From IMG/VR virus record IMGVR_UViG_3300036772_000557, positions 1 to 64,000 of that record: DNA of 64,000 nucleotides; one strand, 5' to 3'. The DNA comes from a virus. A program made the position numbers and the translations under genes. Positions 1-64,000 of this stretch are shown piece by piece (the stretch's first letter is position 1; each line of letters opens with the position of its first letter). The notes beneath the pieces were generated by a model that worked only from the letters and a program-made list of their open reading frames with translations, was not told where the DNA came from and made no database searches.

Positions 1-159
1 ATGGAAAAAAATTCGCGGCTTCGGAATGTTGTTATTGCGGTAAGGCTGACCGCGGCCGAGCACGCGGCCCTAAAATCCATGGCTGCTAAAGACAATCGCA
101 GCATCTCGGCGTCGGTTCGAATGCTTGTTATCGAGGCTCTAAAGCAGTCAAACGCCTAA
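1..159 (+). CDS. ribbon-helix-helix (Arc/CopG-like) DNA-binding protein, 52 aa
   Basis: Hand translation MEKNSRLRNVVIAVRLTAAEHAALKSMAAKDNRSISASVRMLVIEALKQSNA*; alternating beta-strand IAVRL followed by two helices and RSIS turn typical of RHH; below the ORF-track cut-off. Confidence 0.7.
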   Translation: MEKNSRLRNVVIAVRLTAAEHAALKSMAAKDNRSISASVRMLVIEALKQSNA

Positions 160-411
160 GAGATCCCGCCACCTAGAGAGCAGCGCTGGGTTGGGGATAT
201 GCTTTCCGGCCTCCCACATATTGAGAGCCGATTCGGACACGCCGATCTGAGCGGCAAGCACCCGGCAAGAAATGCGCAGCTTGTACCTCTCGCGCCTCAG
301 CGCCGGAAGCAGGGCAGTGACGAGGTGGATGTGCCGTTCCCGGATCGCCGCAACGGCATCAAGGTAAGATCCCAACCCGTCGGCACGACCGTCATACTGA
401 TGTAGGTCCAT
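148..411 (-). CDS. XRE-family HTH protein
   Basis: LRRERYKLRISCRVLAAQIGVSESALNMWEAGKHIP matches the HTH_3 pattern; start moved to MDLH with GGAAGG RBS. Confidence 0.75.
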   Translation of the reverse strand: MDLHQYDGRADGLGSYLDAVAAIRERHIHLVTALLPALRRERYKLRISCRVLAAQIGVSESALNMWEAGKHIPNPALLSRWRDLLGV

Positions 412-427
412 GGGTTTCCCTTCCGAA

Positions 428-784
428 TCAGACGATCGACCGTAAGATAAAATCCCACTCCGGGCAGGCGTCTGGATAGACATTGTAGAATGATTGTCTC
501 AGCCTCTCCCGCCTCTTTTCACGGGCCCTTTCTTTAAGGATCTCGGGATCTGGTTTGAAGGTCACGCGCTGGCCATGGAAGAGCCTCATCCAATCTGCAG
601 CGTCACCGTCTGCGCCGCATCCATGACAATGGTAGCGTCCCTCTCCACGCCGACCACGCCAGATCTGGAACGAGGGTGTTTTCTCGGAGTGGAAGGGACA
701 GAGCCCGGACCATCTCTCCCGGCCGCTGCGCCCGAGCTTTACCGTCCTCGAAACGATCTGCGCCAGCTCCTCGACGGTCATCAT
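428..784 (-). CDS. stand-alone CHC2 zinc-finger (DnaG primase Zn-binding domain) protein
   Basis: GLCPFHSEKTPSF...YHCHGCGADGDAADW motif; no TOPRIM domain follows. Confidence 0.85.
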   Translation of the reverse strand: MMTVEELAQIVSRTVKLGRSGRERWSGLCPFHSEKTPSFQIWRGRRGEGRYHCHGCGADGDAADWMRLFHGQRVTFKPDPEILKERAREKRRERLRQSFYNVYPDACPEWDFILRSIV

Positions 785-963
785 TGCGGCTCTCCCTTTT
801 GGGGCAGCGGCACTGGCATGTTCCGGATCTTATTACAGATCGCTGATGCTGTCGCCGCTGATGGCCCATTGGGCGCCCACCCAGACGAATACTCATCGAT
901 CATCGCGACGATACGCTTCGTGCAGGAATCCCACACCCACTGCCGGACTTCGTCCTCGCTCAT
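781..963 (-). CDS. hypothetical protein
   Basis: GGAAAG RBS, ATGA overlap with downstream gene. Confidence 0.55.
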   Translation of the reverse strand: MSEDEVRQWVWDSCTKRIVAMIDEYSSGWAPNGPSAATASAICNKIRNMPVPLPQKGEPQ

Positions 964-1184
964 CTTGCTTTCCTTCCTAGTTTAATCGGTTGCGCGCCGC
1001 AACCGAACTAGCCCCGCTGGCAATGAAGCGAGGGGAATGAGGGCAAGGGTTAGCGAAGTTCGAAGAACTTTTTTGGAGGTTGCCTGCACGCGTAAGCGTG
1101 CTAGGAGGAGCCAAAAGGGCGAAGCCCCGCGCCCTTGCGCTCATGGGACGGCACGTCCCTACGCCACGTCTGTGGCGGGGAAAC

Positions 1185-1406
1185 TCAAAGCAAGATTCCC
1201 TGGCGTGATGTTGGGCTGAAAGGCCAGCGGTGGCCGCATCTCCCGCATTCGTATCCAATGTGCGTGCGATCTGGTGCTGTAGCCCAAGGGTCTAGCGTAA
1301 TATCGTTTCCGCTGCGCCACACCGGATTGATTGGGTCTCCGTAGCACGTGCATGGTTTGTTATTCGGATCGATGATCGCGTCCACTCCCTTTTGGTTGGA
1401 AAGCAT
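1185..1406 (-). CDS. small Cys-rich hypothetical protein (possible Zn ribbon)
   Basis: CTC...YECGRCGHRW; co-directional with neighbours. Confidence 0.4.
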   Translation of the reverse strand: MLSNQKGVDAIIDPNNKPCTCYGDPINPVWRSGNDITLDPWATAPDRTHIGYECGRCGHRWPFSPTSRQGILL

Positions 1407-1484
1407 CCGTCGCTTACTGACCGTCGTCGATGTCGTCGGCCTCGACGCCTACAGTCAGATCGTCAACGAGTTTGCCATATCTTT

Positions 1485-1763
1485 TCATCGTACACGTCCC
1501 CCACGTCGCACCCGTATGCCGAACAGCCAGGCTACGCGCAGGACCAAGAAGAGCAATAAACCGGGACCGATCACGAATACCGGGAAAGAAAGGAGTATTC
1601 CGGCGAAGGCAACAGAGTAAGCGATTATCGGAAACACTTGTGAGAAACCGGCCCCCACCGTCATAAGGACTGCGCTGGCGATCGCCGGGTATAAAAACGC
1701 CCATTTCATGAACCAGATAATGAAATCCTCGAGGCGCTCGTCGGTCATGGTTATCGGCTCCAT
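1485..1763 (-). CDS. small membrane protein
   Basis: 2-3 long hydrophobic segments. Confidence 0.6.
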   Translation of the reverse strand: MEPITMTDERLEDFIIWFMKWAFLYPAIASAVLMTVGAGFSQVFPIIAYSVAFAGILLSFPVFVIGPGLLLFLVLRVAWLFGIRVRRGGRVR

Positions 1764-1787
1764 AATGCCGCGGATGCGGCGTGAGAC

Positions 1788-2021
1788 TCAGTCTTTGGAC
1801 GCGCGCCCTGGTGACAATGACTCGAGGAAGCAGCCGAGGTTGAGCAGGAGAACCCCTAGAATTATCAGTATGAGGGCGGCGTTTAGCACGAAGGAAGTTT
1901 TAGTGCTGTCGGAGGCGGCAAACCAAACAGTATAAAAGAAAAATACCACCACCCCGGCCCCCCACAGAGCGGTACCGCTCGCAACAAAGTTTATAGCTAG
2001 CCCTAGAAGCCATCGCCTCAT
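1788..2021 (-). CDS. small membrane protein (2 TM)
   Basis: MRRWLLGLAINF...VVVFFFY...LILIILGVLLLNLG; ATGA-coupled to upstream ORF. Confidence 0.6.
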   Translation of the reverse strand: MRRWLLGLAINFVASGTALWGAGVVVFFFYTVWFAASDSTKTSFVLNAALILIILGVLLLNLGCFLESLSPGRASKD

Positions 2022-2149
2022 GATGTCACCAACCACACCACCACCCCGACCAAGGCGGATACAACAAGGGATCCAGTCAAAGCCGCCACGAAAAGTCCCG
2101 CCGGCCTGGCCGGTATCAACTCCCACACTCGCGAAGGCGCACCATTCAT
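2018..2149 (-). CDS. 43-aa single-TM protein
   Basis: Hand translation MNGAPSRVWELIPARPAGLFVAALTGSLVVSALVGVVVWLVTS*; ATGA overlaps at both ends. Confidence 0.55.
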   Translation of the reverse strand: MNGAPSRVWELIPARPAGLFVAALTGSLVVSALVGVVVWLVTS

Positions 2150-2394
2150 GGCGCGTCTGGCCCCGCGATGCCTCTAAACGAGACGTGCGCGCCTGCCTCG
2201 TATTGCGCGAGGAATACGATGCCGCGCCCTTCGAGGACATGCTGGATTGCCATGACATAGGCTGGCGTGCTTTCGCGGCGAGAGCCCTCGAAATCGATCA
2301 CGACGTTAGGGCTGCACCCGACCATCTTCGCGAGGTCGGCTTGCGTCAGGTCTAACCAAGCGCGAGCGGCTCTACACTGTGCTGGGGTTATCAT
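2146..2394 (-). CDS. XRE-family transcriptional regulator (alphaproteobacterial MITPAQCRAAR type)
   Basis: MITPAQCRAARAWLDLTQADLAKMVGCS...DFEG...LEGRGIVF is the characteristic pattern. Confidence 0.85.
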   Translation of the reverse strand: MITPAQCRAARAWLDLTQADLAKMVGCSPNVVIDFEGSRRESTPAYVMAIQHVLEGRGIVFLAQYEAGAHVSFRGIAGPDAP

Positions 2395-2563
2395 CCGCTA
2401 ACCTGCATTCCAAAAGATCGTCAAGAGCCGCTTGCGTGGTTACGAGATCCGCGCCCCAGATGCTCGTAATCTCTGCGATGCAGCTACGAATAGCCGCTTG
2501 CCACACTTCCCGATCACGAGCGGACCAAGCGCGAGCGGCGCGGCATTGGGCGGGGGTGATCAT
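2372..2563 (-). CDS. hypothetical protein whose first 13 aa duplicate those of the downstream XRE protein
   Basis: MITPAQCRAARAW shared; ATGA overlap with upstream gene. Confidence 0.5.
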   Translation of the reverse strand: MITPAQCRAARAWSARDREVWQAAIRSCIAEITSIWGADLVTTQAALDDLLECRLADDNPSTV

Positions 2564-3012
2564 CGCGATTTCCCATCAACGAGACGAAGCGCTCGCTCTG
2601 CCATCTCAATTGTGTCACGCGATAGCAAATCCAGCGCTCGCCCCCGGCGACCGCCCTCCCCACATTCGATCAATAGCCGCCTAAGGGCGTGGTATAGAGC
2701 GGGGCCAGCCGACCGCTGAAGGCGCTCAGTCTCCTGCGGCGTAACTACGCGCGTTTGTGGGTTGCGCGCCTTTAACTCCGCGTAACTCATCAAGTCCCGA
2801 CCTTCCACGCGATCAGGCTGTGTCATCGCCGCCTTGGCGTCATCACAACATTCGATACAAATCCGAACATTACCAGGTCCAGCGACGGGGCGATGCTGAA
2901 GTTCCGCTTCAGATCGAGCACAAAACGAGCAATAGACAACAGGGGTGATCATCTCTGCAAGTTTCCATAGCTTGCCTGATCTGTCCATCTGATAACTCGC
3001 GATGCGTTTCAT
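2560..3012 (-). CDS. protein with ClpX-type C4 zinc-binding domain
   Basis: YCSFCARSEAELQHRPVAGPGNVRICIECC resembles the ClpX N-domain (CSFCGK...LIAGPGVYICDEC); alternative start MITP at 2952. Confidence 0.75.
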   Translation of the reverse strand: MKRIASYQMDRSGKLWKLAEMITPVVYCSFCARSEAELQHRPVAGPGNVRICIECCDDAKAAMTQPDRVEGRDLMSYAELKARNPQTRVVTPQETERLQRSAGPALYHALRRLLIECGEGGRRGRALDLLSRDTIEMAERALRLVDGKSR

Positions 3013-3048
3013 ATCATTCCCTCCGTTCCATGGGGTTGGGTGGGGTGA

Positions 3049-3342
3049 TCATGGCTGCAAAATTGCCGCTATTGCTGGCTCGACGAGGTCACGAAATGCT
3101 GACTCGTGATAGGATTTCGTGTCATAAATAACTTCGCCGCTAAAAAACTCGATATGGCCAAGACGCTGGACGTTTTTACTTATGTGACCATCGCTATCGA
3201 TAAAGCGCCCATCGAAATAAATGCGGCTCTTGCCGTTCTTCTCCCACACCTTGGCGCTCAGCAAATAGGTTCCGTAACCTGAAGTGACTAGGCGCTCACC
3301 GTTCAGCGCGGCAGATATTTTTTCGATTAGCTTAGGCATCAT
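3049..3342 (-). CDS. hypothetical phage protein (KVWEKNGKSRIY motif)
   Basis: GGAGGG RBS before MMPK; first gene after leftward promoter; lower GC. Confidence 0.65.
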   Translation of the reverse strand: MMPKLIEKISAALNGERLVTSGYGTYLLSAKVWEKNGKSRIYFDGRFIDSDGHISKNVQRLGHIEFFSGEVIYDTKSYHESAFRDLVEPAIAAILQP

Positions 3343-3363
3343 TCCCTCCGTTCCACCACCCTC

Positions 3364-3392
3364 AATATAGAATCTCCGGAACGCCACGTCAA
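3364..3392 (-). promoter_or_regulatory. sigma70-type promoter TTGACG-17-TATATT (leftward)
   Basis: cgtcaa 3387-3392 and aatata 3364-3369 on + strand, 17-bp spacer. Confidence 0.8.
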
Positions 3393-3421
3393 GTTTTTTC
3401 TCATCCCGACGCATATTTTCA

Positions 3422-3450
3422 TTGACGACCTCACGAGGCCACCCTATATT
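3422..3450 (+). promoter_or_regulatory. sigma70-type promoter TTGACG-17-TATATT (rightward)
   Basis: TTGACG 3422-3427, TATATT 3445-3450, 17-bp spacer containing palindrome CCTCACGAGG. Confidence 0.8.
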
Positions 3451-3530
3451 CCAATCATCAGAAACGAACCAACGCCATTCCCGTGAAAAAGGCCGGGGTC
3501 GCTACCTCCTCTAAGCCGGAGACGCGGGGA

Positions 3531-3583
3531 TGGGTCGCGGTGATGAGACACCGCCTGATGAGAGCCAGCGAGGACGAAACCCA
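3531..3583 (+). ncRNA. type III hammerhead ribozyme
   Basis: TGGGTC|GCGGTG-atgaga-CACCGC-CTGATGA-G..C-GAAA-CCCA: complete catalytic core, GUC cleavage triplet, perfect 6-bp stem I, stem III TGGGT/ACCCA; stem II is weak. Confidence 0.75.
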
Positions 3584-3883
3584 ATGCGCAACACGAATTA
3601 CTTCGGCCGGAAGATTGGCGCCGTTGTTACCGAGAAGCGCCGCGGCACGGTCTCTAGCGTGGTGGTCGGCGATGTTCGCCGCTTCACCGCCAACGAGCAG
3701 GAAATGGGGTCTGGCATCCTCAAGTTCATTCCTAAGATCGAATTGTCGGGCCCGGCTGCGAAGCGCATCGCTATAGGCCTCAGCGCTCTCAAAGCCGCGC
3801 AATGGAAACATGGTTGTGCCACTTGGGACTGCCTCGGCGATTACGACACCATGCTGTACTCGTATCGTGAGCGGGCGGCTTAG
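3584..3883 (+). CDS. hypothetical protein (99 aa)
   Basis: ATG directly after the ribozyme; GAGGA RBS inside stem II; ends in AA. Confidence 0.7.
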   Translation: MRNTNYFGRKIGAVVTEKRRGTVSSVVVGDVRRFTANEQEMGSGILKFIPKIELSGPAAKRIAIGLSALKAAQWKHGCATWDCLGDYDTMLYSYRERAA

Positions 3884-3931
3884 GCCGCCTTCCGCTTTCC
3901 CCCTCAACCCGATGAGCAGGAGCGAAACCCA

Positions 3932-4468
3932 ATGAGCGAGACGGAGTTTCCCGCAGAGGTCGTCAAGGACGCCACCCTCCCTAACGCTTGGCGAGTCGAA
4001 AAGCTTGATAGCGATGGCGACGGTGGTGTCGATCTAGCGATCTTCGATGGCCCAAATGCAGAAGCGCGAGCGCGGGAATATGCAGCCTGGAAATATGGAT
4101 CAAACGGCAGCAAGATCATCGCCGGGCTGCAGGATGCGCTTGCGCATGTTCGCGGCGATGTGACGGCTGCGCGTGTGTCCACAGTCAGCGATCCAGAACG
4201 CGAGAAGATGACGAAGTCTCAAGTGTGCGCTGATCGACTCCTTGGTGCAGCCGGGTTTGGCCCAGACGTTTTCGATACCGAGGAAGGCCACTTTGCTGGC
4301 TATGATCCAATGCTCAGCGCTTTCCTGTATCGCAAGGGGAAGATGCACGTCGCTGTACGACCCGATGGTCGGTTTGAATGGCACACCGACAGCGGGCGGT
4401 TTGGCGGCGGCGGCAAAGCCACGCTTGACGACGAAAGCATCGAAAGTCTCGCCCGTGCTACAGAATAG
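3932..4468 (+). CDS. hypothetical, apparently chimeric phage protein
   Basis: AGGAG RBS; N-terminal WRVE..DGDGG..AIFDGPNAEARAREYA domain, central SKIIAGLQDALAHVRG segment. Confidence 0.65.
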   Translation: MSETEFPAEVVKDATLPNAWRVEKLDSDGDGGVDLAIFDGPNAEARAREYAAWKYGSNGSKIIAGLQDALAHVRGDVTAARVSTVSDPEREKMTKSQVCADRLLGAAGFGPDVFDTEEGHFAGYDPMLSAFLYRKGKMHVAVRPDGRFEWHTDSGRFGGGGKATLDDESIESLARATE

Positions 4469-4515
4469 GCAAGCCGCCCGAACACCGACGAAACTGAGGA
4501 TCAGGAGTGAAACCC

Positions 4516-4701
4516 ATGAATCTCACGGACAGGCTTTATCGCGCCCTCGCGGTCCTGGTAGCGCAACATGATCGGCCACACGGCTTTAGCGATGAGCATT
4601 GGTATCGCGAGGCGCTTGAAACGGCGCGCGCCGCTCTAGCAGACGCCTTCGTGGAAATGAACTCATCAGACAACGCCACAGACAGTGGATCGCCACAATA
4701 G
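4516..4701 (+). CDS. cassette gene, hypothetical
   Basis: CAGGAG RBS; stop TAG inside repeat; ends TDSGSPQ. Confidence 0.65.
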   Translation: MNLTDRLYRALAVLVAQHDRPHGFSDEHWYREALETARAALADAFVEMNSSDNATDSGSPQ

Positions 4702-4763
4702 GCGAGCAGCCCCGAACACCGATGAAATCAACTACTTACACGTCTGTCGAACAGGAGGAACTG

Positions 4764-4985
4764 ATGCTCGGTACCAACAAACCAATTTGGTGGAGCCCAA
4801 CAATGCCGCACGACGAGGTCACGATTGACGAGCGCCTAAGAAACCTCGGTTATACGCACAGCAAGTCTCGACTCCTAGCTTATGCATCGACAGGAAAGCA
4901 CGAAATTCGCGATCCGCAGGGCAATGTGGTTGGACACTTCACTGCCAGCGAAGCGTGCGAGTTACTCGCTCGTCTCGGTGGGTAA
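4764..4985 (+). CDS. cassette gene, hypothetical
   Basis: AGGAGG RBS at 4753-4758 before MLGTNK. Confidence 0.65.
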   Translation: MLGTNKPIWWSPTMPHDEVTIDERLRNLGYTHSKSRLLAYASTGKHEIRDPQGNVVGHFTASEACELLARLGG

Positions 4986-5015
4986 TAGGCGAGCAGCCCG
5001 AACACCGAGGAAATC

Positions 5016-5216
5016 ATGACCGTTAAAATAAATCCACAAAATCTCCCGCCAGACAAGGCGCGCCACACAATAACAATCGGACGTGGCGGCGGGCGAGCTC
5101 TCATCATCAACGGCAAGTTTTTCTTGCCAAAAAAGGGAACTGAAGACGAATGGATATCTGACGATGGATCAACGATCCAGGGAACAAAACATACAGACGG
5201 TTGCTCGCCACAATAG
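5016..5216 (+). CDS. cassette gene, hypothetical
   Basis: GAGGA RBS supplied by repeat tail; ends TDGCSPQ. Confidence 0.65.
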   Translation: MTVKINPQNLPPDKARHTITIGRGGGRALIINGKFFLPKKGTEDEWISDDGSTIQGTKHTDGCSPQ

Positions 5217-5261
5217 GCGAGCAGCAGGAACACCGCCGAAATCCAATCATTGGAGGAGCAG

Positions 5262-5492
5262 ATGAACGATACCGCCTACGAGATCCGCAACTGCTACATT
5301 AGCAACGGCGAGGAAATCGTTGCGGAGCGTCTTTATGGCTATTTCGATTACACCGAGCTCGAAGAGTTTATTCAACGCTTTATTCGTAGCATTCTGGCTC
5401 CAGGCTGGAGGTCGTACCTGAGCATCGTGGATCACGACGGAAGAGAACGAAATTTCGTGAAATACGCCGCAGACGGCGGCTCGCCACAATAG
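5262..5492 (+). CDS. cassette gene, hypothetical
   Basis: GGAGGAG RBS before MNDTAY; ends ADGGSPQ. Confidence 0.65.
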   Translation: MNDTAYEIRNCYISNGEEIVAERLYGYFDYTELEEFIQRFIRSILAPGWRSYLSIVDHDGRERNFVKYAADGGSPQ

Positions 5493-5522
5493 GCGAGCAG
5501 CCCGAACACCGGAGAGCAAACG

Positions 5523-5753
5523 ATGTTTAAATTCGAGCCAGCGTTCGGCGAGTCAGATCGCCAGCATGAGGTAACCGACTGGAGCCAAGCAAAGGACCAA
5601 TTTTTGGAGCACCAAACTTACGAAGGCGCTGAACGCTATATCCTGACTACCCTATCGCTTCTCAAAGGGAACCTGATTGGTAACGACGAATATCGGACCA
5701 TGATCCGGCGCGTCGGGAAGTTCATTGACGCGTTCGGCGTCTACACACCTTAA
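5523..5753 (+). CDS. cassette gene, hypothetical
   Basis: GGAG RBS in repeat tail; TAA abuts the sixth repeat. Confidence 0.65.
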   Translation: MFKFEPAFGESDRQHEVTDWSQAKDQFLEHQTYEGAERYILTTLSLLKGNLIGNDEYRTMIRRVGKFIDAFGVYTP

Positions 5754-5786
5754 AATAGGCGAGCAGCCCGAACACCGATGAAATTA

Positions 5787-5859
5787 CCCCGTGCGAGTCG
5801 CAGAGCCCGGCCGAAGAGGTCGGGCCGAACAACGGGTGCAAATCCCGTGACGGGGGCCA
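5787..5859 (+). ncRNA. tRNA-like structured RNA ending in CCA
   Basis: Acceptor-like CCCCGT/ACGGGG + G + CCA; T arm ACGGG-TGCAAAT-CCCGT; central hairpin GCCCGGCC-GAAGA-GGTCGGGC; no canonical D or anticodon loop. Confidence 0.55.
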
Positions 5860-5884
5860 ACCAGATGAGCAGGAGCGAAACCCT

Positions 5885-5965
5885 ATGATTATCGCGATGA
5901 TATGCCTTAGTGCCCTAATCACGGCATGGATGGCTACTACCGATACCCCGAGCGCCGCTGCATAA
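5885..5965 (+). CDS. 26-aa hydrophobic peptide
   Basis: MIIAMICLSALITAWMATTDTPSAAA*, preceded by AGGAG RBS in a hammerhead-like unit. Confidence 0.45.
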   Translation: MIIAMICLSALITAWMATTDTPSAAA

Positions 5966-6123
5966 CCTTATTCAAAGAGGAGTAACCGATCGAGGAACCG
6001 ATCACCCCTGCTGACGGGGCCGCCCCTGAATATCGAGGCAGGGGCGGTCGGCTAAAGCGCAGGCTCGGCCATCAAACTTCGAAACGCGCTCCCATACAGA
6101 TGAGCGGAACAAGTCTGGCGTGG

Positions 6124-7974
6124 TCATGCCAACCCATAAGCGATGACTCGGGCATCGTATGGCGTCAGATACAGGATGCCGTCTGCGACTACAGGACCGA
6201 GAAATTTATTGAAGTCGAACTCATGGTTCCATCGTTGGCTGTCCCAGATGAGCGGGATCACTGCCCCGTTCGGACCCTCCTTGAACTGCGTCAGGTCATA
6301 GCCGAGCAGCCGACCGCGCGTGACCTCGCGGTTGGCGTCGCCGTAAGGGATGGTGGCGAACAAGACTGGTGTCTCAGCGGGTCGCGCCTGATCGTAGCAC
6401 AGGGACATGAACCCGCCCGGCATCCCGCCGGGGGGGACCGCCGCCTCGGGGCTGGCGTATTCCTCGCCGGCCGCGAGATAGGTGATTTTCACGTGGGGGG
6501 AGAGGCCGTGGATCGGCTCGATGCTCCACATCCGCAGGGTACTGTTCTCGCCCCAGCAGAGAAGCCGCCACCCCTGCGGGCTTTTCCATACGATCGGTGA
6601 GCCGTGCTGATGGTGTGTCCGACTGTAAAAAAGCTTGTTGAGATCCCTGATGTCGCTGGGCATCGGGCTTGCATCGGACGTGTAAAAGGTGAACCATATC
6701 GGTAGGCACGCCAACGCCATGTAATTTTTTGCGATCCCCTGCGCGGTCGACAGCATTTCCGGCGTCGTGCCGCCCATCGCGTTCAGGCGGACCGCGTAGA
6801 GGATGCCGTCCTTCCCAGAGACGAGGCAGAGCTCGAGCTCCTCGATGACGACCGGACCGCCCGAACCGAGATCCATGTCGATCGCCTCGGCCGGATTAAG
6901 CGGGACGTTGCCCGTGGCGGCATCTATCCTCTCGGCCGGCACCATCGCATAGCGCCGTAGGTTAGTGGGCGGCCGTTCCCGACGCGTCTGCTGAGCGATC
7001 TGTGTTGCCGCGACAACCGTTTCCGGCACCGTAACGGAAACCGCTTTCGGGGCCGCTACGCGGGCGCTATCGAGGAAGGGGCTCCAATGGTCGACCACCT
7101 TCAGTTCGCCCATCAGGGCGGGCCCGGGCGGCGTGTAGCGCAGCTTGATGACGCACTCTCCCCACTCGGTCTTGCCATCGAAGGTGCCGTTGCCGGTTAC
7201 CAGGATGATGTCGCCCTTGCTGTCGGCCGCGAGCCCCGCACCGGCCTGCCAGATACCGCCTCCCGAACCGATGACCGCGGTGCACAATGTGGCGGTGACT
7301 CTCCACAGCCGGACGTCGACGGCGATCACCCAGCCGCGGTTCGATGCGTCAATCTCGTAGATCGAGCCGAACCCGATGAACACGGTTTGCCCGAGCATCA
7401 GCAACGATGCCCGTTGCTTGCGGGCCGCGCTCGCGAATTTCTGTGGCGGGATCCCGCCGGGATCGTAGACAGCGCCCTCGAGGTCGAGCGGCTGCTTCGC
7501 GCGCGCTCCCGAGACGAGCGAGACCGCCTCGAGGAAGTGCCGAGCTCGAGCCACCGACCCGTCAGGGCTCGCCCAGCTGCAGGCGTAGAGCGTCTGGGTC
7601 GCCGGGTCGATGACTGGGGTCGACAGAATTCCCCAGTGGTCGTTAACAGCCCATCCGTCTATCGATTTATTGCCGTCGATCGGCCGACCGAGTTCGCGCT
7701 TCCAAAGCTCCGCACCAGTCTTCGCATCCGCACAGACGATCTCGTTCGCCATGGTCGCTACGACGAGCAGGTCGTGCACCTGGCCGTTCGTGAGACGCAC
7801 GCCCGGCAGGGTCAGGGGCTGCGCCTCAGCGCCGCGCGCGTCTCCCGGGAGGGGAAGCTCGTAGAGTTTTTTGATCCCGCGCGTCGCGACCGCCTGGGCC
7901 GTCAGAACGGTTTCGTTGGGATTCACCCCGGCGTTATCGGTCGTGTAGGCGCGGCGCGTGACCGCGACTGCCAT
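6124..7974 (-). CDS. PQQ-repeat-like beta-propeller protein (~616 aa)
   Basis: NETVLT...AQPL...DAKTGAELWKR...GILSTPVIDP...GGGIWQAGAGLAAD...DLGSGGP pattern; start placed at TAATG overlap with GGAGAG RBS; no signal peptide. Confidence 0.75.
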   Translation of the reverse strand: MAVAVTRRAYTTDNAGVNPNETVLTAQAVATRGIKKLYELPLPGDARGAEAQPLTLPGVRLTNGQVHDLLVVATMANEIVCADAKTGAELWKRELGRPIDGNKSIDGWAVNDHWGILSTPVIDPATQTLYACSWASPDGSVARARHFLEAVSLVSGARAKQPLDLEGAVYDPGGIPPQKFASAARKQRASLLMLGQTVFIGFGSIYEIDASNRGWVIAVDVRLWRVTATLCTAVIGSGGGIWQAGAGLAADSKGDIILVTGNGTFDGKTEWGECVIKLRYTPPGPALMGELKVVDHWSPFLDSARVAAPKAVSVTVPETVVAATQIAQQTRRERPPTNLRRYAMVPAERIDAATGNVPLNPAEAIDMDLGSGGPVVIEELELCLVSGKDGILYAVRLNAMGGTTPEMLSTAQGIAKNYMALACLPIWFTFYTSDASPMPSDIRDLNKLFYSRTHHQHGSPIVWKSPQGWRLLCWGENSTLRMWSIEPIHGLSPHVKITYLAAGEEYASPEAAVPPGGMPGGFMSLCYDQARPAETPVLFATIPYGDANREVTRGRLLGYDLTQFKEGPNGAVIPLIWDSQRWNHEFDFNKFLGPVVADGILYLTPYDARVIAYGLA

Positions 7975-8132
7975 TACAGCACTCTCCACATCATCCACTG
8001 GAGGCGTGCCCATCGCCACTTCTCCCGCCATCGGAAATGGCTCGCGACCACCAATCCGAGAGCGGCGAACCCTGCGATGCCTCCAGCGAAGCCGAAGGCC
8101 GCGCCTATCGTCTGATACAGCTCCAGGGTCAT
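7974..8132 (-). CDS. 52-aa single-TM protein
   Basis: MTLELYQTIGAAFGFAGGIAGFAALGLVV...; translationally coupled on both sides. Confidence 0.55.
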   Translation of the reverse strand: MTLELYQTIGAAFGFAGGIAGFAALGLVVASHFRWREKWRWARLQWMMWRVL

Positions 8133-9943
8133 AAGGCGTACTCCTCTGTTCCGTGATATTCGGGCGTCAGCCATTCGCCGATCGGCCCGCCAAGACCAGC
8201 ACTCTCGGTCCCGAGGTTGACCCACCCGTCGCGCGGGACCTGCAGCAAGACCAGCGTGTTGGCGGCTGTCCCCGGCGCCATCTCCGCTGTAGCCACGACG
8301 CCGTCCGCGTCTGTAGACGCAAATAGCTGGACTGAGCTGCGGGGAGGAACTGGTTCCTTCAGCGCCAATTCGGCGGCGAGCCGCGTGCCCTTCTTCGCCC
8401 ACACCCGGGCCATGCGGATATTGCCGTTGTCGACCGGCGGTATATCGAGGCTGAGGTCGGCGGCACCCTCGAACACGTGCCTCGTCGAACGCGCCGGAGG
8501 CCTCGGCCCGTCTTCGACACCGGCCGGCCCGAGGCAGACATAAGAGTTGCCAGACCACCATCGATTATGCGGGATCGTGAACGTCACGACACCATTGCGA
8601 TCAGCCCAGACGTCGGGAATGTGCCCATTATAATCCTGAAGGTGGGCATAGGCGCCGAACGATGTTTGAACGCTGCGGGTCTGATCGTTCCACCCGTCCG
8701 TGCTGATCGCCGACAGGCAACCCGGTTTGTCCACCACGTGCCCCATCCGTTCTGTGATCAAGACGTTCTGATCAACCCACCGGTCAACCGCCGGACCCCC
8801 GACGAGGTTATTGTGGCACCAGATCATATTGTCGATTAGGGGGCCGAGTCCGTAGCACCCGGGATCACTCGAATAATCCTTATGATAAATCATCGGGTCG
8901 CCCAGCGAGTGCTGCAGAATGTACGCGTAGCCCAACAACTTGCTCGTCGCAATCTGCTGCCCCGGGCTAGCGTCGGTATCGGGCGTGTCGACAAACGGCA
9001 CCGACTGAAAGTTGTCCCACGCCGCCCAGGTTTGGTTTGTCCGCAACGCCCACATACCCTGCCCGTAATCGAGAACCGCCTTGAGCGCAAAATGGACGTT
9101 GAAGTCCAACAGGCTCATTCGGCCCCCCATCGCGGTCCAGGCGTACCAATGCAGCGTGTTAGGGTTGCCATCGAAATACTCTCCCACCGCACGCAGCGCG
9201 GCCATCTTGCCGCTGGCGAGGAGTTCTTTCACGAACGGAACCCATAGCCCCTTGCAATCGTCGATACGGACGCCGTCGAGATTGAGCCGCCCGATATACC
9301 AATCCGCCCATTCCAGCGCCCCGTCGATCATGTAGCGATACGGGTCGCTGTTCTGGTAGCAGCACTCGTCGCCAAACGGGAAATCGTTAAATCGGTCAGG
9401 CACGGCGTCTTCCTGCACGAAAGGCGGGATCGTCTTGCCGTCAACACCGCCGCGGAAGCACCCGGGTGTCTTCGGCCAACGGCCAGCGTTGGGCGCGCCA
9501 ACCGGATATTGCTTCGTCGCAGCGCCTTTGTAGCTGTAGAAGCCGGCGCGACCGCCGGCCATCTGGTGCAGCACCATATCCGCGTGGTTCCGCATCCCGT
9601 TCTGGCGAACGATCGCTATCGCGCGCTGCAGCTGCTCAGCCGTGCCGAACCGCGTCGGGATGGATCCCTGCTGCAGCTTGCTGCCGAGGTCGTAGTGATC
9701 GAATACGCCATAACCTGTGCCCGTCGGCAGGTCGCCTGATTGCGTCTTGCACAGCGGAGGCCACATGATGTCGGTAAACCCCACGCGTGCCAGATGTGAA
9801 GCCCGCGAGGCAATGCGATCCGCCCACCACGGCTCGTTGGGCGTAGCGGCATCCACCGGCGCGGGCACCGATATCCGGTGCCCCCGCGGATCATTGGGAA
9901 ACGCAGGATCCGGGAAAAACGCGTTCGCCAGATACCAGACCAT
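8129..9943 (-). CDS. GH13 alpha-amylase family protein
   Basis: GYGVFDHYDLG..TRFGT, ADMVLHQ (region I), GVRIDDCKG (nucleophile), VGEYFD (acid/base), FVDTPDTD (region IV, His replaced by Pro). Confidence 0.9.
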   Translation of the reverse strand: MVWYLANAFFPDPAFPNDPRGHRISVPAPVDAATPNEPWWADRIASRASHLARVGFTDIMWPPLCKTQSGDLPTGTGYGVFDHYDLGSKLQQGSIPTRFGTAEQLQRAIAIVRQNGMRNHADMVLHQMAGGRAGFYSYKGAATKQYPVGAPNAGRWPKTPGCFRGGVDGKTIPPFVQEDAVPDRFNDFPFGDECCYQNSDPYRYMIDGALEWADWYIGRLNLDGVRIDDCKGLWVPFVKELLASGKMAALRAVGEYFDGNPNTLHWYAWTAMGGRMSLLDFNVHFALKAVLDYGQGMWALRTNQTWAAWDNFQSVPFVDTPDTDASPGQQIATSKLLGYAYILQHSLGDPMIYHKDYSSDPGCYGLGPLIDNMIWCHNNLVGGPAVDRWVDQNVLITERMGHVVDKPGCLSAISTDGWNDQTRSVQTSFGAYAHLQDYNGHIPDVWADRNGVVTFTIPHNRWWSGNSYVCLGPAGVEDGPRPPARSTRHVFEGAADLSLDIPPVDNGNIRMARVWAKKGTRLAAELALKEPVPPRSSVQLFASTDADGVVATAEMAPGTAANTLVLLQVPRDGWVNLGTESAGLGGPIGEWLTPEYHGTEEYAL

Positions 9944-10278
9944 TAGCCGGCCATGCACAGATCGAGCGCCCGCGCCTTTGCCAGCGCGAAGCCGTCGAGA
10001 ACGTCAGCCGGCATGCGTTCAGGGCGGTCATTCCAGACTTCCACCTGGCTCACACCAATCGCCTCGCCATAACATTTGCAGGCGTCCCATCGCAGCCGAA
10101 AGCATTGCTCGAAGTTGAGCCCCATGTCGGCAACAGCCTGCTGGATCGCGCCAATGACGCAGCTTGGCCTGCCCCTTTCTCCGTACATGCTTTTGCGCCA
10201 GCCGTACCGCCGGATGTTTGCTTCCGCGCGGTTGAGCGCTTCGTAGACCGGGTCGAAGCCGGTTCCGTCTAGTGGCAT
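9943..10278 (-). CDS. conserved phage hypothetical (DUF6197-like)
   Basis: IRRYGW...CVIGAI...WNDRPER..ADVL pattern. Confidence 0.6.
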   Translation of the reverse strand: MPLDGTGFDPVYEALNRAEANIRRYGWRKSMYGERGRPSCVIGAIQQAVADMGLNFEQCFRLRWDACKCYGEAIGVSQVEVWNDRPERMPADVLDGFALAKARALDLCMAG

Positions 10279-10291
10279 GGTGTTCTCCTGG

Positions 10292-10627
10292 TTACGCCCG
10301 CTTGCGCTCGGCCGCCGGCGAATTGCGCTCTCCGCCGACCTTGCGCTTCGGGTTGAGCAGGTCGCGCAGCGCCGGCGCCACCCTCAGCGTCACGGTGCGG
10401 CCGGCGGGGATCTGCATCGCCTCGCCGGTGAACGGGTTGCGTCCGCTCTTTGGCGCGGTATTGCGCACGCGGAAGCTGCCGAAGCCCTGGATGGTGACGT
10501 TCTCGCCGCGGGTAGCGTGATTCGCCAGGGCGGCGAATACCGCGTTGACGACTACCCTCGCCACGGCTTGCGACAAGAGCTGAGTCTCCTCGGAGACTTG
10601 TTTGGCGATCGAAGTCTTTGTGATCAT
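10292..10627 (-). CDS. HU/IHF family DNA-binding protein
   Basis: GENVTIQGFGSFRVR...GRNPFTGEAMQIPA signature. Confidence 0.92.
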   Translation of the reverse strand: MITKTSIAKQVSEETQLLSQAVARVVVNAVFAALANHATRGENVTIQGFGSFRVRNTAPKSGRNPFTGEAMQIPAGRTVTLRVAPALRDLLNPKRKVGGERNSPAAERKRA

Positions 10628-10672
10628 GTGGTTTTCTCCTTCTCAATCAGCCGCGATCGCCTGGGGACACCG

Positions 10673-11299
10673 TCATTCGACAGTTGCCTCGCGCAGCTTT
10701 CGCTCGCGATCAAGCGCCGACACGGCAAATACCGCGTCTTCCTCGCCTACCTGCCACGCCGCGACCAGCGCCGTCGCTCTATGGTCCGGCAACCTCTGCC
10801 GAATGTACGGGACCATGGTCTGCCAAAACCAAATGCTCGGATCGGCATCTTCGACATCAGTTCCCTTGCACGGCTCATCTGACCACGCCCGCCGCGGGGC
10901 GTGGCGAAGAGCGTCCGCCAGTGCAAAACGCCGCTCGCACCGATCATCAAGCAGCGATTTCAATTCAGCCCACGCGGGCCACCATTTCTCCCGCGAGCCC
11001 CAATAGCGTAACGCATCGACGACAACATCTTCCGGATACCGAGCCAGCTCGTCGGCATAGACGGCGACCTGAAACACCAACTCGTCCTCACTCTGCGTTC
11101 TCGACTTCGTGGTCAATTTCAGCCGCAATAATTCCTTTTTCACTACTGCGTCGGGGCAAGGGCGCAGCGTCGCCTCGACGATGGCAATCGCCGTTGCGAG
11201 CTCGGTCGGATCGGCGCCTGAGCGTAGGCTATAGCCCACGAATTTGGTCTCGTAACCGTATTCCATGGTCGAGCAGTCAGTTCGCCTCTCGGAAATCAT
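10673..11299 (-). CDS. putative replication accessory / helicase-loader-like protein
   Basis: VYADELARYPEDVV...KWWPAWAEL motif, directly downstream of initiator; start uncertain. Confidence 0.5.
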   Translation of the reverse strand: MISERRTDCSTMEYGYETKFVGYSLRSGADPTELATAIAIVEATLRPCPDAVVKKELLRLKLTTKSRTQSEDELVFQVAVYADELARYPEDVVVDALRYWGSREKWWPAWAELKSLLDDRCERRFALADALRHAPRRAWSDEPCKGTDVEDADPSIWFWQTMVPYIRQRLPDHRATALVAAWQVGEEDAVFAVSALDRERKLREATVE

Positions 11300-12167
11300 C
11301 GATGCGACTGAAGGCGGCAAGGATGCTACTAGATTGCGTTCCACCAGCTGCGGGTCGTGAGCGGATATCGCGGCTGAAATCCGCGGCCCGCTGAACCCAG
11401 GTCCTCCAAGCCGCATTCCAGTCGGCGAAACGGGAGCCGTTTTTGAGATGATGGTCTCGGAACCGTTCGGCTTCCCAGGCGACCCAGCCGAGGTCATAAC
11501 CTTTGCCGATGGCATAGGCGTAATCCTGTTCATCAGGCTGCCAATCGGGCGAAATCCTGGACTTCCGTTCTCCGCTTCCACTTGCCCTTACCTTTCGATG
11601 ATCATCGATTTGAACAACCTCGGCCTTCGGCGGCTCTCTCTCAGAAGCGATAGCTTCTGAGATAACTGAATCTGTATCTGCGGCCGATGTAACGGTCGGA
11701 TGTAACGCTTCGAGCGGCGCCGTAACGGCGGGCTCGGCTGGTTTGATGGGCGTAGCTCGCGGTTCAAGTTTAAGTTCCTCCTGCGCCGCTCGCGCCGCCG
11801 CTGCAGCTCGACTCCGAGCCGTTCTTTCAGCTCCCGGTGATCTAGGCTTCGGCAGCTTCTCGTCCTGGCGCTTCTTCCAGGATGCGATCTGATCACCGAT
11901 CAGTATCCGCATGTCCCGGAAGGCCTGAATGACGCGTTGGATCTCGTCGACCGTCACTCGGCAAAACGCAGCGACTACTTGGAGATTGAACCCGGTAATT
12001 GAACCGCGCTGCTTCCCCCGAGACAGCTGCTCGTTTGAGAACGTCATGGCGCAGGAAAACGTGTGCCACGCGACAGAGGGCGAGGTTCCCGCCACCTCGG
12101 CGACCGCCAGCCATTTAGGGTCGGTCGGCGCCTCGTTCCAAAGCTTGAGCCAAGGGAATCCGCTCAT
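11277..12167 (-). CDS. phage replication initiator protein
   Basis: N-terminal PWLKLWNEAPTDPKW winged-helix-like part; C-terminal DnaT-like PDWQP...ERFRDHH...DWNAAWRTW. Confidence 0.75.
   Translation of the reverse strand: MSGFPWLKLWNEAPTDPKWLAVAEVAGTSPSVAWHTFSCAMTFSNEQLSRGKQRGSITGFNLQVVAAFCRVTVDEIQRVIQAFRDMRILIGDQIASWKKRQDEKLPKPRSPGAERTARSRAAAAARAAQEELKLEPRATPIKPAEPAVTAPLEALHPTVTSAADTDSVISEAIASEREPPKAEVVQIDDHRKVRASGSGERKSRISPDWQPDEQDYAYAIGKGYDLGWVAWEAERFRDHHLKNGSRFADWNAAWRTWVQRAADFSRDIRSRPAAGGTQSSSILAAFSRIDDFREAN
11639..11727. other. candidate replication origin inside the initiator gene
   Basis: GTAACG repeats (GATGTAACG at 11686 and 11699, CGTAACG at 11721) next to perfect inverted repeat TCTCAGAAGC-gata-GCTTCTGAGA. 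Confidence 0.45.
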
Positions 12168-12266
12168 GGCCGGCCCCTCCCGGCGTGCATGTCTCGTAAA
12201 GTACACGAAAAGGTGCTATATTCGGTTGAGCGGGTCACCTCGTTTTCCCCCATATGAGTGGACTCG

Positions 12267-12605
12267 TTAGACTGCAGTCGGCGGCGCCGCTGTTTCTCCC
12301 CTGGACGGCGGTGCCGCCCCTTCCCCTATGCCCACCGGCGGTGCACGCTGGGCGGCCTCTTGTTCACACATCTTCTGCGACCAGAAGTCGGAGAGCGCCC
12401 ACAGGGCAGTCCACCAGGTTTCTCCTACCGGATTCGGGACGAAGCCGTTGATGATCAGGATCTTCCTCGGGGAAATCATCGGCGCAGCGGCCAGGCAGCG
12501 GCGCAAATACGCGATGGCGACATAGGGCCCATCGTCGACACGGCCGATCGCGAGCGCCTCGCTGATCGCCTCTTCGAGGAGACGCCGGTTGAGTTGCGGG
12601 GTCAT
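12267..12605 (-). CDS. hypothetical protein
   Basis: Co-directional ORF in operon. Confidence 0.5.
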   Translation of the reverse strand: MTPQLNRRLLEEAISEALAIGRVDDGPYVAIAYLRRCLAAAPMISPRKILIINGFVPNPVGETWWTALWALSDFWSQKMCEQEAAQRAPPVGIGEGAAPPSRGETAAPPTAV

Positions 12606-12616
12606 CCAGGCGCCAC

Positions 12617-12901
12617 CTAAAGACCCGGCCGAGCCGGAGCTCGACCGGGCAAGTTTAGGGAGGACTGCCTCTTCTCAGAGGCCCCCGGCGGCGCGATGAA
12701 GGTCGCCGCCGAAGCTCGCTGTTGCTGAAGCTCGCGCCAAACGTCGGCGGCGTAATCCTCAGCGCATTGGTTCGAACAGAATTGAGCCGGCCAGGCGCGC
12801 CATTCCTGTTCGGTGAGAATGAAGCCCGGCGGGCTAATGGTTTCCCCGCACCAGTTGCACCAGCGATGCGAAAGCCGGTTATTCGCGGGGCGTCCGCTCA
12901 T
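12617..12901 (-). CDS. Zn-finger hypothetical protein
   Basis: CNWC...FCSNQC; ATGA overlap. Confidence 0.6.
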   Translation of the reverse strand: MSGRPANNRLSHRWCNWCGETISPPGFILTEQEWRAWPAQFCSNQCAEDYAADVWRELQQQRASAATFIAPPGASEKRQSSLNLPGRAPARPGL

Positions 12902-13419
12902 GCGGCCCCCGCGAACATGTCCGCCGAGAGAGGTTTGCCGCCGCCGGCAATCGTCAATGCGCGCGTGCCATACAAAGCAATAAGGGCAGACTCGGCTCTG
13001 CCATCATGCTTCTTCAATGGCCACTGCGCGGAAGCTTGTGGCATCAACTGAGACGCCCTCGCGCGCGCGGCGTCTTTGGCGGCGGGCACGGCAAGCGCTT
13101 TCTTCCAAGTCCGTGGATGAACGATCGTAAATGGGATTCCGGTAGCGATCAGGATGCCTCTGACTTCGCCGTACACCTGGAAGAAGATTCCGGTAGCGTA
13201 GGCCGATTGTTTTGGCATCCCCTGCGCTTGCTCGACGAAAGCGTGATCAGGTTGCGCCGCGACAATAATCCGATGCAATGCGTGCCCGTCGAGGTCGCGC
13301 CGTTTGGTTTTCCCGCGACCAATCTCAAAGGTCGGCATATCATGGATGCTTGCGGTCGCTCCCGTGTCGAGAAACGTTAGCGCTCCCCCAAGACCGCAGT
13401 CGACACCGAGAATAATCAT
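12898..13419 (-). CDS. RuvC-like Holliday junction resolvase
   Basis: ILGVDCG, FVEQ, HPRTWKK, DGRAESALIALYG motifs. Confidence 0.88.
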   Translation of the reverse strand: MIILGVDCGLGGALTFLDTGATASIHDMPTFEIGRGKTKRRDLDGHALHRIIVAAQPDHAFVEQAQGMPKQSAYATGIFFQVYGEVRGILIATGIPFTIVHPRTWKKALAVPAAKDAARARASQLMPQASAQWPLKKHDGRAESALIALYGTRALTIAGGGKPLSADMFAGAA

Positions 13420-14006
13420 GTCGAGATCCGAGTTACGTAGTAACAAAGTTTATGCTTATCAAATGATAGAACGCCCATAGCCATTAACTCGGCAACGCAG
13501 TCGTTCAGGGTTGCGTGAACACGACGATGAGCCGCGTCGGTCTTGCACGTCACTAGGTTATCTGGTGTGTTGTTATCTCTTATCAGATCAATATGATGAA
13601 CGACTTCCTTTTCCAAAAGAATCCGCCCAATCTCCCGCTCAACTATTAACCTATGCTCTGGAACGAATCCTTTCCTAGCGAACGGATGATTTGGTGCTTG
13701 AATTAAAATGTGATTGCCACGCTTATCGTTACTACGATTTCCTTTTCTGCGTCTAATTGGGCGCGTCTCTGCTCTATGAAGCATCCCGCATCGCTTGGAG
13801 CAGAACGCCGCCGTACGAGTCCGCGACCTCTCAGCAAGATATGATACGCCGCACTGTTCACATTGGAGTCTAATCACATAGCGGTTCGTGTGGCGCCCGT
13901 TCCAAATGTATGGAATTCTCAACGAGCCATCTGGGCGCTCAATAGCCTGAGGGAAATCAATAGACCAGAGTTCCCCGGCCTTTAGACGGAGGCCATGCCC
14001 TGCCAT
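13416..14006 (-). CDS. HNH homing endonuclease
   Basis: HPFA..GFVPEHRLIVE..IGR.L...EVVHHID..RDNN.PDNL; Zn finger CEQC..FCSKRC; AT-rich relative to flanks. Confidence 0.88.
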   Translation of the reverse strand: MAGHGLRLKAGELWSIDFPQAIERPDGSLRIPYIWNGRHTNRYVIRLQCEQCGVSYLAERSRTRTAAFCSKRCGMLHRAETRPIRRRKGNRSNDKRGNHILIQAPNHPFARKGFVPEHRLIVEREIGRILLEKEVVHHIDLIRDNNTPDNLVTCKTDAAHRRVHATLNDCVAELMAMGVLSFDKHKLCYYVTRIST

Positions 14007-14010
14007 TTCC

Positions 14011-14106
14011 TTAAAACTCTTCGACTCTATTGTTGCGGGTCATGGCAGGCTCGATAAAGGCCAATGCGCCGTCCAGGCCTGGGTCGACGCCACAAATCAG
14101 AGGCAT
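14011..14106 (-). pseudogene. orphan 5' fragment of a ruvC-like gene
   Basis: MPLICGVDPGLDGALAFIEPAMTRNNRVEEF*, paralogous to the N-terminus of 12898-13419. Confidence 0.8.
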
Positions 14107-14111
14107 ATCGG

Positions 14112-14432
14112 CTATTTCCTGCCCGCTGCCCAGTCGAAGAGATCAAATCCCACGACGCGACCGATACGCTGCAGTGCTTCGAGTTGATCGCGAGCATCAC
14201 TACCCTTGTCCTGTAGACGCAGTTTTGCGATCTTTTTCATAGCCACGATGTCGCGCTGGACGATTTCGCGCTCGACACACTCAGCAACTACCTCTTTGAG
14301 ATCGTCTGCCGCGACTTTTGCTTGGCGCATGCACTCTTCCATGCGCTGTACCATGCTTTTGATTAATGTCGATCGATCAAGATCAAAGATCTTTTCAAAG
14401 TCACGACCTGACCCCGGATCATCTTTCGGCAT
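14112..14432 (-). CDS. GapR-like (DUF2312/UPF0335) DNA-binding protein
   Basis: IKSMVQRMEE....ADDLKEVVAE...AMKKIAKLR pattern. Confidence 0.65.
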   Translation of the reverse strand: MPKDDPGSGRDFEKIFDLDRSTLIKSMVQRMEECMRQAKVAADDLKEVVAECVEREIVQRDIVAMKKIAKLRLQDKGSDARDQLEALQRIGRVVGFDLFDWAAGRK

Positions 14433-14476
14433 TTCCCCTCTAACTCCCCAGTTCGAATGCGTGTTGCTAACAATCC

Positions 14477-14857
14477 TTACTCAGCCGCTTCTTTCGCCAA
14501 TCGCCGCGCGACAGCACCCAAATCCTGATACGCATTGGAATGAGCAATCCGTTCCGCATTGCCATCAATAAGAAGGCGCCTGCCAGCTTCGTCCATTTCC
14601 CCATACAGGAGCGCTCTCAACCTCGACCGCAGTTCGTCCCTGCGGGCATCTTGTTTGTCCATCGCCATAAGCAGTGCGAGCGCTAATTGCTGGCGCCGGC
14701 GAACGGGGAATTTCTTGTAGAGATAATTTCGGGCGCTCTCGAGCGAGACATCCAGGATTTCGGCCAGCTGATACATCGCATCGCGCTTGAAAACCTCCTT
14801 TATGAGCCGAGATTCGACCGTCATGGTGTTACCCGTGACGGCCAACATTTTTGGCAA
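14477..14857 (-). CDS. putative CII-like regulator
   Basis: HTH-like YQLAEILDVSLESARNYLY; position downstream of cro; start uncertain. Confidence 0.5.
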   Translation of the reverse strand: MPKMLAVTGNTMTVESRLIKEVFKRDAMYQLAEILDVSLESARNYLYKKFPVRRRQQLALALLMAMDKQDARRDELRSRLRALLYGEMDEAGRRLLIDGNAERIAHSNAYQDLGAVARRLAKEAAE

Positions 14858-14919
14858 GACAGAATTTATTTTTCACGGCAGTTTGACGATAAGAGGCGGC
14901 TGGTGGAACGAAACACCAT

Positions 14920-15230
14920 GAAACGCGTTGCAGACGCCGGGCCAGATCGACCGCACACCCCCCGTGCGATCGACCATGGTGCTTGGGCTCACGCCCGGCT
15001 CTGCTCCAGGCAGACCGGAACGTCTGCCATCCCCACCAATGTGCCCAAGTGGAGCTCGGAAGGCCGCTGGTTCCCCCATCAGGGCCTGATGAGAGGCGGA
15101 CCCGCCGGTCGCGACGGCGGGTCCGCGGCCTCGCCCAGCCGCGTGGAACATGCGGCCATGTTGGCGAGGTACACCCCGGATCGTTGCCGCGCCGGGGAAT
15201 CGGAAAAGAAATTCAGCGGAGCGCGCGGAA
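14920..15230. ncRNA. multi-hairpin structured region, candidate ncRNA or leader
   Basis: Stems: GCGGACCCGCCG/CGGCGGGTCCGC (15096-15126), GGCAGAC/GTCTGCC, CTTGGGC/GCCCAAG, AACATG/CATGTT, CCCCGG/CCGGGG, CCGCTG/CAGCGG; no convincing ORF. Confidence 0.45.
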
Positions 15231-15307
15231 GTGTGGGATAGGTCACACTCGCGATCGCCGCGGATAGCTACGCTCCGGCTTGGTGAACAAACCGGGAGGA
15301 TGCGGCC

Positions 15308-15475
15308 ATGACCACGCTGGAAATCTTCGGCGCCGCGATAATCGCCGCTGCCTGCTTCTGTATCATGCTGGTGGTCGACCGGATCCGGTCGCGCCGCAAT
15401 GCCGCCGCCGCGACGAGGCGCGCGATGATTGCGAGCGTGGGCGCGGCGGGCCGCGGCCAGCCGCCGACTCTTTAG
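15308..15475 (+). CDS. 55-aa single-TM protein, antisense to the cro operon
   Basis: GGGAGGA RBS; MTTLEIFGAAIIAAACFCIMLVVDRIRSRR...PPTL*. Confidence 0.6.
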   Translation: MTTLEIFGAAIIAAACFCIMLVVDRIRSRRNAAAATRRAMIASVGAAGRGQPPTL

Positions 15476-15495
15476 GCCGACGGACATTGCGGACA

Positions 15496-15723
15496 TCACG
15501 CGGCCTTCGCTCTCTCGGCGGCCATGTAGGCGCGGATCTTCTTTACCGTCCTCAGCGTGACGCCATAGACTCTGATCCGACCGACCACCTGACTGTCGTT
15601 CACGGCGAGACGTCCGAATGTCGTCTCGCTGATTCCAACCGCGTCGATGAACTGCGCGATCTCCTCCAAAACGTGGGAGGGGTCGTAGTCGAATCCGGTC
15701 GGGTCCGTGGGTTTTTGTTTCAT
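15496..15723 (-). CDS. Cro-like repressor
   Basis: LEEIAQFIDAVGISETTFGRLAVNDSQVVGRIR...TLRTVKKIRAYM family typical of alphaproteobacterial prophages; divergent from cI. Confidence 0.8.
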   Translation of the reverse strand: MKQKPTDPTGFDYDPSHVLEEIAQFIDAVGISETTFGRLAVNDSQVVGRIRVYGVTLRTVKKIRAYMAAERAKAA

Positions 15724-15731
15724 GTCAACCC

Positions 15732-15810
15732 ACCATAAATGGGAGAAATCCCATTTGTCAACGGGAAAAATCCCGCTCTCTGAAAAACCCAAAATGTGGG
15801 ATAAACCCCA
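15732..15810. promoter_or_regulatory. genetic switch: three operators plus leftward TTGACA promoter
   Basis: TGGGAGAAATCCCA 15740-15753, CGGGAAAAATCCCG 15762-15775, TGGGATAAACCCCA 15797-15810; tgtcaa 15756-15761. Confidence 0.85.
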
Positions 15811-15811
15811 C

Positions 15812-16252
15812 ATGACTAAAGCTACCAACCACTTAGCTCGAGAGATCCGGGCCCGGCGCCAGGCAATCGGGCTTACGATGAAAAAATTATCCGAGCTGGC
15901 CGGTCTCGGGGAAAGCTATATCAGCGAGATCGAGAGAGGGCTGATCGAATACCCGCGCGTCTCGACGCTCCGCAGCGTAGCGCGGGCGCTTGGGTGCGGC
16001 ATTTCAGATCTAACTGGCGAACCCGAAACGCTAAGCGACGAGACCCTGGATTACCCCAAGCTGCAATTGGCCTTTGCCGTGGCGGCCAAGAAACTGCTGA
16101 ACCAAGAGCTTACGGAGCGCGATATAGCCCTGCTTGAAATGGGAGCCGACATTTACGACTGGCTTGCCCGCGAGGAGCGGCAGGGCCGTCCCCCGGAGGG
16201 TGTCGACGATATTCTCCGCAGAATCGTGCTAGTAAGAGGGGGCCGACGTTAA
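15812..16252 (+). CDS. CI-like XRE-family repressor
   Basis: IRARRQAIGLTMKKLSELAGLGESYISEIERG...LRSVARALGCGISDL; no S24 peptidase domain visible. Confidence 0.85.
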   Translation: MTKATNHLAREIRARRQAIGLTMKKLSELAGLGESYISEIERGLIEYPRVSTLRSVARALGCGISDLTGEPETLSDETLDYPKLQLAFAVAAKKLLNQELTERDIALLEMGADIYDWLAREERQGRPPEGVDDILRRIVLVRGGRR

Positions 16253-16617
16253 CAATTGTCGATCATGTTCCCGATCAAGGCGACAATATACGCCGACATC
16301 CAGACCATTGCTCCAGGATTTGCTAAATTGTGGAAAGACAAATAACCCGCAACACACACGGCCAATGACGACGCGACCCTAGCGGCATTTATACCGAATG
16401 CGATTCGGCTTAGTATCACGGCGGCGAGCATTGGGGCGACCGGCACTGATGGGGTGATCGCCTGAGCCGCCGGGGAGACACATGAAACTCCGAAGCCGAT
16501 CATAAAAAGTCCGAGCCCTCCACCGAAGGCCCAAACTTGGCGGCGTATCGGAGTTCGCCGAGCCTGCAATCTATCGAATGTTTCCTGGAGCCTAAGGTCC
16601 CGACTGGCCCAACTCAC
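16249..16617 (-). CDS. membrane protein (about 4 TM)
   Basis: Hydrophobic segments; GGGAG RBS before GTG; located in immunity region. Confidence 0.55.
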   Translation of the reverse strand: MSWASRDLRLQETFDRLQARRTPIRRQVWAFGGGLGLFMIGFGVSCVSPAAQAITPSVPVAPMLAAVILSRIAFGINAARVASSLAVCVAGYLSFHNLANPGAMVWMSAYIVALIGNMIDNC

Positions 16618-16716
16618 ATGCCGCTCCCTAATAAAGGGTTAACCACTGATTGCCGCTGGTTCTTCTAAACCAACTCGCGGCGTTCGTAAAAGTGTCAAAA
16701 AAAATTTCGGTCGTTA

Positions 16717-16767
16717 TGGGAAAAATCCCACTTTCAGCTTGACGGTATGGGATTATCCCCATACACT
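16717..16767 (+). promoter_or_regulatory. early promoter TTGACG-17-TACACT with two operators
   Basis: TTGACG 16739-16744, TACACT 16762-16767; TGGGAAAAATCCCA 16717-16730 and TGGGATTATCCCCA 16748-16761. Confidence 0.85.
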
Positions 16768-16803
16768 CCACCCGACGATCACACTGATCGGGGGAGTTTG
16801 CCG

Positions 16804-17103
16804 ATGAAAACCGCGATAGAACAGACTGAGGCGCTCCTCGGCGCCATGGCCGACGCCGGCCGCCGCGCCGACCAGGCGATGCGCGAGGGCCTCGTCCCCT
16901 ATGACCCCCGCGTCAGCTTCGCCCGGCGCAACCTGCTCGAATTGTGGTTCGTCTGGGCGTGGGCGACACGCGAGCAGAAGGATATGGCCCCCAGATTCCG
17001 TCGCCAGCTTCGGCGCGCCATTCTCACCTATCGGCAATTATCCGCCCCGCAACCGCCGGAGCGGTTTGCGGCCTTGATCCAAATGGAATTGGCCAATGGC
17101 TAA
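16804..17103 (+). CDS. hypothetical early protein
   Basis: GGGGAG RBS before MKTAIEQ. Confidence 0.65.
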   Translation: MKTAIEQTEALLGAMADAGRRADQAMREGLVPYDPRVSFARRNLLELWFVWAWATREQKDMAPRFRRQLRRAILTYRQLSAPQPPERFAALIQMELANG

Positions 17104-17656
17104 GATCGCGCTGTCTTGCATCGCGTGCGGATCTACGTTTTTCCGCCCCCCAAGCAATGTGGCCGGCGCGAAATTCTGCTCCAGAAGCTGTTACGATAAG
17201 AATAGCCGGACCCCGGTTGCCCAGCGCTTTCTTCAGAAAGTCGTCATTCAAGACGGTTGCTGGGGATGGAATGGCAGCAAAAATTCCGGAGGATACGCCC
17301 AAATAAATATGGGGCCGCCCAAGAGCCGACCAACAGCCGCATCTCGCGTTTCCTGGGAACACTTCCGAGGCCCGATCCCTTCAGGTCTCCACGTTCTGCA
17401 TAAATGCGACAATCCCGAATGCGCGAACCCGGATCATCTGTTCTTGGGAACTCCGAAAGATAACGCTCGCGATGCTGTCGCAAAGGGGCGTTATGCCAAA
17501 GGCGAGAGGCATGGCATGGCCAAGCTGACTGCTGATGACGTTCGCGCGATCCGCGCAGACAGCCGGCCAGCGCTAGAAATAGCCGCTCAGTACGGCCTCC
17601 ACTACGAGACAGTTAATTCACTACGTCGTGGAATTAATTGGGAGTGGCTTCAATGA
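17096..17656 (+). CDS. HNH endonuclease
   Basis: GCWGWNG...GYAQI...RVSWE..RGPIPSGLHVLHKCDNPECANPDHLFLGT.KDN..D..AKGR. Confidence 0.92.
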   Translation: MAKIALSCIACGSTFFRPPSNVAGAKFCSRSCYDKNSRTPVAQRFLQKVVIQDGCWGWNGSKNSGGYAQINMGPPKSRPTAASRVSWEHFRGPIPSGLHVLHKCDNPECANPDHLFLGTPKDNARDAVAKGRYAKGERHGMAKLTADDVRAIRADSRPALEIAAQYGLHYETVNSLRRGINWEWLQ

Positions 17657-17931
17657 ACGAGCACTTCGGCGATCGCCCGCAATACCCGCCGTGGCCGGGC
17701 AAATACATACCATCGCACCAAAGCCAACAGAGAGATGCAATGAAGCCGAGCACCGCCGCTGATTGCCTCGCACACATTCGGGGGCAAATCACGCCGACGC
17801 AATACGACGAGGCGCTTGCCCGCATCGAGCAGCTGGTCGCGGCGCAGCGGGCGATCGCTGCGCAGGAAATGTACGAGGCTCACTTCGCCGCCTTCCCGCC
17901 GGTGCCGCCAGGAAAGGACAACGGCCAATGA
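17653..17931 (+). CDS. hypothetical protein
   Basis: ATGA-coupled. Confidence 0.6.
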   Translation: MNEHFGDRPQYPPWPGKYIPSHQSQQRDAMKPSTAADCLAHIRGQITPTQYDEALARIEQLVAAQRAIAAQEMYEAHFAAFPPVPPGKDNGQ

Positions 17932-18215
17932 CCACGTTAACCCGGATCCTCGACAGCCTACAAGGCGTTGCGGAGATAGATGCCGCGATAGGCGCATCGA
18001 AAGATCCCAGCGAGATAGCCAGGCAGATAGCTCTTGCTGAGGCACACATCGGCAACGCACGGGAGGCTATTAGCGACGCACGCAAACTCATCGGCGGCAC
18101 AGCCGGGAGCGTGCGAGTGGACGTGACCTGGGCCGAGATCGACCTTAATCACGCACAGCGCGCGCTCGGCAGGGCAAAGGCTGCGATCGCCGCGCCGCAG
18201 GAGACGCGGGAATGA
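17928..18215 (+). CDS. hypothetical helical protein
   Basis: ATGA-coupled, MTTLTRILDS. Confidence 0.6.
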   Translation: MTTLTRILDSLQGVAEIDAAIGASKDPSEIARQIALAEAHIGNAREAISDARKLIGGTAGSVRVDVTWAEIDLNHAQRALGRAKAAIAAPQETRE

Positions 18216-18424
18216 CCGCGTCGCCAGTCCCCCGGGATCTATTGGAAATAGCCTCGGACATAGGGCTCGCGGAGGTCCTGTCTGGCAGCGTCTTTCGCGT
18301 CCTTGGCAACGCGCACGAGGACGAGCGGCACCGGGCGCAAGCCGCAGCCGACGTGCTACCGGATCTGCGGCGTGCATTCGTGAAACTAGGGTACGCGATA
18401 ATCGAACTGGAGGGATGCCAATGA
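18212..18424 (+). CDS. hypothetical protein
   Basis: ATGA-coupled. Confidence 0.55.
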   Translation: MTASPVPRDLLEIASDIGLAEVLSGSVFRVLGNAHEDERHRAQAAADVLPDLRRAFVKLGYAIIELEGCQ

Positions 18425-18654
18425 CCATCGAATTCCTTGTCCTAAAGCCGCCGCGCAGAGCACGCGCGCCCAAAGAAGAGACTGCTGAGATGTTGGCGCT
18501 GCGCCAAGCGGGCTGGACGTACAAGCAAATCGCCGACAGGTACGGTTTGTCCAGCGGCAGCAAGATCGAGAACCGGCTCGGGCTCAAGCCAACGCGTCGC
18601 GCCCGCAACATCTATCCGCGGCCCGGCGAGCCGGGATATCGCAACTTTCCATGA
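18415..18654 (+). CDS. small HTH protein
   Basis: LALRQAGWTYKQIADRYGLS. Confidence 0.65.
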   Translation: MPMTIEFLVLKPPRRARAPKEETAEMLALRQAGWTYKQIADRYGLSSGSKIENRLGLKPTRRARNIYPRPGEPGYRNFP

Positions 18655-18944
18655 TCGGCGGCTCGCAAATGAAGAGCGCCTGCAAAAAGCCTCGGCCTCT
18701 CTCCGATAGACATTGGCAGGCGCTAAAATTCCTCGTCCTGAAATTAAGGGCCAGCGCATGGGAGATCGGCGCGTCGTGTGATCCAGGCTCTGACCCCGAT
18801 TCCAGGGCGACGGTCTGGTCGGGCGTAATGTCGCGGCTGGTGAACCGCGGCTTCGTAGAAAGACAGTTTGATCCGGCCCTTAACTATAATTTCTACACGA
18901 TTAGTGCTGCTGGCCGTAGCGCGCTGCGCGGCGATCCCCAATGA
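18651..18944 (+). CDS. putative winged-helix protein
   Basis: MSRLVNRGFVER....YTISAAGRSAL. Confidence 0.55.
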   Translation: MIGGSQMKSACKKPRPLSDRHWQALKFLVLKLRASAWEIGASCDPGSDPDSRATVWSGVMSRLVNRGFVERQFDPALNYNFYTISAAGRSALRGDPQ

Positions 18945-19426
18945 GCGCAGCCGAAATTTTCGCCGGCGTTGTCGGCGTAGGCGCGGTCGCGGCGATAGCG
19001 TTTGCCGCATCGCCCGATCCAATGGTGCCGATCAATGAACTCACGCCCGGTGTTGTGGCGTCCGTCGATAAGGCCGAGGTCTGCGGACTGGTTGACAAAC
19101 GTTCCTATAGTCGACGGCATCGCTCCGAGAGACACGACAAGTACCGATTCTTGCTCGCCTATGGATACGATGTTCGCCAGAGCGCCAGATTTCAGCTGGA
19201 CCACAGGGTGCCCCTGGAGCTTGGAGGTGCCGATGTCGCCGCAAATCTGTGGCCGGAACCGTGGACTGGCCAGATGAACGCGCATGATAAGGACCGGCTC
19301 GAGGATTGGGCTCACGACGCCGTCTGCTTCGAAGGCTCTCTGCCATTGCGCAACGCGCAGGCGATGTTCCTAGGAGACTGGCGGGAGGCGTTCGACCGGA
19401 TATTTCAAAGGGGCGAGGCGGAATGA
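18941..19426 (+). CDS. membrane-anchored/secreted HNH-like protein
   Basis: N-terminal hydrophobic stretch; LTPG...DHRVPLELGGAD..ANLWPEP...KDRLE. Confidence 0.7.
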   Translation: MSAAEIFAGVVGVGAVAAIAFAASPDPMVPINELTPGVVASVDKAEVCGLVDKRSYSRRHRSERHDKYRFLLAYGYDVRQSARFQLDHRVPLELGGADVAANLWPEPWTGQMNAHDKDRLEDWAHDAVCFEGSLPLRNAQAMFLGDWREAFDRIFQRGEAE

Positions 19427-19668
19427 ACGAATACAGCGTCTGTCAATTCTTCTCCGACGAGACTTACGAATATGTCAGGCGGTATGTCTCGGCAGAAGAG
19501 GCAATGCGCGCGGCCCTGCACTATACTCAGAGCGTTGGTGCGCAGTTTGGCTCTACTCGACGCGTCATTATCACCGATGGCGGCGATTGCTGCTGCTTCG
19601 AGTGGAAATTCGGTGAGGGAGTGACTTTTCCGCGGCGCGGCCCAGACGGCCGCTTCGTCGCTGATTAG
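19423..19668 (+). CDS. conserved phage hypothetical
   Basis: YSVCQFF...RVIITDGGDCCCFEWKFGEGVTFP. Confidence 0.65.
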   Translation: MNEYSVCQFFSDETYEYVRRYVSAEEAMRAALHYTQSVGAQFGSTRRVIITDGGDCCCFEWKFGEGVTFPRRGPDGRFVAD

Positions 19669-19694
19669 AGGCTTCTTCAAAGGGGGATAGGGAA

Positions 19695-20018
19695 ATGAGA
19701 CTGATCACAATGACCGCGATCGCCGCAGTGCTCGCCGGATCGACGGCCTGCTCAGTGATGCAGCAGCCTGCCGATCCAGCAGTTGTTAAGCGTATTGTGG
19801 CTATCTGCACCACTAGTGGGTTTTTCAAGGTCGTCAATGGGACAATTGCGCTGGCCTATCCGCCCGCGCAGATACCGGCGCAGATATTGGATTATGGTAT
19901 TGATCAGGTATGTACGAATCCCGAGCGGTTCGCTAGCGACATCTCAACAGTTGAGTGGTTGCTAAAGAACATTCCTAAGCGATCGCGAGGCTTTGGAGGG
20001 CTTGTAAATGGCAGCTGA
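19695..20018 (+). CDS. putative lipoprotein
   Basis: MRLITMTAIAAVLAGSTA-C lipobox-like N-terminus. Confidence 0.6.
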   Translation: MRLITMTAIAAVLAGSTACSVMQQPADPAVVKRIVAICTTSGFFKVVNGTIALAYPPAQIPAQILDYGIDQVCTNPERFASDISTVEWLLKNIPKRSRGFGGLVNGS

Positions 20019-20205
20019 AAACGACCCGACCGGCTGGCCGTGGGTCATTGGGCCAGCGCAGCGCGAGCGGCCGCTCATCCCCGTCGTGTCGGAGGCTCAT
20101 GCGCCACCACGCTTGCTCACGCCCGGCGGCGCGCTGCTTTTGTGTCTGCTCATAAGCCTTGGGTTGTGGGGCGTCGTCTGGTTCATTGTGGAGGCGCTAC
20201 TGTGA
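20008..20205 (+). CDS. small protein with C-terminal TM
   Basis: ALLLCLLISLGLWGVVWFIV. Confidence 0.55.
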   Translation: MAAENDPTGWPWVIGPAQRERPLIPVVSEAHAPPRLLTPGGALLLCLLISLGLWGVVWFIVEALL

Positions 20206-20516
20206 GCGAATCTCGTCCACGCGGCTCTAACGCCGACGAGTGGCATCTGTTTCTCTGCCAATATCTCGACAACAGAGCCACGAGCCCGAACGGGCTGACG
20301 TTCATGGCTGTTCAAATCGCTGAGGCTATCGAGGAGGGGCGGCGGGATGGCTTAGAACACGCGGCGCAAGAATGCGAGCGACATGGCAAATTTTGCAAGG
20401 ACGAAGCCCACAAAGCCGGCGATTTCCATCATCTCATTACGCGCCATGACGAAGCCGTTTACAACGCGAAGTGTATTCGCGGCATCGCCAATGCGATCGA
20501 GCGCGGTGGACCATGA
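20202..20516 (+). CDS. hypothetical protein
   Basis: GTGA overlap, GGAGG RBS. Confidence 0.55.
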   Translation: MSESRPRGSNADEWHLFLCQYLDNRATSPNGLTFMAVQIAEAIEEGRRDGLEHAAQECERHGKFCKDEAHKAGDFHHLITRHDEAVYNAKCIRGIANAIERGGP

Positions 20517-21409
20517 ACGGGATCATGACGGCCAATATTGTCCGTGAACTGCCGATGGATGATTACCATGCAGTGCGGGCGCTGTCAGCCAGTGGGGCCT
20601 GGACACTCATCCAGGAATGCCCGGCACAATATTGGTTCGAGTCGCCATGGAACCCCGATTTCGCGCCCAAGAACAGTCTCGTATTCGACATCGGCACCGC
20701 CACTCACCTTGCCGTTTTGGAACCAGATCAACTCGGTCGCCGAGTCGCGTGCATCGACGCAAAAGATTATAAAACCCGGCTCGCACAGGAAGCGCGCGAT
20801 TGGGCCTACGCGTCCGGTCTTGTTCCTCTCCTTCCGCAGCACGTCGACTTGGTTCGTCACCTCTCTGCTGCCTTGCGAGCGGATCCTTGGGCCGCCGACT
20901 TGTTGGAAGGCTGCGAACCAGAGCTATCCGTGTTCTGGAACGCAGACATCGGAGTGCCCTGCAAGGCACGGCCGGACTTCGTTACGCGTGACCGTGCCGT
21001 CCTCGGCGATATCAAAACATGCCCTACCGCTAATCCCCGCGCATTTCAGCGGACCGCCTTCAATAGCGGCTATTTTTTGCGAGCGGCGTGGTACATCGAC
21101 GGATACGAACAGGCCACCGGCTCGACTGTCCATGACTATTGGTTCGTAATCGTCGGAAAAGAGCCGCCTTATCTCGTCAGTACGCTCCGACTTGGCCCAC
21201 GCGCTATCGAATGGGGTCGAATGACCGTGCGTCGGGCCCTCGCCATCTTCCGTAAGTGCAGCCAAACGGGACACTGGCCGACTTACTGTTTAGAGCCTAG
21301 CACGCTGGAGTTGCCTACCTGGGCCGAATATCAGCTGCAGGAGCGCAATGAGGCTGGCGAATTCACGGCCGATGATGCCCGCTTGTCAATGGAGTTTTTA
21401 CGCCCATGA
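20513..21409 (+). CDS. RecE/exonuclease VIII-like PD-(D/E)XK nuclease (DUF3799 type)
   Basis: YHA..ALSASG...GTATH..VLEP...ELSVFW...CKARPD...DIKT...Y..RAAWY...KEPPY. Confidence 0.88.
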   Translation: MNGIMTANIVRELPMDDYHAVRALSASGAWTLIQECPAQYWFESPWNPDFAPKNSLVFDIGTATHLAVLEPDQLGRRVACIDAKDYKTRLAQEARDWAYASGLVPLLPQHVDLVRHLSAALRADPWAADLLEGCEPELSVFWNADIGVPCKARPDFVTRDRAVLGDIKTCPTANPRAFQRTAFNSGYFLRAAWYIDGYEQATGSTVHDYWFVIVGKEPPYLVSTLRLGPRAIEWGRMTVRRALAIFRKCSQTGHWPTYCLEPSTLELPTWAEYQLQERNEAGEFTADDARLSMEFLRP

Positions 21410-22815
21410 ATGCTTTCGCCTTTGCCCCTGCCACAAGGCGCAACACACACGTCCTCATTGCTCTCGCTGGCGCGTCAGGCAGCGGAAAGACTTATTCAGG
21501 CCTCGAGTTGGCAACCGGGTTGGCCGGCGATCGCGGCAGAATAGCTGTGATCGATACAGAAGCCGGCCGCGCGCTGCATTATGCCGACCGATTCAAATTC
21601 GATCATTGCGAGTTGACCCCGCCGTTCACGCCGGATCGCTACCGCGAAGCCATTGCTGCTGCGGAGCATGCCGGTTACGCCGTCATCGTAATCGACTCCA
21701 TGTCGCATGAACACGACGGCGAAGGCGGCTTGATTGAGATGGCCGAGCAAGAAGCTCAGACGCGGAGAGACGACAACAAAGCCGCCGCGTGGGCCATGCC
21801 GAAGGCAAAACATAAGCGCATGATGAACCGCTTATTACAGTTGCGCGCTCACTTGATTTTTTGCCTTCGCGCCGAGGACAAAATCAAAATGGTGAAGGTC
21901 TTCGATGAGCGCAAAGGGCGCGAGGTCATAACGATCGAACCGGCCGGGTGGCAACCGATCTGCGAAAAGCGGTTCATGTTTGAGATGACGGCCAGCTTTG
22001 TGCTGACGCCGGAAAACCCCGGCGTTCCGGGCGTGCTCCTCAAGCTCCAAGAGCAGCACCGACCGGCTTTTCCAAAAGGGCAACCCATCGGCCGAGAGAG
22101 CGGGCGCGTTATCGCTGAATGGGCAGCCGGGGGCGCTGCTCCCGAACGCCGCGAAGCTGACGAATTCGCAACCCTGAATAGGCGAGCCATCGCCGCGGCC
22201 CGGAGCGGCAAGGCAACGTTTCGGGGATTTTGGCAAGAACTCGATGCGGATGAGCGGAGTCACCTCCGGCCGATGCTAAGGGAGTTCGAGGCGATGGCCC
22301 TCCAGGCTGAAGCAGATGAAGACCCGTTCGCTCGCCACCAACCGGATTACGAACAAGATCCAGGCGATAGGCGCCAGGATCGCCCCGCGGCCGGAGCGCA
22401 GCTATCCGACCCGCCGCGGGGCGCAACCGTTTCGGCCGAAACCGGCCGCACCGAACATCCCGGAGAGCAGGATCAATCATCAACCCCAACAGAAAGGAGT
22501 AGCCCTCCTCCAGTTTCCCAAACTGAGACTATCGAACCAGCTCTCCGGGATGAACCCAAATCGCTCGCCGTAAATCTGATCGAGCCCGCCGGCAAGCCGG
22601 TCGATTATGTAGCCACCAAGGACGCGATGCTGGCGGTGATCGCCACGAAGGTCAAAACCATTGCTGATGTCGCGCGGTTCAGGATCGAAAACCGCAGCAC
22701 CTTCAACAATTGGATCGAGGCGGGGAAAGCCAATCGGGAAATCGGCGATCTGTGGCGAGATGTGCAATATCATCTCGCCAATCGCGAACGCGTGCTGCGG
22801 AGCGGCGAGCCATGA
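21406..22815 (+). CDS. AAA-family (Sak4/AAA_24-like) recombination ATPase with C-terminal extension
   Basis: GASGSGKT Walker A, VIDTE, VIDSMSHE; adjacent to exonuclease. Confidence 0.85.
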   Translation: MNAFAFAPATRRNTHVLIALAGASGSGKTYSGLELATGLAGDRGRIAVIDTEAGRALHYADRFKFDHCELTPPFTPDRYREAIAAAEHAGYAVIVIDSMSHEHDGEGGLIEMAEQEAQTRRDDNKAAAWAMPKAKHKRMMNRLLQLRAHLIFCLRAEDKIKMVKVFDERKGREVITIEPAGWQPICEKRFMFEMTASFVLTPENPGVPGVLLKLQEQHRPAFPKGQPIGRESGRVIAEWAAGGAAPERREADEFATLNRRAIAAARSGKATFRGFWQELDADERSHLRPMLREFEAMALQAEADEDPFARHQPDYEQDPGDRRQDRPAAGAQLSDPPRGATVSAETGRTEHPGEQDQSSTPTERSSPPPVSQTETIEPALRDEPKSLAVNLIEPAGKPVDYVATKDAMLAVIATKVKTIADVARFRIENRSTFNNWIEAGKANREIGDLWRDVQYHLANRERVLRSGEP

Positions 22816-22955
22816 TCCCGCAGCGAACCTGGGTCGCGCTGGCCGTCTCGGGGTGGATACTGGCCCTAATCTTCGCCGCCGCCGCCCTCGGGCTATTCGC
22901 GGCGGCGGTCCTCAACGTGTCGAGGTGTTCCGTCCTGGCGCGGGGGTTGCTGTGA
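22812..22955 (+). CDS. small membrane protein
   Basis: Hydrophobic, coupled at both ends. Confidence 0.45.
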   Translation: MIPQRTWVALAVSGWILALIFAAAALGLFAAAVLNVSRCSVLARGLL

Positions 22956-23347
22956 GCGGGGAAAGCGACCTTGTGGGCGCGGATCAACTGCCCGAGGGCG
23001 AATACGCGATCGTGGAGTGTTTCGGACATACCACGCTGGTCGGCCGCATCTCGGAGGTCGAGCGCTTTGGCGCGAAGATGCTGGCGCTGGAACCACTGTT
23101 TAACGGCCACTTGCTACCGGTGCTGTTCCAGGGCGGCGCGTCGATCTACCGGTTGACGCCGTGCACGCCCGCCGTCGCCTGGGCGCGCCAGCCGAAACGG
23201 GTCTACCTGCTGCCTCCGAACCTCGCGGCTACGCTGCCGCCCACGGCATTGCCGTCGGGGCAGTTGCCGCTTGATATCGAGGCGGTCGAGATCGGCGGGG
23301 AGGACCGCGATGGCGACAGCGACTGGAACGACCGCGATGAATATTGA
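22952..23347 (+). CDS. conserved phage hypothetical
   Basis: YAIVECFGH..LVGRISEVERFGAKML...GGASIYRLTPC. Confidence 0.65.
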   Translation: MSGESDLVGADQLPEGEYAIVECFGHTTLVGRISEVERFGAKMLALEPLFNGHLLPVLFQGGASIYRLTPCTPAVAWARQPKRVYLLPPNLAATLPPTALPSGQLPLDIEAVEIGGEDRDGDSDWNDRDEY

Positions 23348-23565
23348 TGGGCAGAGGCGATGATGGGAACAGAGGAAGGTGAAGTGACCCCGGTACGAGA
23401 CGAGATCCAGGATCTCTATTTCTGGCTGGGCGAGGAAGCTGAGCGAGTGGGCTTCACGCCGTGGGTTACTGGATGGCTCGGATATTCCGATGACAATGGT
23501 AGGAGCGACCGAGACCTAGCCCGGGGCTGTCGGCCGTAAGGGAATATCCAGGAAATGGACAACTG

Positions 23566-23826
23566 ATGGCATACCCCGTAGCGCCGATGAGCGCGGGCGC
23601 CCGATATGGCCGACTGGTTCTGACCGGCGCCAGATCGCTCCATCGTCACCCGTCGGGCAGGTGCCGCGCGTCGTGGGAGTGCATCTGCGATTGCGGCGTG
23701 GTCGTCTTTATCGCCGGGCAAAGCCTCCGGGAGGGCCGTACTCGATCCTGCGGTTGCATCCGCCGAGAGCGCTTGGCTCGGTTACGTGCGATGCAGGCGA
23801 AACCGGAAGGGAAGGCCGATGCCTGA
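23566..23826 (+). CDS. isolated HNH/AP2-associated Cys-rich DNA-binding module
   Basis: GARYGRLV...WECICDCG...LREGRTRSCGC; no nuclease domain follows. Confidence 0.65.
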   Translation: MAYPVAPMSAGARYGRLVLTGARSLHRHPSGRCRASWECICDCGVVVFIAGQSLREGRTRSCGCIRRERLARLRAMQAKPEGKADA

Positions 23827-24172
23827 ACCGATTCTCACGCTTGCAGACATAGCAAAACGCATGCGCGTGTCGGTTCGGACCGTGCAGCGGCGCATCACAG
23901 AGTCGGGCCTTGAGTTCGCTCGGCCCGGGCGGTCCTATGTTTTCACCGAAGCAGACTACGCGCTGCTTTTTGAGGCTACCCGATGCCGTTCAAACTCATC
24001 CCGCCAGGGACCAGAAAAAACAACCCCTTCTACCTCGTCCGCGGCACGGTCGACGGGCGAGACATTGAGGTCTCTGCGAAAACGAGAGACAAAGCGGCTG
24101 CTAAAAGGTTTGCGGCAGAACTCGAGCGGGAGCTCCTCGCGCGTCGTATCCCTCGACCTGGAGAAGCGATAA
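23819..24172 (+). CDS. excisionase-like HTH protein
   Basis: ILTLADIAKRMRVSVRTVQRRI...GRSYVFTEAD; overlaps integrase 5' end. Confidence 0.75.
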   Translation: MPEPILTLADIAKRMRVSVRTVQRRITESGLEFARPGRSYVFTEADYALLFEATRCRSNSSRQGPEKTTPSTSSAARSTGETLRSLRKRETKRLLKGLRQNSSGSSSRVVSLDLEKR

Positions 24173-24966
24173 CATTCGCCGCGGCAGCTGATCTGTATAT
24201 CTCCTACCGGGATCCCATTAAGGCCGATGTCGGCCGCATCGATCGGCTCAAACGCGTGATCGGCAAAAAGGTAGTCGCCGACATCCGCCAAGCCGACCTT
24301 GTCGCCGCCGCCGATCTCCTGCAGCCCAACAAGGCGCCGGCGACGCGCAACCGCGAGGTCATTCGAATGGCCGCATCGATCCTGCACTACGCCCACGAAA
24401 ACGGCTATTGCGATTGGCTTCGGGTGAAGCTGTTCAAAGAACCGGCGCCGCGGACGCGCGCCGTCACGATGGATGTGGCCGCGGAGCTAATCGAGGCCGC
24501 TCCCGCCGGGCCGCACCAGCTGTTGCTGTTGTGGCTGTTCCGGCACGGCACGCGGATTAGCCAGACGCTCAGTGTGACGTGGGACGATATCGACCTGCCG
24601 CAGCAGTCGTTCCGGCTGTACGACAAGAAGGGAGGATGCTGGCGGGTCTTCCCGTTGCATCCGGAAGTGTTCGAGCAGCTCGCCGCGATGCCGGCGCGCA
24701 GCGGCCGGCTGTGGCCATGGGAGACGAAATCAGGCGTCTACAAGTGGCTTCGCCCGTTGACGCGGAAGCTGGGGATCGCGTTCACCCCCCATGTCGGAAG
24801 GCATTCACTCGGGACGTGGCTGAATGAGAGCGGCGCCGGGCTGCGGACGATCATGGCTACACTTGGCCACCAGGACGCCAAGAGCTCGATCCGGTATCAG
24901 GCCGCCGACATTGAAATCGTGCGAGCAGCAGCGGTGAAAATTGGCCCGATTGGGAGAAAAATATGA
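23983..24966 (+). CDS. int: tyrosine integrase
   Basis: HGTRISQ (R), DKKG (K), HVGRHS (HxxR), LGH, terminal RY. Confidence 0.93.
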   Translation: MPFKLIPPGTRKNNPFYLVRGTVDGRDIEVSAKTRDKAAAKRFAAELERELLARRIPRPGEAITFAAAADLYISYRDPIKADVGRIDRLKRVIGKKVVADIRQADLVAAADLLQPNKAPATRNREVIRMAASILHYAHENGYCDWLRVKLFKEPAPRTRAVTMDVAAELIEAAPAGPHQLLLLWLFRHGTRISQTLSVTWDDIDLPQQSFRLYDKKGGCWRVFPLHPEVFEQLAAMPARSGRLWPWETKSGVYKWLRPLTRKLGIAFTPHVGRHSLGTWLNESGAGLRTIMATLGHQDAKSSIRYQAADIEIVRAAAVKIGPIGRKI

Positions 24967-24979
24967 GTTGGTCACGGTG

Positions 24980-25195
24980 ATGACGCGACGACTCCCAGAT
25001 GGCGCCGTCTCGCGCGCCGAATTGGAAAGGCTCGCGGATATGATTGAGCGTCGCTGGCCCGACCCGCAAGCTTATCTACCAACTGGACCGACAATCAATC
25101 GAGCGTTCCGATGTGGCAACGCTAGAGCACAAATCGCGCGATGTATCGTCAACGGTCGACGCGCCGCAAAACGCCGCATTCCCGGGCTCATATGA
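24980..25195 (+). CDS. hypothetical protein
   Basis: Short ORF between int and attP; weak RBS. Confidence 0.3.
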   Translation: MTRRLPDGAVSRAELERLADMIERRWPDPQAYLPTGPTINRAFRCGNARAQIARCIVNGRRAAKRRIPGLI

Positions 25196-25196
25196 G

Positions 25197-25386
25197 CCGG
25201 GGAATTTACGGGAAATATGCTGGAGATCCGCAGGAACTCTATGGTGCGCACTCCCTTGGTAAGGGAGCGGCCGTCTGTTCGATCCAGACCGGCAGCACCA
25301 ATTTCCCTAAGCTTTACGCGACAGAGGGCGCCACAGCGCGACAGAACACACCGGCAACCGCCGGGGAATCGTCGGGGAAAATCCCC
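25197..25386 (+). other. attP: core is the 3' part of tRNA-Thr(GGT) (~25248-25300), flanked by arm-type repeats
   Basis: CTCCC-TTGGTAA-GGGAG anticodon arm, GTCTG-TTCGATC-CAGAC T arm, CGGCAGC-A-CCA; 5' half absent; CCGGGGAAT/CGGG(G)AAA pairs at 25197-25216 and 25361-25382. Confidence 0.9.
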
Positions 25387-25412
25387 AAGCGAGAGGAAAG
25401 GAAGGTGGTCGC

Positions 25413-25604
25413 GTGAGCACCCAACACTGGGCCGTCACCGTCGAGCGGAACGGCGAGAACGTCGTGACAATCGAGTCGAATTGTCTTTCTGGTCGCGAGA
25501 TCAGCGAAGAGGATGAAGAGGTGATCCGAAATTGTGCTTACCATCTCCTGTCATTCATCGGAGATGGGATTCCCGTGAGTGAGGAAAGGAAGGTGGTCGC
25601 GTGA
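25413..25604 (+). CDS. cassette gene, hypothetical
   Basis: Starts and ends in repeat A; ends EERKVVA. Confidence 0.7.
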   Translation: MSTQHWAVTVERNGENVVTIESNCLSGREISEEDEEVIRNCAYHLLSFIGDGIPVSEERKVVA

Positions 25605-25882
25605 GCCAGCCGCCAGCCATAATACGCGAGCTATTCGCGCTCCTACCGCCGCCCGGCTCGTCGTTCCCGATCGAGCGGCAGGCGTCGTGGTTCCGGTGCT
25701 TCATTGAGGCGGCGAATTTGGTTTACGGCTATGTCGGCGACTTCGAGGTCACCATTGAAGGGCTGAGACAATTCAAGCCATCATCGTACTACGGCGATGC
25801 CTGTGTCGGATGTCCTGGCCGATACCCAGTTCCAGCGCTGTACCAACCACAACCAGAGCAGCGGAAGGAGAGCGCGGCATGA
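25601..25882 (+). CDS. cassette gene, hypothetical
   Basis: Repeat A to repeat B; ends EQRKESAA. Confidence 0.65.
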   Translation: MSQPPAIIRELFALLPPPGSSFPIERQASWFRCFIEAANLVYGYVGDFEVTIEGLRQFKPSSYYGDACVGCPGRYPVPALYQPQPEQRKESAA

Positions 25883-26046
25883 TCGCTCGCGTGAGTGAAC
25901 ATAGCGAAGTCACAAAAGACCGTCTGGAACCTGGGGTTGACAAGCTCGGCGTACCTTTCTGGTCGTGCCCAGGATGCGGTAAACAATGGATCAAGACGCA
26001 AAGAAATTACTGTCCTAAGTGCCGCTTCGGCATGGTCGCTGAGTGA
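25879..26046 (+). CDS. cassette gene, Zn-ribbon protein
   Basis: CPGC...YCPKC. Confidence 0.6.
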   Translation: MIARVSEHSEVTKDRLEPGVDKLGVPFWSCPGCGKQWIKTQRNYCPKCRFGMVAE

Positions 26047-26064
26047 GGAAAGGAAGGTGGTCGG

Positions 26065-26223
26065 GTGAGTGAGGAAACGGAGCGGCTGAGAGCCGCCCTC
26101 AAGCAGCTTTTGGCCGAGGTAATTGCCGCCGGCTTCGAGTCGGCCACTGACTACAACTGGCCCAAGGCCATCAAGGATGCGAGGGCCGCCCTGGGGGAGC
26201 AGCGGAAGGAGAGCGCGGCATGA
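26065..26223 (+). CDS. cassette gene, 52 aa
   Basis: Hand translation MSEETERLRAALKQLLAEVIAAGFESATDYNWPKAIKDARAALGEQRKESAA*. Confidence 0.65.
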   Translation: MSEETERLRAALKQLLAEVIAAGFESATDYNWPKAIKDARAALGEQRKESAA

Positions 26224-26465
26224 CCGATAAAATGGACCATCGGCGACCTTCGTTGCGAGCCCTGGTAAAGCAGCAAGAAAGATTCGGTCGATCAGTTCGG
26301 AATATGCGGATTCACGCGCAACATGCGCGCGAACACGTGCTGCGCGGGTTACGAGAACCCGAGGATATGCGTGTCGCCTTGCTGGACGCCTTCAGTAGCC
26401 TCAGGGCCGTTGAGAGAGCATGGCAAAACGGAATCCGTCGCACTGAGATCGAGAGCGCGGAATGA
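26220..26465 (+). CDS. cassette gene, hypothetical
   Basis: ATGA-coupled via repeat; ends ESAE. Confidence 0.6.
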   Translation: MTDKMDHRRPSLRALVKQQERFGRSVRNMRIHAQHAREHVLRGLREPEDMRVALLDAFSSLRAVERAWQNGIRRTEIESAE

Positions 26466-26695
26466 CCGATAGAGAAGACCGCCTAGAAGAGGCGCTTCAC
26501 CGCATTATCGCTTGGGCAGAGGCGTACCCCTTGGACGCATTCCCGGAGCCGACCAAGGAATATTATAAGAAGGCGCACGAAGTGCTGACTGCGAACGGGA
26601 TGACGTTAGATCGCTTATCTGCCGCCGCCATGCGGCATGTTATAAGGGGAGTCGGAAAGATCGCGCGTGACGCATTGACGGAGAGCGCGGAATGA
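26462..26695 (+). CDS. cassette gene, conserved phage hypothetical
   Basis: WAEAYPLDAFPEP...MTLDRLSAAAMRH; ends ESAE. Confidence 0.65.
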   Translation: MTDREDRLEEALHRIIAWAEAYPLDAFPEPTKEYYKKAHEVLTANGMTLDRLSAAAMRHVIRGVGKIARDALTESAE

Positions 26696-26991
26696 CCGAG
26701 AGGAGCGAGCTTGTGGAACGATATCTCGGCATATTCCTTAGACATATGGAGCAATCCGCCCCGAACAGCGCGACAGCCGACAATGCGAGTCGGGCCGCAG
26801 AATCACTGGTCGACGCGGTCCGCGAGGAGGGGCGGCGAGGGGCCGTGGAGGATCTGGCCGAACTCCAAATGTATCGAGAAGCCGCCGTATATGACGCTTG
26901 CATGGGCGGGGCCACATTCAGAACCTGGAATAGATCGGCGCTTGACCGCGCTCGCAAAGTGACAGAGCAGCGGAAGGAGAGCGCGGCCTGA
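26692..26991 (+). CDS. cassette gene, hypothetical
   Basis: Ends EQRKESAA. Confidence 0.6.
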   Translation: MTERSELVERYLGIFLRHMEQSAPNSATADNASRAAESLVDAVREEGRRGAVEDLAELQMYREAAVYDACMGGATFRTWNRSALDRARKVTEQRKESAA

Positions 26992-27107
26992 CAGAGCCTC
27001 CGCGTTTCTTGGCGAAGTTGCGTCTGTGTCCGGCGCCCCGTTAATCCCGAGTATTTTACTGTTGCAATTCCCGCATTGCAGTGATAAGCGCCACAGAGTG
27101 ATCAACC

Positions 27108-27659
27108 ATGATCAAGGTTTGCGAGGCAGACATGACTATGACACCAGCGATGCTGGTAGCAGAGAAGACCCGGCTCACGGAGCGCATCGCCAAAATCGAC
27201 ATCGACCGCACCAGGTTGGCGACTGAACTGTACGACATCGAAGCCGCCGAGCGGGCGATGGCGAAATTCGGGACGCCGGGCGCCGCAGCGCAGCGCGCAA
27301 GGGGACGACCGAGGAAGGAGGGTATTCAGCCGGCGGCGACGGAAACGGTGCATGAGGCGACCAAGCCGACCAAGCCGACCAAGCCGACCACCAATAAGAT
27401 CGCTCGCCCGCGGGCCGGAGGGGCAAAGGCCGCCACCGGTAACATGTCCCTGTCCGATGCAGTGCTGGCGGCCTGCGCCTCGTTCTCCGGCGGCGCGGAG
27501 CCGTCGAAAATTCTGACCGTTGTGGAGCGGCAACGCGGTATCACCGTGCGTCCGAACCACGTTGGGGCCGCGCTGGCGCGCCACGAGCGTGCCGGCCGCC
27601 TGAACAAGCACGACGGGCTCTGGTTCGTGCCAGAGGCCGCCAAGGCTATCGCCGCCTGA
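27108..27659 (+). CDS. coiled-coil / AT-hook-like / winged-helix putative DNA-binding protein
   Basis: N-terminal coiled coil, RGRPRK, (TKP)x3, C-terminal RPNHVGAALARH..AGRL. Confidence 0.65.
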   Translation: MIKVCEADMTMTPAMLVAEKTRLTERIAKIDIDRTRLATELYDIEAAERAMAKFGTPGAAAQRARGRPRKEGIQPAATETVHEATKPTKPTKPTTNKIARPRAGGAKAATGNMSLSDAVLAACASFSGGAEPSKILTVVERQRGITVRPNHVGAALARHERAGRLNKHDGLWFVPEAAKAIAA

Positions 27660-27682
27660 GCAAAGTACGACCTGCAGGAATC

Positions 27683-27724
27683 AAAAAAGCCTGTCAGCCC
27701 CCCGCAAGGGGACTGACAGGCTTT
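27683..27724. terminator. intrinsic (probably bidirectional) terminator between convergent operons
   Basis: AAAAAAGCCTGTCAG-CCCCCCGCAAGGGGA-CTGACAGGCTTT. Confidence 0.85.
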
Positions 27725-27755
27725 CCGTTCTTTGATGCGGTGTCGTCTTAGAGGG

Positions 27756-28040
27756 TTACGGCTTCTCCCCTCTGGCGATAGCGATCGCCTTCGCTAATGC
27801 CCTGTCAGCTGCGGCCGTCGCGGGCAGCAGGCCGGTCTGCTTAGCGTGACCGAACAGCAACGCCGCTAGCTCGAGATAGCGATAAATGCGGGCGAGCCTG
27901 GTCCCGGCGGCCGGCGTCGGCGTTATCGACGTGATGACCGAGGCCGCGATGACGATCGAGCCCACAACCGAGAGCGCCGTCTTGACCTGCTCCGCGGTCG
28001 GGATGAGCTGGCTCAGCGTCGAGAGAGAGCAACCGTCCAT
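27756..28040 (-). CDS. holin-like small membrane protein
   Basis: VVGSIVIAASVITSITPTP...IYRYLELAAL..G.AK pattern; after lysin. Confidence 0.6.
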   Translation of the reverse strand: MDGCSLSTLSQLIPTAEQVKTALSVVGSIVIAASVITSITPTPAAGTRLARIYRYLELAALLFGHAKQTGLLPATAAADRALAKAIAIARGEKP

Positions 28041-28041
28041 T

Positions 28042-29139
28042 TCAGCGGCCGCAGGGGGAATTGAGCAGCAACCGGCGAAGGTCGCCGGGCGGGCAGACCG
28101 CTAGCGGCTCCTTGTCCCATTTTGCGCTCTCATTTGAGGGCATTGAAATCGCATGCAAATCCGCCTCCTGCGCGGGCGGGAAAATAAACATGGCCTTGGG
28201 TGCCGGGCCGTCCGCCCGCTGCATTCCGAGCAGCAGCATCGCAGCTGCGGCGGCTATCATCGGCACCCGCGCGATCATCGCCCGGGCCGCGGCCGCGATC
28301 GGCGCGAACACCGGGTGCGCCAGATCAAGGACGAGATGTGCCACGGCCGGCGGCGCCGCCGGCTTAACCACCGATATTGTGATCACCTGATCGGCTCCCC
28401 TCAGCGTCGTCGGGCCGAGCGCGAGAGGCGTGATTGCGAGTTCCATGCCCGCGATGCTCGCGGAGCAGACCGACGGGTCGTCGGGCGCGATCAGATCGGC
28501 GGGAATATCCGTCACTGCCGCGCCCGAGGCGTCTGTCGCGGAGAGGATCGCGATCGTGCATTGCTGGTCGAGCGGGATCTCGAGGAGCGAGGGGGGCGGT
28601 GTGTCGATCGGGAACATGGCCAAGCTCTGAGCGTAGCGGGCCGGGAAATTTGCATCCGCTCCAGCTGGCCAAGTCGCAATCAGCGCCGGGCTTACCGTAT
28701 CAAGCTGCCCGGCCTGGAGCGCCGCGAGCAGATCGCCGCCGGCACGGACTTTGAAATCGCGAACCGCGAGGACCCAGTTATTCGTGATCTGGCTCTGCGG
28801 CTCGACCTTGGAGTCGCCGGTCAGCGCGGCGATCTCGCCATAAGTCTGCGGCTCGTCCTGCCATACCCCGAAAGCGTGCGTGTTGTGCGCGGCATTGCCG
28901 CCCCAAGCGGGAAAGACGTCGAGCGCGTCGGTCCATTGGTGAAACCCGAATTCGCACCGGAACGGCGACCAGCTGTAGGGCCAGGCGAGCGGATCGCCGA
29001 CCAGCGACTCGATCGATAGTGCGAGCATGGCCGCCTTGGCCTCTCGCGGGAGCGGCGATTTCGCGAGCTCGGCGATGACCTCACGCGCCGGGATGAAACT
29101 GATAGTCGCGGGGAGCCCCTCGACGGCAAGATCCGACAT
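28042..29139 (-). CDS. putative endolysin (lambda-lysozyme-like N-domain) with Ig-like and hydrophobic C-terminal extension
   Basis: IES...HAFGVWQDEPQTY...EPQSQ...LLAALQAG...LIATWP resembles the AAGRYQF..TW..FSP.SQD..W.SLP fold. Confidence 0.6.
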   Translation of the reverse strand: MSDLAVEGLPATISFIPAREVIAELAKSPLPREAKAAMLALSIESLVGDPLAWPYSWSPFRCEFGFHQWTDALDVFPAWGGNAAHNTHAFGVWQDEPQTYGEIAALTGDSKVEPQSQITNNWVLAVRDFKVRAGGDLLAALQAGQLDTVSPALIATWPAGADANFPARYAQSLAMFPIDTPPPSLLEIPLDQQCTIAILSATDASGAAVTDIPADLIAPDDPSVCSASIAGMELAITPLALGPTTLRGADQVITISVVKPAAPPAVAHLVLDLAHPVFAPIAAAARAMIARVPMIAAAAAMLLLGMQRADGPAPKAMFIFPPAQEADLHAISMPSNESAKWDKEPLAVCPPGDLRRLLLNSPCGR

Positions 29140-29178
29140 TGCGTCTCTACCTTTGGGAAAGCGCCGTGGCGCTAATTG

Positions 29179-29631
29179 TCAGGAGCGAGGCTCTCTCGAC
29201 TGAGCCTGCAAATAGCACCAGAGCAGCGCTCCAACATGGAACGCGGCGGCCAGCATCGCGGGCGACTGATCGGCGATCAGAAAGGAATGATGGCGAGGCA
29301 CGCCATCGGCGAACGTTGCGAGCCGCATCGCTTGCCACGCACTCAAGGCGGCCACCAACAGAACAATCTGCTGAGGCAGCATGCACGCCACCGTGCTAAG
29401 CCCGCGCATCTGCCGGAGGAGCGGCACCAGGGCAAGGCCAGCAACGAACACGAGCAGCCACGGAAGTGTTGGGCCGATCTCGGCCAATTGGGATACGGCC
29501 GTGACGGATCTCGGCCCGTCCGGAGTCGGATCAATCCACAGGGTCAGCGCCCACACGAGATGCAATGACGAGCAATACCCAACGATCAAATGACCGCGAA
29601 AACGCATCAGGCTGCGGTGCAATTCACTCAT
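29179..29631 (-). CDS. membrane protein (about 4 TM)
   Basis: Hydrophobic segments; ATGA-coupled. Confidence 0.6.
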   Translation of the reverse strand: MSELHRSLMRFRGHLIVGYCSSLHLVWALTLWIDPTPDGPRSVTAVSQLAEIGPTLPWLLVFVAGLALVPLLRQMRGLSTVACMLPQQIVLLVAALSAWQAMRLATFADGVPRHHSFLIADQSPAMLAAAFHVGALLWCYLQAQSREPRS

Positions 29632-30020
29632 GAACCCAGCAGCCCATACGCCAGGAGATATGCGGCGATTAGGGAAGCGATCAGGCCGCGGACAATTATT
29701 TCTACGGCAATCCGCTGGTCTGAGAATGAATGAGAGATCCGCCAGCACGGTACTAGGTGGACGATTGTCCCTGCCAGAATCATCGCGTCTGGAAGGATCA
29801 CCAAATCGACAACCGGCAGGTTCTCAATGTTGTTATGGAAGAAATTGAAATGTCGTAAAAAGGTCCCAGCCTGCACCAGGGCGATCCCTAGCATCAGGAC
29901 CGGCAACAGGCCCGCCGCCGCATCGGTTCGCACCTTGCGCCACCACAGGGCGTAGCGGATGCTGGTCTCGCAGCAGACGCCGATCAGCAGGAGGCGCAGG
30001 ACCAGAACCAGGATGTTCAT
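29628..30020 (-). CDS. membrane protein (about 4 TM)
   Basis: Hydrophobic segments; GGAG RBS. Confidence 0.65.
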   Translation of the reverse strand: MNILVLVLRLLLIGVCCETSIRYALWWRKVRTDAAAGLLPVLMLGIALVQAGTFLRHFNFFHNNIENLPVVDLVILPDAMILAGTIVHLVPCWRISHSFSDQRIAVEIIVRGLIASLIAAYLLAYGLLGS

Positions 30021-30196
30021 TGCCGGAGGGCCCGCTCCAACCTCCGGAGCTCCTCCCGCAACTTCAGCGCTTCCGTATGCATGTGTTCGGCCGCGCGAGT
30101 CATCGCGCGCCGCTCTGGCTCATCGCGCAATGGCGCGATCGGGAACAATTTTAGGCACTCCACAATTACTGTCATCATGCGCCTCAAGCGGTTCAT
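30017..30196 (-). CDS. small coiled-coil protein
   Basis: ATGA-coupled. Confidence 0.5.
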   Translation of the reverse strand: MNRLRRMMTVIVECLKLFPIAPLRDEPERRAMTRAAEHMHTEALKLREELRRLERALRQ

Positions 30197-30456
30197 CGTC
30201 GCCACGACCCGGGAAAGATTTGCCCGCGAAGCTCGGCTATTTGAATTGTCAGGGTCGCTAGGGAATCCGCTATCGCCTCGAAGGCTTTGGCGCGGACCGC
30301 GGCTTCTTCTTTGGCGGTCAGCCTGTCGCGTTCTCGGTCGATCCTGGACTGGTTGAACAGCCAGGCTTGATAGATATTGCCGAGCAGCAAAGTCAGAGCG
30401 ACGGTGCCGATCGCGCTCTGTAACGCCTCGATCAGGCCGTTATAGAGCGCGCCCAT
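30193..30456 (-). CDS. TM + coiled-coil protein (holin/antiholin-like)
   Basis: IGTVALTLLLGNIYQAWLF followed by coiled coil. Confidence 0.55.
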   Translation of the reverse strand: MGALYNGLIEALQSAIGTVALTLLLGNIYQAWLFNQSRIDRERDRLTAKEEAAVRAKAFEAIADSLATLTIQIAELRGQIFPGSWRR

Positions 30457-30461
30457 CGCCT

Positions 30462-30671
30462 TTAGCGCCGGCGCCCGACGATGCGGATCCCGCGCGGCCC
30501 GAAGCTCAGCGTTTTGGTTTCGGTGGTCCCGTATGCGGTGACCTGCAGGCAGCACTCCCCGGTAGTCTCGTCGGCGGCAACGATTTCGCCCGGCACATCG
30601 GTGTAGTTGTCGGTACGGACGATCCTGTAACGCCGCTTGACGGCGTCGGTTTGCCAGCCTTCGAGTTTCAT
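30462..30671 (-). CDS. hypothetical protein
   Basis: GGAGG RBS. Confidence 0.6.
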   Translation of the reverse strand: MKLEGWQTDAVKRRYRIVRTDNYTDVPGEIVAADETTGECCLQVTAYGTTETKTLSFGPRGIRIVGRRR

Positions 30672-30685
30672 TTGGTAGCCTCCAT

Positions 30686-31147
30686 TTAAAATAGCCGCAT
30701 CTTGACGGCTGCGCCTGCAGCATCCGCGGCGGTGATTGACAACTGTTTGGTCCCGTCGTCCCCGACGGTGAGCGAGCGCGCCAGCACCAGCTGCATCCCC
30801 CGAACGGCAATAAAGCTGGGATCGCTAGAAGTCAGCGTAATTGCGCCGACGGCCGGAACCGTTCCGTCCGAATATTGCACGGTGGCGGTGGCAACTACGG
30901 TGCCGGCTGGAGAATTATCCGGGATGCTCGGAGCCGGCGGCGCGACCGACATCACCAGCGTGCGCGCGGGTGGCGGCGGTGGGTTTTTAATGGTGACCAG
31001 CGAGCGCGAGTTCGTGTCTGTATTAACGAGCAGGTTTAACAGCAGGGTTTTCTTCGCGTCATAGATGCGGATCGCCACCTGTTTTGACGGCAGCTTGGCC
31101 TCGTCGATAACGATGCTGTGCGCATTCGCGAGTGTTTGGGCGGCCAT
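30686..31147 (-). CDS. virion-associated protein with cadherin-like domain
   Basis: PSIPDNSPAGTVVATATVQYSDG...LVLARSL. Confidence 0.6.
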   Translation of the reverse strand: MAAQTLANAHSIVIDEAKLPSKQVAIRIYDAKKTLLLNLLVNTDTNSRSLVTIKNPPPPPARTLVMSVAPPAPSIPDNSPAGTVVATATVQYSDGTVPAVGAITLTSSDPSFIAVRGMQLVLARSLTVGDDGTKQLSITAADAAGAAVKMRLF

Positions 31148-32250
31148 CAGGACAAGTCCTCTTCGGCACAGATCTCAAAGTCAAGAATCGCGCCGCTCGG
31201 CAACGTATCGCCGTTGCAATTGATGCAGATGAAATCATTGAGCCCGCGTAGCTCGATAGCCTTAACCGTGTCGCCGAAGGTCCAGATCGCGTCCGTACTC
31301 GGTCCGGTCGCCGCGACGTTCAGATACATGCGCTTGACGCCGGCATGGCCGCCTGCCGCAGTGCCGAGCGACCCGTAATTCGCGGTCTGGACATAGGAGA
31401 CCGTGAGCGTCGCCGCCGCATCGTTGATGTCGTGCTGGAAAGCCGTGATTGCGGTAAGCGTCGCCGATCCGAGTGTCCCGGCCGTCGAGCGCCGGATTAT
31501 CTGGGCTGTAAGCTGGCCGGCTGTCGTCGCTTTGCCGCCGACCTTGATGTATTTGATGCGGCCGGTCTTCGAAGCCGAGCCCTGGATCACGAGCACGTCG
31601 GTTGGCGTCGCTACCGGCGTGATGCCGGTCACCGAATAGCGATAGGTCGCCTTGGTCCCGTCTTGTGAGACAAGCGTAACCCCGGGACCGCCCGGCGCCT
31701 GCCGCGCTTGGTTGAACTTAAAAGCCGACGCGGTGTACGACGCGGTGTGCGTGAACAACGCGCCGCCGGCAGGGAACTGCACAGAGATGCTGGTGTTGGC
31801 GACGACCGCGGTGATCAGCGCCGATTCGTAGCTCGCCGTTCCGGGCTCGAAATTGGCCGTCCCGCCGACCACAAATCCGGTCGTGTTGGCGGTATTGAGT
31901 GTCGCCGTAACCGTTGCGGCAGCGCACGACGAGGTCATGGTCGTGAGAAATTCCTGTGCGAGGCTCGGCGCCGACGCGGGCACACCCCTCGCGGAAATCA
32001 GGTCGGAGCCGGCGTTGCGGAGCACGTCGAAATAGAGGCCCGCAGCGTTGCGCACCTTGACGACCGCGCCGACCAGCATGCTGTAGACGCCGCTGCCCAG
32101 GTTCTGGTTCTCGGCCGTATGGTTATCCACCACCGCCTGAACGCCGGTGACCGGGTCGGTGACGGAGGAGGAACTGACGTGCTGGCCGCTGACGACCTGA
32201 GTTTTCAGCGTCTGCGTGGTGCCGGAGGCGTCGGTAATATTAAGAGCCAA
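31147..32250 (-). CDS. putative minor virion / fibre protein
   Basis: Thr/Ala/Gly-rich beta protein; KATYRY...TPTDVLVIQGSASKT domain; TTG start with GGAG RBS. Confidence 0.6.
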   Translation of the reverse strand: MALNITDASGTTQTLKTQVVSGQHVSSSSVTDPVTGVQAVVDNHTAENQNLGSGVYSMLVGAVVKVRNAAGLYFDVLRNAGSDLISARGVPASAPSLAQEFLTTMTSSCAAATVTATLNTANTTGFVVGGTANFEPGTASYESALITAVVANTSISVQFPAGGALFTHTASYTASAFKFNQARQAPGGPGVTLVSQDGTKATYRYSVTGITPVATPTDVLVIQGSASKTGRIKYIKVGGKATTAGQLTAQIIRRSTAGTLGSATLTAITAFQHDINDAAATLTVSYVQTANYGSLGTAAGGHAGVKRMYLNVAATGPSTDAIWTFGDTVKAIELRGLNDFICINCNGDTLPSGAILDFEICAEEDLS

Positions 32251-32360
32251 TGCAAATGCTCCGCGAGAAATAAAAGATCAAGACCAAAGGAACCACCAAT
32301 AACGGCGTGCACTATGCCGCCCAGCGGTAAGCGTCGCCAACAAACAGAGATCCATTTGAT

Positions 32361-33311
32361 TCACACGAGTTGGTCGACCTGGAACGTACCCTTCCAAGTC
32401 GCGAATTGATCATTCGCGAATTGCTGATCGGTCGAGGCATATCCTGCGACGCTGGTGCGTTCCAGGTTGTAGGTATCATCGGGGAACGGCACTACCGCGA
32501 TCGGCGATGACTTGCCGTTGATTACTGCGAGGGCGAGCGGCCGCGAAAAAACCTGATCGCCGCGACCGACATAGATCCCATCCTGCAGCAGGAAATCGAC
32601 GCCGAGGCTGAGTCGCCGGCTGATCGGGCGTTTGACGACATAGGTCGAGCCGAAGGTGACCCGGGTCACGTCGGAAAGATCGATGGTCGAGATCGACCAG
32701 CCGTAGGACATATTGACCGGCGCTTGCCAGATCTCGCAGGCGCCGAGGAACCCGATCTGAACCGGGATGATGCTGCCGCTGACCGAGACGTTTATCGAGT
32801 TGGCGCTTACTGGAACCGGCGGTACAAAAAATCGCGGCCGACCGAGCGCATACCATTCGACGGCCGGATAGACGCCGTTTCCGTCGTTCGCCCAGGCCGG
32901 CACATTCCCGCTCGTGTAAGTCCCCGCGGTGACCGAGATCGTGGCGCTGACGTCGGCGATAAGATTCTGAATGTGGATGAGGCCGATCGTGCGCGTTGCG
33001 CCGAGATTGAGCGTGAAGCTGACACTGCCGCCACTCGCGATCGCGGTCAGCTGAGGTCGCGGGATAAGCATGTTGCTCGCTGGCGCGTTCGCCTGAAATC
33101 CACCTCCGGTGATGCTGGCTCCCGGTGCCTGGCCCCAATCGTAGTAGGACACGATGAGGTAGCGGTTCCCGCTGCCAAAGCTGGGGCCTGGCCCCGGCAG
33201 GGGGGGTGGCCCACCTGGCGGAGGTGGCGGCGGCGGCGGCGCCGATATGGTCGGTGGGGTGCCTGGCGGTGCTGGTGGCTGGCCTGGGGGGGTTGGCGGA
33301 CCAATCGGCAT
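32361..33311 (-). CDS. tail protein with Pro-rich N-terminus
   Basis: WQAPVNMSYGWS...RRLSL..FL distal-tail-like C-domain; MPIGPPTPP leader. Confidence 0.65.
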   Translation of the reverse strand: MPIGPPTPPGQPPAPPGTPPTISAPPPPPPPPGGPPPLPGPGPSFGSGNRYLIVSYYDWGQAPGASITGGGFQANAPASNMLIPRPQLTAIASGGSVSFTLNLGATRTIGLIHIQNLIADVSATISVTAGTYTSGNVPAWANDGNGVYPAVEWYALGRPRFFVPPVPVSANSINVSVSGSIIPVQIGFLGACEIWQAPVNMSYGWSISTIDLSDVTRVTFGSTYVVKRPISRRLSLGVDFLLQDGIYVGRGDQVFSRPLALAVINGKSSPIAVVPFPDDTYNLERTSVAGYASTDQQFANDQFATWKGTFQVDQLV

Positions 33312-33427
33312 TGCGTCGCACTGCCTCCGCCGCTAATGATGTGAGACCAGCCCATGCTGGGGGTAGGATCGCACCAGGGGAGAGGCTACGGCCTTTCCCC
33401 CCTTTTGCGGGGCTCAGAGCGCGTGTT

Positions 33428-34186
33428 TTACTGCGTCGCCTGGATCGTCACGTTTTCGATGGTGCCAGCCGCCGCGCCGACGCCCGGGCCCGACGGGTTG
33501 ATGATAAGGTTCGAGCCGCTGATCGCGTAGACCCCGCCGCCGTCGTTGTATGGCGCGGCAAACCCGAGCGTGCCGGTAAAGGTCGATCCGTCGCTCCAGG
33601 AAGCGGTGATCGTGCCGACCGTCGACCCGAGGGCCGCATTATCGACAATCGCAGGAGAAACGGGTGAGACCGAAACGCTGAGCGTGATGTCGCGCGTGAT
33701 CGCCTGCAGGCTCCAAAATGTCGCGGCGCACTGCGTGTCGGCGCATCCCATGAGCCATCTTGAGCCGTTCCATTTGGCGACTACAAAGGCGAGGTAAACC
33801 CAGGATCCGGAGAGATCTCCCGAAGACAGGCTGAGATCCGCAGTTGCCAAACCCGGATAAAAACTGCCGAAAAGCGCCTGAGAGGATGTGAGCGCGACTT
33901 GCGTCCAACTCGCTCCGTCGGTGCTGTAATAAGCAAATTTGTAGACGTATTCGGTGGTGTCGGTGGCTGAGCCTACCGTGAGGGTGGTAGCGGCCGTCGT
34001 GCAATCGACGCTGCCGAGCAGCGAGTTCGGCGGATTGAACAGGTCGTAAGCACCTGCCCAGCCCGCAGGGACGGGAAGGGACTTGGAATAATATTCGGTG
34101 CAGCTGCCGAGCGCATGAGCCGGTCCGGCGCCGAGGCTGATCGCTGCGATTAAAGCGGCGATGGCGGTGAGCGTCCGGAAACTCAT
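33428..34186 (-). CDS. signal-peptide protein with C-terminal cadherin-like domain
   Basis: MSFRTLTAIAALIAAISLGAGPAHA-; ...IVDNAALGSTVGTITASWSDGSTFTGTL. Confidence 0.7.
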   Translation of the reverse strand: MSFRTLTAIAALIAAISLGAGPAHALGSCTEYYSKSLPVPAGWAGAYDLFNPPNSLLGSVDCTTAATTLTVGSATDTTEYVYKFAYYSTDGASWTQVALTSSQALFGSFYPGLATADLSLSSGDLSGSWVYLAFVVAKWNGSRWLMGCADTQCAATFWSLQAITRDITLSVSVSPVSPAIVDNAALGSTVGTITASWSDGSTFTGTLGFAAPYNDGGGVYAISGSNLIINPSGPGVGAAAGTIENVTIQATQ

Positions 34187-34878
34187 GGGGCACCAATCGT
34201 CGTGACTTGCGCGGTGCCGTCGAGGCTCGGCGAGAGCGGCGCCGCGAGGACGACGTTGAAGCCGTCGATCCCGAATAATGGATTGCTCGAGGTTAATGTC
34301 CCCCCGTATGTAGATCCATCCGACATGTTCACCGTAGCGGTCGAAAGCACCGTCCCCGTTGGCGTGTTGTCGGGAACCGTCACGCCTGACGGGTTCAACG
34401 TTATTGATGTGGGAGTCGACGTGGTTCCCTGGCCGCCGACGGCAGCATAATAGGTATTGCCGCCCGCCACACTTACCGCGAGTGAGACCGATTGCGCAGC
34501 GGTACTGCTCGGAGTGAACGTCACGGTGACTCGGCATGTGGCCGCAGGAGGCGGGGGCGGGGGCGACGGCGGTGGCGTAACAGGGGCTCCCGGAGCGAGC
34601 GAGCCGGCGCAGTCGTTCGTCTGGGAAAAATCAGCCGTGTTGCCGCCGGTGAATGCGATTCCGAAAGAGATCGTCGATGTTCCGTCATTGGTCACATTGA
34701 TGGTTTGGGAACTCGCGGTGCCGACGCCTATCGTAGGAAAGGTCAGAAACGCTGGGCTGAAGGTGACCGTGTTTCCGATCGAGACCGCGACGTTCACCGT
34801 GGCTGTCGTCGCGGCAAGGAGCGTGCTGCTCGCCAGCAAGGCGCCCATCAAGAACGGCAGAAGGAATCTCTTGTGCAT
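34183..34878 (-). CDS. signal-peptide protein with ASH/choice-of-anchor-D Ig-like and cadherin-like domains
   Basis: MHKRFLLPFLMGALLASSTLLA-; LTFPTIGVGTASSQTINVTNDG...DFSQTNDCAGSLAPG...C.VTVTFTPS. Confidence 0.75.
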   Translation of the reverse strand: MHKRFLLPFLMGALLASSTLLAATTATVNVAVSIGNTVTFSPAFLTFPTIGVGTASSQTINVTNDGTSTISFGIAFTGGNTADFSQTNDCAGSLAPGAPVTPPPSPPPPPPAATCRVTVTFTPSSTAAQSVSLAVSVAGGNTYYAAVGGQGTTSTPTSITLNPSGVTVPDNTPTGTVLSTATVNMSDGSTYGGTLTSSNPLFGIDGFNVVLAAPLSPSLDGTAQVTTIGAP

Positions 34879-34944
34879 AAAAGAGGCTCCTTCCCAAAGG
34901 CCCAACACGAACGAAAGAAACGAATTAAACGAATAAAGCCCTCA

Positions 34945-37665
34945 TCAAGCCGACGGCGGCGCCAAAGCGCTGGTCGGGTTGTATGGTGTGACTGTCGATC
35001 CGGTGCTCTGCCAGTAGGCGACGTCAGCCGCGGTGAGATCGCCGACATAGCCGGGCACGTTCGGATCGATCGCGGCGGTTGGCTGAATGATTTGATAAAG
35101 GCTGGCCCCGGGCCTCGGCGTCGGCAGGGTGCCTGCATATGGGGTCACGGTGACCCCCGTGAGGCCTTGCCAATAGGCAAGATTGGCCGGCGTAAGATCC
35201 CCGACATAGGTTGGCCCGGTCGGCTGAGTGATGAAATACAGCGCCGTCGCTGGGCTTATCGTGATCGTTTCGGTGGCCGAGCCGGTTTGCCCGGCCTCCG
35301 TCGCGGCGACGGAGAAGGCGGCCCCGGGGTCGACCGTAGCCAGGTTGCGGCTGAGCACGAGATAGGTGGTGACCCCGAGGGGCAGGCCGGTCGGAGCCGT
35401 GTACGGGACGATGTTTGAACCGGTGCCCTGCCACCAGGCGACATCTGCCGCTGTCAAATCGCCGATATAGGCTGGCGCGCCGGGCTGGGGCTGGGTGATC
35501 TTATAGAGCGCCGCCCCCGGCCGCGGCGTCGGCAGGGTGCCGTTAAAAGGGGTGACCGTCGCGCTGGTGAGCTGCCACCATAGCAGGTTGCGCGGGGACA
35601 GCGCGCTAACGTAGGCCGGGCCGATTGGCTGGGTGATGCTGTAGAGGGCGGTGCCAGGCGGTGTGGTCAGGACCGGGACGGCGCTGCTGGCAGTCAGGTA
35701 ATTGGTTGACCCGGCGAAAGATACCGACAGCGTCCCGGTAAATGCTGACCCGTCGCTCATGCGGACCGAGACCGACGCGATGACTGTCCCGGCCGTCGAA
35801 TTGGCCGCAATAGACACAGTCGCGGGCGTGAGGAGCACGCTCGGCACCGGAAGCCTCGCGGGGGGTGGCGGCGTCGTACCACCGCCGCCGGCGCCGGGAC
35901 CACCGCCGCCGGTAGGCGGAGGCGGCGGCGTCATATAAGGCGGTGGCAAGGGCAGCGGGGTAGGCGCTGCGGGCACTGTGCCGAGGACCCCCCATAACTG
36001 CAATGTGGCCGGACCGCCACCGATGGCGCGAATCGCCGAGACGATGCGGAACGTCCCGGTGACCATCATGTAATCGAGCTCGACCGTGTCGTAGAGGATG
36101 ATGTCTTCGGGGCGCATCCACGCGGTCACATCAAACACGGTGCGGTTGCCGCCCCATGCCGCGATCAGCCGCGTCTGCTCGTTGGCGGCATCGGTCGGCA
36201 AGGGGCTGGTGCCAGCGAGGAGCGGGACATCCACCGCCCGGGGCTCGAGGGCGAGCGCGTTGGGGTTCTCGTAGTGCGGCTCGTAGACCAGGCCCGGCGC
36301 CGACCATTTTGCAATGTCGGTTTGCAGCACAGCGTCGTCGAAGGAGCTCTCGGGTTGCCAGTTGCGCTGCGAGCCCACGCGGAGCCGCCACGCGAGGGGC
36401 TGGATCGTATTGAGCGCGATGCTGGCGATCTCGACTTCGGTCAGCTTGTAGCTAGCCGTGACGGCCGGCGCCGCAATCGCCGCTCCCGTCGCCCGGCCGA
36501 GCGGGTTGAACCCCCACCAACACCCGGCCGCGTTCACAAAATCATCGATTGCGGCGAGGCGATTGACCGGTGTCGTAGTCGTGACGAGGCTGGCCAGTTG
36601 GTTTGCGGTCGCAAGATCGAGCGCGGCCAGAGCCGTCGCGTCGACCAGGCCGCCCGCGAACTGGACGACCGCCGTGATCAATTGGCCGACCGTGTAGGAC
36701 GCGGCCACCCCGTCCGCCCGAACATCCTGCCCTTGTGGCGGCGAGCCGAGCTGGATGCGCTGCGGGACGCCCGCGATCGAGATTGGCGACCATTGCCCAG
36801 GCTGGGGCGGCGCGATCACCTCCGTCCACGGCACGCCGCCGACCCTGACCTCATTGATCGTGGTGAGACCTTGCGGCAGCGATTGCAGTTCGTAGAGTTG
36901 CTGTGTCTCATCGACAATGACTGGCTGCGCCGAAAAGAACGCGCCCCGCGCCGTCGGCTTGGGCTTGCCTTGCAGCGCGACCGGAAACGTCACATCGTAA
37001 AAATTGGTGACCAGCGGGTTGTCGATGTCGAGGCTGGCGTCGGTCGTCTGGACCGTCGCGACGAGCGTGTCGTGGGTCAGCCCGAGGATGCGTCCGACAT
37101 AGACCGGGACCATGTCGGCGTCGACATCAGCGACGGGGACCAAAGGGTTCGGCGGGGTGCCCTCGTAGACCCGGAAGGTTCGACCGATCCAATGGTAGGC
37201 CGTCCATATCCAGATCGACTCGTCGATGTGGAACTGGATCGCGCCGCGGTTCGGCTGCGTGCGGACTGGCTGGCCGTAATCAGTGACGGTGATCGCGGCG
37301 CCGAGTTGGATCGGTAATCCGGTGAGGCGCGGGGAATATTCAAAGAGCGCGCCGCCGAGCGTGCGAGTGACGGTGCCGCGGTTGCAGAGCATAAGGGTGA
37401 CCAGCGTGCCGCTATCGTCGAGAACATCGAATTCAACCGCGACATATGGACTGACGCGCGGTGGCGGTGGCGGCGATCGCGGCGCCGCTGGCGGGGGTGC
37501 TGGCAGCGACGGTGGGGGCGCCGGCAGCGGAGGCGGTGGCGCCGGCACGGGTGGCGGCGCGGTCGGTGGCGCTGGCGTAGGCGCTGGCGTCGGCGTCGAC
37601 TCGGGTGGTGGTGCGCCCGGCAGTGCTGGCGGCTGGGATGGTGGGGTTGGTGGGCCAATCGGCAT
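34945..37665 (-). CDS. large tail tip / host-specificity protein (906 aa)
   Basis: LQGKPKPTARG...PV.VD tail-hub pattern; Pro-rich N-terminus; four C-terminal YVGDLT..WWQ repeats. Confidence 0.75.
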   Translation of the reverse strand: MPIGPPTPPSQPPALPGAPPPESTPTPAPTPAPPTAPPPVPAPPPPLPAPPPSLPAPPPAAPRSPPPPPRVSPYVAVEFDVLDDSGTLVTLMLCNRGTVTRTLGGALFEYSPRLTGLPIQLGAAITVTDYGQPVRTQPNRGAIQFHIDESIWIWTAYHWIGRTFRVYEGTPPNPLVPVADVDADMVPVYVGRILGLTHDTLVATVQTTDASLDIDNPLVTNFYDVTFPVALQGKPKPTARGAFFSAQPVIVDETQQLYELQSLPQGLTTINEVRVGGVPWTEVIAPPQPGQWSPISIAGVPQRIQLGSPPQGQDVRADGVAASYTVGQLITAVVQFAGGLVDATALAALDLATANQLASLVTTTTPVNRLAAIDDFVNAAGCWWGFNPLGRATGAAIAAPAVTASYKLTEVEIASIALNTIQPLAWRLRVGSQRNWQPESSFDDAVLQTDIAKWSAPGLVYEPHYENPNALALEPRAVDVPLLAGTSPLPTDAANEQTRLIAAWGGNRTVFDVTAWMRPEDIILYDTVELDYMMVTGTFRIVSAIRAIGGGPATLQLWGVLGTVPAAPTPLPLPPPYMTPPPPPTGGGGPGAGGGGTTPPPPARLPVPSVLLTPATVSIAANSTAGTVIASVSVRMSDGSAFTGTLSVSFAGSTNYLTASSAVPVLTTPPGTALYSITQPIGPAYVSALSPRNLLWWQLTSATVTPFNGTLPTPRPGAALYKITQPQPGAPAYIGDLTAADVAWWQGTGSNIVPYTAPTGLPLGVTTYLVLSRNLATVDPGAAFSVAATEAGQTGSATETITISPATALYFITQPTGPTYVGDLTPANLAYWQGLTGVTVTPYAGTLPTPRPGASLYQIIQPTAAIDPNVPGYVGDLTAADVAYWQSTGSTVTPYNPTSALAPPSA

Positions 37666-37735
37666 AGATCGGCCTCCGCCACAGCCGTCGCCTTGCCGGG
37701 ATTTGCTAAATTGCGCAAAAAGCGCAAACTGAAAG

Positions 37736-37807
37736 AGCGTCGAATTCGACGCTGTTTGGGGTGGTACCCCGCGCGGGGTTTAAATACGTTTAAATACGTT
37801 TAAATAC
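37736..37807. repeat. 18-bp perfect palindrome and 3x10-bp tandem repeat
   Basis: AGCGTCGAATTCGACGCT 37736-37753; (GTTTAAATAC)x3 37778-37807. Confidence 0.9.
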
Positions 37808-39347
37808 GGTCGATCGCGTCAATCACTACAAGCAAATCGGTACCGCCTCCGCTATCGCCGACGAACCCGGTGTAAGGGTTGGAATAAACCCAAACCGCGG
37901 TGCCATCCATGGTGGTGGCGCCTATGCCAGACGTGTTCCAGGCCGGCTCTGTCAGGCCTGTCACCCCAGTGGTGAAAAGGCCGAACACAGATGAGCGCGC
38001 GCTGTCTGTTATCACCGTCCCCCGGTTGACGAAGTGGCTTCCCCCAATCGTAGGCTCGGTCCAGCTCGGCGGTCTGGTATAAAACGGCGCGACATAAAAG
38101 CTCGTGCCGACATATTCCCAGGTAACTGTATGATCGACGGTCGATGCGCCGACTGCGCTCGTGTCCCAGATGGGTTCCACGGAGCCCGTATTACCTGTCT
38201 TGGTACAAGCAAAGATATGTAAGCGGCTGGCGTCGGTGACAAAGATGGACGTGCTCAAGATTCCTTGCCCCCCGCCGTAGACCCGCCAGAGCGGCGGATT
38301 GTTCGAGGGAAAATCTAGCGGCGGCCCGGTGTTCCCAGCTGCCGCAATGTCGCCGGCCGAATTGAGGTCGATCGTGAAGATCATGTATTGATTGAGATTG
38401 AAGAAGAGACCTCCCAGCGCAGGGAATAACCCTGAAAATACGGGGTTAGGATAGAGTTGCACGGCATCGGCGCCGAGCGGCTTATAGGCGCGATCGGGTG
38501 TCACATAACAAATGAATACGGTGCTTTGGTCGCCCTGCGTGGCCACAGGAAAGGATGGAAGCGAGCTGCCGGCAGTAGATATTTGAGATGCCGGCAGCCC
38601 TGGATCGGCGTCAAAGTCACCGGCGTTTTGCAGCGACCATACGGTGACGTGCGGGACGAATGCGGAGCTGCTGAATACGGCGGTGACCTGCAGCGTCGTG
38701 CCGGCGGCGAGGCCGCTGCAATCGGCCCACCAAGTCTCGAAATTAATTCCCTGATTGCCGCCGAGATCAGTCGAAAACAGTGACGCGGTGTAGGCGCTGC
38801 GCTGGTGCCACGTCAGCCCTTGCGTGTCCGACACACCTGTCACTGTCGGTGCCGTGGATCCAGCGGGAGGCAAGCCTTCGGTGTAGATAAAACACAGGAG
38901 CCGGGTAGGAGTTTTGAAATTGCCGATCCCGAAATCCACTGTATTTAGGCGGATGGTCAAGGTCGCCGTGGTCAGCGATGATGCGATCGGGCCAGGTGGA
39001 GGATCCGTCGATGCGTCCTGACCTGCATCAACCCTGTCCCACCATTTGATCCGGTAGGATTTTTGGAGCGGATTGGTGCACAGGCACACGACCACCCAAT
39101 CGTTATTAGCCCCATCGGCTAATAGGTGAGCGCTCCCACCGGAGTCCCGCATGCCAAGGCTGGGTAGGCCACCGATGGTTCCGCTATTGGGAAAGATGGT
39201 ATGGAAGTCGCCGTTGTTCTCTGTGGTCTTGACGACGAGTTCGTAGCCATTGCACGTATTCGCCGCTGGTATAACGGTTGTTTTACGCCCTAAATCGGTC
39301 GACCGCCACACTACCGCTGTTTCGGGCTTGGTGAGCCTTACTGTCAT
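37800..39347 (-). CDS. tail fibre / receptor-binding protein
   Basis: Two TG.TG..EP.W.TS..GA.T.D.T..W.Y carbohydrate-binding-like motifs; N-terminus paralogous to upstream 96-aa gene. Confidence 0.65.
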   Translation of the reverse strand: MTVRLTKPETAVVWRSTDLGRKTTVIPAANTCNGYELVVKTTENNGDFHTIFPNSGTIGGLPSLGMRDSGGSAHLLADGANNDWVVVCLCTNPLQKSYRIKWWDRVDAGQDASTDPPPGPIASSLTTATLTIRLNTVDFGIGNFKTPTRLLCFIYTEGLPPAGSTAPTVTGVSDTQGLTWHQRSAYTASLFSTDLGGNQGINFETWWADCSGLAAGTTLQVTAVFSSSAFVPHVTVWSLQNAGDFDADPGLPASQISTAGSSLPSFPVATQGDQSTVFICYVTPDRAYKPLGADAVQLYPNPVFSGLFPALGGLFFNLNQYMIFTIDLNSAGDIAAAGNTGPPLDFPSNNPPLWRVYGGGQGILSTSIFVTDASRLHIFACTKTGNTGSVEPIWDTSAVGASTVDHTVTWEYVGTSFYVAPFYTRPPSWTEPTIGGSHFVNRGTVITDSARSSVFGLFTTGVTGLTEPAWNTSGIGATTMDGTAVWVYSNPYTGFVGDSGGGTDLLVVIDAIDRI

Positions 39348-39634
39348 ACCCTGGTGTTTCCGCAGAGACAGACCACGATCCAGTCGGTGTGCGCGGCGTC
39401 GCTTAACAGGCTGAGGCTACCGCCTCGGTCGATAAAGCTGTAGGACGAGACACCTTCGATCGTCCCAGACGTCGGGGTCACCGTGTGTGTGTCTCCGTTA
39501 TTTCGCGGGGTGATGACGTCGAGGGCGTAGCCTTTGTTAGCCGAGGAGGAACCGGGGATCGACGTGCTTTTGGCGCCGGCGGCGGCCGACCTCCAGACCA
39601 CGGCGGTTTTTACCTTCGATAGAGCTACCGTCAT
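39344..39634 (-). CDS. tail fibre module protein
   Basis: TAVVWRS...GY.L.V...NNGD.HT..P.SGTI.G...GGS..LL.D....DW.VVCLC shared with 37800-39347. Confidence 0.65.
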   Translation of the reverse strand: MTVALSKVKTAVVWRSAAAGAKSTSIPGSSSANKGYALDVITPRNNGDTHTVTPTSGTIEGVSSYSFIDRGGSLSLLSDAAHTDWIVVCLCGNTRV

Positions 39635-40164
39635 ACGGATGTGCCGGAATTGACGTCCTGCATATCCCAGGTGTCGTCATCAGTGCCGCTGCCGCTGCCC
39701 GAGGTGATTGTCGCTGGGCACCATTCGCCGGTCGCCGCGTCGTAAGCCAGGACCTGCCCGTTGGTCGGCGCCGTATTACACAGCGCCAGCCCCTGTACGA
39801 GGGCATGCACGAGAACGCGAGTGCGGCCGCTCCAGTTGATCGGGTTGTTGCCGTTGCTGGATCCGAGAATGATCATCCGGCTGAGAGTGCCGGCGGCAGC
39901 ATTGAAGGAGCCGATGACGTATTCGGTATTAGAGCTGTGGTCAGATGCCCGATAGACTACGGTCGCGCCGTCGCCATAAGAAGCGCTGAACGTCTTCCAG
40001 CTGCCAACCGCGCCCGCCAGCATGTAAGGCCCGGTCCCTGTGGAGTAGCTGTATTCGTAGACGACAGCGGAGTCGGCGAGCGGCGGGATCTTGGCGCCCG
40101 GAACCGGCGTGGTCGCCGCCGGCGCAATCGCAGCACTGCCGACGGGAGGATCGAGAACAGCCAT
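39631..40164 (-). CDS. tail fibre anchor-domain protein
   Basis: STGTGPYMLAGAVGSWKTF...GTLSR..ILGSSNGNNPINW; APTNGQVLAYDAATGEW.PAT. Confidence 0.7.
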   Translation of the reverse strand: MAVLDPPVGSAAIAPAATTPVPGAKIPPLADSAVVYEYSYSTGTGPYMLAGAVGSWKTFSASYGDGATVVYRASDHSSNTEYVIGSFNAAAGTLSRMIILGSSNGNNPINWSGRTRVLVHALVQGLALCNTAPTNGQVLAYDAATGEWCPATITSGSGSGTDDDTWDMQDVNSGTSV

Positions 40165-40166
40165 GG

Positions 40167-40640
40167 TTACTGACTGACGTCCAGAAGCATCAGGGAACCC
40201 GGGACGCCGCCAGCGCCCGCGACGCCATCGATCACTGCATACGAATTGAGCTTGGAAGCAAACTCGCCTTGCGATAGCACGGCATAGCCGTTCAGTTTTG
40301 ATGCTTTCTCGTCACCACCCAGCACGGCATAACTATTGATCTTAGAAGCATTTTCGGCTCCGATAGGCTGCATCACGGCATATCCGTTTAGCTTGGAAAG
40401 GTACTCTCCCTGCCCCAGCACAGCGTAGCCATTAATCTTCGAGGCACGCTCATCAATCGCGTTCAGAACGGCGGACCCCATGATCTTCGACGCGCGCTCA
40501 TCAATCGGCTGCAGGACCGCATAGCTAGTGATCTTCGATGCGCACTCTGCTGCGCTACAGACGGCTTCTGCCGGATTGCTGTGTATGATGGCGGCGAGCA
40601 AGGGCCCGGCCAGCAGTGCGCGACGCAGCCACACTGACAT
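40167..40640 (-). CDS. signal-peptide protein with seven ASK(I/L)NxYAV(L) repeats
   Basis: MSVWLRRALLAGPLLAAIIHSNPAEA-; 15-17-aa repeats. Confidence 0.7.
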   Translation of the reverse strand: MSVWLRRALLAGPLLAAIIHSNPAEAVCSAAECASKITSYAVLQPIDERASKIMGSAVLNAIDERASKINGYAVLGQGEYLSKLNGYAVMQPIGAENASKINSYAVLGGDEKASKLNGYAVLSQGEFASKLNSYAVIDGVAGAGGVPGSLMLLDVSQ

Positions 40641-40655
40641 ATCTTGTGCTCGTGG

Positions 40656-41762
40656 TTACGGCGTGCTCTCGATGCCGAGATTAAAGCCGCTCGCGACATC
40701 CGTGATCGCCCACGCAGCCGAGGTGTGCGGGTTTGTCGCCCAGATCTGATTAGAGAAATTGGCGAAGGCTCCGACCGTCGGCGTGACCGTACCGGTCACA
40801 TGATCGGATCCATCCTTGGTTCTTACCAGCCATTCGAAGGTTTGCGGCCCGGTCGTGCTCGTCTCGACCCGGGCCTCCTGTACGATCGCCAGCAAATTCC
40901 ATGTTCCGGTCGGCGTGCTTGTGGGCGTCGTCCATTCGCTTAGCTGGCTCGACGAGGTGCTGCTGACGAAATTCGAATCAGTGATCGCCGTCGGATTGAC
41001 GTTGCCGACGGTGTTCGGGGTCCAAGATTGTGTGTTCCCCGCTGCCTGCGGTGACAGGGTCCACAGCGCCATGCCGCGCGTATCGCTGTCGGCGACGATG
41101 ACCTCTGACCATTGTGTGGCTGTCACCGTGCTGCCTTGGTTATTAAGGCTAGCTAACTCGACTTGATTGAGTTGGGTCGCCGCATCGGTACAGATGCTAG
41201 CGCCAGTGAAGGTTATGACCTGCGTGCCCGCGAGATACAGGTTCACCTGATCGCCGGCCGTGCACCCGTACACGATCTGCAGATCGATCGATGTGGTTGC
41301 CGTCGTAAGGTTGCCCGACGCGGTCGCCAGATCGGTGATGGTCCCGGCGGCGTTCCTCTTCGATACCTTCAGCTGTCCATTCGTACCCGTCTGCCGAACA
41401 ACGATACGAGAAACCCCATCCGGGCTCCGGAAAAGGATGCCCTGCTCGTTGGCCGTCGTGGTGATACCGCCGTTGTTTTCGTTCACCTCTGCGTGAAACC
41501 ACAGCGACGAGTTCGAAGTGAATGTCGGGGCCTGCATCCGGTTCGCCGGCGGGTCGGCGACCGTGGTGCTATTCTGTGTGGCGATGGAAGCCCTGGCGTA
41601 CGAGCTCCGAAACTCGGAGGAAGTCCGCACGCCAATGGCCGCACCTACGGCAGTAAAGCTGGTGTCCTCTCCTCCCGCGAAATATACGGTGACCGCGTTT
41701 GCGGCCGCTATCGGCAGCGTAAGAGCAGCTACTAGAATAAGGGCCTTCAACCCGCGCAGCAT
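40656..41762 (-). CDS. virion-like protein with signal peptide
   Basis: MLRGLKALILVAALTLPIAAANA-VTVYFAGGED...; C-terminal WATNPHTSAAWAITDV....GIES typical of phage structural proteins. Confidence 0.7.
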   Translation of the reverse strand: MLRGLKALILVAALTLPIAAANAVTVYFAGGEDTSFTAVGAAIGVRTSSEFRSSYARASIATQNSTTVADPPANRMQAPTFTSNSSLWFHAEVNENNGGITTTANEQGILFRSPDGVSRIVVRQTGTNGQLKVSKRNAAGTITDLATASGNLTTATTSIDLQIVYGCTAGDQVNLYLAGTQVITFTGASICTDAATQLNQVELASLNNQGSTVTATQWSEVIVADSDTRGMALWTLSPQAAGNTQSWTPNTVGNVNPTAITDSNFVSSTSSSQLSEWTTPTSTPTGTWNLLAIVQEARVETSTTGPQTFEWLVRTKDGSDHVTGTVTPTVGAFANFSNQIWATNPHTSAAWAITDVASGFNLGIESTP

Positions 41763-41773
41763 TAGCAAGGCTC

Positions 41774-42616
41774 CTAATATTGATCGTAGAAAACGCCGAA
41801 ATCCAGCGGGCCGGTCGAACTCGTATTCACGCAAAGCTGGTTGCTCGCGCCGGTGTTGAGGCCGCGGTAGAAGGCATTCGAGGCCTTGGCGGTCATGTTT
41901 GCCGTGGCTTGATGGAGGATGCCGATCTGCGTCAGCCCTCCGCACGTTCCCGACGTGCCTTTCTCAAGGAAGAAGTTTACGGCCCCGCCCGCCGAGAACT
42001 CGAAATCGCAGACGAAAATATTCGTCGATCCAGATGCGGCCAGCACTTGGGTGTCCGTCGCGCTGGTGATATGCACGAATTTGTAAGACCCGCACACATG
42101 AGCCTGTGCGTCGGCGTTGCCCGTGCTGAAATAAGAACGAGTGTTGAGCTTCGAACTCGACACAGCTCCTGCGAGAATATCGCCGCCTACGGTATAGGCG
42201 ATGGTCGATCCGGAACCGGCCTCGCCGTGAACAGTCAGGGTGCCGGCGCTATAGGCGGTCAGGTTGAGCCGCACCTTTTGCAGGCCGCCGGCGGCGATGA
42301 GCCATTGGCCGGCGGTCGCGCTCAAGGTGCTGTTGACAAAGGCGAGTGGCGGGGTCGCCGTGGGATCCGCGTATGAAACGGTGAACCAATGCGTCCCGTC
42401 AGAGGTGCCCTGAAAATTATAGGTGAGCCCGCTCGCGCCGCTGCTCGACAGGTTGAAGCTGACCGTGCCGGCCCCATTCGTCAGAAGGGCGCATGTGCCG
42501 GTGCCGGTCAGGGTGCAGTCTACCGTCGCATCGTTGTTTAACGTCGGGAGATTGGTCGCGAGCGCCGCTGACGCGCTCAGTAGAAGCATCAGCGCGCCGA
42601 AGATCAGATTGCGCAT
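41774..42616 (-). CDS. virion-like protein with signal peptide
   Basis: MRNLIFGALMLLLSASAALA-; FQGTSDGTHWF...AGGLQKVRLNLTAYSAGTLTV. Confidence 0.7.
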   Translation of the reverse strand: MRNLIFGALMLLLSASAALATNLPTLNNDATVDCTLTGTGTCALLTNGAGTVSFNLSSSGASGLTYNFQGTSDGTHWFTVSYADPTATPPLAFVNSTLSATAGQWLIAAGGLQKVRLNLTAYSAGTLTVHGEAGSGSTIAYTVGGDILAGAVSSSKLNTRSYFSTGNADAQAHVCGSYKFVHITSATDTQVLAASGSTNIFVCDFEFSAGGAVNFFLEKGTSGTCGGLTQIGILHQATANMTAKASNAFYRGLNTGASNQLCVNTSSTGPLDFGVFYDQY

Positions 42617-43548
42617 CAACGGACTATCCACGTGTTGAGCGCGGCAATCGCGCGCAATGACAAATTGCCGTAGGGCGAAGCGAGCCCTATTGTGGCCTGG
42701 GAGCCAAGGCCGGCGGCAGTGATCGTCCCGGTGCCGCCTGGCGTAATCGTTATCGGGTGAGCGCCTGAGTCGCCGAAATAGTCAAAAATGTCGAGATCAT
42801 AGCCGTCATAGGCGGTCGGGTCGGGAATGCCCTGGCTCTTAGCGGCGCCCGAGCTGCTCTCCCAGGTGATCTGGGTGCGAGGCGCCGACAGGGCCGAGAG
42901 AGTGTCGCTCGATCCGCTGCTCACGCGGTGGATGGTTATTCCTGCGTTGACATCAATGCGATCAATCTGCCGCCATACCGAAAGGTCCGACGCGTAGGTC
43001 GCGGAAGACCCTGGACTGTGCGAATATGCCGTCGAGACGCCGAAGTTCTCGATCTGATCGCCGGTGTGGGGCGTAGCGTTGCACGCCGCCGTCCCGGAAT
43101 TCTTCAGCTTAACACAATAGCCTTGCGGCACGGTCGATAGCGCGGGCAGCGTAAAGGTGCCGGTCGAGGCGCCAGTGAAGACGAACGATGTACCCCAATC
43201 CTGCAGCAGGACGGATTTTGAGCCGGTGAACGTCGCGACATAGGCGCTGCCCGAAATATCCCAAGCAAAAATTTGCTTGGTCATGCCGGTCCAGTTGACG
43301 GCGCTGTTGGCGTTCGAGCTCAACAGAATGGTCGCCCGCGCGATCGTGTTGGGCGTGCCGAGGGTCAGCGTGCCTACACCGATCTCGAAGCCGAATTGAT
43401 TGTCGGTGGCGCAATAGGGGACGACCGCTCCATTGCCGTAGACCGCATTAAAGGCGCGGAATGGCCCGGTCGGCGCGTCGAGCGTATAGGCCCCCGTCCC
43501 AACCGTCGTCGTCGTCTGGAGGACGCGGTCGGGGACGAGTATGCTCAA
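42616..43548 (-). CDS. tail fibre protein
   Basis: DRVLQTTTTVGTGAYTL...FEIGVGT...IARATILLSSNANSAVNW anchor domain; FTLPA..V..G..V.LKN. Confidence 0.75.
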   Translation of the reverse strand: MSILVPDRVLQTTTTVGTGAYTLDAPTGPFRAFNAVYGNGAVVPYCATDNQFGFEIGVGTLTLGTPNTIARATILLSSNANSAVNWTGMTKQIFAWDISGSAYVATFTGSKSVLLQDWGTSFVFTGASTGTFTLPALSTVPQGYCVKLKNSGTAACNATPHTGDQIENFGVSTAYSHSPGSSATYASDLSVWRQIDRIDVNAGITIHRVSSGSSDTLSALSAPRTQITWESSSGAAKSQGIPDPTAYDGYDLDIFDYFGDSGAHPITITPGGTGTITAAGLGSQATIGLASPYGNLSLRAIAALNTWIVR

Positions 43549-43552
43549 TTGC

Positions 43553-46500
43553 TTACCCTACGGCGCGGCGCGGAACCGGCGCGGCGATGGTTGTCCCGAC
43601 GGTGCGGCGGATCTCAGCAAGGTGCGTATTGCCGGCGCGCGCGTCCTGCGCGGCCTGGACCTGACCGCCTTGGAGTTGCTTCCGGCCAGCCTGCAGCTCG
43701 GTGATGATCGCGGTCAGCTTCGCGATCGTCTCGGCCGAGGTCGCATCGGGTGCTCCGCCGCCCGCTTGACCGCCGGCCCACGAATAGGTCGGCGACCGCC
43801 AATCTGTGGTGCCGAGGGCGAAGGCCCGCCCCTCGGGCGGGGTGAGCGGGAACGGGATTATCGTTGCGCCGCCCGGCTGGTCGAGGATCTGCGGCCCGTG
43901 GACCCCGACCTGCGACCAGGAATTATCGTTCGCGGCGCGGTACCATTCCGGGCCCTGCTCGCCGACGAGGATCGCGCCAGGTGGCGTGCTCCCTGTGCCT
44001 TCGGCAAAGGCCGGCAGCCCTTTTATGAGCGTGTTGTAGGCAGTCTGGTTGTTGGGTATTTGGCTGAGCGAGGTGGCCTGCGCGTTGGCGATGGCACGGG
44101 CTCGCTGGATGATCGTGGCGTATTGCGGCTCAGAGGTCGGGTTCAAGAGGCCGGAGTTGATCGCCTGGTTGATGAGCGCCCACTCCTGGAGCGTCGGCGT
44201 GCCGTTGAGCGCATCTGAGAGGGCCTGGGAGAGCAGCTGGCTCGGGTTCGCCGCCCGCCCCGCTGCCCACTGCTGGGCCTGCTCGATGACGAGCGCATAG
44301 CCCGGCTGCGAGGTCGGCGAGAGGATGCCGGCCTGCACGGCTTGGTTGATGACGGTCCAGTCCGCATCGCTCGCGGCGCCGGCGACGGCGTCGGCCAGCG
44401 CGCTGCTGAGCGTCGAGGCGCTCGGGTAGAGCGGGAAATTGGGCTGGACTGCGGTGATGCCGGACCCGGTGAAACTCTGACCGGTGACCGGGTTTGTCGT
44501 CAGGCTGCTCGACGAAGACGCTCCCGATGTCGCCGTTGTCGCCAATGTCGCCGACGACGCGGCGGCCGCGGGCGCTGTATAGGGCGTGACCGTGGCTCCG
44601 GCGTTCTGCCACCAAGCCACATCGGCGGGGGTGAGATCGCCGACGTAATCGGGCGCGGTCGGGTTGCTCGCCGAGCTCTGGGTGATGCTGTAGAGCGCGG
44701 CGCCCGCGCGCGGCGTCGGGAGCGCTCCCGTGGAGGGCGTCACCGTGGCGCCAGCGTTCTGCCACCAGGCGAGGTTTTGCGGTGTCAGGTCACCGACGTA
44801 GGACGGGCCGGAAGGTTGTGAGATCGAATAGAGCTGGGTCCCGGCCGGGGTCGCCAGCCCGGTGCCGTTGGATGTTGTGGCCGAGCCGGTCCCGGCAGTC
44901 GCGGCTGGGGCAGCGGCCGCGCCGACGGTACCGGTGCCTCCAGTCGTCCCGCCAGCTGACCCCGCGGCCGCGCCGGTAAGCGCGCTCGTCAGGTTTTGCA
45001 GCGCGGAAGTGTTCGCCCGAAGATCGCTCGTGGTGCCCGTCGCGGTCGCGCTCGCAGCGGTTCCGTTGGCGAGCGCGCTCGCTTGGCCCGTCGGATAGCC
45101 GCTCGCGGATACCAGGAACGGTGAGATCGAGGCGAGCACCTGCTCGCGCACCGAGGCGGTTTGCGGGCCGTTGCCATAAGCCTGCTGGGAGGCTTGCACG
45201 GCCGCCTGGCCGGCCGATGAGAGTTCGTTGATGAAGCTCGTGTTGCCGCCCTGGACGAGCGCGAGCACCGTGTTGAACTGCTCGAGCGCGGCGGTCACCT
45301 GATTGGCCGCGGTCAGACCGGACAGCGAACCGCCGGTGATCTCGTTCTTCAGGCTGGTGAGCTGCTGCGTCGCCTGGTACCAGATTTGCGCGATAGCGTC
45401 GGCATTCTCCTGTTGGACGCGCACGAGATTGGCGCCCGTCGCCTCGGCTATCTGCACACGCTGAATGCCGGCGGCCTGCTCCTTTTGGATGGCGAGCTGC
45501 AGCGGGGCGGTGACCGCTTCCTCGAGCTGGCCGACCCAATCCGGCAGCGGGCCGAGCGGAATCTGAGTGCCGGTCGCTTGCGCTGTCGCTTGCGCCACCT
45601 CGGCCGCGCCGAGCTGCTGGGCCTCGGCGACATTTTGGCCAGCGGCAGGCGCGGCTTGGATCTGTTCAAAGGCGAGCGCCTGGGCCTTCTGCACGGCGAG
45701 CACGCCCGCCTCGGTGATGGCCTCGGTCGCCTGCGAGAGGGCATCGGGAAGGGCGTTGCCGCTCGAGATGAGCGCGTTGATCATGGTCGTAAGCTCGGGG
45801 GCGACCGTGCCGAGCGCGGCGAGGAGTGCCTGCAGCTGGTCGGTACCGAGTCCGGCGATCGCCGGACCGGCTTGCAGCGCGGCGATCCCTTCCGGGCTGC
45901 CGTGCGCGACAAGCGCCTGCAGCGCCGCGGGATTGCTGATTTGCTGCACGATGGCTTGCACGATCGAGGCCGTGTTGAGCGCGGCGACAGCGCTCGCGTT
46001 CTGCCCGGTGGCCCGTTGCACCTCGTTGCGACCCTGAGCTTGCGCGGCCTGCTGTTGGATCGCGAGGGCGATCGGGTTGACGATCCCCTCGAGCGCCTGG
46101 GTGATGGTGTCAGGCAGTTCGGTGCCTGTGATGATGAATTGCTGCGCGAGCGCGGCCAGGTCGGGCGCAACGTTGGCCGAGGCACCGATGAGCGCGGTCA
46201 GTTGCTGCCCGCTGAGGCCCGCCAGGGTTGGCGCGGCCTGCAGCGTCTCCTGTGCCTTCAGGTTGTTCGGGTAGACGAGCGCGTTGAGCGCGGTCGGATT
46301 GCTGAGGTTGCTCAGCACCGCCTGGATCATGTTTGCGGAGTTGAGTTCCTCGACCTTGACGAGGTCCTGGCCGGTCTGCTGCGCGACCGCGATCCTCTCC
46401 TGCCCCGCCGCCTTTTCCTTCTCGATGGCCAGCTGGAGCGGGTCGGTCAGAGCCTGAATGGCTTGCGTCAGGATATCCGGCAGGGCGTTGCCGCTGTCGA

Positions 46501-49500
46501 TCAGGGCTTGCGCTTGCGCGGCGATTTCCGGCGCGACCTGGCCGAGATCCTTAATGACCATCGTCAGCTGATCGACGCCGAGAGTCGCGAGCGTCGTTCC
46601 CGCCTGAAGCGCGGCGATGCCTTTGATCTGTTGGTTCGTCTGATCCGACACGCCGAGCGCTGCGGCGTCCGAGGTGTTTTGGAGAAAGGCCTGGTGCACC
46701 TTGACCAGCGCGGCGACGAAATCGTTGCCGCCGCTTATCGCGGTTTGGAACGCCTCATCGAGAGAGGTCGTGAAATCGGTATTGAGGGTCTTGATGACCG
46801 CCTTCAAGCCGTTCGCGATCGGCGCGGTATCCACGCCGAATTGCGCCGCCTGAGAGGTCAGCTGGCTGAAGGTCGCGTTGATCTGAGTAAGGGCTTGGGC
46901 AAACGGCCCGACGGCATTCACGTTGCCGTTGAGGCTCGCCGTCAGTTGCGCCTCGGTGACGTTCAGCTTGTCGTAGACATCGGCGAACTGGACCGCCGCC
47001 TGAAGCTGCGACGGATCGTTGATGTTTTTGAGGACCTGCCCCAGCGTCCCGCTGACATTCGTCAGGCTTTGGATGATCTGAAGCTCGGTTTGCTGCACCG
47101 CACCAGCGGCGTTCTGATCGTATCGGCCGCCCGCGATGCCTGACCCGGTGACCCTGATTCCGGTCCTGTTGTCGGAGCTGACGACGGCAGTCGAAAGATT
47201 TGTGCCAATCGGCTGACCTTGCGCGTTGGTCAGCTGGCTCAGGGCGCGCACGAAGCTACCGATCTGGTCGGCTACCTGCTGAGATTGCTGAATGTTGGCC
47301 GCGCTGCCGCCCACCGTGTTCGTTTGGACTTGCCCGGTCGGGCCGATAACTGCACCTGCGGATTGGCCAGGGGGGCCGCCGCCAAAAAGGCCGCCTACGC
47401 CGCCACCAAAAAGACCGCCTAAAAGGCCGCCTATCAGCGTCCCCACGCCCGGCACGATCGAGCCGATAAGGGCACCGGCCGCGCCGCCGCCGGCGCTCCC
47501 TATATTCCCACCTACGGCGTTCCCGCCGAGCAGCGAATTGAGGAGCGATCCGGCCCCAAAGCCGGCGCCCGCGCCGGCCAGGACCGATCCGAGCGTGGCG
47601 CTGGTCGATAGGCCGAAGAGGCTGCCCTGCGAGACCGCATTCGCGCTCCCGCCCAATTCGAAGGGAACGGACGGGCCCGCAACACTGGCCGAGAACGGTG
47701 CTCCCGATATTCCTCCGATCGGTCCGGCCGCCGAAGCAAACCCGAGGTTGGGGCCGAGGTTCGAAAAGAAGCTGCCGACGTTGCCGAACAGGCCGCCTCC
47801 TCCTCCACTTCCGCCGCTCAAGAAATCTGGCAGGAAGCCAGGAAGGTTGCTGTTCAGCTTTTCGATCAGCCCGGCCAACGAGCCGATGTTCTGAAGACTG
47901 CCGAGACCGGATGTGGCCGCGGCTGGTGTGGCTGTCGCCGCGGTCGGCGCGGGCTGACCGGCCTGTGCCGCGCCGGCCGCAGAGGGAGCGGCTTGCGGCG
48001 CGATGCTGGCTGCACTCGCGATCGGCGTCTCGGTGCCCGGGATCAGGAACACGGTCGGGCCGGCCGCGCCCGCCTCGGCCGTTGCCGCTGCCGCTGTGGG
48101 TTGCGCCTCGCCGCTCGCTGCCGCGGCCAACGCGGGGACGCTCGCCGAGATCGATGCGGCCGGTTGCTGTGCCCCGGTTGGCACAATGGCGGCGCTAAGC
48201 AGCGCCTGGAACTGTTGATCGGAAAGCCCGGCGGGGCTGGGTGCCGGGGCGGTTCCTCCGCTAGAGGCGGCCGGGGCGGTGGCTCCCTGAAGATTGAGGT
48301 TGTTGCCGCTGCCGCTCTGAAAGACGTAGCCGCCTTGCGTCGCGTTGAAGATGCCAGAGCCGCTCGAAAGGCCGCTGGCGGTGACGGTGATCTGTGAGCC
48401 CGAGATCCCTCCTGCCGACGCAGCCCCCGGATTGAGGCCGCCAAAGGTCCCGATTTGTTGTGCGGCCTGCCCAAAACCGAGGGCGCCCGCGAGCGTGCCG
48501 GTTACGGGCTTGATGAACGCCAGCTGCGCGATTTGCGAGGCAATATCGCCGAGCGTTGCCTTGAGGCCAGCCCTGAACTCGTCCCAATAATGCTTGATGT
48601 GCTCGCCCGCTTCAACCGGCGTGCGGATCAGCGCGTTGCGGATCGAGTTCGCGAGCTCGCCGTCGACAACCCCGGCGACCGAGCGGAACGCCTCGTTGAG
48701 CCTGGCGGTAGCTTCCTGGGCCTGGGTTAGCGCGGCGTTCTGCTGGATGACGGCAGCCGTACTCGCGTAGATCGCGTCGCGCTGGCCTTGCGTCAGTTCC
48801 GTATAGCGCTGCTCGATTTCCTGCCGGGCGCGAAGTAGCTCGACCTGCGTACGGATCGCGTCGCTGCTCTGGCCTTGGATCGACAATTCGAGGGCGAGAA
48901 CCTGAGACTGATCCCGGTTGCCCTGGAGTTGGTGGCCGGCTTCGATCGTCTGCTCTGCCGCGGCGCGGCGCCGTTCTTGCGCTTGCGCCGCCGCGTCGAT
49001 GTCCCGCGCTACCGCTATGTAGGACAGCTTCGTCGACGCCACCGCCCGGTTTAACGCATCTTGGGTTTGAGCGGCGGCGGCGGCCTCGATTCGCGCCTTT
49101 TCCTCGGCGTCTCGGCTCTGTAATGCCGCGGCCGCGAGGCGTTCCTGCGCGGCGATCGCCGGTTCGGATAAAGCAATCCGCTCACGGCCGGTTTCTGTCG
49201 CAGCGACCGCTTGCCGGCTGAGGATATCTTGTTGCGCAGTCGGGATCTCGGCCGGCGATCCGCCCTTGGCGGCAATCTGCCGGCGGGCTTCGATCAGCGC
49301 TTGGTAGCGGTAACCTTCCGCGATGCTCGTCTGGAATGATGCGCCGATCTTGATGTTGTCGGCGACTTCCTGTTCGTTCAGCCGGTGCTGCGTCTCTTGC
49401 GCGGTAGCCAGTTTTTGCCAGAAGCCGAGCATCCCCTCTTGCACGAATCTGTTTTGATCGCCGAGCGGCAATTCCTTCGCTGCCACATCTTGCAGGCGTT

Positions 49501-52201
49501 GCCGCTCCTGCGCCGCCTCGCGCTCGACTCCTGGAAGCTGAGAGAGGATGGCTATCTGGTCTTTGAGTTTCTGGTTCTGTGTCTCAATTGCGGAGTTTTG
49601 CGTCTCGGTCGGCCGGAACGGCGTCGTCGAGGTGCCCAATGCCTGCTCGGCGAAGGCAAGCCGCTGCGGCACTTCCTTCTCGTAATTGCCGGCGCCCTCG
49701 AATTTTTTTGTTAAAATCGAGTTCTGCTCTCCAAGCGTAGAGGCCGAGAAGAACTCTGGCGCCTTGGTTTGGATCTCCTTTTTTGCGAACTGCAGCTGGG
49801 TCCGATAATCCATCGGGTCGAGGCCGTTGAGTTGTGCCCAGGCCTGCATCTGGCCCCATCGCTCGCTGTCCCACTGGAACAGGCCTTGGTGGGGGGTCCC
49901 CAATCCGGCGCCGGTATTGAACCCAGATTCCTGACGGGCTTGTCCAGCGAGCGCCGCCGCCTGGCTGGGAGTAAACCCGAGGGAGCCAGTCGCGTAATTG
50001 AGGAAGTCAGCCTGTTTGACCTCAGCGCCGCCGGTTAGCGGCCGCGGAGGTAGTGTGGCGGCCGCGCCCGGCTCTGGGTTCCCAGAGCCCGGACCATATT
50101 CAGGAAATAACTCTGCGCGCGCGCCAGCCGCGGAATGCGAGAACGGCGCCGAGAGTTTCCCTATTGAATCGGCAAGCCCTTGAATCGATGTGATGAATTC
50201 CTTCACATCGCCAAGCATGAGTTTTATTTGGGAGCTTATGACTCCCGGAACGTCACTGTGCGACAGGTCTAGAATAAAATCTTTCCAAGCGTTCTTAACT
50301 TCTAGGAGCGCCGCGCCGAGCGGGCTTAAATCTTCTGTGAATGCCGGGATAGTTGCCCGCAGCGCGGCATACACCTGGCGGAGGGCTTCTGCCGATTGCG
50401 CATGCTGATCGAGATAATGAATGTTGGCGATCTGAGAGGCGCTGAGGGCGTGCAGCGATTCTGCGAATTTGACAGCTTCGTCGACGCCGCCACCGAAGGC
50501 TTTTATCAGGTTCTCGGCAGCAACTGGCGTGCCCGCCGCGCCTTCGCCGTTATACTCTGCAATATCCCTGGCGAGTCCCGCGAAATCTCCCGTGGATTGA
50601 CCGGGCCGGACGAAGCCGGAGCGAGAAATCTCCGTTATGGTCTTCTTTGCGTCCTCGCCTGAGACGCCGGTGTGCTCTAGCTGCTCGGTGAATTTTTCCA
50701 GCTCGGCCGCACTGGTCAGGCTGCCGTCGCCCATCACCTTGACAGTCGCGCCGAATGATCGAAGATTCGCCTCGACCTGAGTCGCTTTATAAGCGGCGTC
50801 TGCCAGCACGCCGATCACTGCGGCTACGCCCAGCACGGCCGGATTTAAGAGAAGTCCCAGTGCGCCGAAGCGTTGTATTTCAATGGTCGCCGAGCCGATC
50901 AATCGGGTGAGATCGCCCCGAAAAAGCTCGCGAATTATCACGAACCCTTCGCGCACCCGGCCGCCGGCTCCAGCGGCATGTTCGCCAGCACTAGCCAATT
51001 CCTCGGTAGCCGCCGCGCCGGCATGTAAATCGCCAGCGCCACCTCGAATGCCGGTGAACAGGTTCTTCAAGCTAGTCCAATAGGAGTCGGCTCCTTGCCG
51101 GGCTTTGTTCCACGCCTCGACGTCGACTTGGTTGATCGGATTGGTGAGTTCTAGCGGCGCGCGCGCCGCGTTAAAGGCGCCGACATTGATACCCGTCGGG
51201 CCTCTCGCGTGTTGTGCCGCCGCATCTTCGATGGACTGAAGGCTTGCGCGCTGCCCGGCCATCGCCGCGTCATGCGCGGCGGAAGCGACCGCAATAGTCC
51301 CGATGCTCTCGGCGCGCGCCTCGGCCCCGGCTATCGTGCCGAGGCTTTGCCGCTCCTCGTCCGTGACAGCACGGCGCGGCGGAGGAGGGGGTCCCGCTGG
51401 AGGGGAAACCGCCGCGGCGACCTGGGGACCCGCCGTTGCGGCTTGCGCGACAGCATTTCGGGCTTGAGTTGCAGACGCTTCCGTCGCCGCTGCGGCCCGG
51501 CTGTTTGCCGCCGCCAACCCTGCGATCTCGGTCGCCAAAAGCTGTTCCGGGGCTGGCGATGCCGCCGCGATACTCCCCGCCGCTTGCGCTGCCGAAGGTG
51601 TGGCCGCGGCCGCGACCGACTCCGAGGCGTGGAGCTTTGCGATATCGGCGCCGGCCGTCGAATCTGCAGTCTGCGCTTGCCGTACGAACCGGGTGGCCTG
51701 TGTTAGCGGACCGCCGGGGTGGATGCTGCTCAGCGCCGCATCGGTTAGGGGCGCGAGGGCCGCTGCTGTTACCGCGGTGGGCGCGAGCGACCGCTCGAAC
51801 GGCATAGCGGAGATTCCGCCAGGCTCCGGGACTCTCCCAGCCTGGATATTCTGGCGAATCTGAGTAAGCGATCCCAGCGCCGCCTGCGCGTCGAACACGT
51901 TGAACGCGCCCTGTTGCATCCGGCGGATGGTCTGCTCGTGCGCGTCCGCGAGTTCTTTAAGCGCCGCTTGGTATTTGCCGACACCGGCGATTTGCTGATC
52001 GAGAGCCGTGGCGCCTGTCGTCTGGCCGGCCCGGGCCATACGAGCACCAGTTTGGTCGACTGCCTGGCCGAGCCTATCAACAGCCGCGGTGGCCTGCTCT
52101 GATGAGCGCTGAACCCGGCCCGTCGCTGTCTCGAACTCTTGCGCACCACGAACAGCCGGGGCTGCATCCAGAATCAGCTCGACGATCATCTGATCGGCCA
52201 T
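43553..52201 (-). CDS. tape measure protein (2882 aa) with phage-tail-lysozyme domain
   Basis: Ala/Gln-rich helical; follows tail chaperones; AAALAGQARQESGFN...GLFQW..ERW...QLQFAKKEI lysozyme motif; Gly-zipper segment. Confidence 0.92.
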   Translation of the reverse strand: MADQMIVELILDAAPAVRGAQEFETATGRVQRSSEQATAAVDRLGQAVDQTGARMARAGQTTGATALDQQIAGVGKYQAALKELADAHEQTIRRMQQGAFNVFDAQAALGSLTQIRQNIQAGRVPEPGGISAMPFERSLAPTAVTAAALAPLTDAALSSIHPGGPLTQATRFVRQAQTADSTAGADIAKLHASESVAAAATPSAAQAAGSIAAASPAPEQLLATEIAGLAAANSRAAAATEASATQARNAVAQAATAGPQVAAAVSPPAGPPPPPRRAVTDEERQSLGTIAGAEARAESIGTIAVASAAHDAAMAGQRASLQSIEDAAAQHARGPTGINVGAFNAARAPLELTNPINQVDVEAWNKARQGADSYWTSLKNLFTGIRGGAGDLHAGAAATEELASAGEHAAGAGGRVREGFVIIRELFRGDLTRLIGSATIEIQRFGALGLLLNPAVLGVAAVIGVLADAAYKATQVEANLRSFGATVKVMGDGSLTSAAELEKFTEQLEHTGVSGEDAKKTITEISRSGFVRPGQSTGDFAGLARDIAEYNGEGAAGTPVAAENLIKAFGGGVDEAVKFAESLHALSASQIANIHYLDQHAQSAEALRQVYAALRATIPAFTEDLSPLGAALLEVKNAWKDFILDLSHSDVPGVISSQIKLMLGDVKEFITSIQGLADSIGKLSAPFSHSAAGARAELFPEYGPGSGNPEPGAAATLPPRPLTGGAEVKQADFLNYATGSLGFTPSQAAALAGQARQESGFNTGAGLGTPHQGLFQWDSERWGQMQAWAQLNGLDPMDYRTQLQFAKKEIQTKAPEFFSASTLGEQNSILTKKFEGAGNYEKEVPQRLAFAEQALGTSTTPFRPTETQNSAIETQNQKLKDQIAILSQLPGVEREAAQERQRLQDVAAKELPLGDQNRFVQEGMLGFWQKLATAQETQHRLNEQEVADNIKIGASFQTSIAEGYRYQALIEARRQIAAKGGSPAEIPTAQQDILSRQAVAATETGRERIALSEPAIAAQERLAAAALQSRDAEEKARIEAAAAAQTQDALNRAVASTKLSYIAVARDIDAAAQAQERRRAAAEQTIEAGHQLQGNRDQSQVLALELSIQGQSSDAIRTQVELLRARQEIEQRYTELTQGQRDAIYASTAAVIQQNAALTQAQEATARLNEAFRSVAGVVDGELANSIRNALIRTPVEAGEHIKHYWDEFRAGLKATLGDIASQIAQLAFIKPVTGTLAGALGFGQAAQQIGTFGGLNPGAASAGGISGSQITVTASGLSSGSGIFNATQGGYVFQSGSGNNLNLQGATAPAASSGGTAPAPSPAGLSDQQFQALLSAAIVPTGAQQPAASISASVPALAAAASGEAQPTAAAATAEAGAAGPTVFLIPGTETPIASAASIAPQAAPSAAGAAQAGQPAPTAATATPAAATSGLGSLQNIGSLAGLIEKLNSNLPGFLPDFLSGGSGGGGGLFGNVGSFFSNLGPNLGFASAAGPIGGISGAPFSASVAGPSVPFELGGSANAVSQGSLFGLSTSATLGSVLAGAGAGFGAGSLLNSLLGGNAVGGNIGSAGGGAAGALIGSIVPGVGTLIGGLLGGLFGGGVGGLFGGGPPGQSAGAVIGPTGQVQTNTVGGSAANIQQSQQVADQIGSFVRALSQLTNAQGQPIGTNLSTAVVSSDNRTGIRVTGSGIAGGRYDQNAAGAVQQTELQIIQSLTNVSGTLGQVLKNINDPSQLQAAVQFADVYDKLNVTEAQLTASLNGNVNAVGPFAQALTQINATFSQLTSQAAQFGVDTAPIANGLKAVIKTLNTDFTTSLDEAFQTAISGGNDFVAALVKVHQAFLQNTSDAAALGVSDQTNQQIKGIAALQAGTTLATLGVDQLTMVIKDLGQVAPEIAAQAQALIDSGNALPDILTQAIQALTDPLQLAIEKEKAAGQERIAVAQQTGQDLVKVEELNSANMIQAVLSNLSNPTALNALVYPNNLKAQETLQAAPTLAGLSGQQLTALIGASANVAPDLAALAQQFIITGTELPDTITQALEGIVNPIALAIQQQAAQAQGRNEVQRATGQNASAVAALNTASIVQAIVQQISNPAALQALVAHGSPEGIAALQAGPAIAGLGTDQLQALLAALGTVAPELTTMINALISSGNALPDALSQATEAITEAGVLAVQKAQALAFEQIQAAPAAGQNVAEAQQLGAAEVAQATAQATGTQIPLGPLPDWVGQLEEAVTAPLQLAIQKEQAAGIQRVQIAEATGANLVRVQQENADAIAQIWYQATQQLTSLKNEITGGSLSGLTAANQVTAALEQFNTVLALVQGGNTSFINELSSAGQAAVQASQQAYGNGPQTASVREQVLASISPFLVSASGYPTGQASALANGTAASATATGTTSDLRANTSALQNLTSALTGAAAGSAGGTTGGTGTVGAAAAPAATAGTGSATTSNGTGLATPAGTQLYSISQPSGPSYVGDLTPQNLAWWQNAGATVTPSTGALPTPRAGAALYSITQSSASNPTAPDYVGDLTPADVAWWQNAGATVTPYTAPAAAASSATLATTATSGASSSSSLTTNPVTGQSFTGSGITAVQPNFPLYPSASTLSSALADAVAGAASDADWTVINQAVQAGILSPTSQPGYALVIEQAQQWAAGRAANPSQLLSQALSDALNGTPTLQEWALINQAINSGLLNPTSEPQYATIIQRARAIANAQATSLSQIPNNQTAYNTLIKGLPAFAEGTGSTPPGAILVGEQGPEWYRAANDNSWSQVGVHGPQILDQPGGATIIPFPLTPPEGRAFALGTTDWRSPTYSWAGGQAGGGAPDATSAETIAKLTAIITELQAGRKQLQGGQVQAAQDARAGNTHLAEIRRTVGTTIAAPVPRRAVG

Positions 52202-52225
52202 GCTGATCTCCGGCGACTGCGGGGT

Positions 52226-52678
52226 TTATCGGTTTGGCGTTTGGGATTTCGGGTCCGGTTTGTGCAATTCCGAATAGATCGCCAGCCATTCGCCGTCGAG
52301 CGCCCGGATAACGCCGAATTCCCATGGTGTGAGCCGGTGCCCCGCCAATCCAGCCCAGGCTGCTATTTCGGTCGCGGTCAGGCAGTTCGGGCCCCAGCCG
52401 TTGGAGCCGCGCCCGGCCGATGCCTCGGAAAACCACCGGTATAGATATTCGCTGCCTTCGGGGAACGCGGGCCCATCTAGATCCGTCCGCATCTTCGCAT
52501 AATCGGCCTCATCGTTGGGCCGGGTCAGCCGAGGATCGTCCAGTCGCCTTTCCAGGCGCTCCAGCTCCTTTTCCATTGACACGCGCAGCGCGAGACCGCG
52601 CTTATCCGGGATATTGAGCTCGAACTGATGCGAGGCAGCTTTGATCAGTTCTCTTTGGAGCTGTGGATAAACCCCACG
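52226..52678 (-). CDS. tail assembly chaperone, frameshift-extended (T) part
   Basis: YLYRWFSE.SAGRGSNGWGPN.LTATEIAAW..L.G..L.PWE...IRALD; frame open from 52678, in the -1 frame of upstream gene. Confidence 0.75.
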   Translation of the reverse strand, partial: RGVYPQLQRELIKAASHQFELNIPDKRGLALRVSMEKELERLERRLDDPRLTRPNDEADYAKMRTDLDGPAFPEGSEYLYRWFSEASAGRGSNGWGPNCLTATEIAAWAGLAGHRLTPWEFGVIRALDGEWLAIYSELHKPDPKSQTPNR

Positions 52679-53109
52679 TCAGCCGCTAGGAATTGTGCGA
52701 CTTGGCGGTATAGCCAAAAATAACTCGGCGAGGCGAGCAGCTTTATGGCGGCCGTGTGCGCGAATTCGAGCGGCGGCTCGTCCTTGACCAGCCGCACCGC
52801 CGGTTCCCAGCCGAGCATACGCTTGGCATAGAACTTGGCATTCTCTTCGCGGTTCTGCTCGGGCGTCTCGTCTTCGGGCTTCCACTTGCGGCCATTGACC
52901 TGGGCCGCCTCCTTCGCCTTTCGGTCCCGGATCGCGCGACGAGCGATCTCGTCGCCGAGCTCGACGCTGATCGGGTGGCCCGGCCCGGCGAAGGTGATTT
53001 TCCAGCCCGTCGGCTCGCCGGTGACCGGATGCTCGACCTCCATCACTGCAGTATCGGCATAGGCCAGCGAGGAAAGATCGAACGCCGCGCCAGCATTAGT
53101 CTCGGACAT
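52645..53109 (-). CDS. tail assembly chaperone (G)
   Basis: FDLSSL..ADTAVMEVEHPVTGEPTGWKITFAGPGHP; position before TMP. Confidence 0.8.
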   Translation of the reverse strand: MSETNAGAAFDLSSLAYADTAVMEVEHPVTGEPTGWKITFAGPGHPISVELGDEIARRAIRDRKAKEAAQVNGRKWKPEDETPEQNREENAKFYAKRMLGWEPAVRLVKDEPPLEFAHTAAIKLLASPSYFWLYRQVAQFLAADVGFIHSSKEN

Positions 53110-53158
53110 GGAACCTCGTTTTGTGGTAGACATGCAGAACCTTTGGTAGGAGGCGGCA

Positions 53159-53635
53159 ATGGCTGATCGGGAGTCTGGAGCCTATTGGATAAGGGACACA
53201 GGCGGCGACTGGGTCGTCGCTTATTGGGAAGGTGACCCCAGAGTTGCCGAGTGGTACGGCTTCGGCGACGATCGGCCGATCGACCCTAAATGGATCGCCG
53301 AGATCGGCGATCGTGTCGTTCGCCGCTCAGTAACCGCTGAGGCGACGCTAGCCGGCCGTCTCGTCGATTACGACCTCACGGCACCGACCAAATATCTGCG
53401 CTTCCCAGGCTTCGAGGAATGGCCCGAGCCGCAGCCGATCACCGAGGCGCAGAAGACCGGCGAGCGGTTCCTGGTGTGGAACGATAGCGAGTACCCTGAT
53501 ACTCGCGGTTGGTTCACTGCATTTTACGACGGCAAAATCGATGGTTGGCTTACGGGTGCCTTGGGTGGCTATACAGAATTAGATAGAGTTGCTGCCGTTT
53601 ACCTGCCGCAGCCGACGCCGTACGTGAAACCGTGA
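53159..53635 (+). CDS. hypothetical protein, opposite to late operon
   Basis: AGGAGG RBS; RESGAYWIR and QPITEAQKTGERFLVW (DUF551-like) modules. Confidence 0.65.
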   Translation: MADRESGAYWIRDTGGDWVVAYWEGDPRVAEWYGFGDDRPIDPKWIAEIGDRVVRRSVTAEATLAGRLVDYDLTAPTKYLRFPGFEEWPEPQPITEAQKTGERFLVWNDSEYPDTRGWFTAFYDGKIDGWLTGALGGYTELDRVAAVYLPQPTPYVKP

Positions 53636-53650
53636 GGGCGGCCGGAGTAA

Positions 53651-54334
53651 TTACTTCAGACGCCCAATCATCCGATGGCTGTGCCGCGCGCGCCGGCTCA
53701 TGAGGCCATTTTCCTCGCGCTTGACGATCTGGGTCCATTGTCCGTCCGGCAGCTGGATCCCGAGATAGCCGCCGTGCAGCAATGTCGGGACATGGCCGGG
53801 CAGCTTACCCATGAAATCGAAGGTCGGGCCGCCCTTGCCGGTGAAATAGCCCGGCAGCACAAAGTCCGTTACCTTGACGCCCATCTTTTCGTAGGCGTAT
53901 TGGTCGGACTCGACGGCATCGCAGACTTCCTGGAGGCAATGCAGCGGCGTGTATGGGATCGGGAAGATGGCATTGACCTGGGGGTCGCCGAGCATTTCGA
54001 GCAGTTCGTGCGTTGCATCGACGGTCCACGCCTCACCGCGCTCGATCGCGTCAGCGGCAAAGACCTTGCCTTGCACGAGGCTGCCGTCATCATCATGATA
54101 TCCACCGGCATCGGGAATGTCGGTATGGTCTAGGATGAACAGCGGCCACATGCCCATTGGAATTGAGGCATCTTTCCCGGCGAACTGCAGCGTTGTACCA
54201 CGGCCCGGCCAATGCGGCAGCCAGTCCTCGGTCACTTGCGCCTGGAATGCGGGGATCACCGACTCGATTTCGTGATCCTGCAGAACAGTGCTACGGTTGA
54301 CGAGCACAATGTCAGCAATATGAATCATGGACAA
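53651..54334 (-). CDS. putative zinc metallopeptidase-like protein
   Basis: GGYH...THELLEMLGDP...EVCDAVE...VTDFVLPGYF. Confidence 0.65.
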   Translation of the reverse strand: MSMIHIADIVLVNRSTVLQDHEIESVIPAFQAQVTEDWLPHWPGRGTTLQFAGKDASIPMGMWPLFILDHTDIPDAGGYHDDDGSLVQGKVFAADAIERGEAWTVDATHELLEMLGDPQVNAIFPIPYTPLHCLQEVCDAVESDQYAYEKMGVKVTDFVLPGYFTGKGGPTFDFMGKLPGHVPTLLHGGYLGIQLPDGQWTQIVKREENGLMSRRARHSHRMIGRLK

Positions 54335-54363
54335 TGCTTTCCTGCAATGAGGAGATACCTGAA

Positions 54364-54552
54364 ATGACCGACTGGCATCCGATTGAGTTGGCGACCGGAG
54401 AGGTAAGGAAAAGCATTGATCGTGCCCAACCCCCGGTCGTAGGGACTCATATCGGGCGATGCTGTACGCTTCCAGATGGGAGATGGTTGATTATTAAGTT
54501 CAACAACCCGAGCGGCGAGCCCGAGGCCTACTTCATTTTACCGCCACCGTGA
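54364..54552 (+). CDS. small hypothetical protein, opposite to late operon
   Basis: GAGGAG RBS; MTDWHPIELA...ILPPP. Confidence 0.5.
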   Translation: MTDWHPIELATGEVRKSIDRAQPPVVGTHIGRCCTLPDGRWLIIKFNNPSGEPEAYFILPPP

Positions 54553-56037
54553 TCAACCGGTCATATGCTGCTGCAATAACTCGCCGAGCGTGCCGCTGTA
54601 ATCGGTCTCGCCGATGTGGCTCAGCGTTATCGACGGGTCGATCCACACTCTGCCGCCGAGATCATTCCAGCGCTCGCAGAACGCGAAGTCCTCGCCGCCA
54701 TCGTTCAGATCATCAGGGTCATTCAGAAACAACTTGTAATAATATTTTGTGATCTCGGGGTCGATCGAGGCCGGCAGTGGGCGCTTCCATTCCGGGTGCG
54801 CGCCGATCATCTTCTCGATTACATGACGCTGGATGACCATAAAGGCTGCGCCGGCTTTGGTGCCTTCGGTCGTGAAGTTCCCCAAGGCATCCCATTCCAT
54901 CACCGCGTTGCGCGGCGCAAAAAAGCACCAGACGCCGGCATCGCTATTCGGCCGCGCATCTTTCTTTCGCCCGACAGCGGCAATGACATCGTGCTGAGCC
55001 ATAATGAGACGCAGCGCCGATTGCGGAGCCCACCCCATATCGTCGTCGATCAGCAGCGCATGGGTGAACTGGCCACCATCGGAGGTCTTGGCGGCCATGA
55101 ACTGTGCTATCAGGAAGTTCCTCGCCTTCGGAATATTTGACATGCCGATGACGCGGCGCCGATCCCACTCGACGCCGAGGCGCTCGAAGTCGCGTATCGT
55201 CGCGCCGTAGGAGTCGGCGTATTGCCAGACCGGCCGCCCGCCGTGCGGCGTCAGGATCATAGCCTTGCAGGTCTTGAGGTATTCGATCCTCGCGAGCTCT
55301 ACGGAGTGATCGGGCGAGCCCCCGATCGCTGGAGCGGCTGGCGTCGCCTGGCGCAGCTTCCGAGCGGCCGCGACGGCGACGTGGCGTTCGTCTTCGAGCC
55401 ATTCCCTGAAGACGCCCGCATCCGACGCCCACAGCCCGCCAGCGGGCTGGGTGGGGTAATTGACGCCGTACACCTTCTCGTGCGTCTCGTCGGCTGGCGC
55501 ATCGCCCTTGAGCACGTGGCGGTGCCGGACCATGACGCCCATGTCCATCGTCGAGCACTCGGCCTCGCGGCCGATGGTCTCCCATACGTCGTCGACGTAG
55601 AGGTGATGCAGCCCAGGCGGAAAGATGTAGCCGATCGCGCGCACAAGCGGGCCCGAGATGACCCAGCAATTCCCGATGCGATTCGGCGCCTGCCAGCCGT
55701 CGTTGCAAGCGACGAAGTTGGACCCGTCGAGCTGGGCGACCAGCCGCCTGTCCCAGGCCGGGGTCTCGGGAACGCAGTCGTCGCCGATCAGCCCGAGCCA
55801 GGCGCAGTCTACGACCTGCTCCCAGACCATGGTGATCTTTTCACCCTGGGTCTCGCCGTGCGTGTAATGGACGAACCAGCCGAGTGGCAGTTCGAGCGCG
55901 TCGTAGGCGGCGCAATTGTCGGCGTAATCCGCGACGTCGACTAGGAGCATACCGGGCGTCGAGCCGCCTGTCGCGTTGTAGGTGGCGAAGAAACGCTGTA
56001 GGTTGGCGACGCGCCTACGTGAAGGCAGGAGCCACAT
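54553..56037 (-). CDS. two-domain GT-A glycosyltransferase
   Basis: Domain 1 LPSRRR...GLIGDDCVP..WD...HLYVDD; domain 2 ILTP...KARN...LLIDDDMGW...GAAFMVIQR..GEDFAFCERW..LGG.VWIDP...L.HIG. Confidence 0.85.
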   Translation of the reverse strand: MWLLPSRRRVANLQRFFATYNATGGSTPGMLLVDVADYADNCAAYDALELPLGWFVHYTHGETQGEKITMVWEQVVDCAWLGLIGDDCVPETPAWDRRLVAQLDGSNFVACNDGWQAPNRIGNCWVISGPLVRAIGYIFPPGLHHLYVDDVWETIGREAECSTMDMGVMVRHRHVLKGDAPADETHEKVYGVNYPTQPAGGLWASDAGVFREWLEDERHVAVAAARKLRQATPAAPAIGGSPDHSVELARIEYLKTCKAMILTPHGGRPVWQYADSYGATIRDFERLGVEWDRRRVIGMSNIPKARNFLIAQFMAAKTSDGGQFTHALLIDDDMGWAPQSALRLIMAQHDVIAAVGRKKDARPNSDAGVWCFFAPRNAVMEWDALGNFTTEGTKAGAAFMVIQRHVIEKMIGAHPEWKRPLPASIDPEITKYYYKLFLNDPDDLNDGGEDFAFCERWNDLGGRVWIDPSITLSHIGETDYSGTLGELLQQHMTG

Positions 56038-56215
56038 TTTTTGCAAACCACCGAATTTGTTTTGCGGGGCGGCAAGTCTATTCGATACGTCGCCGAGGCG
56101 ATCAGGCATGAAATCGAGCGCCTTATGTCCATCGCGGACAATCCGGCCGATCAGAATGCTCAGGCGGACGCGCTAAACGACATTGGCCTCTACGAAGCCA
56201 TTCTTGCCGAGATCG

Positions 56216-56491
56216 TTAAGGCCGGATGATCGCCTCATATTCGTTGAGCGCGTCGGCTACGGACGGGCAATACCGCGGCTTCGGGACGAAGACCTTCTTT
56301 ACGATTGTCGGACCGGGAACAGGAACCTCCATCGGAACGTCGACATACTCGATCCTGGCGTGATCAAAGCCGCGCTCAAACCCGGCCTTATAGCCGCCGA
56401 TGGCAAATCCGATGGCCAGTACCATTGCAATCGCCGCCGTTATCATCGGATGCCATAGCTTTTGGGACTTATCTGTATCATAACCGGCCAT
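56216..56491 (-). CDS. small TM protein
   Basis: AAIAMVLAIGFAIGG..., EYVDVPMEVPVPGP; start uncertain. Confidence 0.45.
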   Translation of the reverse strand: MAGYDTDKSQKLWHPMITAAIAMVLAIGFAIGGYKAGFERGFDHARIEYVDVPMEVPVPGPTIVKKVFVPKPRYCPSVADALNEYEAIIRP

Positions 56492-56756
56492 GATCATCTT
56501 TCCCGCTGATACAGCCAGATTAATAAGCCAATCAGAAATCGATAGGTTGCAAGCCGCGCTGCGCCGTCTTGAGCGATCGGTCAGCACACCGGCGTCTACG
56601 CCTGAGCTGCCTCAGCGCGTCATCCGACGTGCGATCGGCGGGATTTATCCTTATCGCAAGCCCGACAGCGGTGTTGGAAAATGGTGGCGGCGGCGATGGT
56701 TACGGAAGGATCCCGCAAATTCAGGATGGCTCGCCAAAGAGAAGGAGTTGATCTGA
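56490..56756 (+). CDS. hypothetical protein
   Basis: ORF on + strand, weak support. Confidence 0.35.
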   Translation: MIIFPADTARLISQSEIDRLQAALRRLERSVSTPASTPELPQRVIRRAIGGIYPYRKPDSGVGKWWRRRWLRKDPANSGWLAKEKELI

Positions 56757-56760
56757 CGAG

Positions 56761-57021
56761 ATGACCTGCGAAACGATCCGGCTGACCGGCGGCGGTAGCA
56801 CGGAACTGGCTGATTCTGTTCCGAGCAAACGCGCCCTCGCAGCCGCAGAGGCCGTCCTGCAACACCGCCGCATCTGGCACGCCTTCCTTGGGGGCCTCGG
56901 GCTGCGCGATGCGGTCGCGATGTTGATCGACACAGAGCGCGAGTGCTGCGCGATCATCGCCGAACATTACCCCGAGGCTGGCGGCGCCGAAATCGCCGCG
57001 CGCATCAGGGCGATGCGATGA
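56761..57021 (+). CDS. hypothetical phage protein
   Basis: ERECCAIIAE....EIAARIRA C-terminal motif common in phage small proteins. Confidence 0.5.
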   Translation: MTCETIRLTGGGSTELADSVPSKRALAAAEAVLQHRRIWHAFLGGLGLRDAVAMLIDTERECCAIIAEHYPEAGGAEIAARIRAMR

Positions 57022-57048
57022 CAGACGATAGACCGCATCGCAAACGGT

Positions 57049-57237
57049 TTACAGCTGTTTGGGCCAGCAATCGAACACGACATTGCTGTCGGGCCACCGC
57101 CGAAAGATTGGATACCAGGACTTCAGATCAGCCCTGCACAGCGCCGCGGTTGGATATGCGTTTCCAATCTCCTGGACGGTGCCTTGGGAGAAGGCAACTA
57201 TTGTCCAGAATAGGATTCCAGATGCCATGAGGCTCAT
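57049..57237 (-). CDS. small hypothetical protein
   Basis: ATGA-coupled to radical SAM gene; Y.TAALC...C.P pattern. Confidence 0.45.
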   Translation of the reverse strand: MSLMASGILFWTIVAFSQGTVQEIGNAYPTAALCRADLKSWYPIFRRWPDSNVVFDCWPKQL

Positions 57238-58466
57238 GGCAAAAGTTCCCGCACCACTGTCCGAGCGTCCGCGAACGGCTCCACCTTGACGACGTGCGCC
57301 GCGCGGTACCGTAGTCGCTCGCGGTCGATCAGATCGCCCCGGAATGTGTCGTATGGCTCCAGCTCGCCGTCGCCGCGCCGTGAGAGGTAATTGCCGTCGA
57401 CCCCATCGCAGACTGGCATCGCGCGGCAAGAGCCGCATTTCTTCGCCGTGAAGACCTTGCCGGCGCCGCGGGCCGCGATAATGTCCGGCCGTTTATCGGT
57501 TGGGTCGGGCATCGTCATGTTCACTTTGAGTGGATAATGCGTCTCGTGATCCCGCAGCGGCAGCCGCCGGCCCATCACCTCGGGATCGGCCGCACCGGGC
57601 TTCGCCATGTGGTCGATCGCGTTCATCCACTCGTGCGGGTCGTGGCGCACGCCGACGACGCCCACGAGGTTTCGCTCGAGCCCCCGCATCGTGCACAGCG
57701 GCGCGTAGCGGACGTTGACGGCGATGCCGGCGGCCTCGAGGATGTCGCGGGCTTCAATCAGATAGGGTCGCACCTCGCTGTAATGCGCTTGCACCTCTGT
57801 CGCCTTGCCGCCAGGTCGCGACCAGGCGTGGTAGGCGTTCATTATGATAAAATTCGCGATGTAGACGCGGTGCGCGGCGATCTCGCGCGCGATCTGCGGC
57901 AGCAATCGAAAGTTCTCTTCGCACACCGTCGTGTTGGTGCCGTAGTCGAACCCGGCGTCGAGATCGGCCATCGCCGCCAGCAATTGCCGCCAAGAGCCGC
58001 CGGTGATCGATGAGAATCGCTCCTCGTCGACGGCATGAATCGACAGCAGGAAATCGGCCACGCCGGCGTCAAGTAGGCCAGCGAGCAGCGTCGGATACCC
58101 CGCCGCTGATTTCATCTTTCGCTTCAGGTATTGCCCGAGCGTGATGATGCGCGGCGCGAGGCCGACCTTGCGGGCGTGCACGACGAGCTCAACGATCCCC
58201 GGGTGGAGACACGGCTCGCCGCCGGTGACGTCGAAGCCGAGGAAGCCGTTGGCGTTGAGGGACGAAGCGAGCCGCTTGATATGGTCGGTCGAGTGGAACT
58301 CGGCCGTGCGCATCCCGGCGAACTGATCAGCCTCATCATTCAACCAGGAGTAGTAGCACCACTGACAGCTATGGACGCACTTCAGGCCGACATCCACGAC
58401 GCCCCACCGCGACAGGCGGCCGGGTTCGTGGAGATGGACTCCAACGAGAGCCTCTTTGGAATCCAT
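57234..58466 (-). CDS. radical SAM enzyme with C-terminal Cys cluster
   Basis: CVHSCQWC (CxxxCxxC), VTGGEP, C-terminal CGSCRAMPVCDG. Confidence 0.9.
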   Translation of the reverse strand: MDSKEALVGVHLHEPGRLSRWGVVDVGLKCVHSCQWCYYSWLNDEADQFAGMRTAEFHSTDHIKRLASSLNANGFLGFDVTGGEPCLHPGIVELVVHARKVGLAPRIITLGQYLKRKMKSAAGYPTLLAGLLDAGVADFLLSIHAVDEERFSSITGGSWRQLLAAMADLDAGFDYGTNTTVCEENFRLLPQIAREIAAHRVYIANFIIMNAYHAWSRPGGKATEVQAHYSEVRPYLIEARDILEAAGIAVNVRYAPLCTMRGLERNLVGVVGVRHDPHEWMNAIDHMAKPGAADPEVMGRRLPLRDHETHYPLKVNMTMPDPTDKRPDIIAARGAGKVFTAKKCGSCRAMPVCDGVDGNYLSRRGDGELEPYDTFRGDLIDRERLRYRAAHVVKVEPFADARTVVRELLP

Positions 58467-58535
58467 TCGATCTCCCTTGGCAAGGAAAAGCCGGCGGAGC
58501 GATAGCCCCGCCGTAGTCGGCTGCTTGAATATACC

Positions 58536-58928
58536 TTACGGCAGAGTCAGAACTGCAAATTGGACGTTGGTCGAGGTCGGGTTCAAGTAGAGCCCAGCCG
58601 GGGAAGTGTTGTTCCAGCCGGCTGGCGTCGTCTGAAATGGCCCAAAGCAGGAAGTCTTCTGCGCAAGGATCGCATAGTTCGTGATGTCGCCGGTGCGGCC
58701 CTGAGCGTCCGCCACCGAGATGATCGACAAGGTGAAGGTAGTGGTGGCGTGCGCATTAAACGCGAGCACCACGGTCTTGCCGCTGACGATCGGGACAACG
58801 TTCTCGTTGCCGCTGTCGCCAGCGGTGAAAACGAGGTCAGCCGAAGTCGCAGTAATCGGCAGGGCCGGGAAATAGGAAGCGCCACTGGCGAGCGGCAGGA
58901 CTTGGGGGGTCAAAGCAGTGCGAGCCAT
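58536..58928 (-). CDS. small virion (tail-associated) protein
   Basis: MARTALTPQ...beta-rich...FGPF; GAGGAGG RBS; after tail tube. Confidence 0.6.
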   Translation of the reverse strand: MARTALTPQVLPLASGASYFPALPITATSADLVFTAGDSGNENVVPIVSGKTVVLAFNAHATTTFTLSIISVADAQGRTGDITNYAILAQKTSCFGPFQTTPAGWNNTSPAGLYLNPTSTNVQFAVLTLP

Positions 58929-58982
58929 GAAATAGCCTCCTCAGAAAATAACGACAGTTGGAAATGGGCAGGTTGGTAGGGT

Positions 58983-59993
58983 TTAGGTGCTGCGCTCGAT
59001 GATCACCATCGTTGCGGCATTCGGCCCGCCCGAGAGGTCGATACCGACGCGGGCATCCGGAACCTGAACGTTCCTGGTCAAAGGGCCGCCATCACGCTTC
59101 ATCTCGGATTTGGTCGCTTGGCCCAAGGTCAGGTTGGGGATCGTGAACTTGAGGACTCCGGTTCCGGGCGACGGCTCCGTAACGGTGCAGCTCAGGGCCA
59201 GCGGCGTTTCGTTGATGAAATCGTTGAAGGCCACTAGGCTCGATTCCATGATCGTGAAGCCCGGAACCGAGACCTTCATCACGCCGTCGAATACGTCCGG
59301 CGAGACCTTGGATCCAGCCACCGCAGGCGCTACAGCGCCGAGATCGACGGTCATCTGGAAAGAGGTAATGTCGGCCTGCAAGACTGGCGTCCCGGGCAAG
59401 GGCCCGTTACCTAGGCTTATCGACATATCGATCGCCGCCAGCGGCGTGAAGCTGTTATTGGCATAGCTCGGGCTGCTGAAATTGAACGCCGCCCCGGTCG
59501 TGCTCGTCGCTACGCCGGTCCCCATCCACGACGGTGTCGTGATAAACATGCCGTTCGGTTGGGCGTTAAACTCGAATTTCGTCCAGACGCAATCCTGGTA
59601 GACCTGGGAAATGCCGAGATCGAGCTCGACCTCTTCGATCGTGAAGTACCGGCGCACCAGCGCGCCGGCTGGCGGGTTGGTCAGAATATGACCGCCCAGC
59701 GAGCCGCCGCCCGTCCAGGTGCCGCGCATGACCGCCTCGAATATGGAGTCGTAATTCCCCATATTCAGCTCACCTGGGTACTGGCCCGCAGTGGCGAATG
59801 TGCCGCCCCGACCGCGCAGCGACATGCCGTCCTGACGGACCAGGATCGAGTTGATAGGCGTCTGCGTGACGTTGCCCGTCCCGCCGGATAAAGTGATGAA
59901 ATTCGCGCCGGCGCCGGTGGCAAGTGTCCCTAAGCCGGATTGGGCTTTGAAGGCTGCATAGGCGTTCCATTGCCGCTGAAGTGAAAGAGCCAT
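58983..59993 (-). CDS. major tail tube protein
   Basis: AFKAQSGLG...EAVMRGTW...RRYFTIEE.E.D...S..Y.DC pattern; after tail terminator. Confidence 0.8.
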   Translation of the reverse strand: MALSLQRQWNAYAAFKAQSGLGTLATGAGANFITLSGGTGNVTQTPINSILVRQDGMSLRGRGGTFATAGQYPGELNMGNYDSIFEAVMRGTWTGGGSLGGHILTNPPAGALVRRYFTIEEVELDLGISQVYQDCVWTKFEFNAQPNGMFITTPSWMGTGVATSTTGAAFNFSSPSYANNSFTPLAAIDMSISLGNGPLPGTPVLQADITSFQMTVDLGAVAPAVAGSKVSPDVFDGVMKVSVPGFTIMESSLVAFNDFINETPLALSCTVTEPSPGTGVLKFTIPNLTLGQATKSEMKRDGGPLTRNVQVPDARVGIDLSGGPNAATMVIIERST

Positions 59994-60050
59994 AAGTATT
60001 CTCCGCCGTGATTATTCGTGTCGGTCAATAAAAAAGGCCCGCACAGGCCC

Positions 60051-60524
60051 TTAACTGCGATAAAAGAATTCATAGGGTACAGTGACGGTGCGGACGAAGC
60101 GGTTCGCCGCCTCGACTGCGGCGACATTGTCGTCGGTGCGTGCAGGATACGTCGTGAGCCGCTCCCACAAGCTCGTGTCGAGCATGATGGTCTTCTGGTT
60201 CAGCCCGGCCTCGATCGCGTCTACGTGCGCGTCCAGATCCACGGTGCCGATGCCTTGCGGGTAGATGCAGTGGATTTGGAGCAGTCCGTTGCGGCGCGCC
60301 TGGCGGTTGCCTTCGCCGCCGATCGCGGTGAGCGGGGTGCCGTGGATCACCCTCGCGTAGATGCACGGCAGCGGCGATCCGTCAGGGTTTACGGGCAGGT
60401 TGCCGTTGGAGAAATCAAGGTTCAGACCGGGCGGCCACGGCTCGTTGGGCCAGCGGATCGGCCAGTCGGTGACGATGCCTTCGAGCGCGCTGCGCAGCTC
60501 CGACTCGATAATCGTGACGGTCAC
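60051..60524 (-). CDS. tail terminator / completion protein
   Basis: IRWPNE...IGGEGNRQARRNGLLQIH..YPQG.G...VTVPY. Confidence 0.7.
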   Translation of the reverse strand: MTVTIIESELRSALEGIVTDWPIRWPNEPWPPGLNLDFSNGNLPVNPDGSPLPCIYARVIHGTPLTAIGGEGNRQARRNGLLQIHCIYPQGIGTVDLDAHVDAIEAGLNQKTIMLDTSLWERLTTYPARTDDNVAAVEAANRFVRTVTVPYEFFYRS

Positions 60525-60539
60525 TGCGATGCTCCATAA

Positions 60540-60809
60540 TCAGCGCCGGGTGCGCATCTCCGCGGCGATAGCTTCGAGTTTCGCGTTGGTTGTCGCCGCG
60601 GTACGATTGATCGCGCCGAGTGCGCCGGCCGTCGCGATGCGGGTCGTTTGAATCTCGTCGGCGATATTGCGCAGATGGCTCAGCTGTCGAGCGGCAGAGA
60701 TCTCTTCGTGCATTTCTTCGAGGTGAGAGTTCAGAACGTAGATCAGGCCGGCAAAGCCGAAGCTGACGACAATCAACAATGCCACGTCCAGTGCAGCCGC
60801 TAGCGTCAT
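60540..60809 (-). CDS. TM + coiled-coil hypothetical protein
   Basis: VALLIVVSFGFAGLIYVL; ATGA-coupled. Confidence 0.5.
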   Translation of the reverse strand: MTLAAALDVALLIVVSFGFAGLIYVLNSHLEEMHEEISAARQLSHLRNIADEIQTTRIATAGALGAINRTAATTNAKLEAIAAEMRTRR

Positions 60810-61423
60810 CTCGATGCCCTCACTGAAATGCTCGGGAACGCATAGGTGGCTTTGACCGGCCACGGGATCGGCACGGGCACCTCCCCCTCACTGACATAGG
60901 AGAACGTGATCGCCGCGTCGGGGAAGCGCTCGCGCGCGGCCATGGCCGTCAATTCGTAGACGCCGTCTGGCGCCTGGACCGAAAGGCCATGCTCGATCTT
61001 GCGCGCATAGGGTCTGGCGTTGACGAAGACGCATTCCGCATTCGCGCGGATTTGCATCGCCTCGGCGGCTTCAGGCACGTCGACCCAAACGCCGTCGACG
61101 ATCAGCCAGTGAACCTGGAAATAGTGAGGCTGACCGCGCTCGGGGCCGATCGGCGAGTGCGTGACGAGCTCGTGCCAGATCCAATCGAGGATCGGGCCGA
61201 GGTCGAGAAAGATAAAGCGAATGTTGCCGAACGGCCGGACGCTATCGAGCGGCGCTCCAGGGCGCCCGTCGACCAGCGTTCTCGACGGCGGACCTTGCTT
61301 GGCCTGCAGCGCGGCGAGTTGTTGCCGCGCCAGGTTCGCTGTGAGGCGCGGGACGTCCTGCTCGCGCAGGCGTGTGACGAGCGCGGTGGCCTGCGCGGTG
61401 GTGATCGGGCGGCTTGCTCGCAT
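60806..61423 (-). CDS. neck / tail completion protein (HK97 gp10-like)
   Basis: VDGRPGAPL.SVRP...HSP...NARPYARKIEHGLSVQAPDGVYE. Confidence 0.7.
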   Translation of the reverse strand: MRASRPITTAQATALVTRLREQDVPRLTANLARQQLAALQAKQGPPSRTLVDGRPGAPLDSVRPFGNIRFIFLDLGPILDWIWHELVTHSPIGPERGQPHYFQVHWLIVDGVWVDVPEAAEAMQIRANAECVFVNARPYARKIEHGLSVQAPDGVYELTAMAARERFPDAAITFSYVSEGEVPVPIPWPVKATYAFPSISVRASR

Positions 61424-61469
61424 CTGCAAACCCGCCCGGAATTATGCAAAGTCTATGCGCGATGGGGGG

Positions 61470-61499
61470 TAGGCCCGGTTAGGCCCGGTTAGGCCCGGT
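61470..61499. repeat. 3x10-bp tandem repeat
   Basis: (TAGGCCCGGT)x3 in intergenic DNA. Confidence 0.9.
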
Positions 61500-61511
61500 A
61501 AGTGCCGACGC

Positions 61512-61703
61512 TCACGATTTCGGCCCCGTGACAATCACCCCGCCGCTAACGCGAGGATCAGGATAAGCAACCTCAAGAGCTTCGATCAGCCCATAGGCCG
61601 TGGCACAGCACGGACACCCTGGCGCGTTATTGTGGCCCCAGGCCTTCATTTTGTCCCGGATTAACTTTATAACACGGGCCTTATCCATCGGTTCGGTCGG
61701 CAT
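61512..61703 (-). CDS. hypothetical protein
   Basis: GAGGGG RBS; co-directional. Confidence 0.45.
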   Translation of the reverse strand: MPTEPMDKARVIKLIRDKMKAWGHNNAPGCPCCATAYGLIEALEVAYPDPRVSGGVIVTGPKS

Positions 61704-61722
61704 TATCTGTCGCGCCCCTCTC

Positions 61723-62097
61723 TTAGCCTCTGACCAAAAGATTGATCCTCACGACTTGCTCGCTGATTTTCAGCACATCCACGCCCTGCACATTCCGCTG
61801 AAACCCGGCGTAGCTGACCTTGTCGGTTGCGCGCGGTGCCGTGCCGAGGCGCTGTGCGAGAGAAGGGATCGAGTCGCCCTCGATGGCGATATTTGAATCG
61901 CCTTGCATAAGACTGCCGCCCGGGATGATTTCCTGTGGTCGGTAATTGCGCACGAAGCCGGGGCATGAAGCCGAGACGGTGGTCGGCGGCGTCGTCCTGA
62001 CGTCGATGATCCGCGTAAAGGTGATTGTGGTTCCGTTGCCGCCGAGCCCGGGATCGATAAAGGCATTCGTGAGCTCGATCGCGTCGCTCGGATCCAT
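61723..62097 (-). CDS. head-closure (head-tail joining) protein
   Basis: VRNYRPQEII..G.LMQGD...P...DKV...RINLLVRG. Confidence 0.75.
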   Translation of the reverse strand: MDPSDAIELTNAFIDPGLGGNGTTITFTRIIDVRTTPPTTVSASCPGFVRNYRPQEIIPGGSLMQGDSNIAIEGDSIPSLAQRLGTAPRATDKVSYAGFQRNVQGVDVLKISEQVVRINLLVRG

Positions 62098-62113
62098 GAG
62101 GCGCTACCTACGA

Positions 62114-62467
62114 TTATTGGGTCGCGACGATGCTAACCATTTGTGTAGTGTCGCCATCGGCTCCGAGACCCGGCCCATCCGGATTGACGATCACATTATT
62201 TCCGGAGAGCGCAAACGTCGAGGAATCGTCAGAAAATGGTGTCGTGAAGGCAATCGTTCCCGTGAACGGTGCCCCGTTCGACCAAGTCACATTGACTGCG
62301 CTGACCACCGTGCTTCCAGACGCATCAGACGAGAGCGACGGCGTCGGTGGATCGAAGGTTATGACCAGCTGGGGCACGTGATGCAGGATTACGTTCCCCA
62401 TGACATTTATGGCCAGCATCATCGCCGTCGAAATGGCGAATAGGAACCAAAACAGCCGCTGATTCAC
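62114..62467 (-). CDS. N-terminal hydrophobic segment + cadherin-like domain
   Basis: GTG start (GTGA overlap); C-domain strongly similar to C-terminus of 33428-34186. Confidence 0.65.
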   Translation of the reverse strand: MNQRLFWFLFAISTAMMLAINVMGNVILHHVPQLVITFDPPTPSLSSDASGSTVVSAVNVTWSNGAPFTGTIAFTTPFSDDSSTFALSGNNVIVNPDGPGLGADGDTTQMVSIVATQ

Positions 62468-63453
62468 TGCACGAACACGGTAAGGACACCGACAGCGCTC
62501 CCGGCGGCCCAATTGCCCCCGGTCGAGATAAGGCCCAGCCGATCCCCGGCCGCGAGCGATGTAGTCGTGACCGTTAACAGCTGTTCCGTCGCCGCGGTGC
62601 CGTTTGCGTCGAACGAGCCGGAATGAAGGACGGTGCCAGAACTGAGAGCCGTTCCGCTCGCGGCCTTGACGATAGAAATGGTGCCAGCGGCCCCTATGGG
62701 GACCTCGACAGTCCCGCGAATTGCCACGATCGTCATCGCCTGTCGTATATCCGCGAATGGCGTATTGCCTGGATCTAGCCCCGCCTGATAACTGATTGAT
62801 AGGGGGATCGTTTGCTCAACCAAAGAGGGGCCGCCGATGGGCGTTCCGCCGAGGAGAATTCCGGAGATCGGCGCGACCCGGCGCCGTAGGTCGAGATCGC
62901 GTTGCGTTTCGGGCAGCAACATGGCCACAGAATACGTGCGCGACCCTATGCCCGCAGCGCTCTCGCTCGACACGCCGATGCGCGTGCGCTGCCGATATTT
63001 CTGCGCGACCAACTCGATGCAGGCCTGCTCGATGTCGGCCGGGGCCGTGGTATAGCCAGCAGTGTACGAGAACGAGACGCAGAGCGGGAGGAGCGGGACG
63101 GAAACGCCGTAAAACACCAGCTTGTCGGCGAGCGCCGCATAGCCGACTGAAAACGCCGCGGTCATCGGCAAGGTGAGCGGTGGAATCGCCTGGCCCGCGA
63201 CGCTGACCGCACTCACCGCAGAGACCGGCCGCGCCGCGAACACGTAGGTCGGGTTGCGGATGTAGAGCCCGACCCCATCGCGATATTCGGTGTAATTGGC
63301 GGCCAGGAAATTATCGCTGCAGTAATTGATTATCCACTGCGTCGCGCCGGTGATGAGCTTGTCGATCTCGGCAACGTCGAAGCTGTTGGCGTTCGCGCTC
63401 GTCTGCAGGTAGGCGATGACTGCGTCGGACGTCGTGAAGTCGCCAGCCGCCAT
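62464..63453 (-). CDS. head-tail connector (gp6/gp15-like) with extra C-terminal domain
   Basis: LITGATQWIINYC...YTE.RDG...RPVSAVS.V...YTAGYTTAPADIEQACIELVA. Confidence 0.85.
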   Translation of the reverse strand: MAAGDFTTSDAVIAYLQTSANANSFDVAEIDKLITGATQWIINYCSDNFLAANYTEYRDGVGLYIRNPTYVFAARPVSAVSAVSVAGQAIPPLTLPMTAAFSVGYAALADKLVFYGVSVPLLPLCVSFSYTAGYTTAPADIEQACIELVAQKYRQRTRIGVSSESAAGIGSRTYSVAMLLPETQRDLDLRRRVAPISGILLGGTPIGGPSLVEQTIPLSISYQAGLDPGNTPFADIRQAMTIVAIRGTVEVPIGAAGTISIVKAASGTALSSGTVLHSGSFDANGTAATEQLLTVTTTSLAAGDRLGLISTGGNWAAGSAVGVLTVFVQ

Positions 63454-63541
63454 GATCGCCTCTTAAAAATAACCGCCCCCTAGCTCTCCGCGTTGAGCTG
63501 GGGGCGGTTCTCGCCAGGTTATTCGCGGCCCGGCGAAACCT

Positions 63542-64000
63542 CTATTCGTCCCCGCTCTCGCGCTTGGTGCGCCGGCTCTTCGAGCCAGAGGACGCATTGT
63601 CCTCGAGGACCGGCGCCGGCGGCTCGCTCGGATCAGGTGGCGGTGCCGGAGGCGGCATGAAGTCCGCCATGGACAGAACCGACACGCCTTGATGCACGCC
63701 GACGACGTCCGCCACGCCTTCGGACGGGAACGCCATGACGTGCTGCAGTTCCCCGTTGGGCATCGTCGTCTCTTCGGAATGATATTCGACACCATCGAAC
63801 GATAGCGAGAACGGGCCGTCTGTGTGCACCAGCGGCATCGTTTGGCCGGATAGTTCACGGCGTTTGACGAATCCTGGCAAGGCAAAGCCTCCTTTGTGCA
63901 AAAACTCGGCGGCTGCGGCCGGCGTCACGTTGACTAGCCAGCGGTCGCCCGGGGCGGCGCGGTAAGGCTCGAAGCTGCGGTCGTGCGAACAAATCGGGAA
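63542..64000 (-). CDS. hypothetical head-associated protein (5' end outside window)
   Basis: Frame stays open to position 64000; acidic/Pro-rich C-terminus. Confidence 0.55.
   Translation of the reverse strand, partial: FPICSHDRSFEPYRAAPGDRWLVNVTPAAAAEFLHKGGFALPGFVKRRELSGQTMPLVHTDGPFSLSFDGVEYHSEETTMPNGELQHVMAFPSEGVADVVGVHQGVSVLSMADFMPPPAPPPDPSEPPAPVLEDNASSGSKSRRTKRESGDE

Follow-up and report, generated by a model that had tools for sequence, protein, structure and literature searches.

A 73-nt RNA element with a tRNA-like top half, an encoded CCA end and no anticodon, conserved across unrelated phage contexts

What is a 73-nt sequence that resembles one half of a tRNA doing among the small genes of a prophage? 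We analysed the first 64 kb (64,000 nt, here called the window) of a 90-kb IMG/VR provirus record from a soil prophage, in which an element at 5787-5859 on the + strand has a fold like the top half of a tRNA and an encoded CCA, without an anticodon. A preliminary description of this DNA had taken it for a tRNA mimic and proposed an RNase P-released regulatory RNA, or a decoy for tRNA-targeting defence toxins, carried as an RNA cassette. The element opens with the 5' strand of a 6-bp acceptor stem (CCCCGU, 5787-5792) and continues with a 12-nt connector in the place of the D arm (5793-5804; positions 9, 12 and 13 variable), an 8-bp central hairpin with the 5-nt loop GAAGA in the place of the anticodon arm (5805-5825), the connector CGAACA (5826-5831), a T arm with a 5-bp stem and the 7-nt loop UGCAAAU (5832-5848), and an unpaired G, the acceptor 3' strand ACGGGG, a discriminator G and CCA (5849-5859), this last part being assigned from the sequence, the MFE fold and the comparison with a homolog, L116. 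The pairings first described, namely CCCCGU/ACGGGG followed by G and CCA, ACGGG-UGCAAAU-CCCGU, and the 8-bp hairpin with GAAGA, are therefore present, and the core is indeed non-canonical, having neither a D loop nor a 7-nt anticodon loop.

Six acceptor pairs, a juxtaposed G and G at the 7-66 position and five T-arm pairs are stacked in this order, and the tail is RCCA. The T-loop equivalents of G53-C61, U54, C56 and A58 are present, and position 55 is G. The predicted prerequisites of an RNase P substrate (12 stacked layers, a T-loop and RCCA) are thus found in the element. The MFE fold from RNAfold was the cloverleaf-like shape (-37.4 kcal/mol, z = -2.9, with 1 of 200 shuffles equally good), and the fold was also kept when the element was folded in its 146-nt context. 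A 3-bp 'D' mini-hairpin finds no support, because positions 9, 12 and 13 change without compensation and G9A in L116 breaks it. That the fold goes beyond chance follows mainly from covariation in homologs, not from the z-score.

The comparison with known RNA classes returned no family. No match to the tRNA family RF00005 (cut-off 29 bits) was found at E <= 10 in the whole 90-kb record, and ARAGORN in its default, relaxed, mitochondrial and tmRNA modes called no tRNA or tmRNA in the window. No Rfam family was matched in the whole window at gathering thresholds; around the element, Rfam at E <= 10 gave weak, chance-level matches only, and the tmRNA families did not match the element at this limit. 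The ARAGORN and Rfam checks that the preliminary description had suggested thus place the element in no known RNA class. The Tymovirus-type tRNA-like 3' element (RF00233) reached 16 bits (E = 0.67) on the T arm alone, below its threshold of 40 bits. Judged as a tRNA, the element has the acceptor and T arm (5 bp, 7-nt T-loop) and the discriminator-CCA, with a 6-bp acceptor; it has neither a 7-nt anticodon loop with U33 on a 5-bp stem nor a D arm with a G18/G19-type loop. A hammerhead with the element as stem I was also rejected: no GUH site with a stem I could be drawn, and only the 3' half of a hammerhead core follows the element (5860-5884). An exact match to the T-arm 17-mer of the element was found in 24 IMG/VR contigs, where it forms part of predicted phage tRNAs and permuted tmRNAs, which indicates that the unusual UGC T-loop is a natural variant. 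Permuted tmRNAs of the two-piece type with a T arm identical to that of the element were seen in the IMG/VR phages L003, L006, L008, L009, L013 and L022.

We searched IMG/VR with a pattern in which the loops and connectors were fixed and all stems, including the 5' acceptor strand, were left free. The search returned one match, L116, whose copy reached 84 bits with a model made from only the window copy. The two copies differed at 13 of 73 positions, and 12 of the 13 lay in the central and T stems, all of them keeping the pairing: five pairs were changed on both sides (two in the central hairpin, three in the T arm) and two further pairs of the central hairpin on a single side, which turned them into G-U or G-C. 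When the register was slid by 1-3 columns, there were 0-1 compensatory pairs and 32-55% paired cells, compared with 97.7% in the true register. The MFE folds of the window and L116 copies were the same, and RNAalifold gave the same structure. Three G-U pairs, together with the loss of the fold on the L116 antisense strand (z = +0.37), point to the sense strand as the folding strand. The 5' acceptor strand, left free in the search, is invariant between the window and L116; the CGAACA connector is also the same in L116, but the search pattern demanded it, and loop identity in L116 is not independent evidence for the same reason. These results show that selection acts on a sense-strand RNA structure which copies the enzyme-facing half of a tRNA and is unable to decode. 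Structural conservation in relatives, whose absence the preliminary description had named as a ground for refutation, was confirmed, since compensatory changes hold the fold in L116.

The L116 record (31.7 kb) is a phage with terminase, portal and integrase, and its ORFs showed no protein similarity to the 90-kb record at E <= 1e-4. DNA homology between the window and L116 extended from 1 base before the acceptor stem to GCCAACC and was lost on both sides. Elsewhere in L116, at about 10770-10820, lies the 3' part of a tRNA-Val(CAC) gene, adjoining a tyrosine integrase (9359-10735) and about 650 nt from the element copy; this fragment is probably the attP of the L116 phage.

Two copies, those of the window and L116, were available as DNA; the others were deduced from protein sequences or summary tables. 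When Logan contigs from soil metagenomes were aligned to the window, contigs from three further samples had near-identical copies of the element between flanks that differ from those of the window, with the unit beginning exactly at 5787 and stopping at 5860-5863. In the first sample the element spanned exactly 5787 to 5860 between unlike flanks; in the second, the array repeat and the element were followed by the ribosome-binding module and then a different ORF; in the third, the repeat and the element were followed by yet another ORF. The soil copies varied at positions 12 and 13, both in the connector. Across the soil runs the element stood at single-contig depth and the array repeat, the module and the terminal hairpin at 10-15 times higher depth, so the element is not a high-copy repeat. 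There was one copy per phage record, and all copies were in sense orientation.

Translation of the window in the frame open in L116, followed by searches of protein collections, revealed eight singleton ORFs from other metagenomes that carry the element-encoded peptide within mutually unrelated flanks. The shared peptide, T of TPC through Q of GGQ, is encoded by bases -1 to +74. Among the protein-derived copies, the variable residues fell at stem positions. In P0179, C to R (U6->C) and D to G (A64->G) together amount to a compensatory change in the acceptor stem, from U6-A64 to C6-G64, for which the peptide offers no rationale. Back-translation allowed all 19 of 19 pairs in 8 of the 10 translated copies and forced one mismatch in the other two; slid registers forced 0-7 mismatches, with zero reached by one copy in one register. 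The second base of the central hairpin loop differs in P0171 and P0176, and P0178 has an apparent C at position 54. Overall, the fold has been kept by compensating mutations in at least a dozen unrelated phage contexts. The term 'RNA cassette' has proved apt for this tRNA-shaped module, which is discrete, conserved in structure and passed from one context to another. The conserved unit reaches from one base 5' of the acceptor stem to one base 3' of the CCA, and its boundaries coincide with the predicted mature ends of the tRNA-like structure, as expected if tRNA-processing enzymes release the element.

Other searches for the element returned nothing further. No copy was found by blastn or tblastn in INPHARED phages and PLSDB plasmids, the sole tblastn match, in Burkholderia phage FLC9, covering only the C-terminal domain of the host protein. 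A 20-mer of the element had no match in genome contigs, and no relatives of the genes neighbouring the element were found in IMG/VR. The ribosome-binding module had five matches in genome contigs, none with the element, and the match in L115 was in coding sequence. The covariance models R1 and R2 gave nothing convincing in about 1.3 Mb of loci, four module-sharing phage records and 151 alphaproteobacterial genomes; a 26.7-bit match in a MAG was rejected as a GC-rich hairpin. Additional pattern scans of IMG/VR returned L116 or unrelated matches only. A literature search found no account of the element, which is real and, it appears, undescribed.

The element lies in a + strand accessory operon whose seven small ORFs belong to no known family and alternate with a 24-nt repeat. 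A sigma-70-like promoter at 3422-3450 (+; TTGACG-17-TATATT, 10/12 matches) heads this operon, and no promoter-like site was found closer to the element. Copy 6 of the array repeat with its spacer (5754-5786, +), which holds an ATG at 5778, directly precedes the element, in agreement with the first account. The element does not occupy the last slot of the array, as had been proposed: a translation-initiation module with AGGAG (5860-5884, +), which contains the 3' half of a hammerhead-like core and serves the next ORF, and a 26-codon hydrophobic ORF (5885-5965, +) precede the terminal hairpin. This ORF, whose product ends in three alanines (AAA) and which has a strong ribosome-binding module, is the true last gene of the operon. 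A GC-rich hairpin between convergent genes closes the operon at 6004-6047, on neither strand in particular. It is 95% identical to L028 7595-7638, where the operon has different gene content, reached high summed contig depth in the soil runs and had a weak Rfam match to DUF2693-FD (17 bits, E = 0.64).

At the other end of the operon, a candidate hammerhead of type III lies in the leader at 3529-3585 (27.9 bits, E = 8.6e-4 with Rfam Hammerhead_3, whose cut-off is 48.5 bits). The leaders of L026 and L027 consist of GGGUC, a 6-bp hairpin, CUGAUGAG, CAGGAG and CGAAACCC, followed by ATG, and the L028 leader has the same layout but with CCGAUGAG; in such a layout the Shine-Dalgarno sequence would sit in the 2-bp stem II. 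Rfam at E <= 1 did not flag the L026 and L027 leaders. The hammerhead-like 3' half, GAUGAGCAGGAGCGAAACCC, is reused in the window as a ribosome-binding module before three ORFs (3905-3935, 4490-4520 and 5858-5888), and an exact 20-mer of the module occurs in four other IMG/VR phage contigs. In L028, two non-coding stretches (5895-6105 and 6290-6388) share a motif of about 60 nt, CATCGGTGTTCG...CGCCGCAGCTGTGGAGAT, directly upstream of ORF starts, and the first of them begins with CTGATGAGCAGGAGCGAAA; these stretches may be other RNA elements in cassette slots.

Two neighbouring genes were recorded as well. The divergent accessory operon encodes at 2560-3012 (minus strand) a 150-aa protein whose sole domain is a ClpX C4 zinc finger (PF06689, E = 3.9e-7), with no AAA+ domain. 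Downstream of the element, a PQQ-like beta-propeller protein is encoded at 6124-9958 (minus strand), with a neighbouring gene of 609 aa. Among the matches listed for the PQQ-like protein in soil metagenomes, hundreds were cellular at 45-55% identity and a few stood at 69-87%, which suggests that this gene is host-derived and phage-carried. Among the matches listed for an alignment of PQQ proteins, all were cellular homologs at 38-54% identity. No close homolog of this protein was found in 401 alphaproteobacterial genomes.

All copies of the element lie within or overlap a translated frame, either just past a start codon or inside a short leader ORF. For L116 and the eight copies recovered from proteins, the start of the called ORF is 4-10 codons before the element (36 in one case), and the frame is continuous through the element into a small protein. 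In the window, a 36-codon frame from the ATG at 5778, within the array repeat, crosses the element, and its TGA overlaps the ATG of the next ORF; in two soil variants, 1-nt insertions shift this ATG into the L116 frame and the ATGA overlap is kept. The L116 copy is bracketed on the minus strand by a 15-nt direct repeat, AAACCT(A/G)AAACGACC, at 11420-11434 and 11519-11533. The two repeat copies are 99 nt apart and in frame, enclose the element plus 13 nt, duplicate the first codons of the host gene and occur nowhere else in the 31.7-kb record. Relatives of this host gene have M plus 5-12 residues and then a conserved ETDG core; given their short N-terminus, the L116 gene reads as MSKPKTT, a 33-codon insert and the normal protein. 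In P0176, QTTD flanks the element on both sides. The repeats in L116 and P0176 look like the trace of an insertion with target duplication. An X6 contig joining 5790 to 5864 was considered as an empty allele and not counted, its shorter side having 20 letters and being perhaps another repeat-module junction.

We regard the element, at about an even chance, as a gene without a promoter of its own that moves horizontally and encodes a non-decoding tRNA mimic, which is released by host tRNA-maturation enzymes and acts through a host protein. The analysis shows the conserved fold, its strand specificity, the boundaries of the unit, its spread over contexts and its failure as a tRNA; how the RNA is processed, that it acts in trans and what kind of target it has are inferred. 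The element would be transcribed with whatever accessory gene or operon holds it, here from the promoter at 3422; RNase P would cut at its first base, and the 3' end would be trimmed back to CCA. Once free, the RNA would act by way of a host protein that binds tRNAs at their acceptor/T-arm end, candidate targets being a defence enzyme that modifies or cleaves acceptor ends or another tRNA-end binder such as SmpB. Spread would be horizontal, between unrelated soil phages, as a unit of about 75 nt. Any protein partner must be host-encoded, because the window and L116 phages have none in common; domains of CCA-adding enzyme, RtcB or AbiEii were found in neither phage record. AbiE/MenT toxins modify the 3'-CCA ends of tRNAs, and phage tRNAs have been proposed as decoys (PMC7725324); tRNA-targeting defences are evaded through phage tRNAs (PMC10264068, PMC11555353). 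By analogy with these systems, a role as a defence decoy is plausible.

Several observations count against this mobile, host-processed mimic. The position of the copies, in open frames after a start codon or in a leader ORF with the ATGA overlap, fits a cis role or a tolerated insertion equally well, and RNase P cleavage would separate the start codon from its gene. Bacterial RNase P prefers neither C1-G72 as the first pair nor A as base -1, and the element has both. The G at position 55 and the apparent C54 of P0178 also count against it. An antisense regulatory role of the P1 C4 / P4 CI type fared less well: the single-stranded parts of the element gave only chance 8-10-mers as antisense targets in the 90-kb record, with none beyond chance, and such a role is thereby weakened. 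The fullest version of the preferred reading has the mimic inserting with target duplication into first codons, borrowing transcription, being excised by RNase P and acting as a decoy for a tRNA acceptor/T-arm binder such as an AbiE/MenT-type nucleotidyltransferase, an acceptor-stem nuclease or the SmpB of trans-translation. We hold this version to be quite unlikely. Its SmpB option deserves mention since the same accessory region encodes the free ClpX-type zinc-finger domain.

A cis-acting signal for processing, stability or translation control of the next gene, with a released RNA that has no function of its own, is a doubtful but serious candidate. The element always lies directly upstream of, or within the first codons of, a small co-oriented ORF, and the leader ORF of the window lineage meets the next gene in the ATGA overlap; this end is preserved in the X6 contig, where indels of 1 nt total three bases. 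The candidate type III hammerhead in the leader of the same operon, and the homology of its 3' half to the module after the element, mean that two kinds of RNA-cutting signals may feed one ribosome-binding module. Cis-acting tRNA-like signals are documented in plant mitochondria, where t-elements mark the ends of mRNAs by way of RNase P and RNase Z (PMC1920247). Against a cis role, each phage has one element although the array offers seven similar junctions, and the acceptor, connectors and loops are conserved over unrelated downstream genes, which exceeds the needs of a generic RNase P signal. The frame pattern itself has little statistical weight, because base composition leaves two of the three sense frames across the element open and protein-derived copies are detectable only when they are in frame. 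We consider it unlikely that the element is a selfish miniature mobile element of the Rickettsia palindromic kind, or a retroposed tRNA-derived sequence, whose structure serves mobility with no gain to the phage. The 15-nt repeat around the L116 element, the host gene with its apparent 33-codon insert after MSKPKTT and the QTTD on both sides in P0176 are what such an element would leave. The dozen host genes that have no relation to one another, the sharply bounded unit and its conserved inverted ends, formed by the acceptor strands, also fit it. Yet there is one copy per phage record, at single-contig depth in soil where the array repeats reach 10-15 times more, and mobility alone leaves the sense bias, the T-loop and the CCA unexplained. 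An unsystematic look linked no transposase or reverse transcriptase to the element, and in the window and soil contig X3 the flanking repeats are ordinary array repeats, clean duplications being present in L116 and P0176 only.

The remaining alternatives are far less probable. Ten ORFs carry the motif TPCKSQS...CKSGDGGQ 4-36 residues from their called starts, and it could be read as a conserved N-terminal peptide module, for example a targeting tag, with an incidental RNA fold. This is very improbable, since 11 of the 12 stem changes between the window and L116 alter the amino acid in the L116 frame and one is synonymous, which indicates that the RNA fold is conserved and not the peptide. The amino acid substitutions are radical (C to R, D to G, and one site with P, L, G or R) and go together as RNA pairs, not as peptide neighbours; the window frame from the ATG at 5778 yields a different peptide; the JGI call of the L116 gene (P0123) has a GTG start 3' of the element; and the ends of the motif coincide with complementary stem strands. 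Least probable of all, and disfavoured, is the view that the element is a degenerating tRNA gene, the tRNA part of an attachment site or a set of chance hairpins. Real phage tRNAs have the identical T arm, phages often hold 3' parts of tRNA genes at attP, and L116 has such a 3' fragment about 650 nt away. The compensatory substitutions nevertheless keep a non-tRNA architecture in unrelated phages, RF00005 gave no match at E <= 10, and the relaxed and mitochondrial modes of ARAGORN were negative. In addition, the only tyrosine recombinase seen in the window (Pfam Phage_integrase, 23983-24966) is 18 kb from the element, and the 5' acceptor strand, which an att fragment would not have, is present.

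Confirmation of the element as a mobile, non-decoding tRNA mimic would add to bacterial viruses a case of a mobile RNA gene derived from a tRNA, and a natural counterpart to the tRNA-based processing cassettes of synthetic biology. By keeping just the half of a tRNA that faces enzymes, such RNAs would offer phages a less costly form of tRNA-based counter-defence, one that does not decode. The location of the element within reading frames and its apparent movement with target duplication are unusual. At 73 nt, it is a small and well-defined RNA whose variable and invariant positions are known.

The element can be set beside five known systems. Like canonical and phage tRNAs, it has an acceptor stacked on a 5-bp T arm, a 7-nt T-loop, a discriminator-CCA and a length of 73 nt; unlike them, it has no D arm, an 8-bp central stem, a 5-nt loop and G at position 55. 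With the tRNA-like domain of tmRNA it shares an acceptor and T arm without an anticodon, a short substitute for the D-loop and a helix exiting the junction, and by eye the connectors are loosely alike (GAGUCG vs GAUUCG, GAACA vs GGAC-A). It differs from tmRNA in having C3-G70 instead of G3-U70, a G73 discriminator, no tag reading frame with a resume codon, no pseudoknots and a length of 73 nt only. A minimised tmRNA tRNA-like domain is therefore a lead only, based on the T arm, the connectors and the nearby free ClpX zinc-finger protein. Plant mitochondrial t-elements are tRNA-like processing signals in mRNAs (PMC1920247). They too have a tRNA-like fold in a protein-coding transcript, and in both cases the ends could be set by RNase P and 3' processing; t-elements are cis signals with little sequence conservation, whereas the present element has an encoded CCA and keeps its loops and acceptor across unrelated genes. 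The P1 C4 and P4 CI RNAs are small phage RNAs freed from a longer transcript, with RNase P involved, and are antisense to nearby targets; they are not cloverleaf-shaped with a T-loop and CCA, as the element is. Finally, Rickettsia palindromic elements are short structured units found in frame within many unrelated genes, with signs of insertion. Where they have many copies per genome and form a single long palindrome, the element has one copy per genome, is tRNA-shaped and is sense-oriented in every instance.
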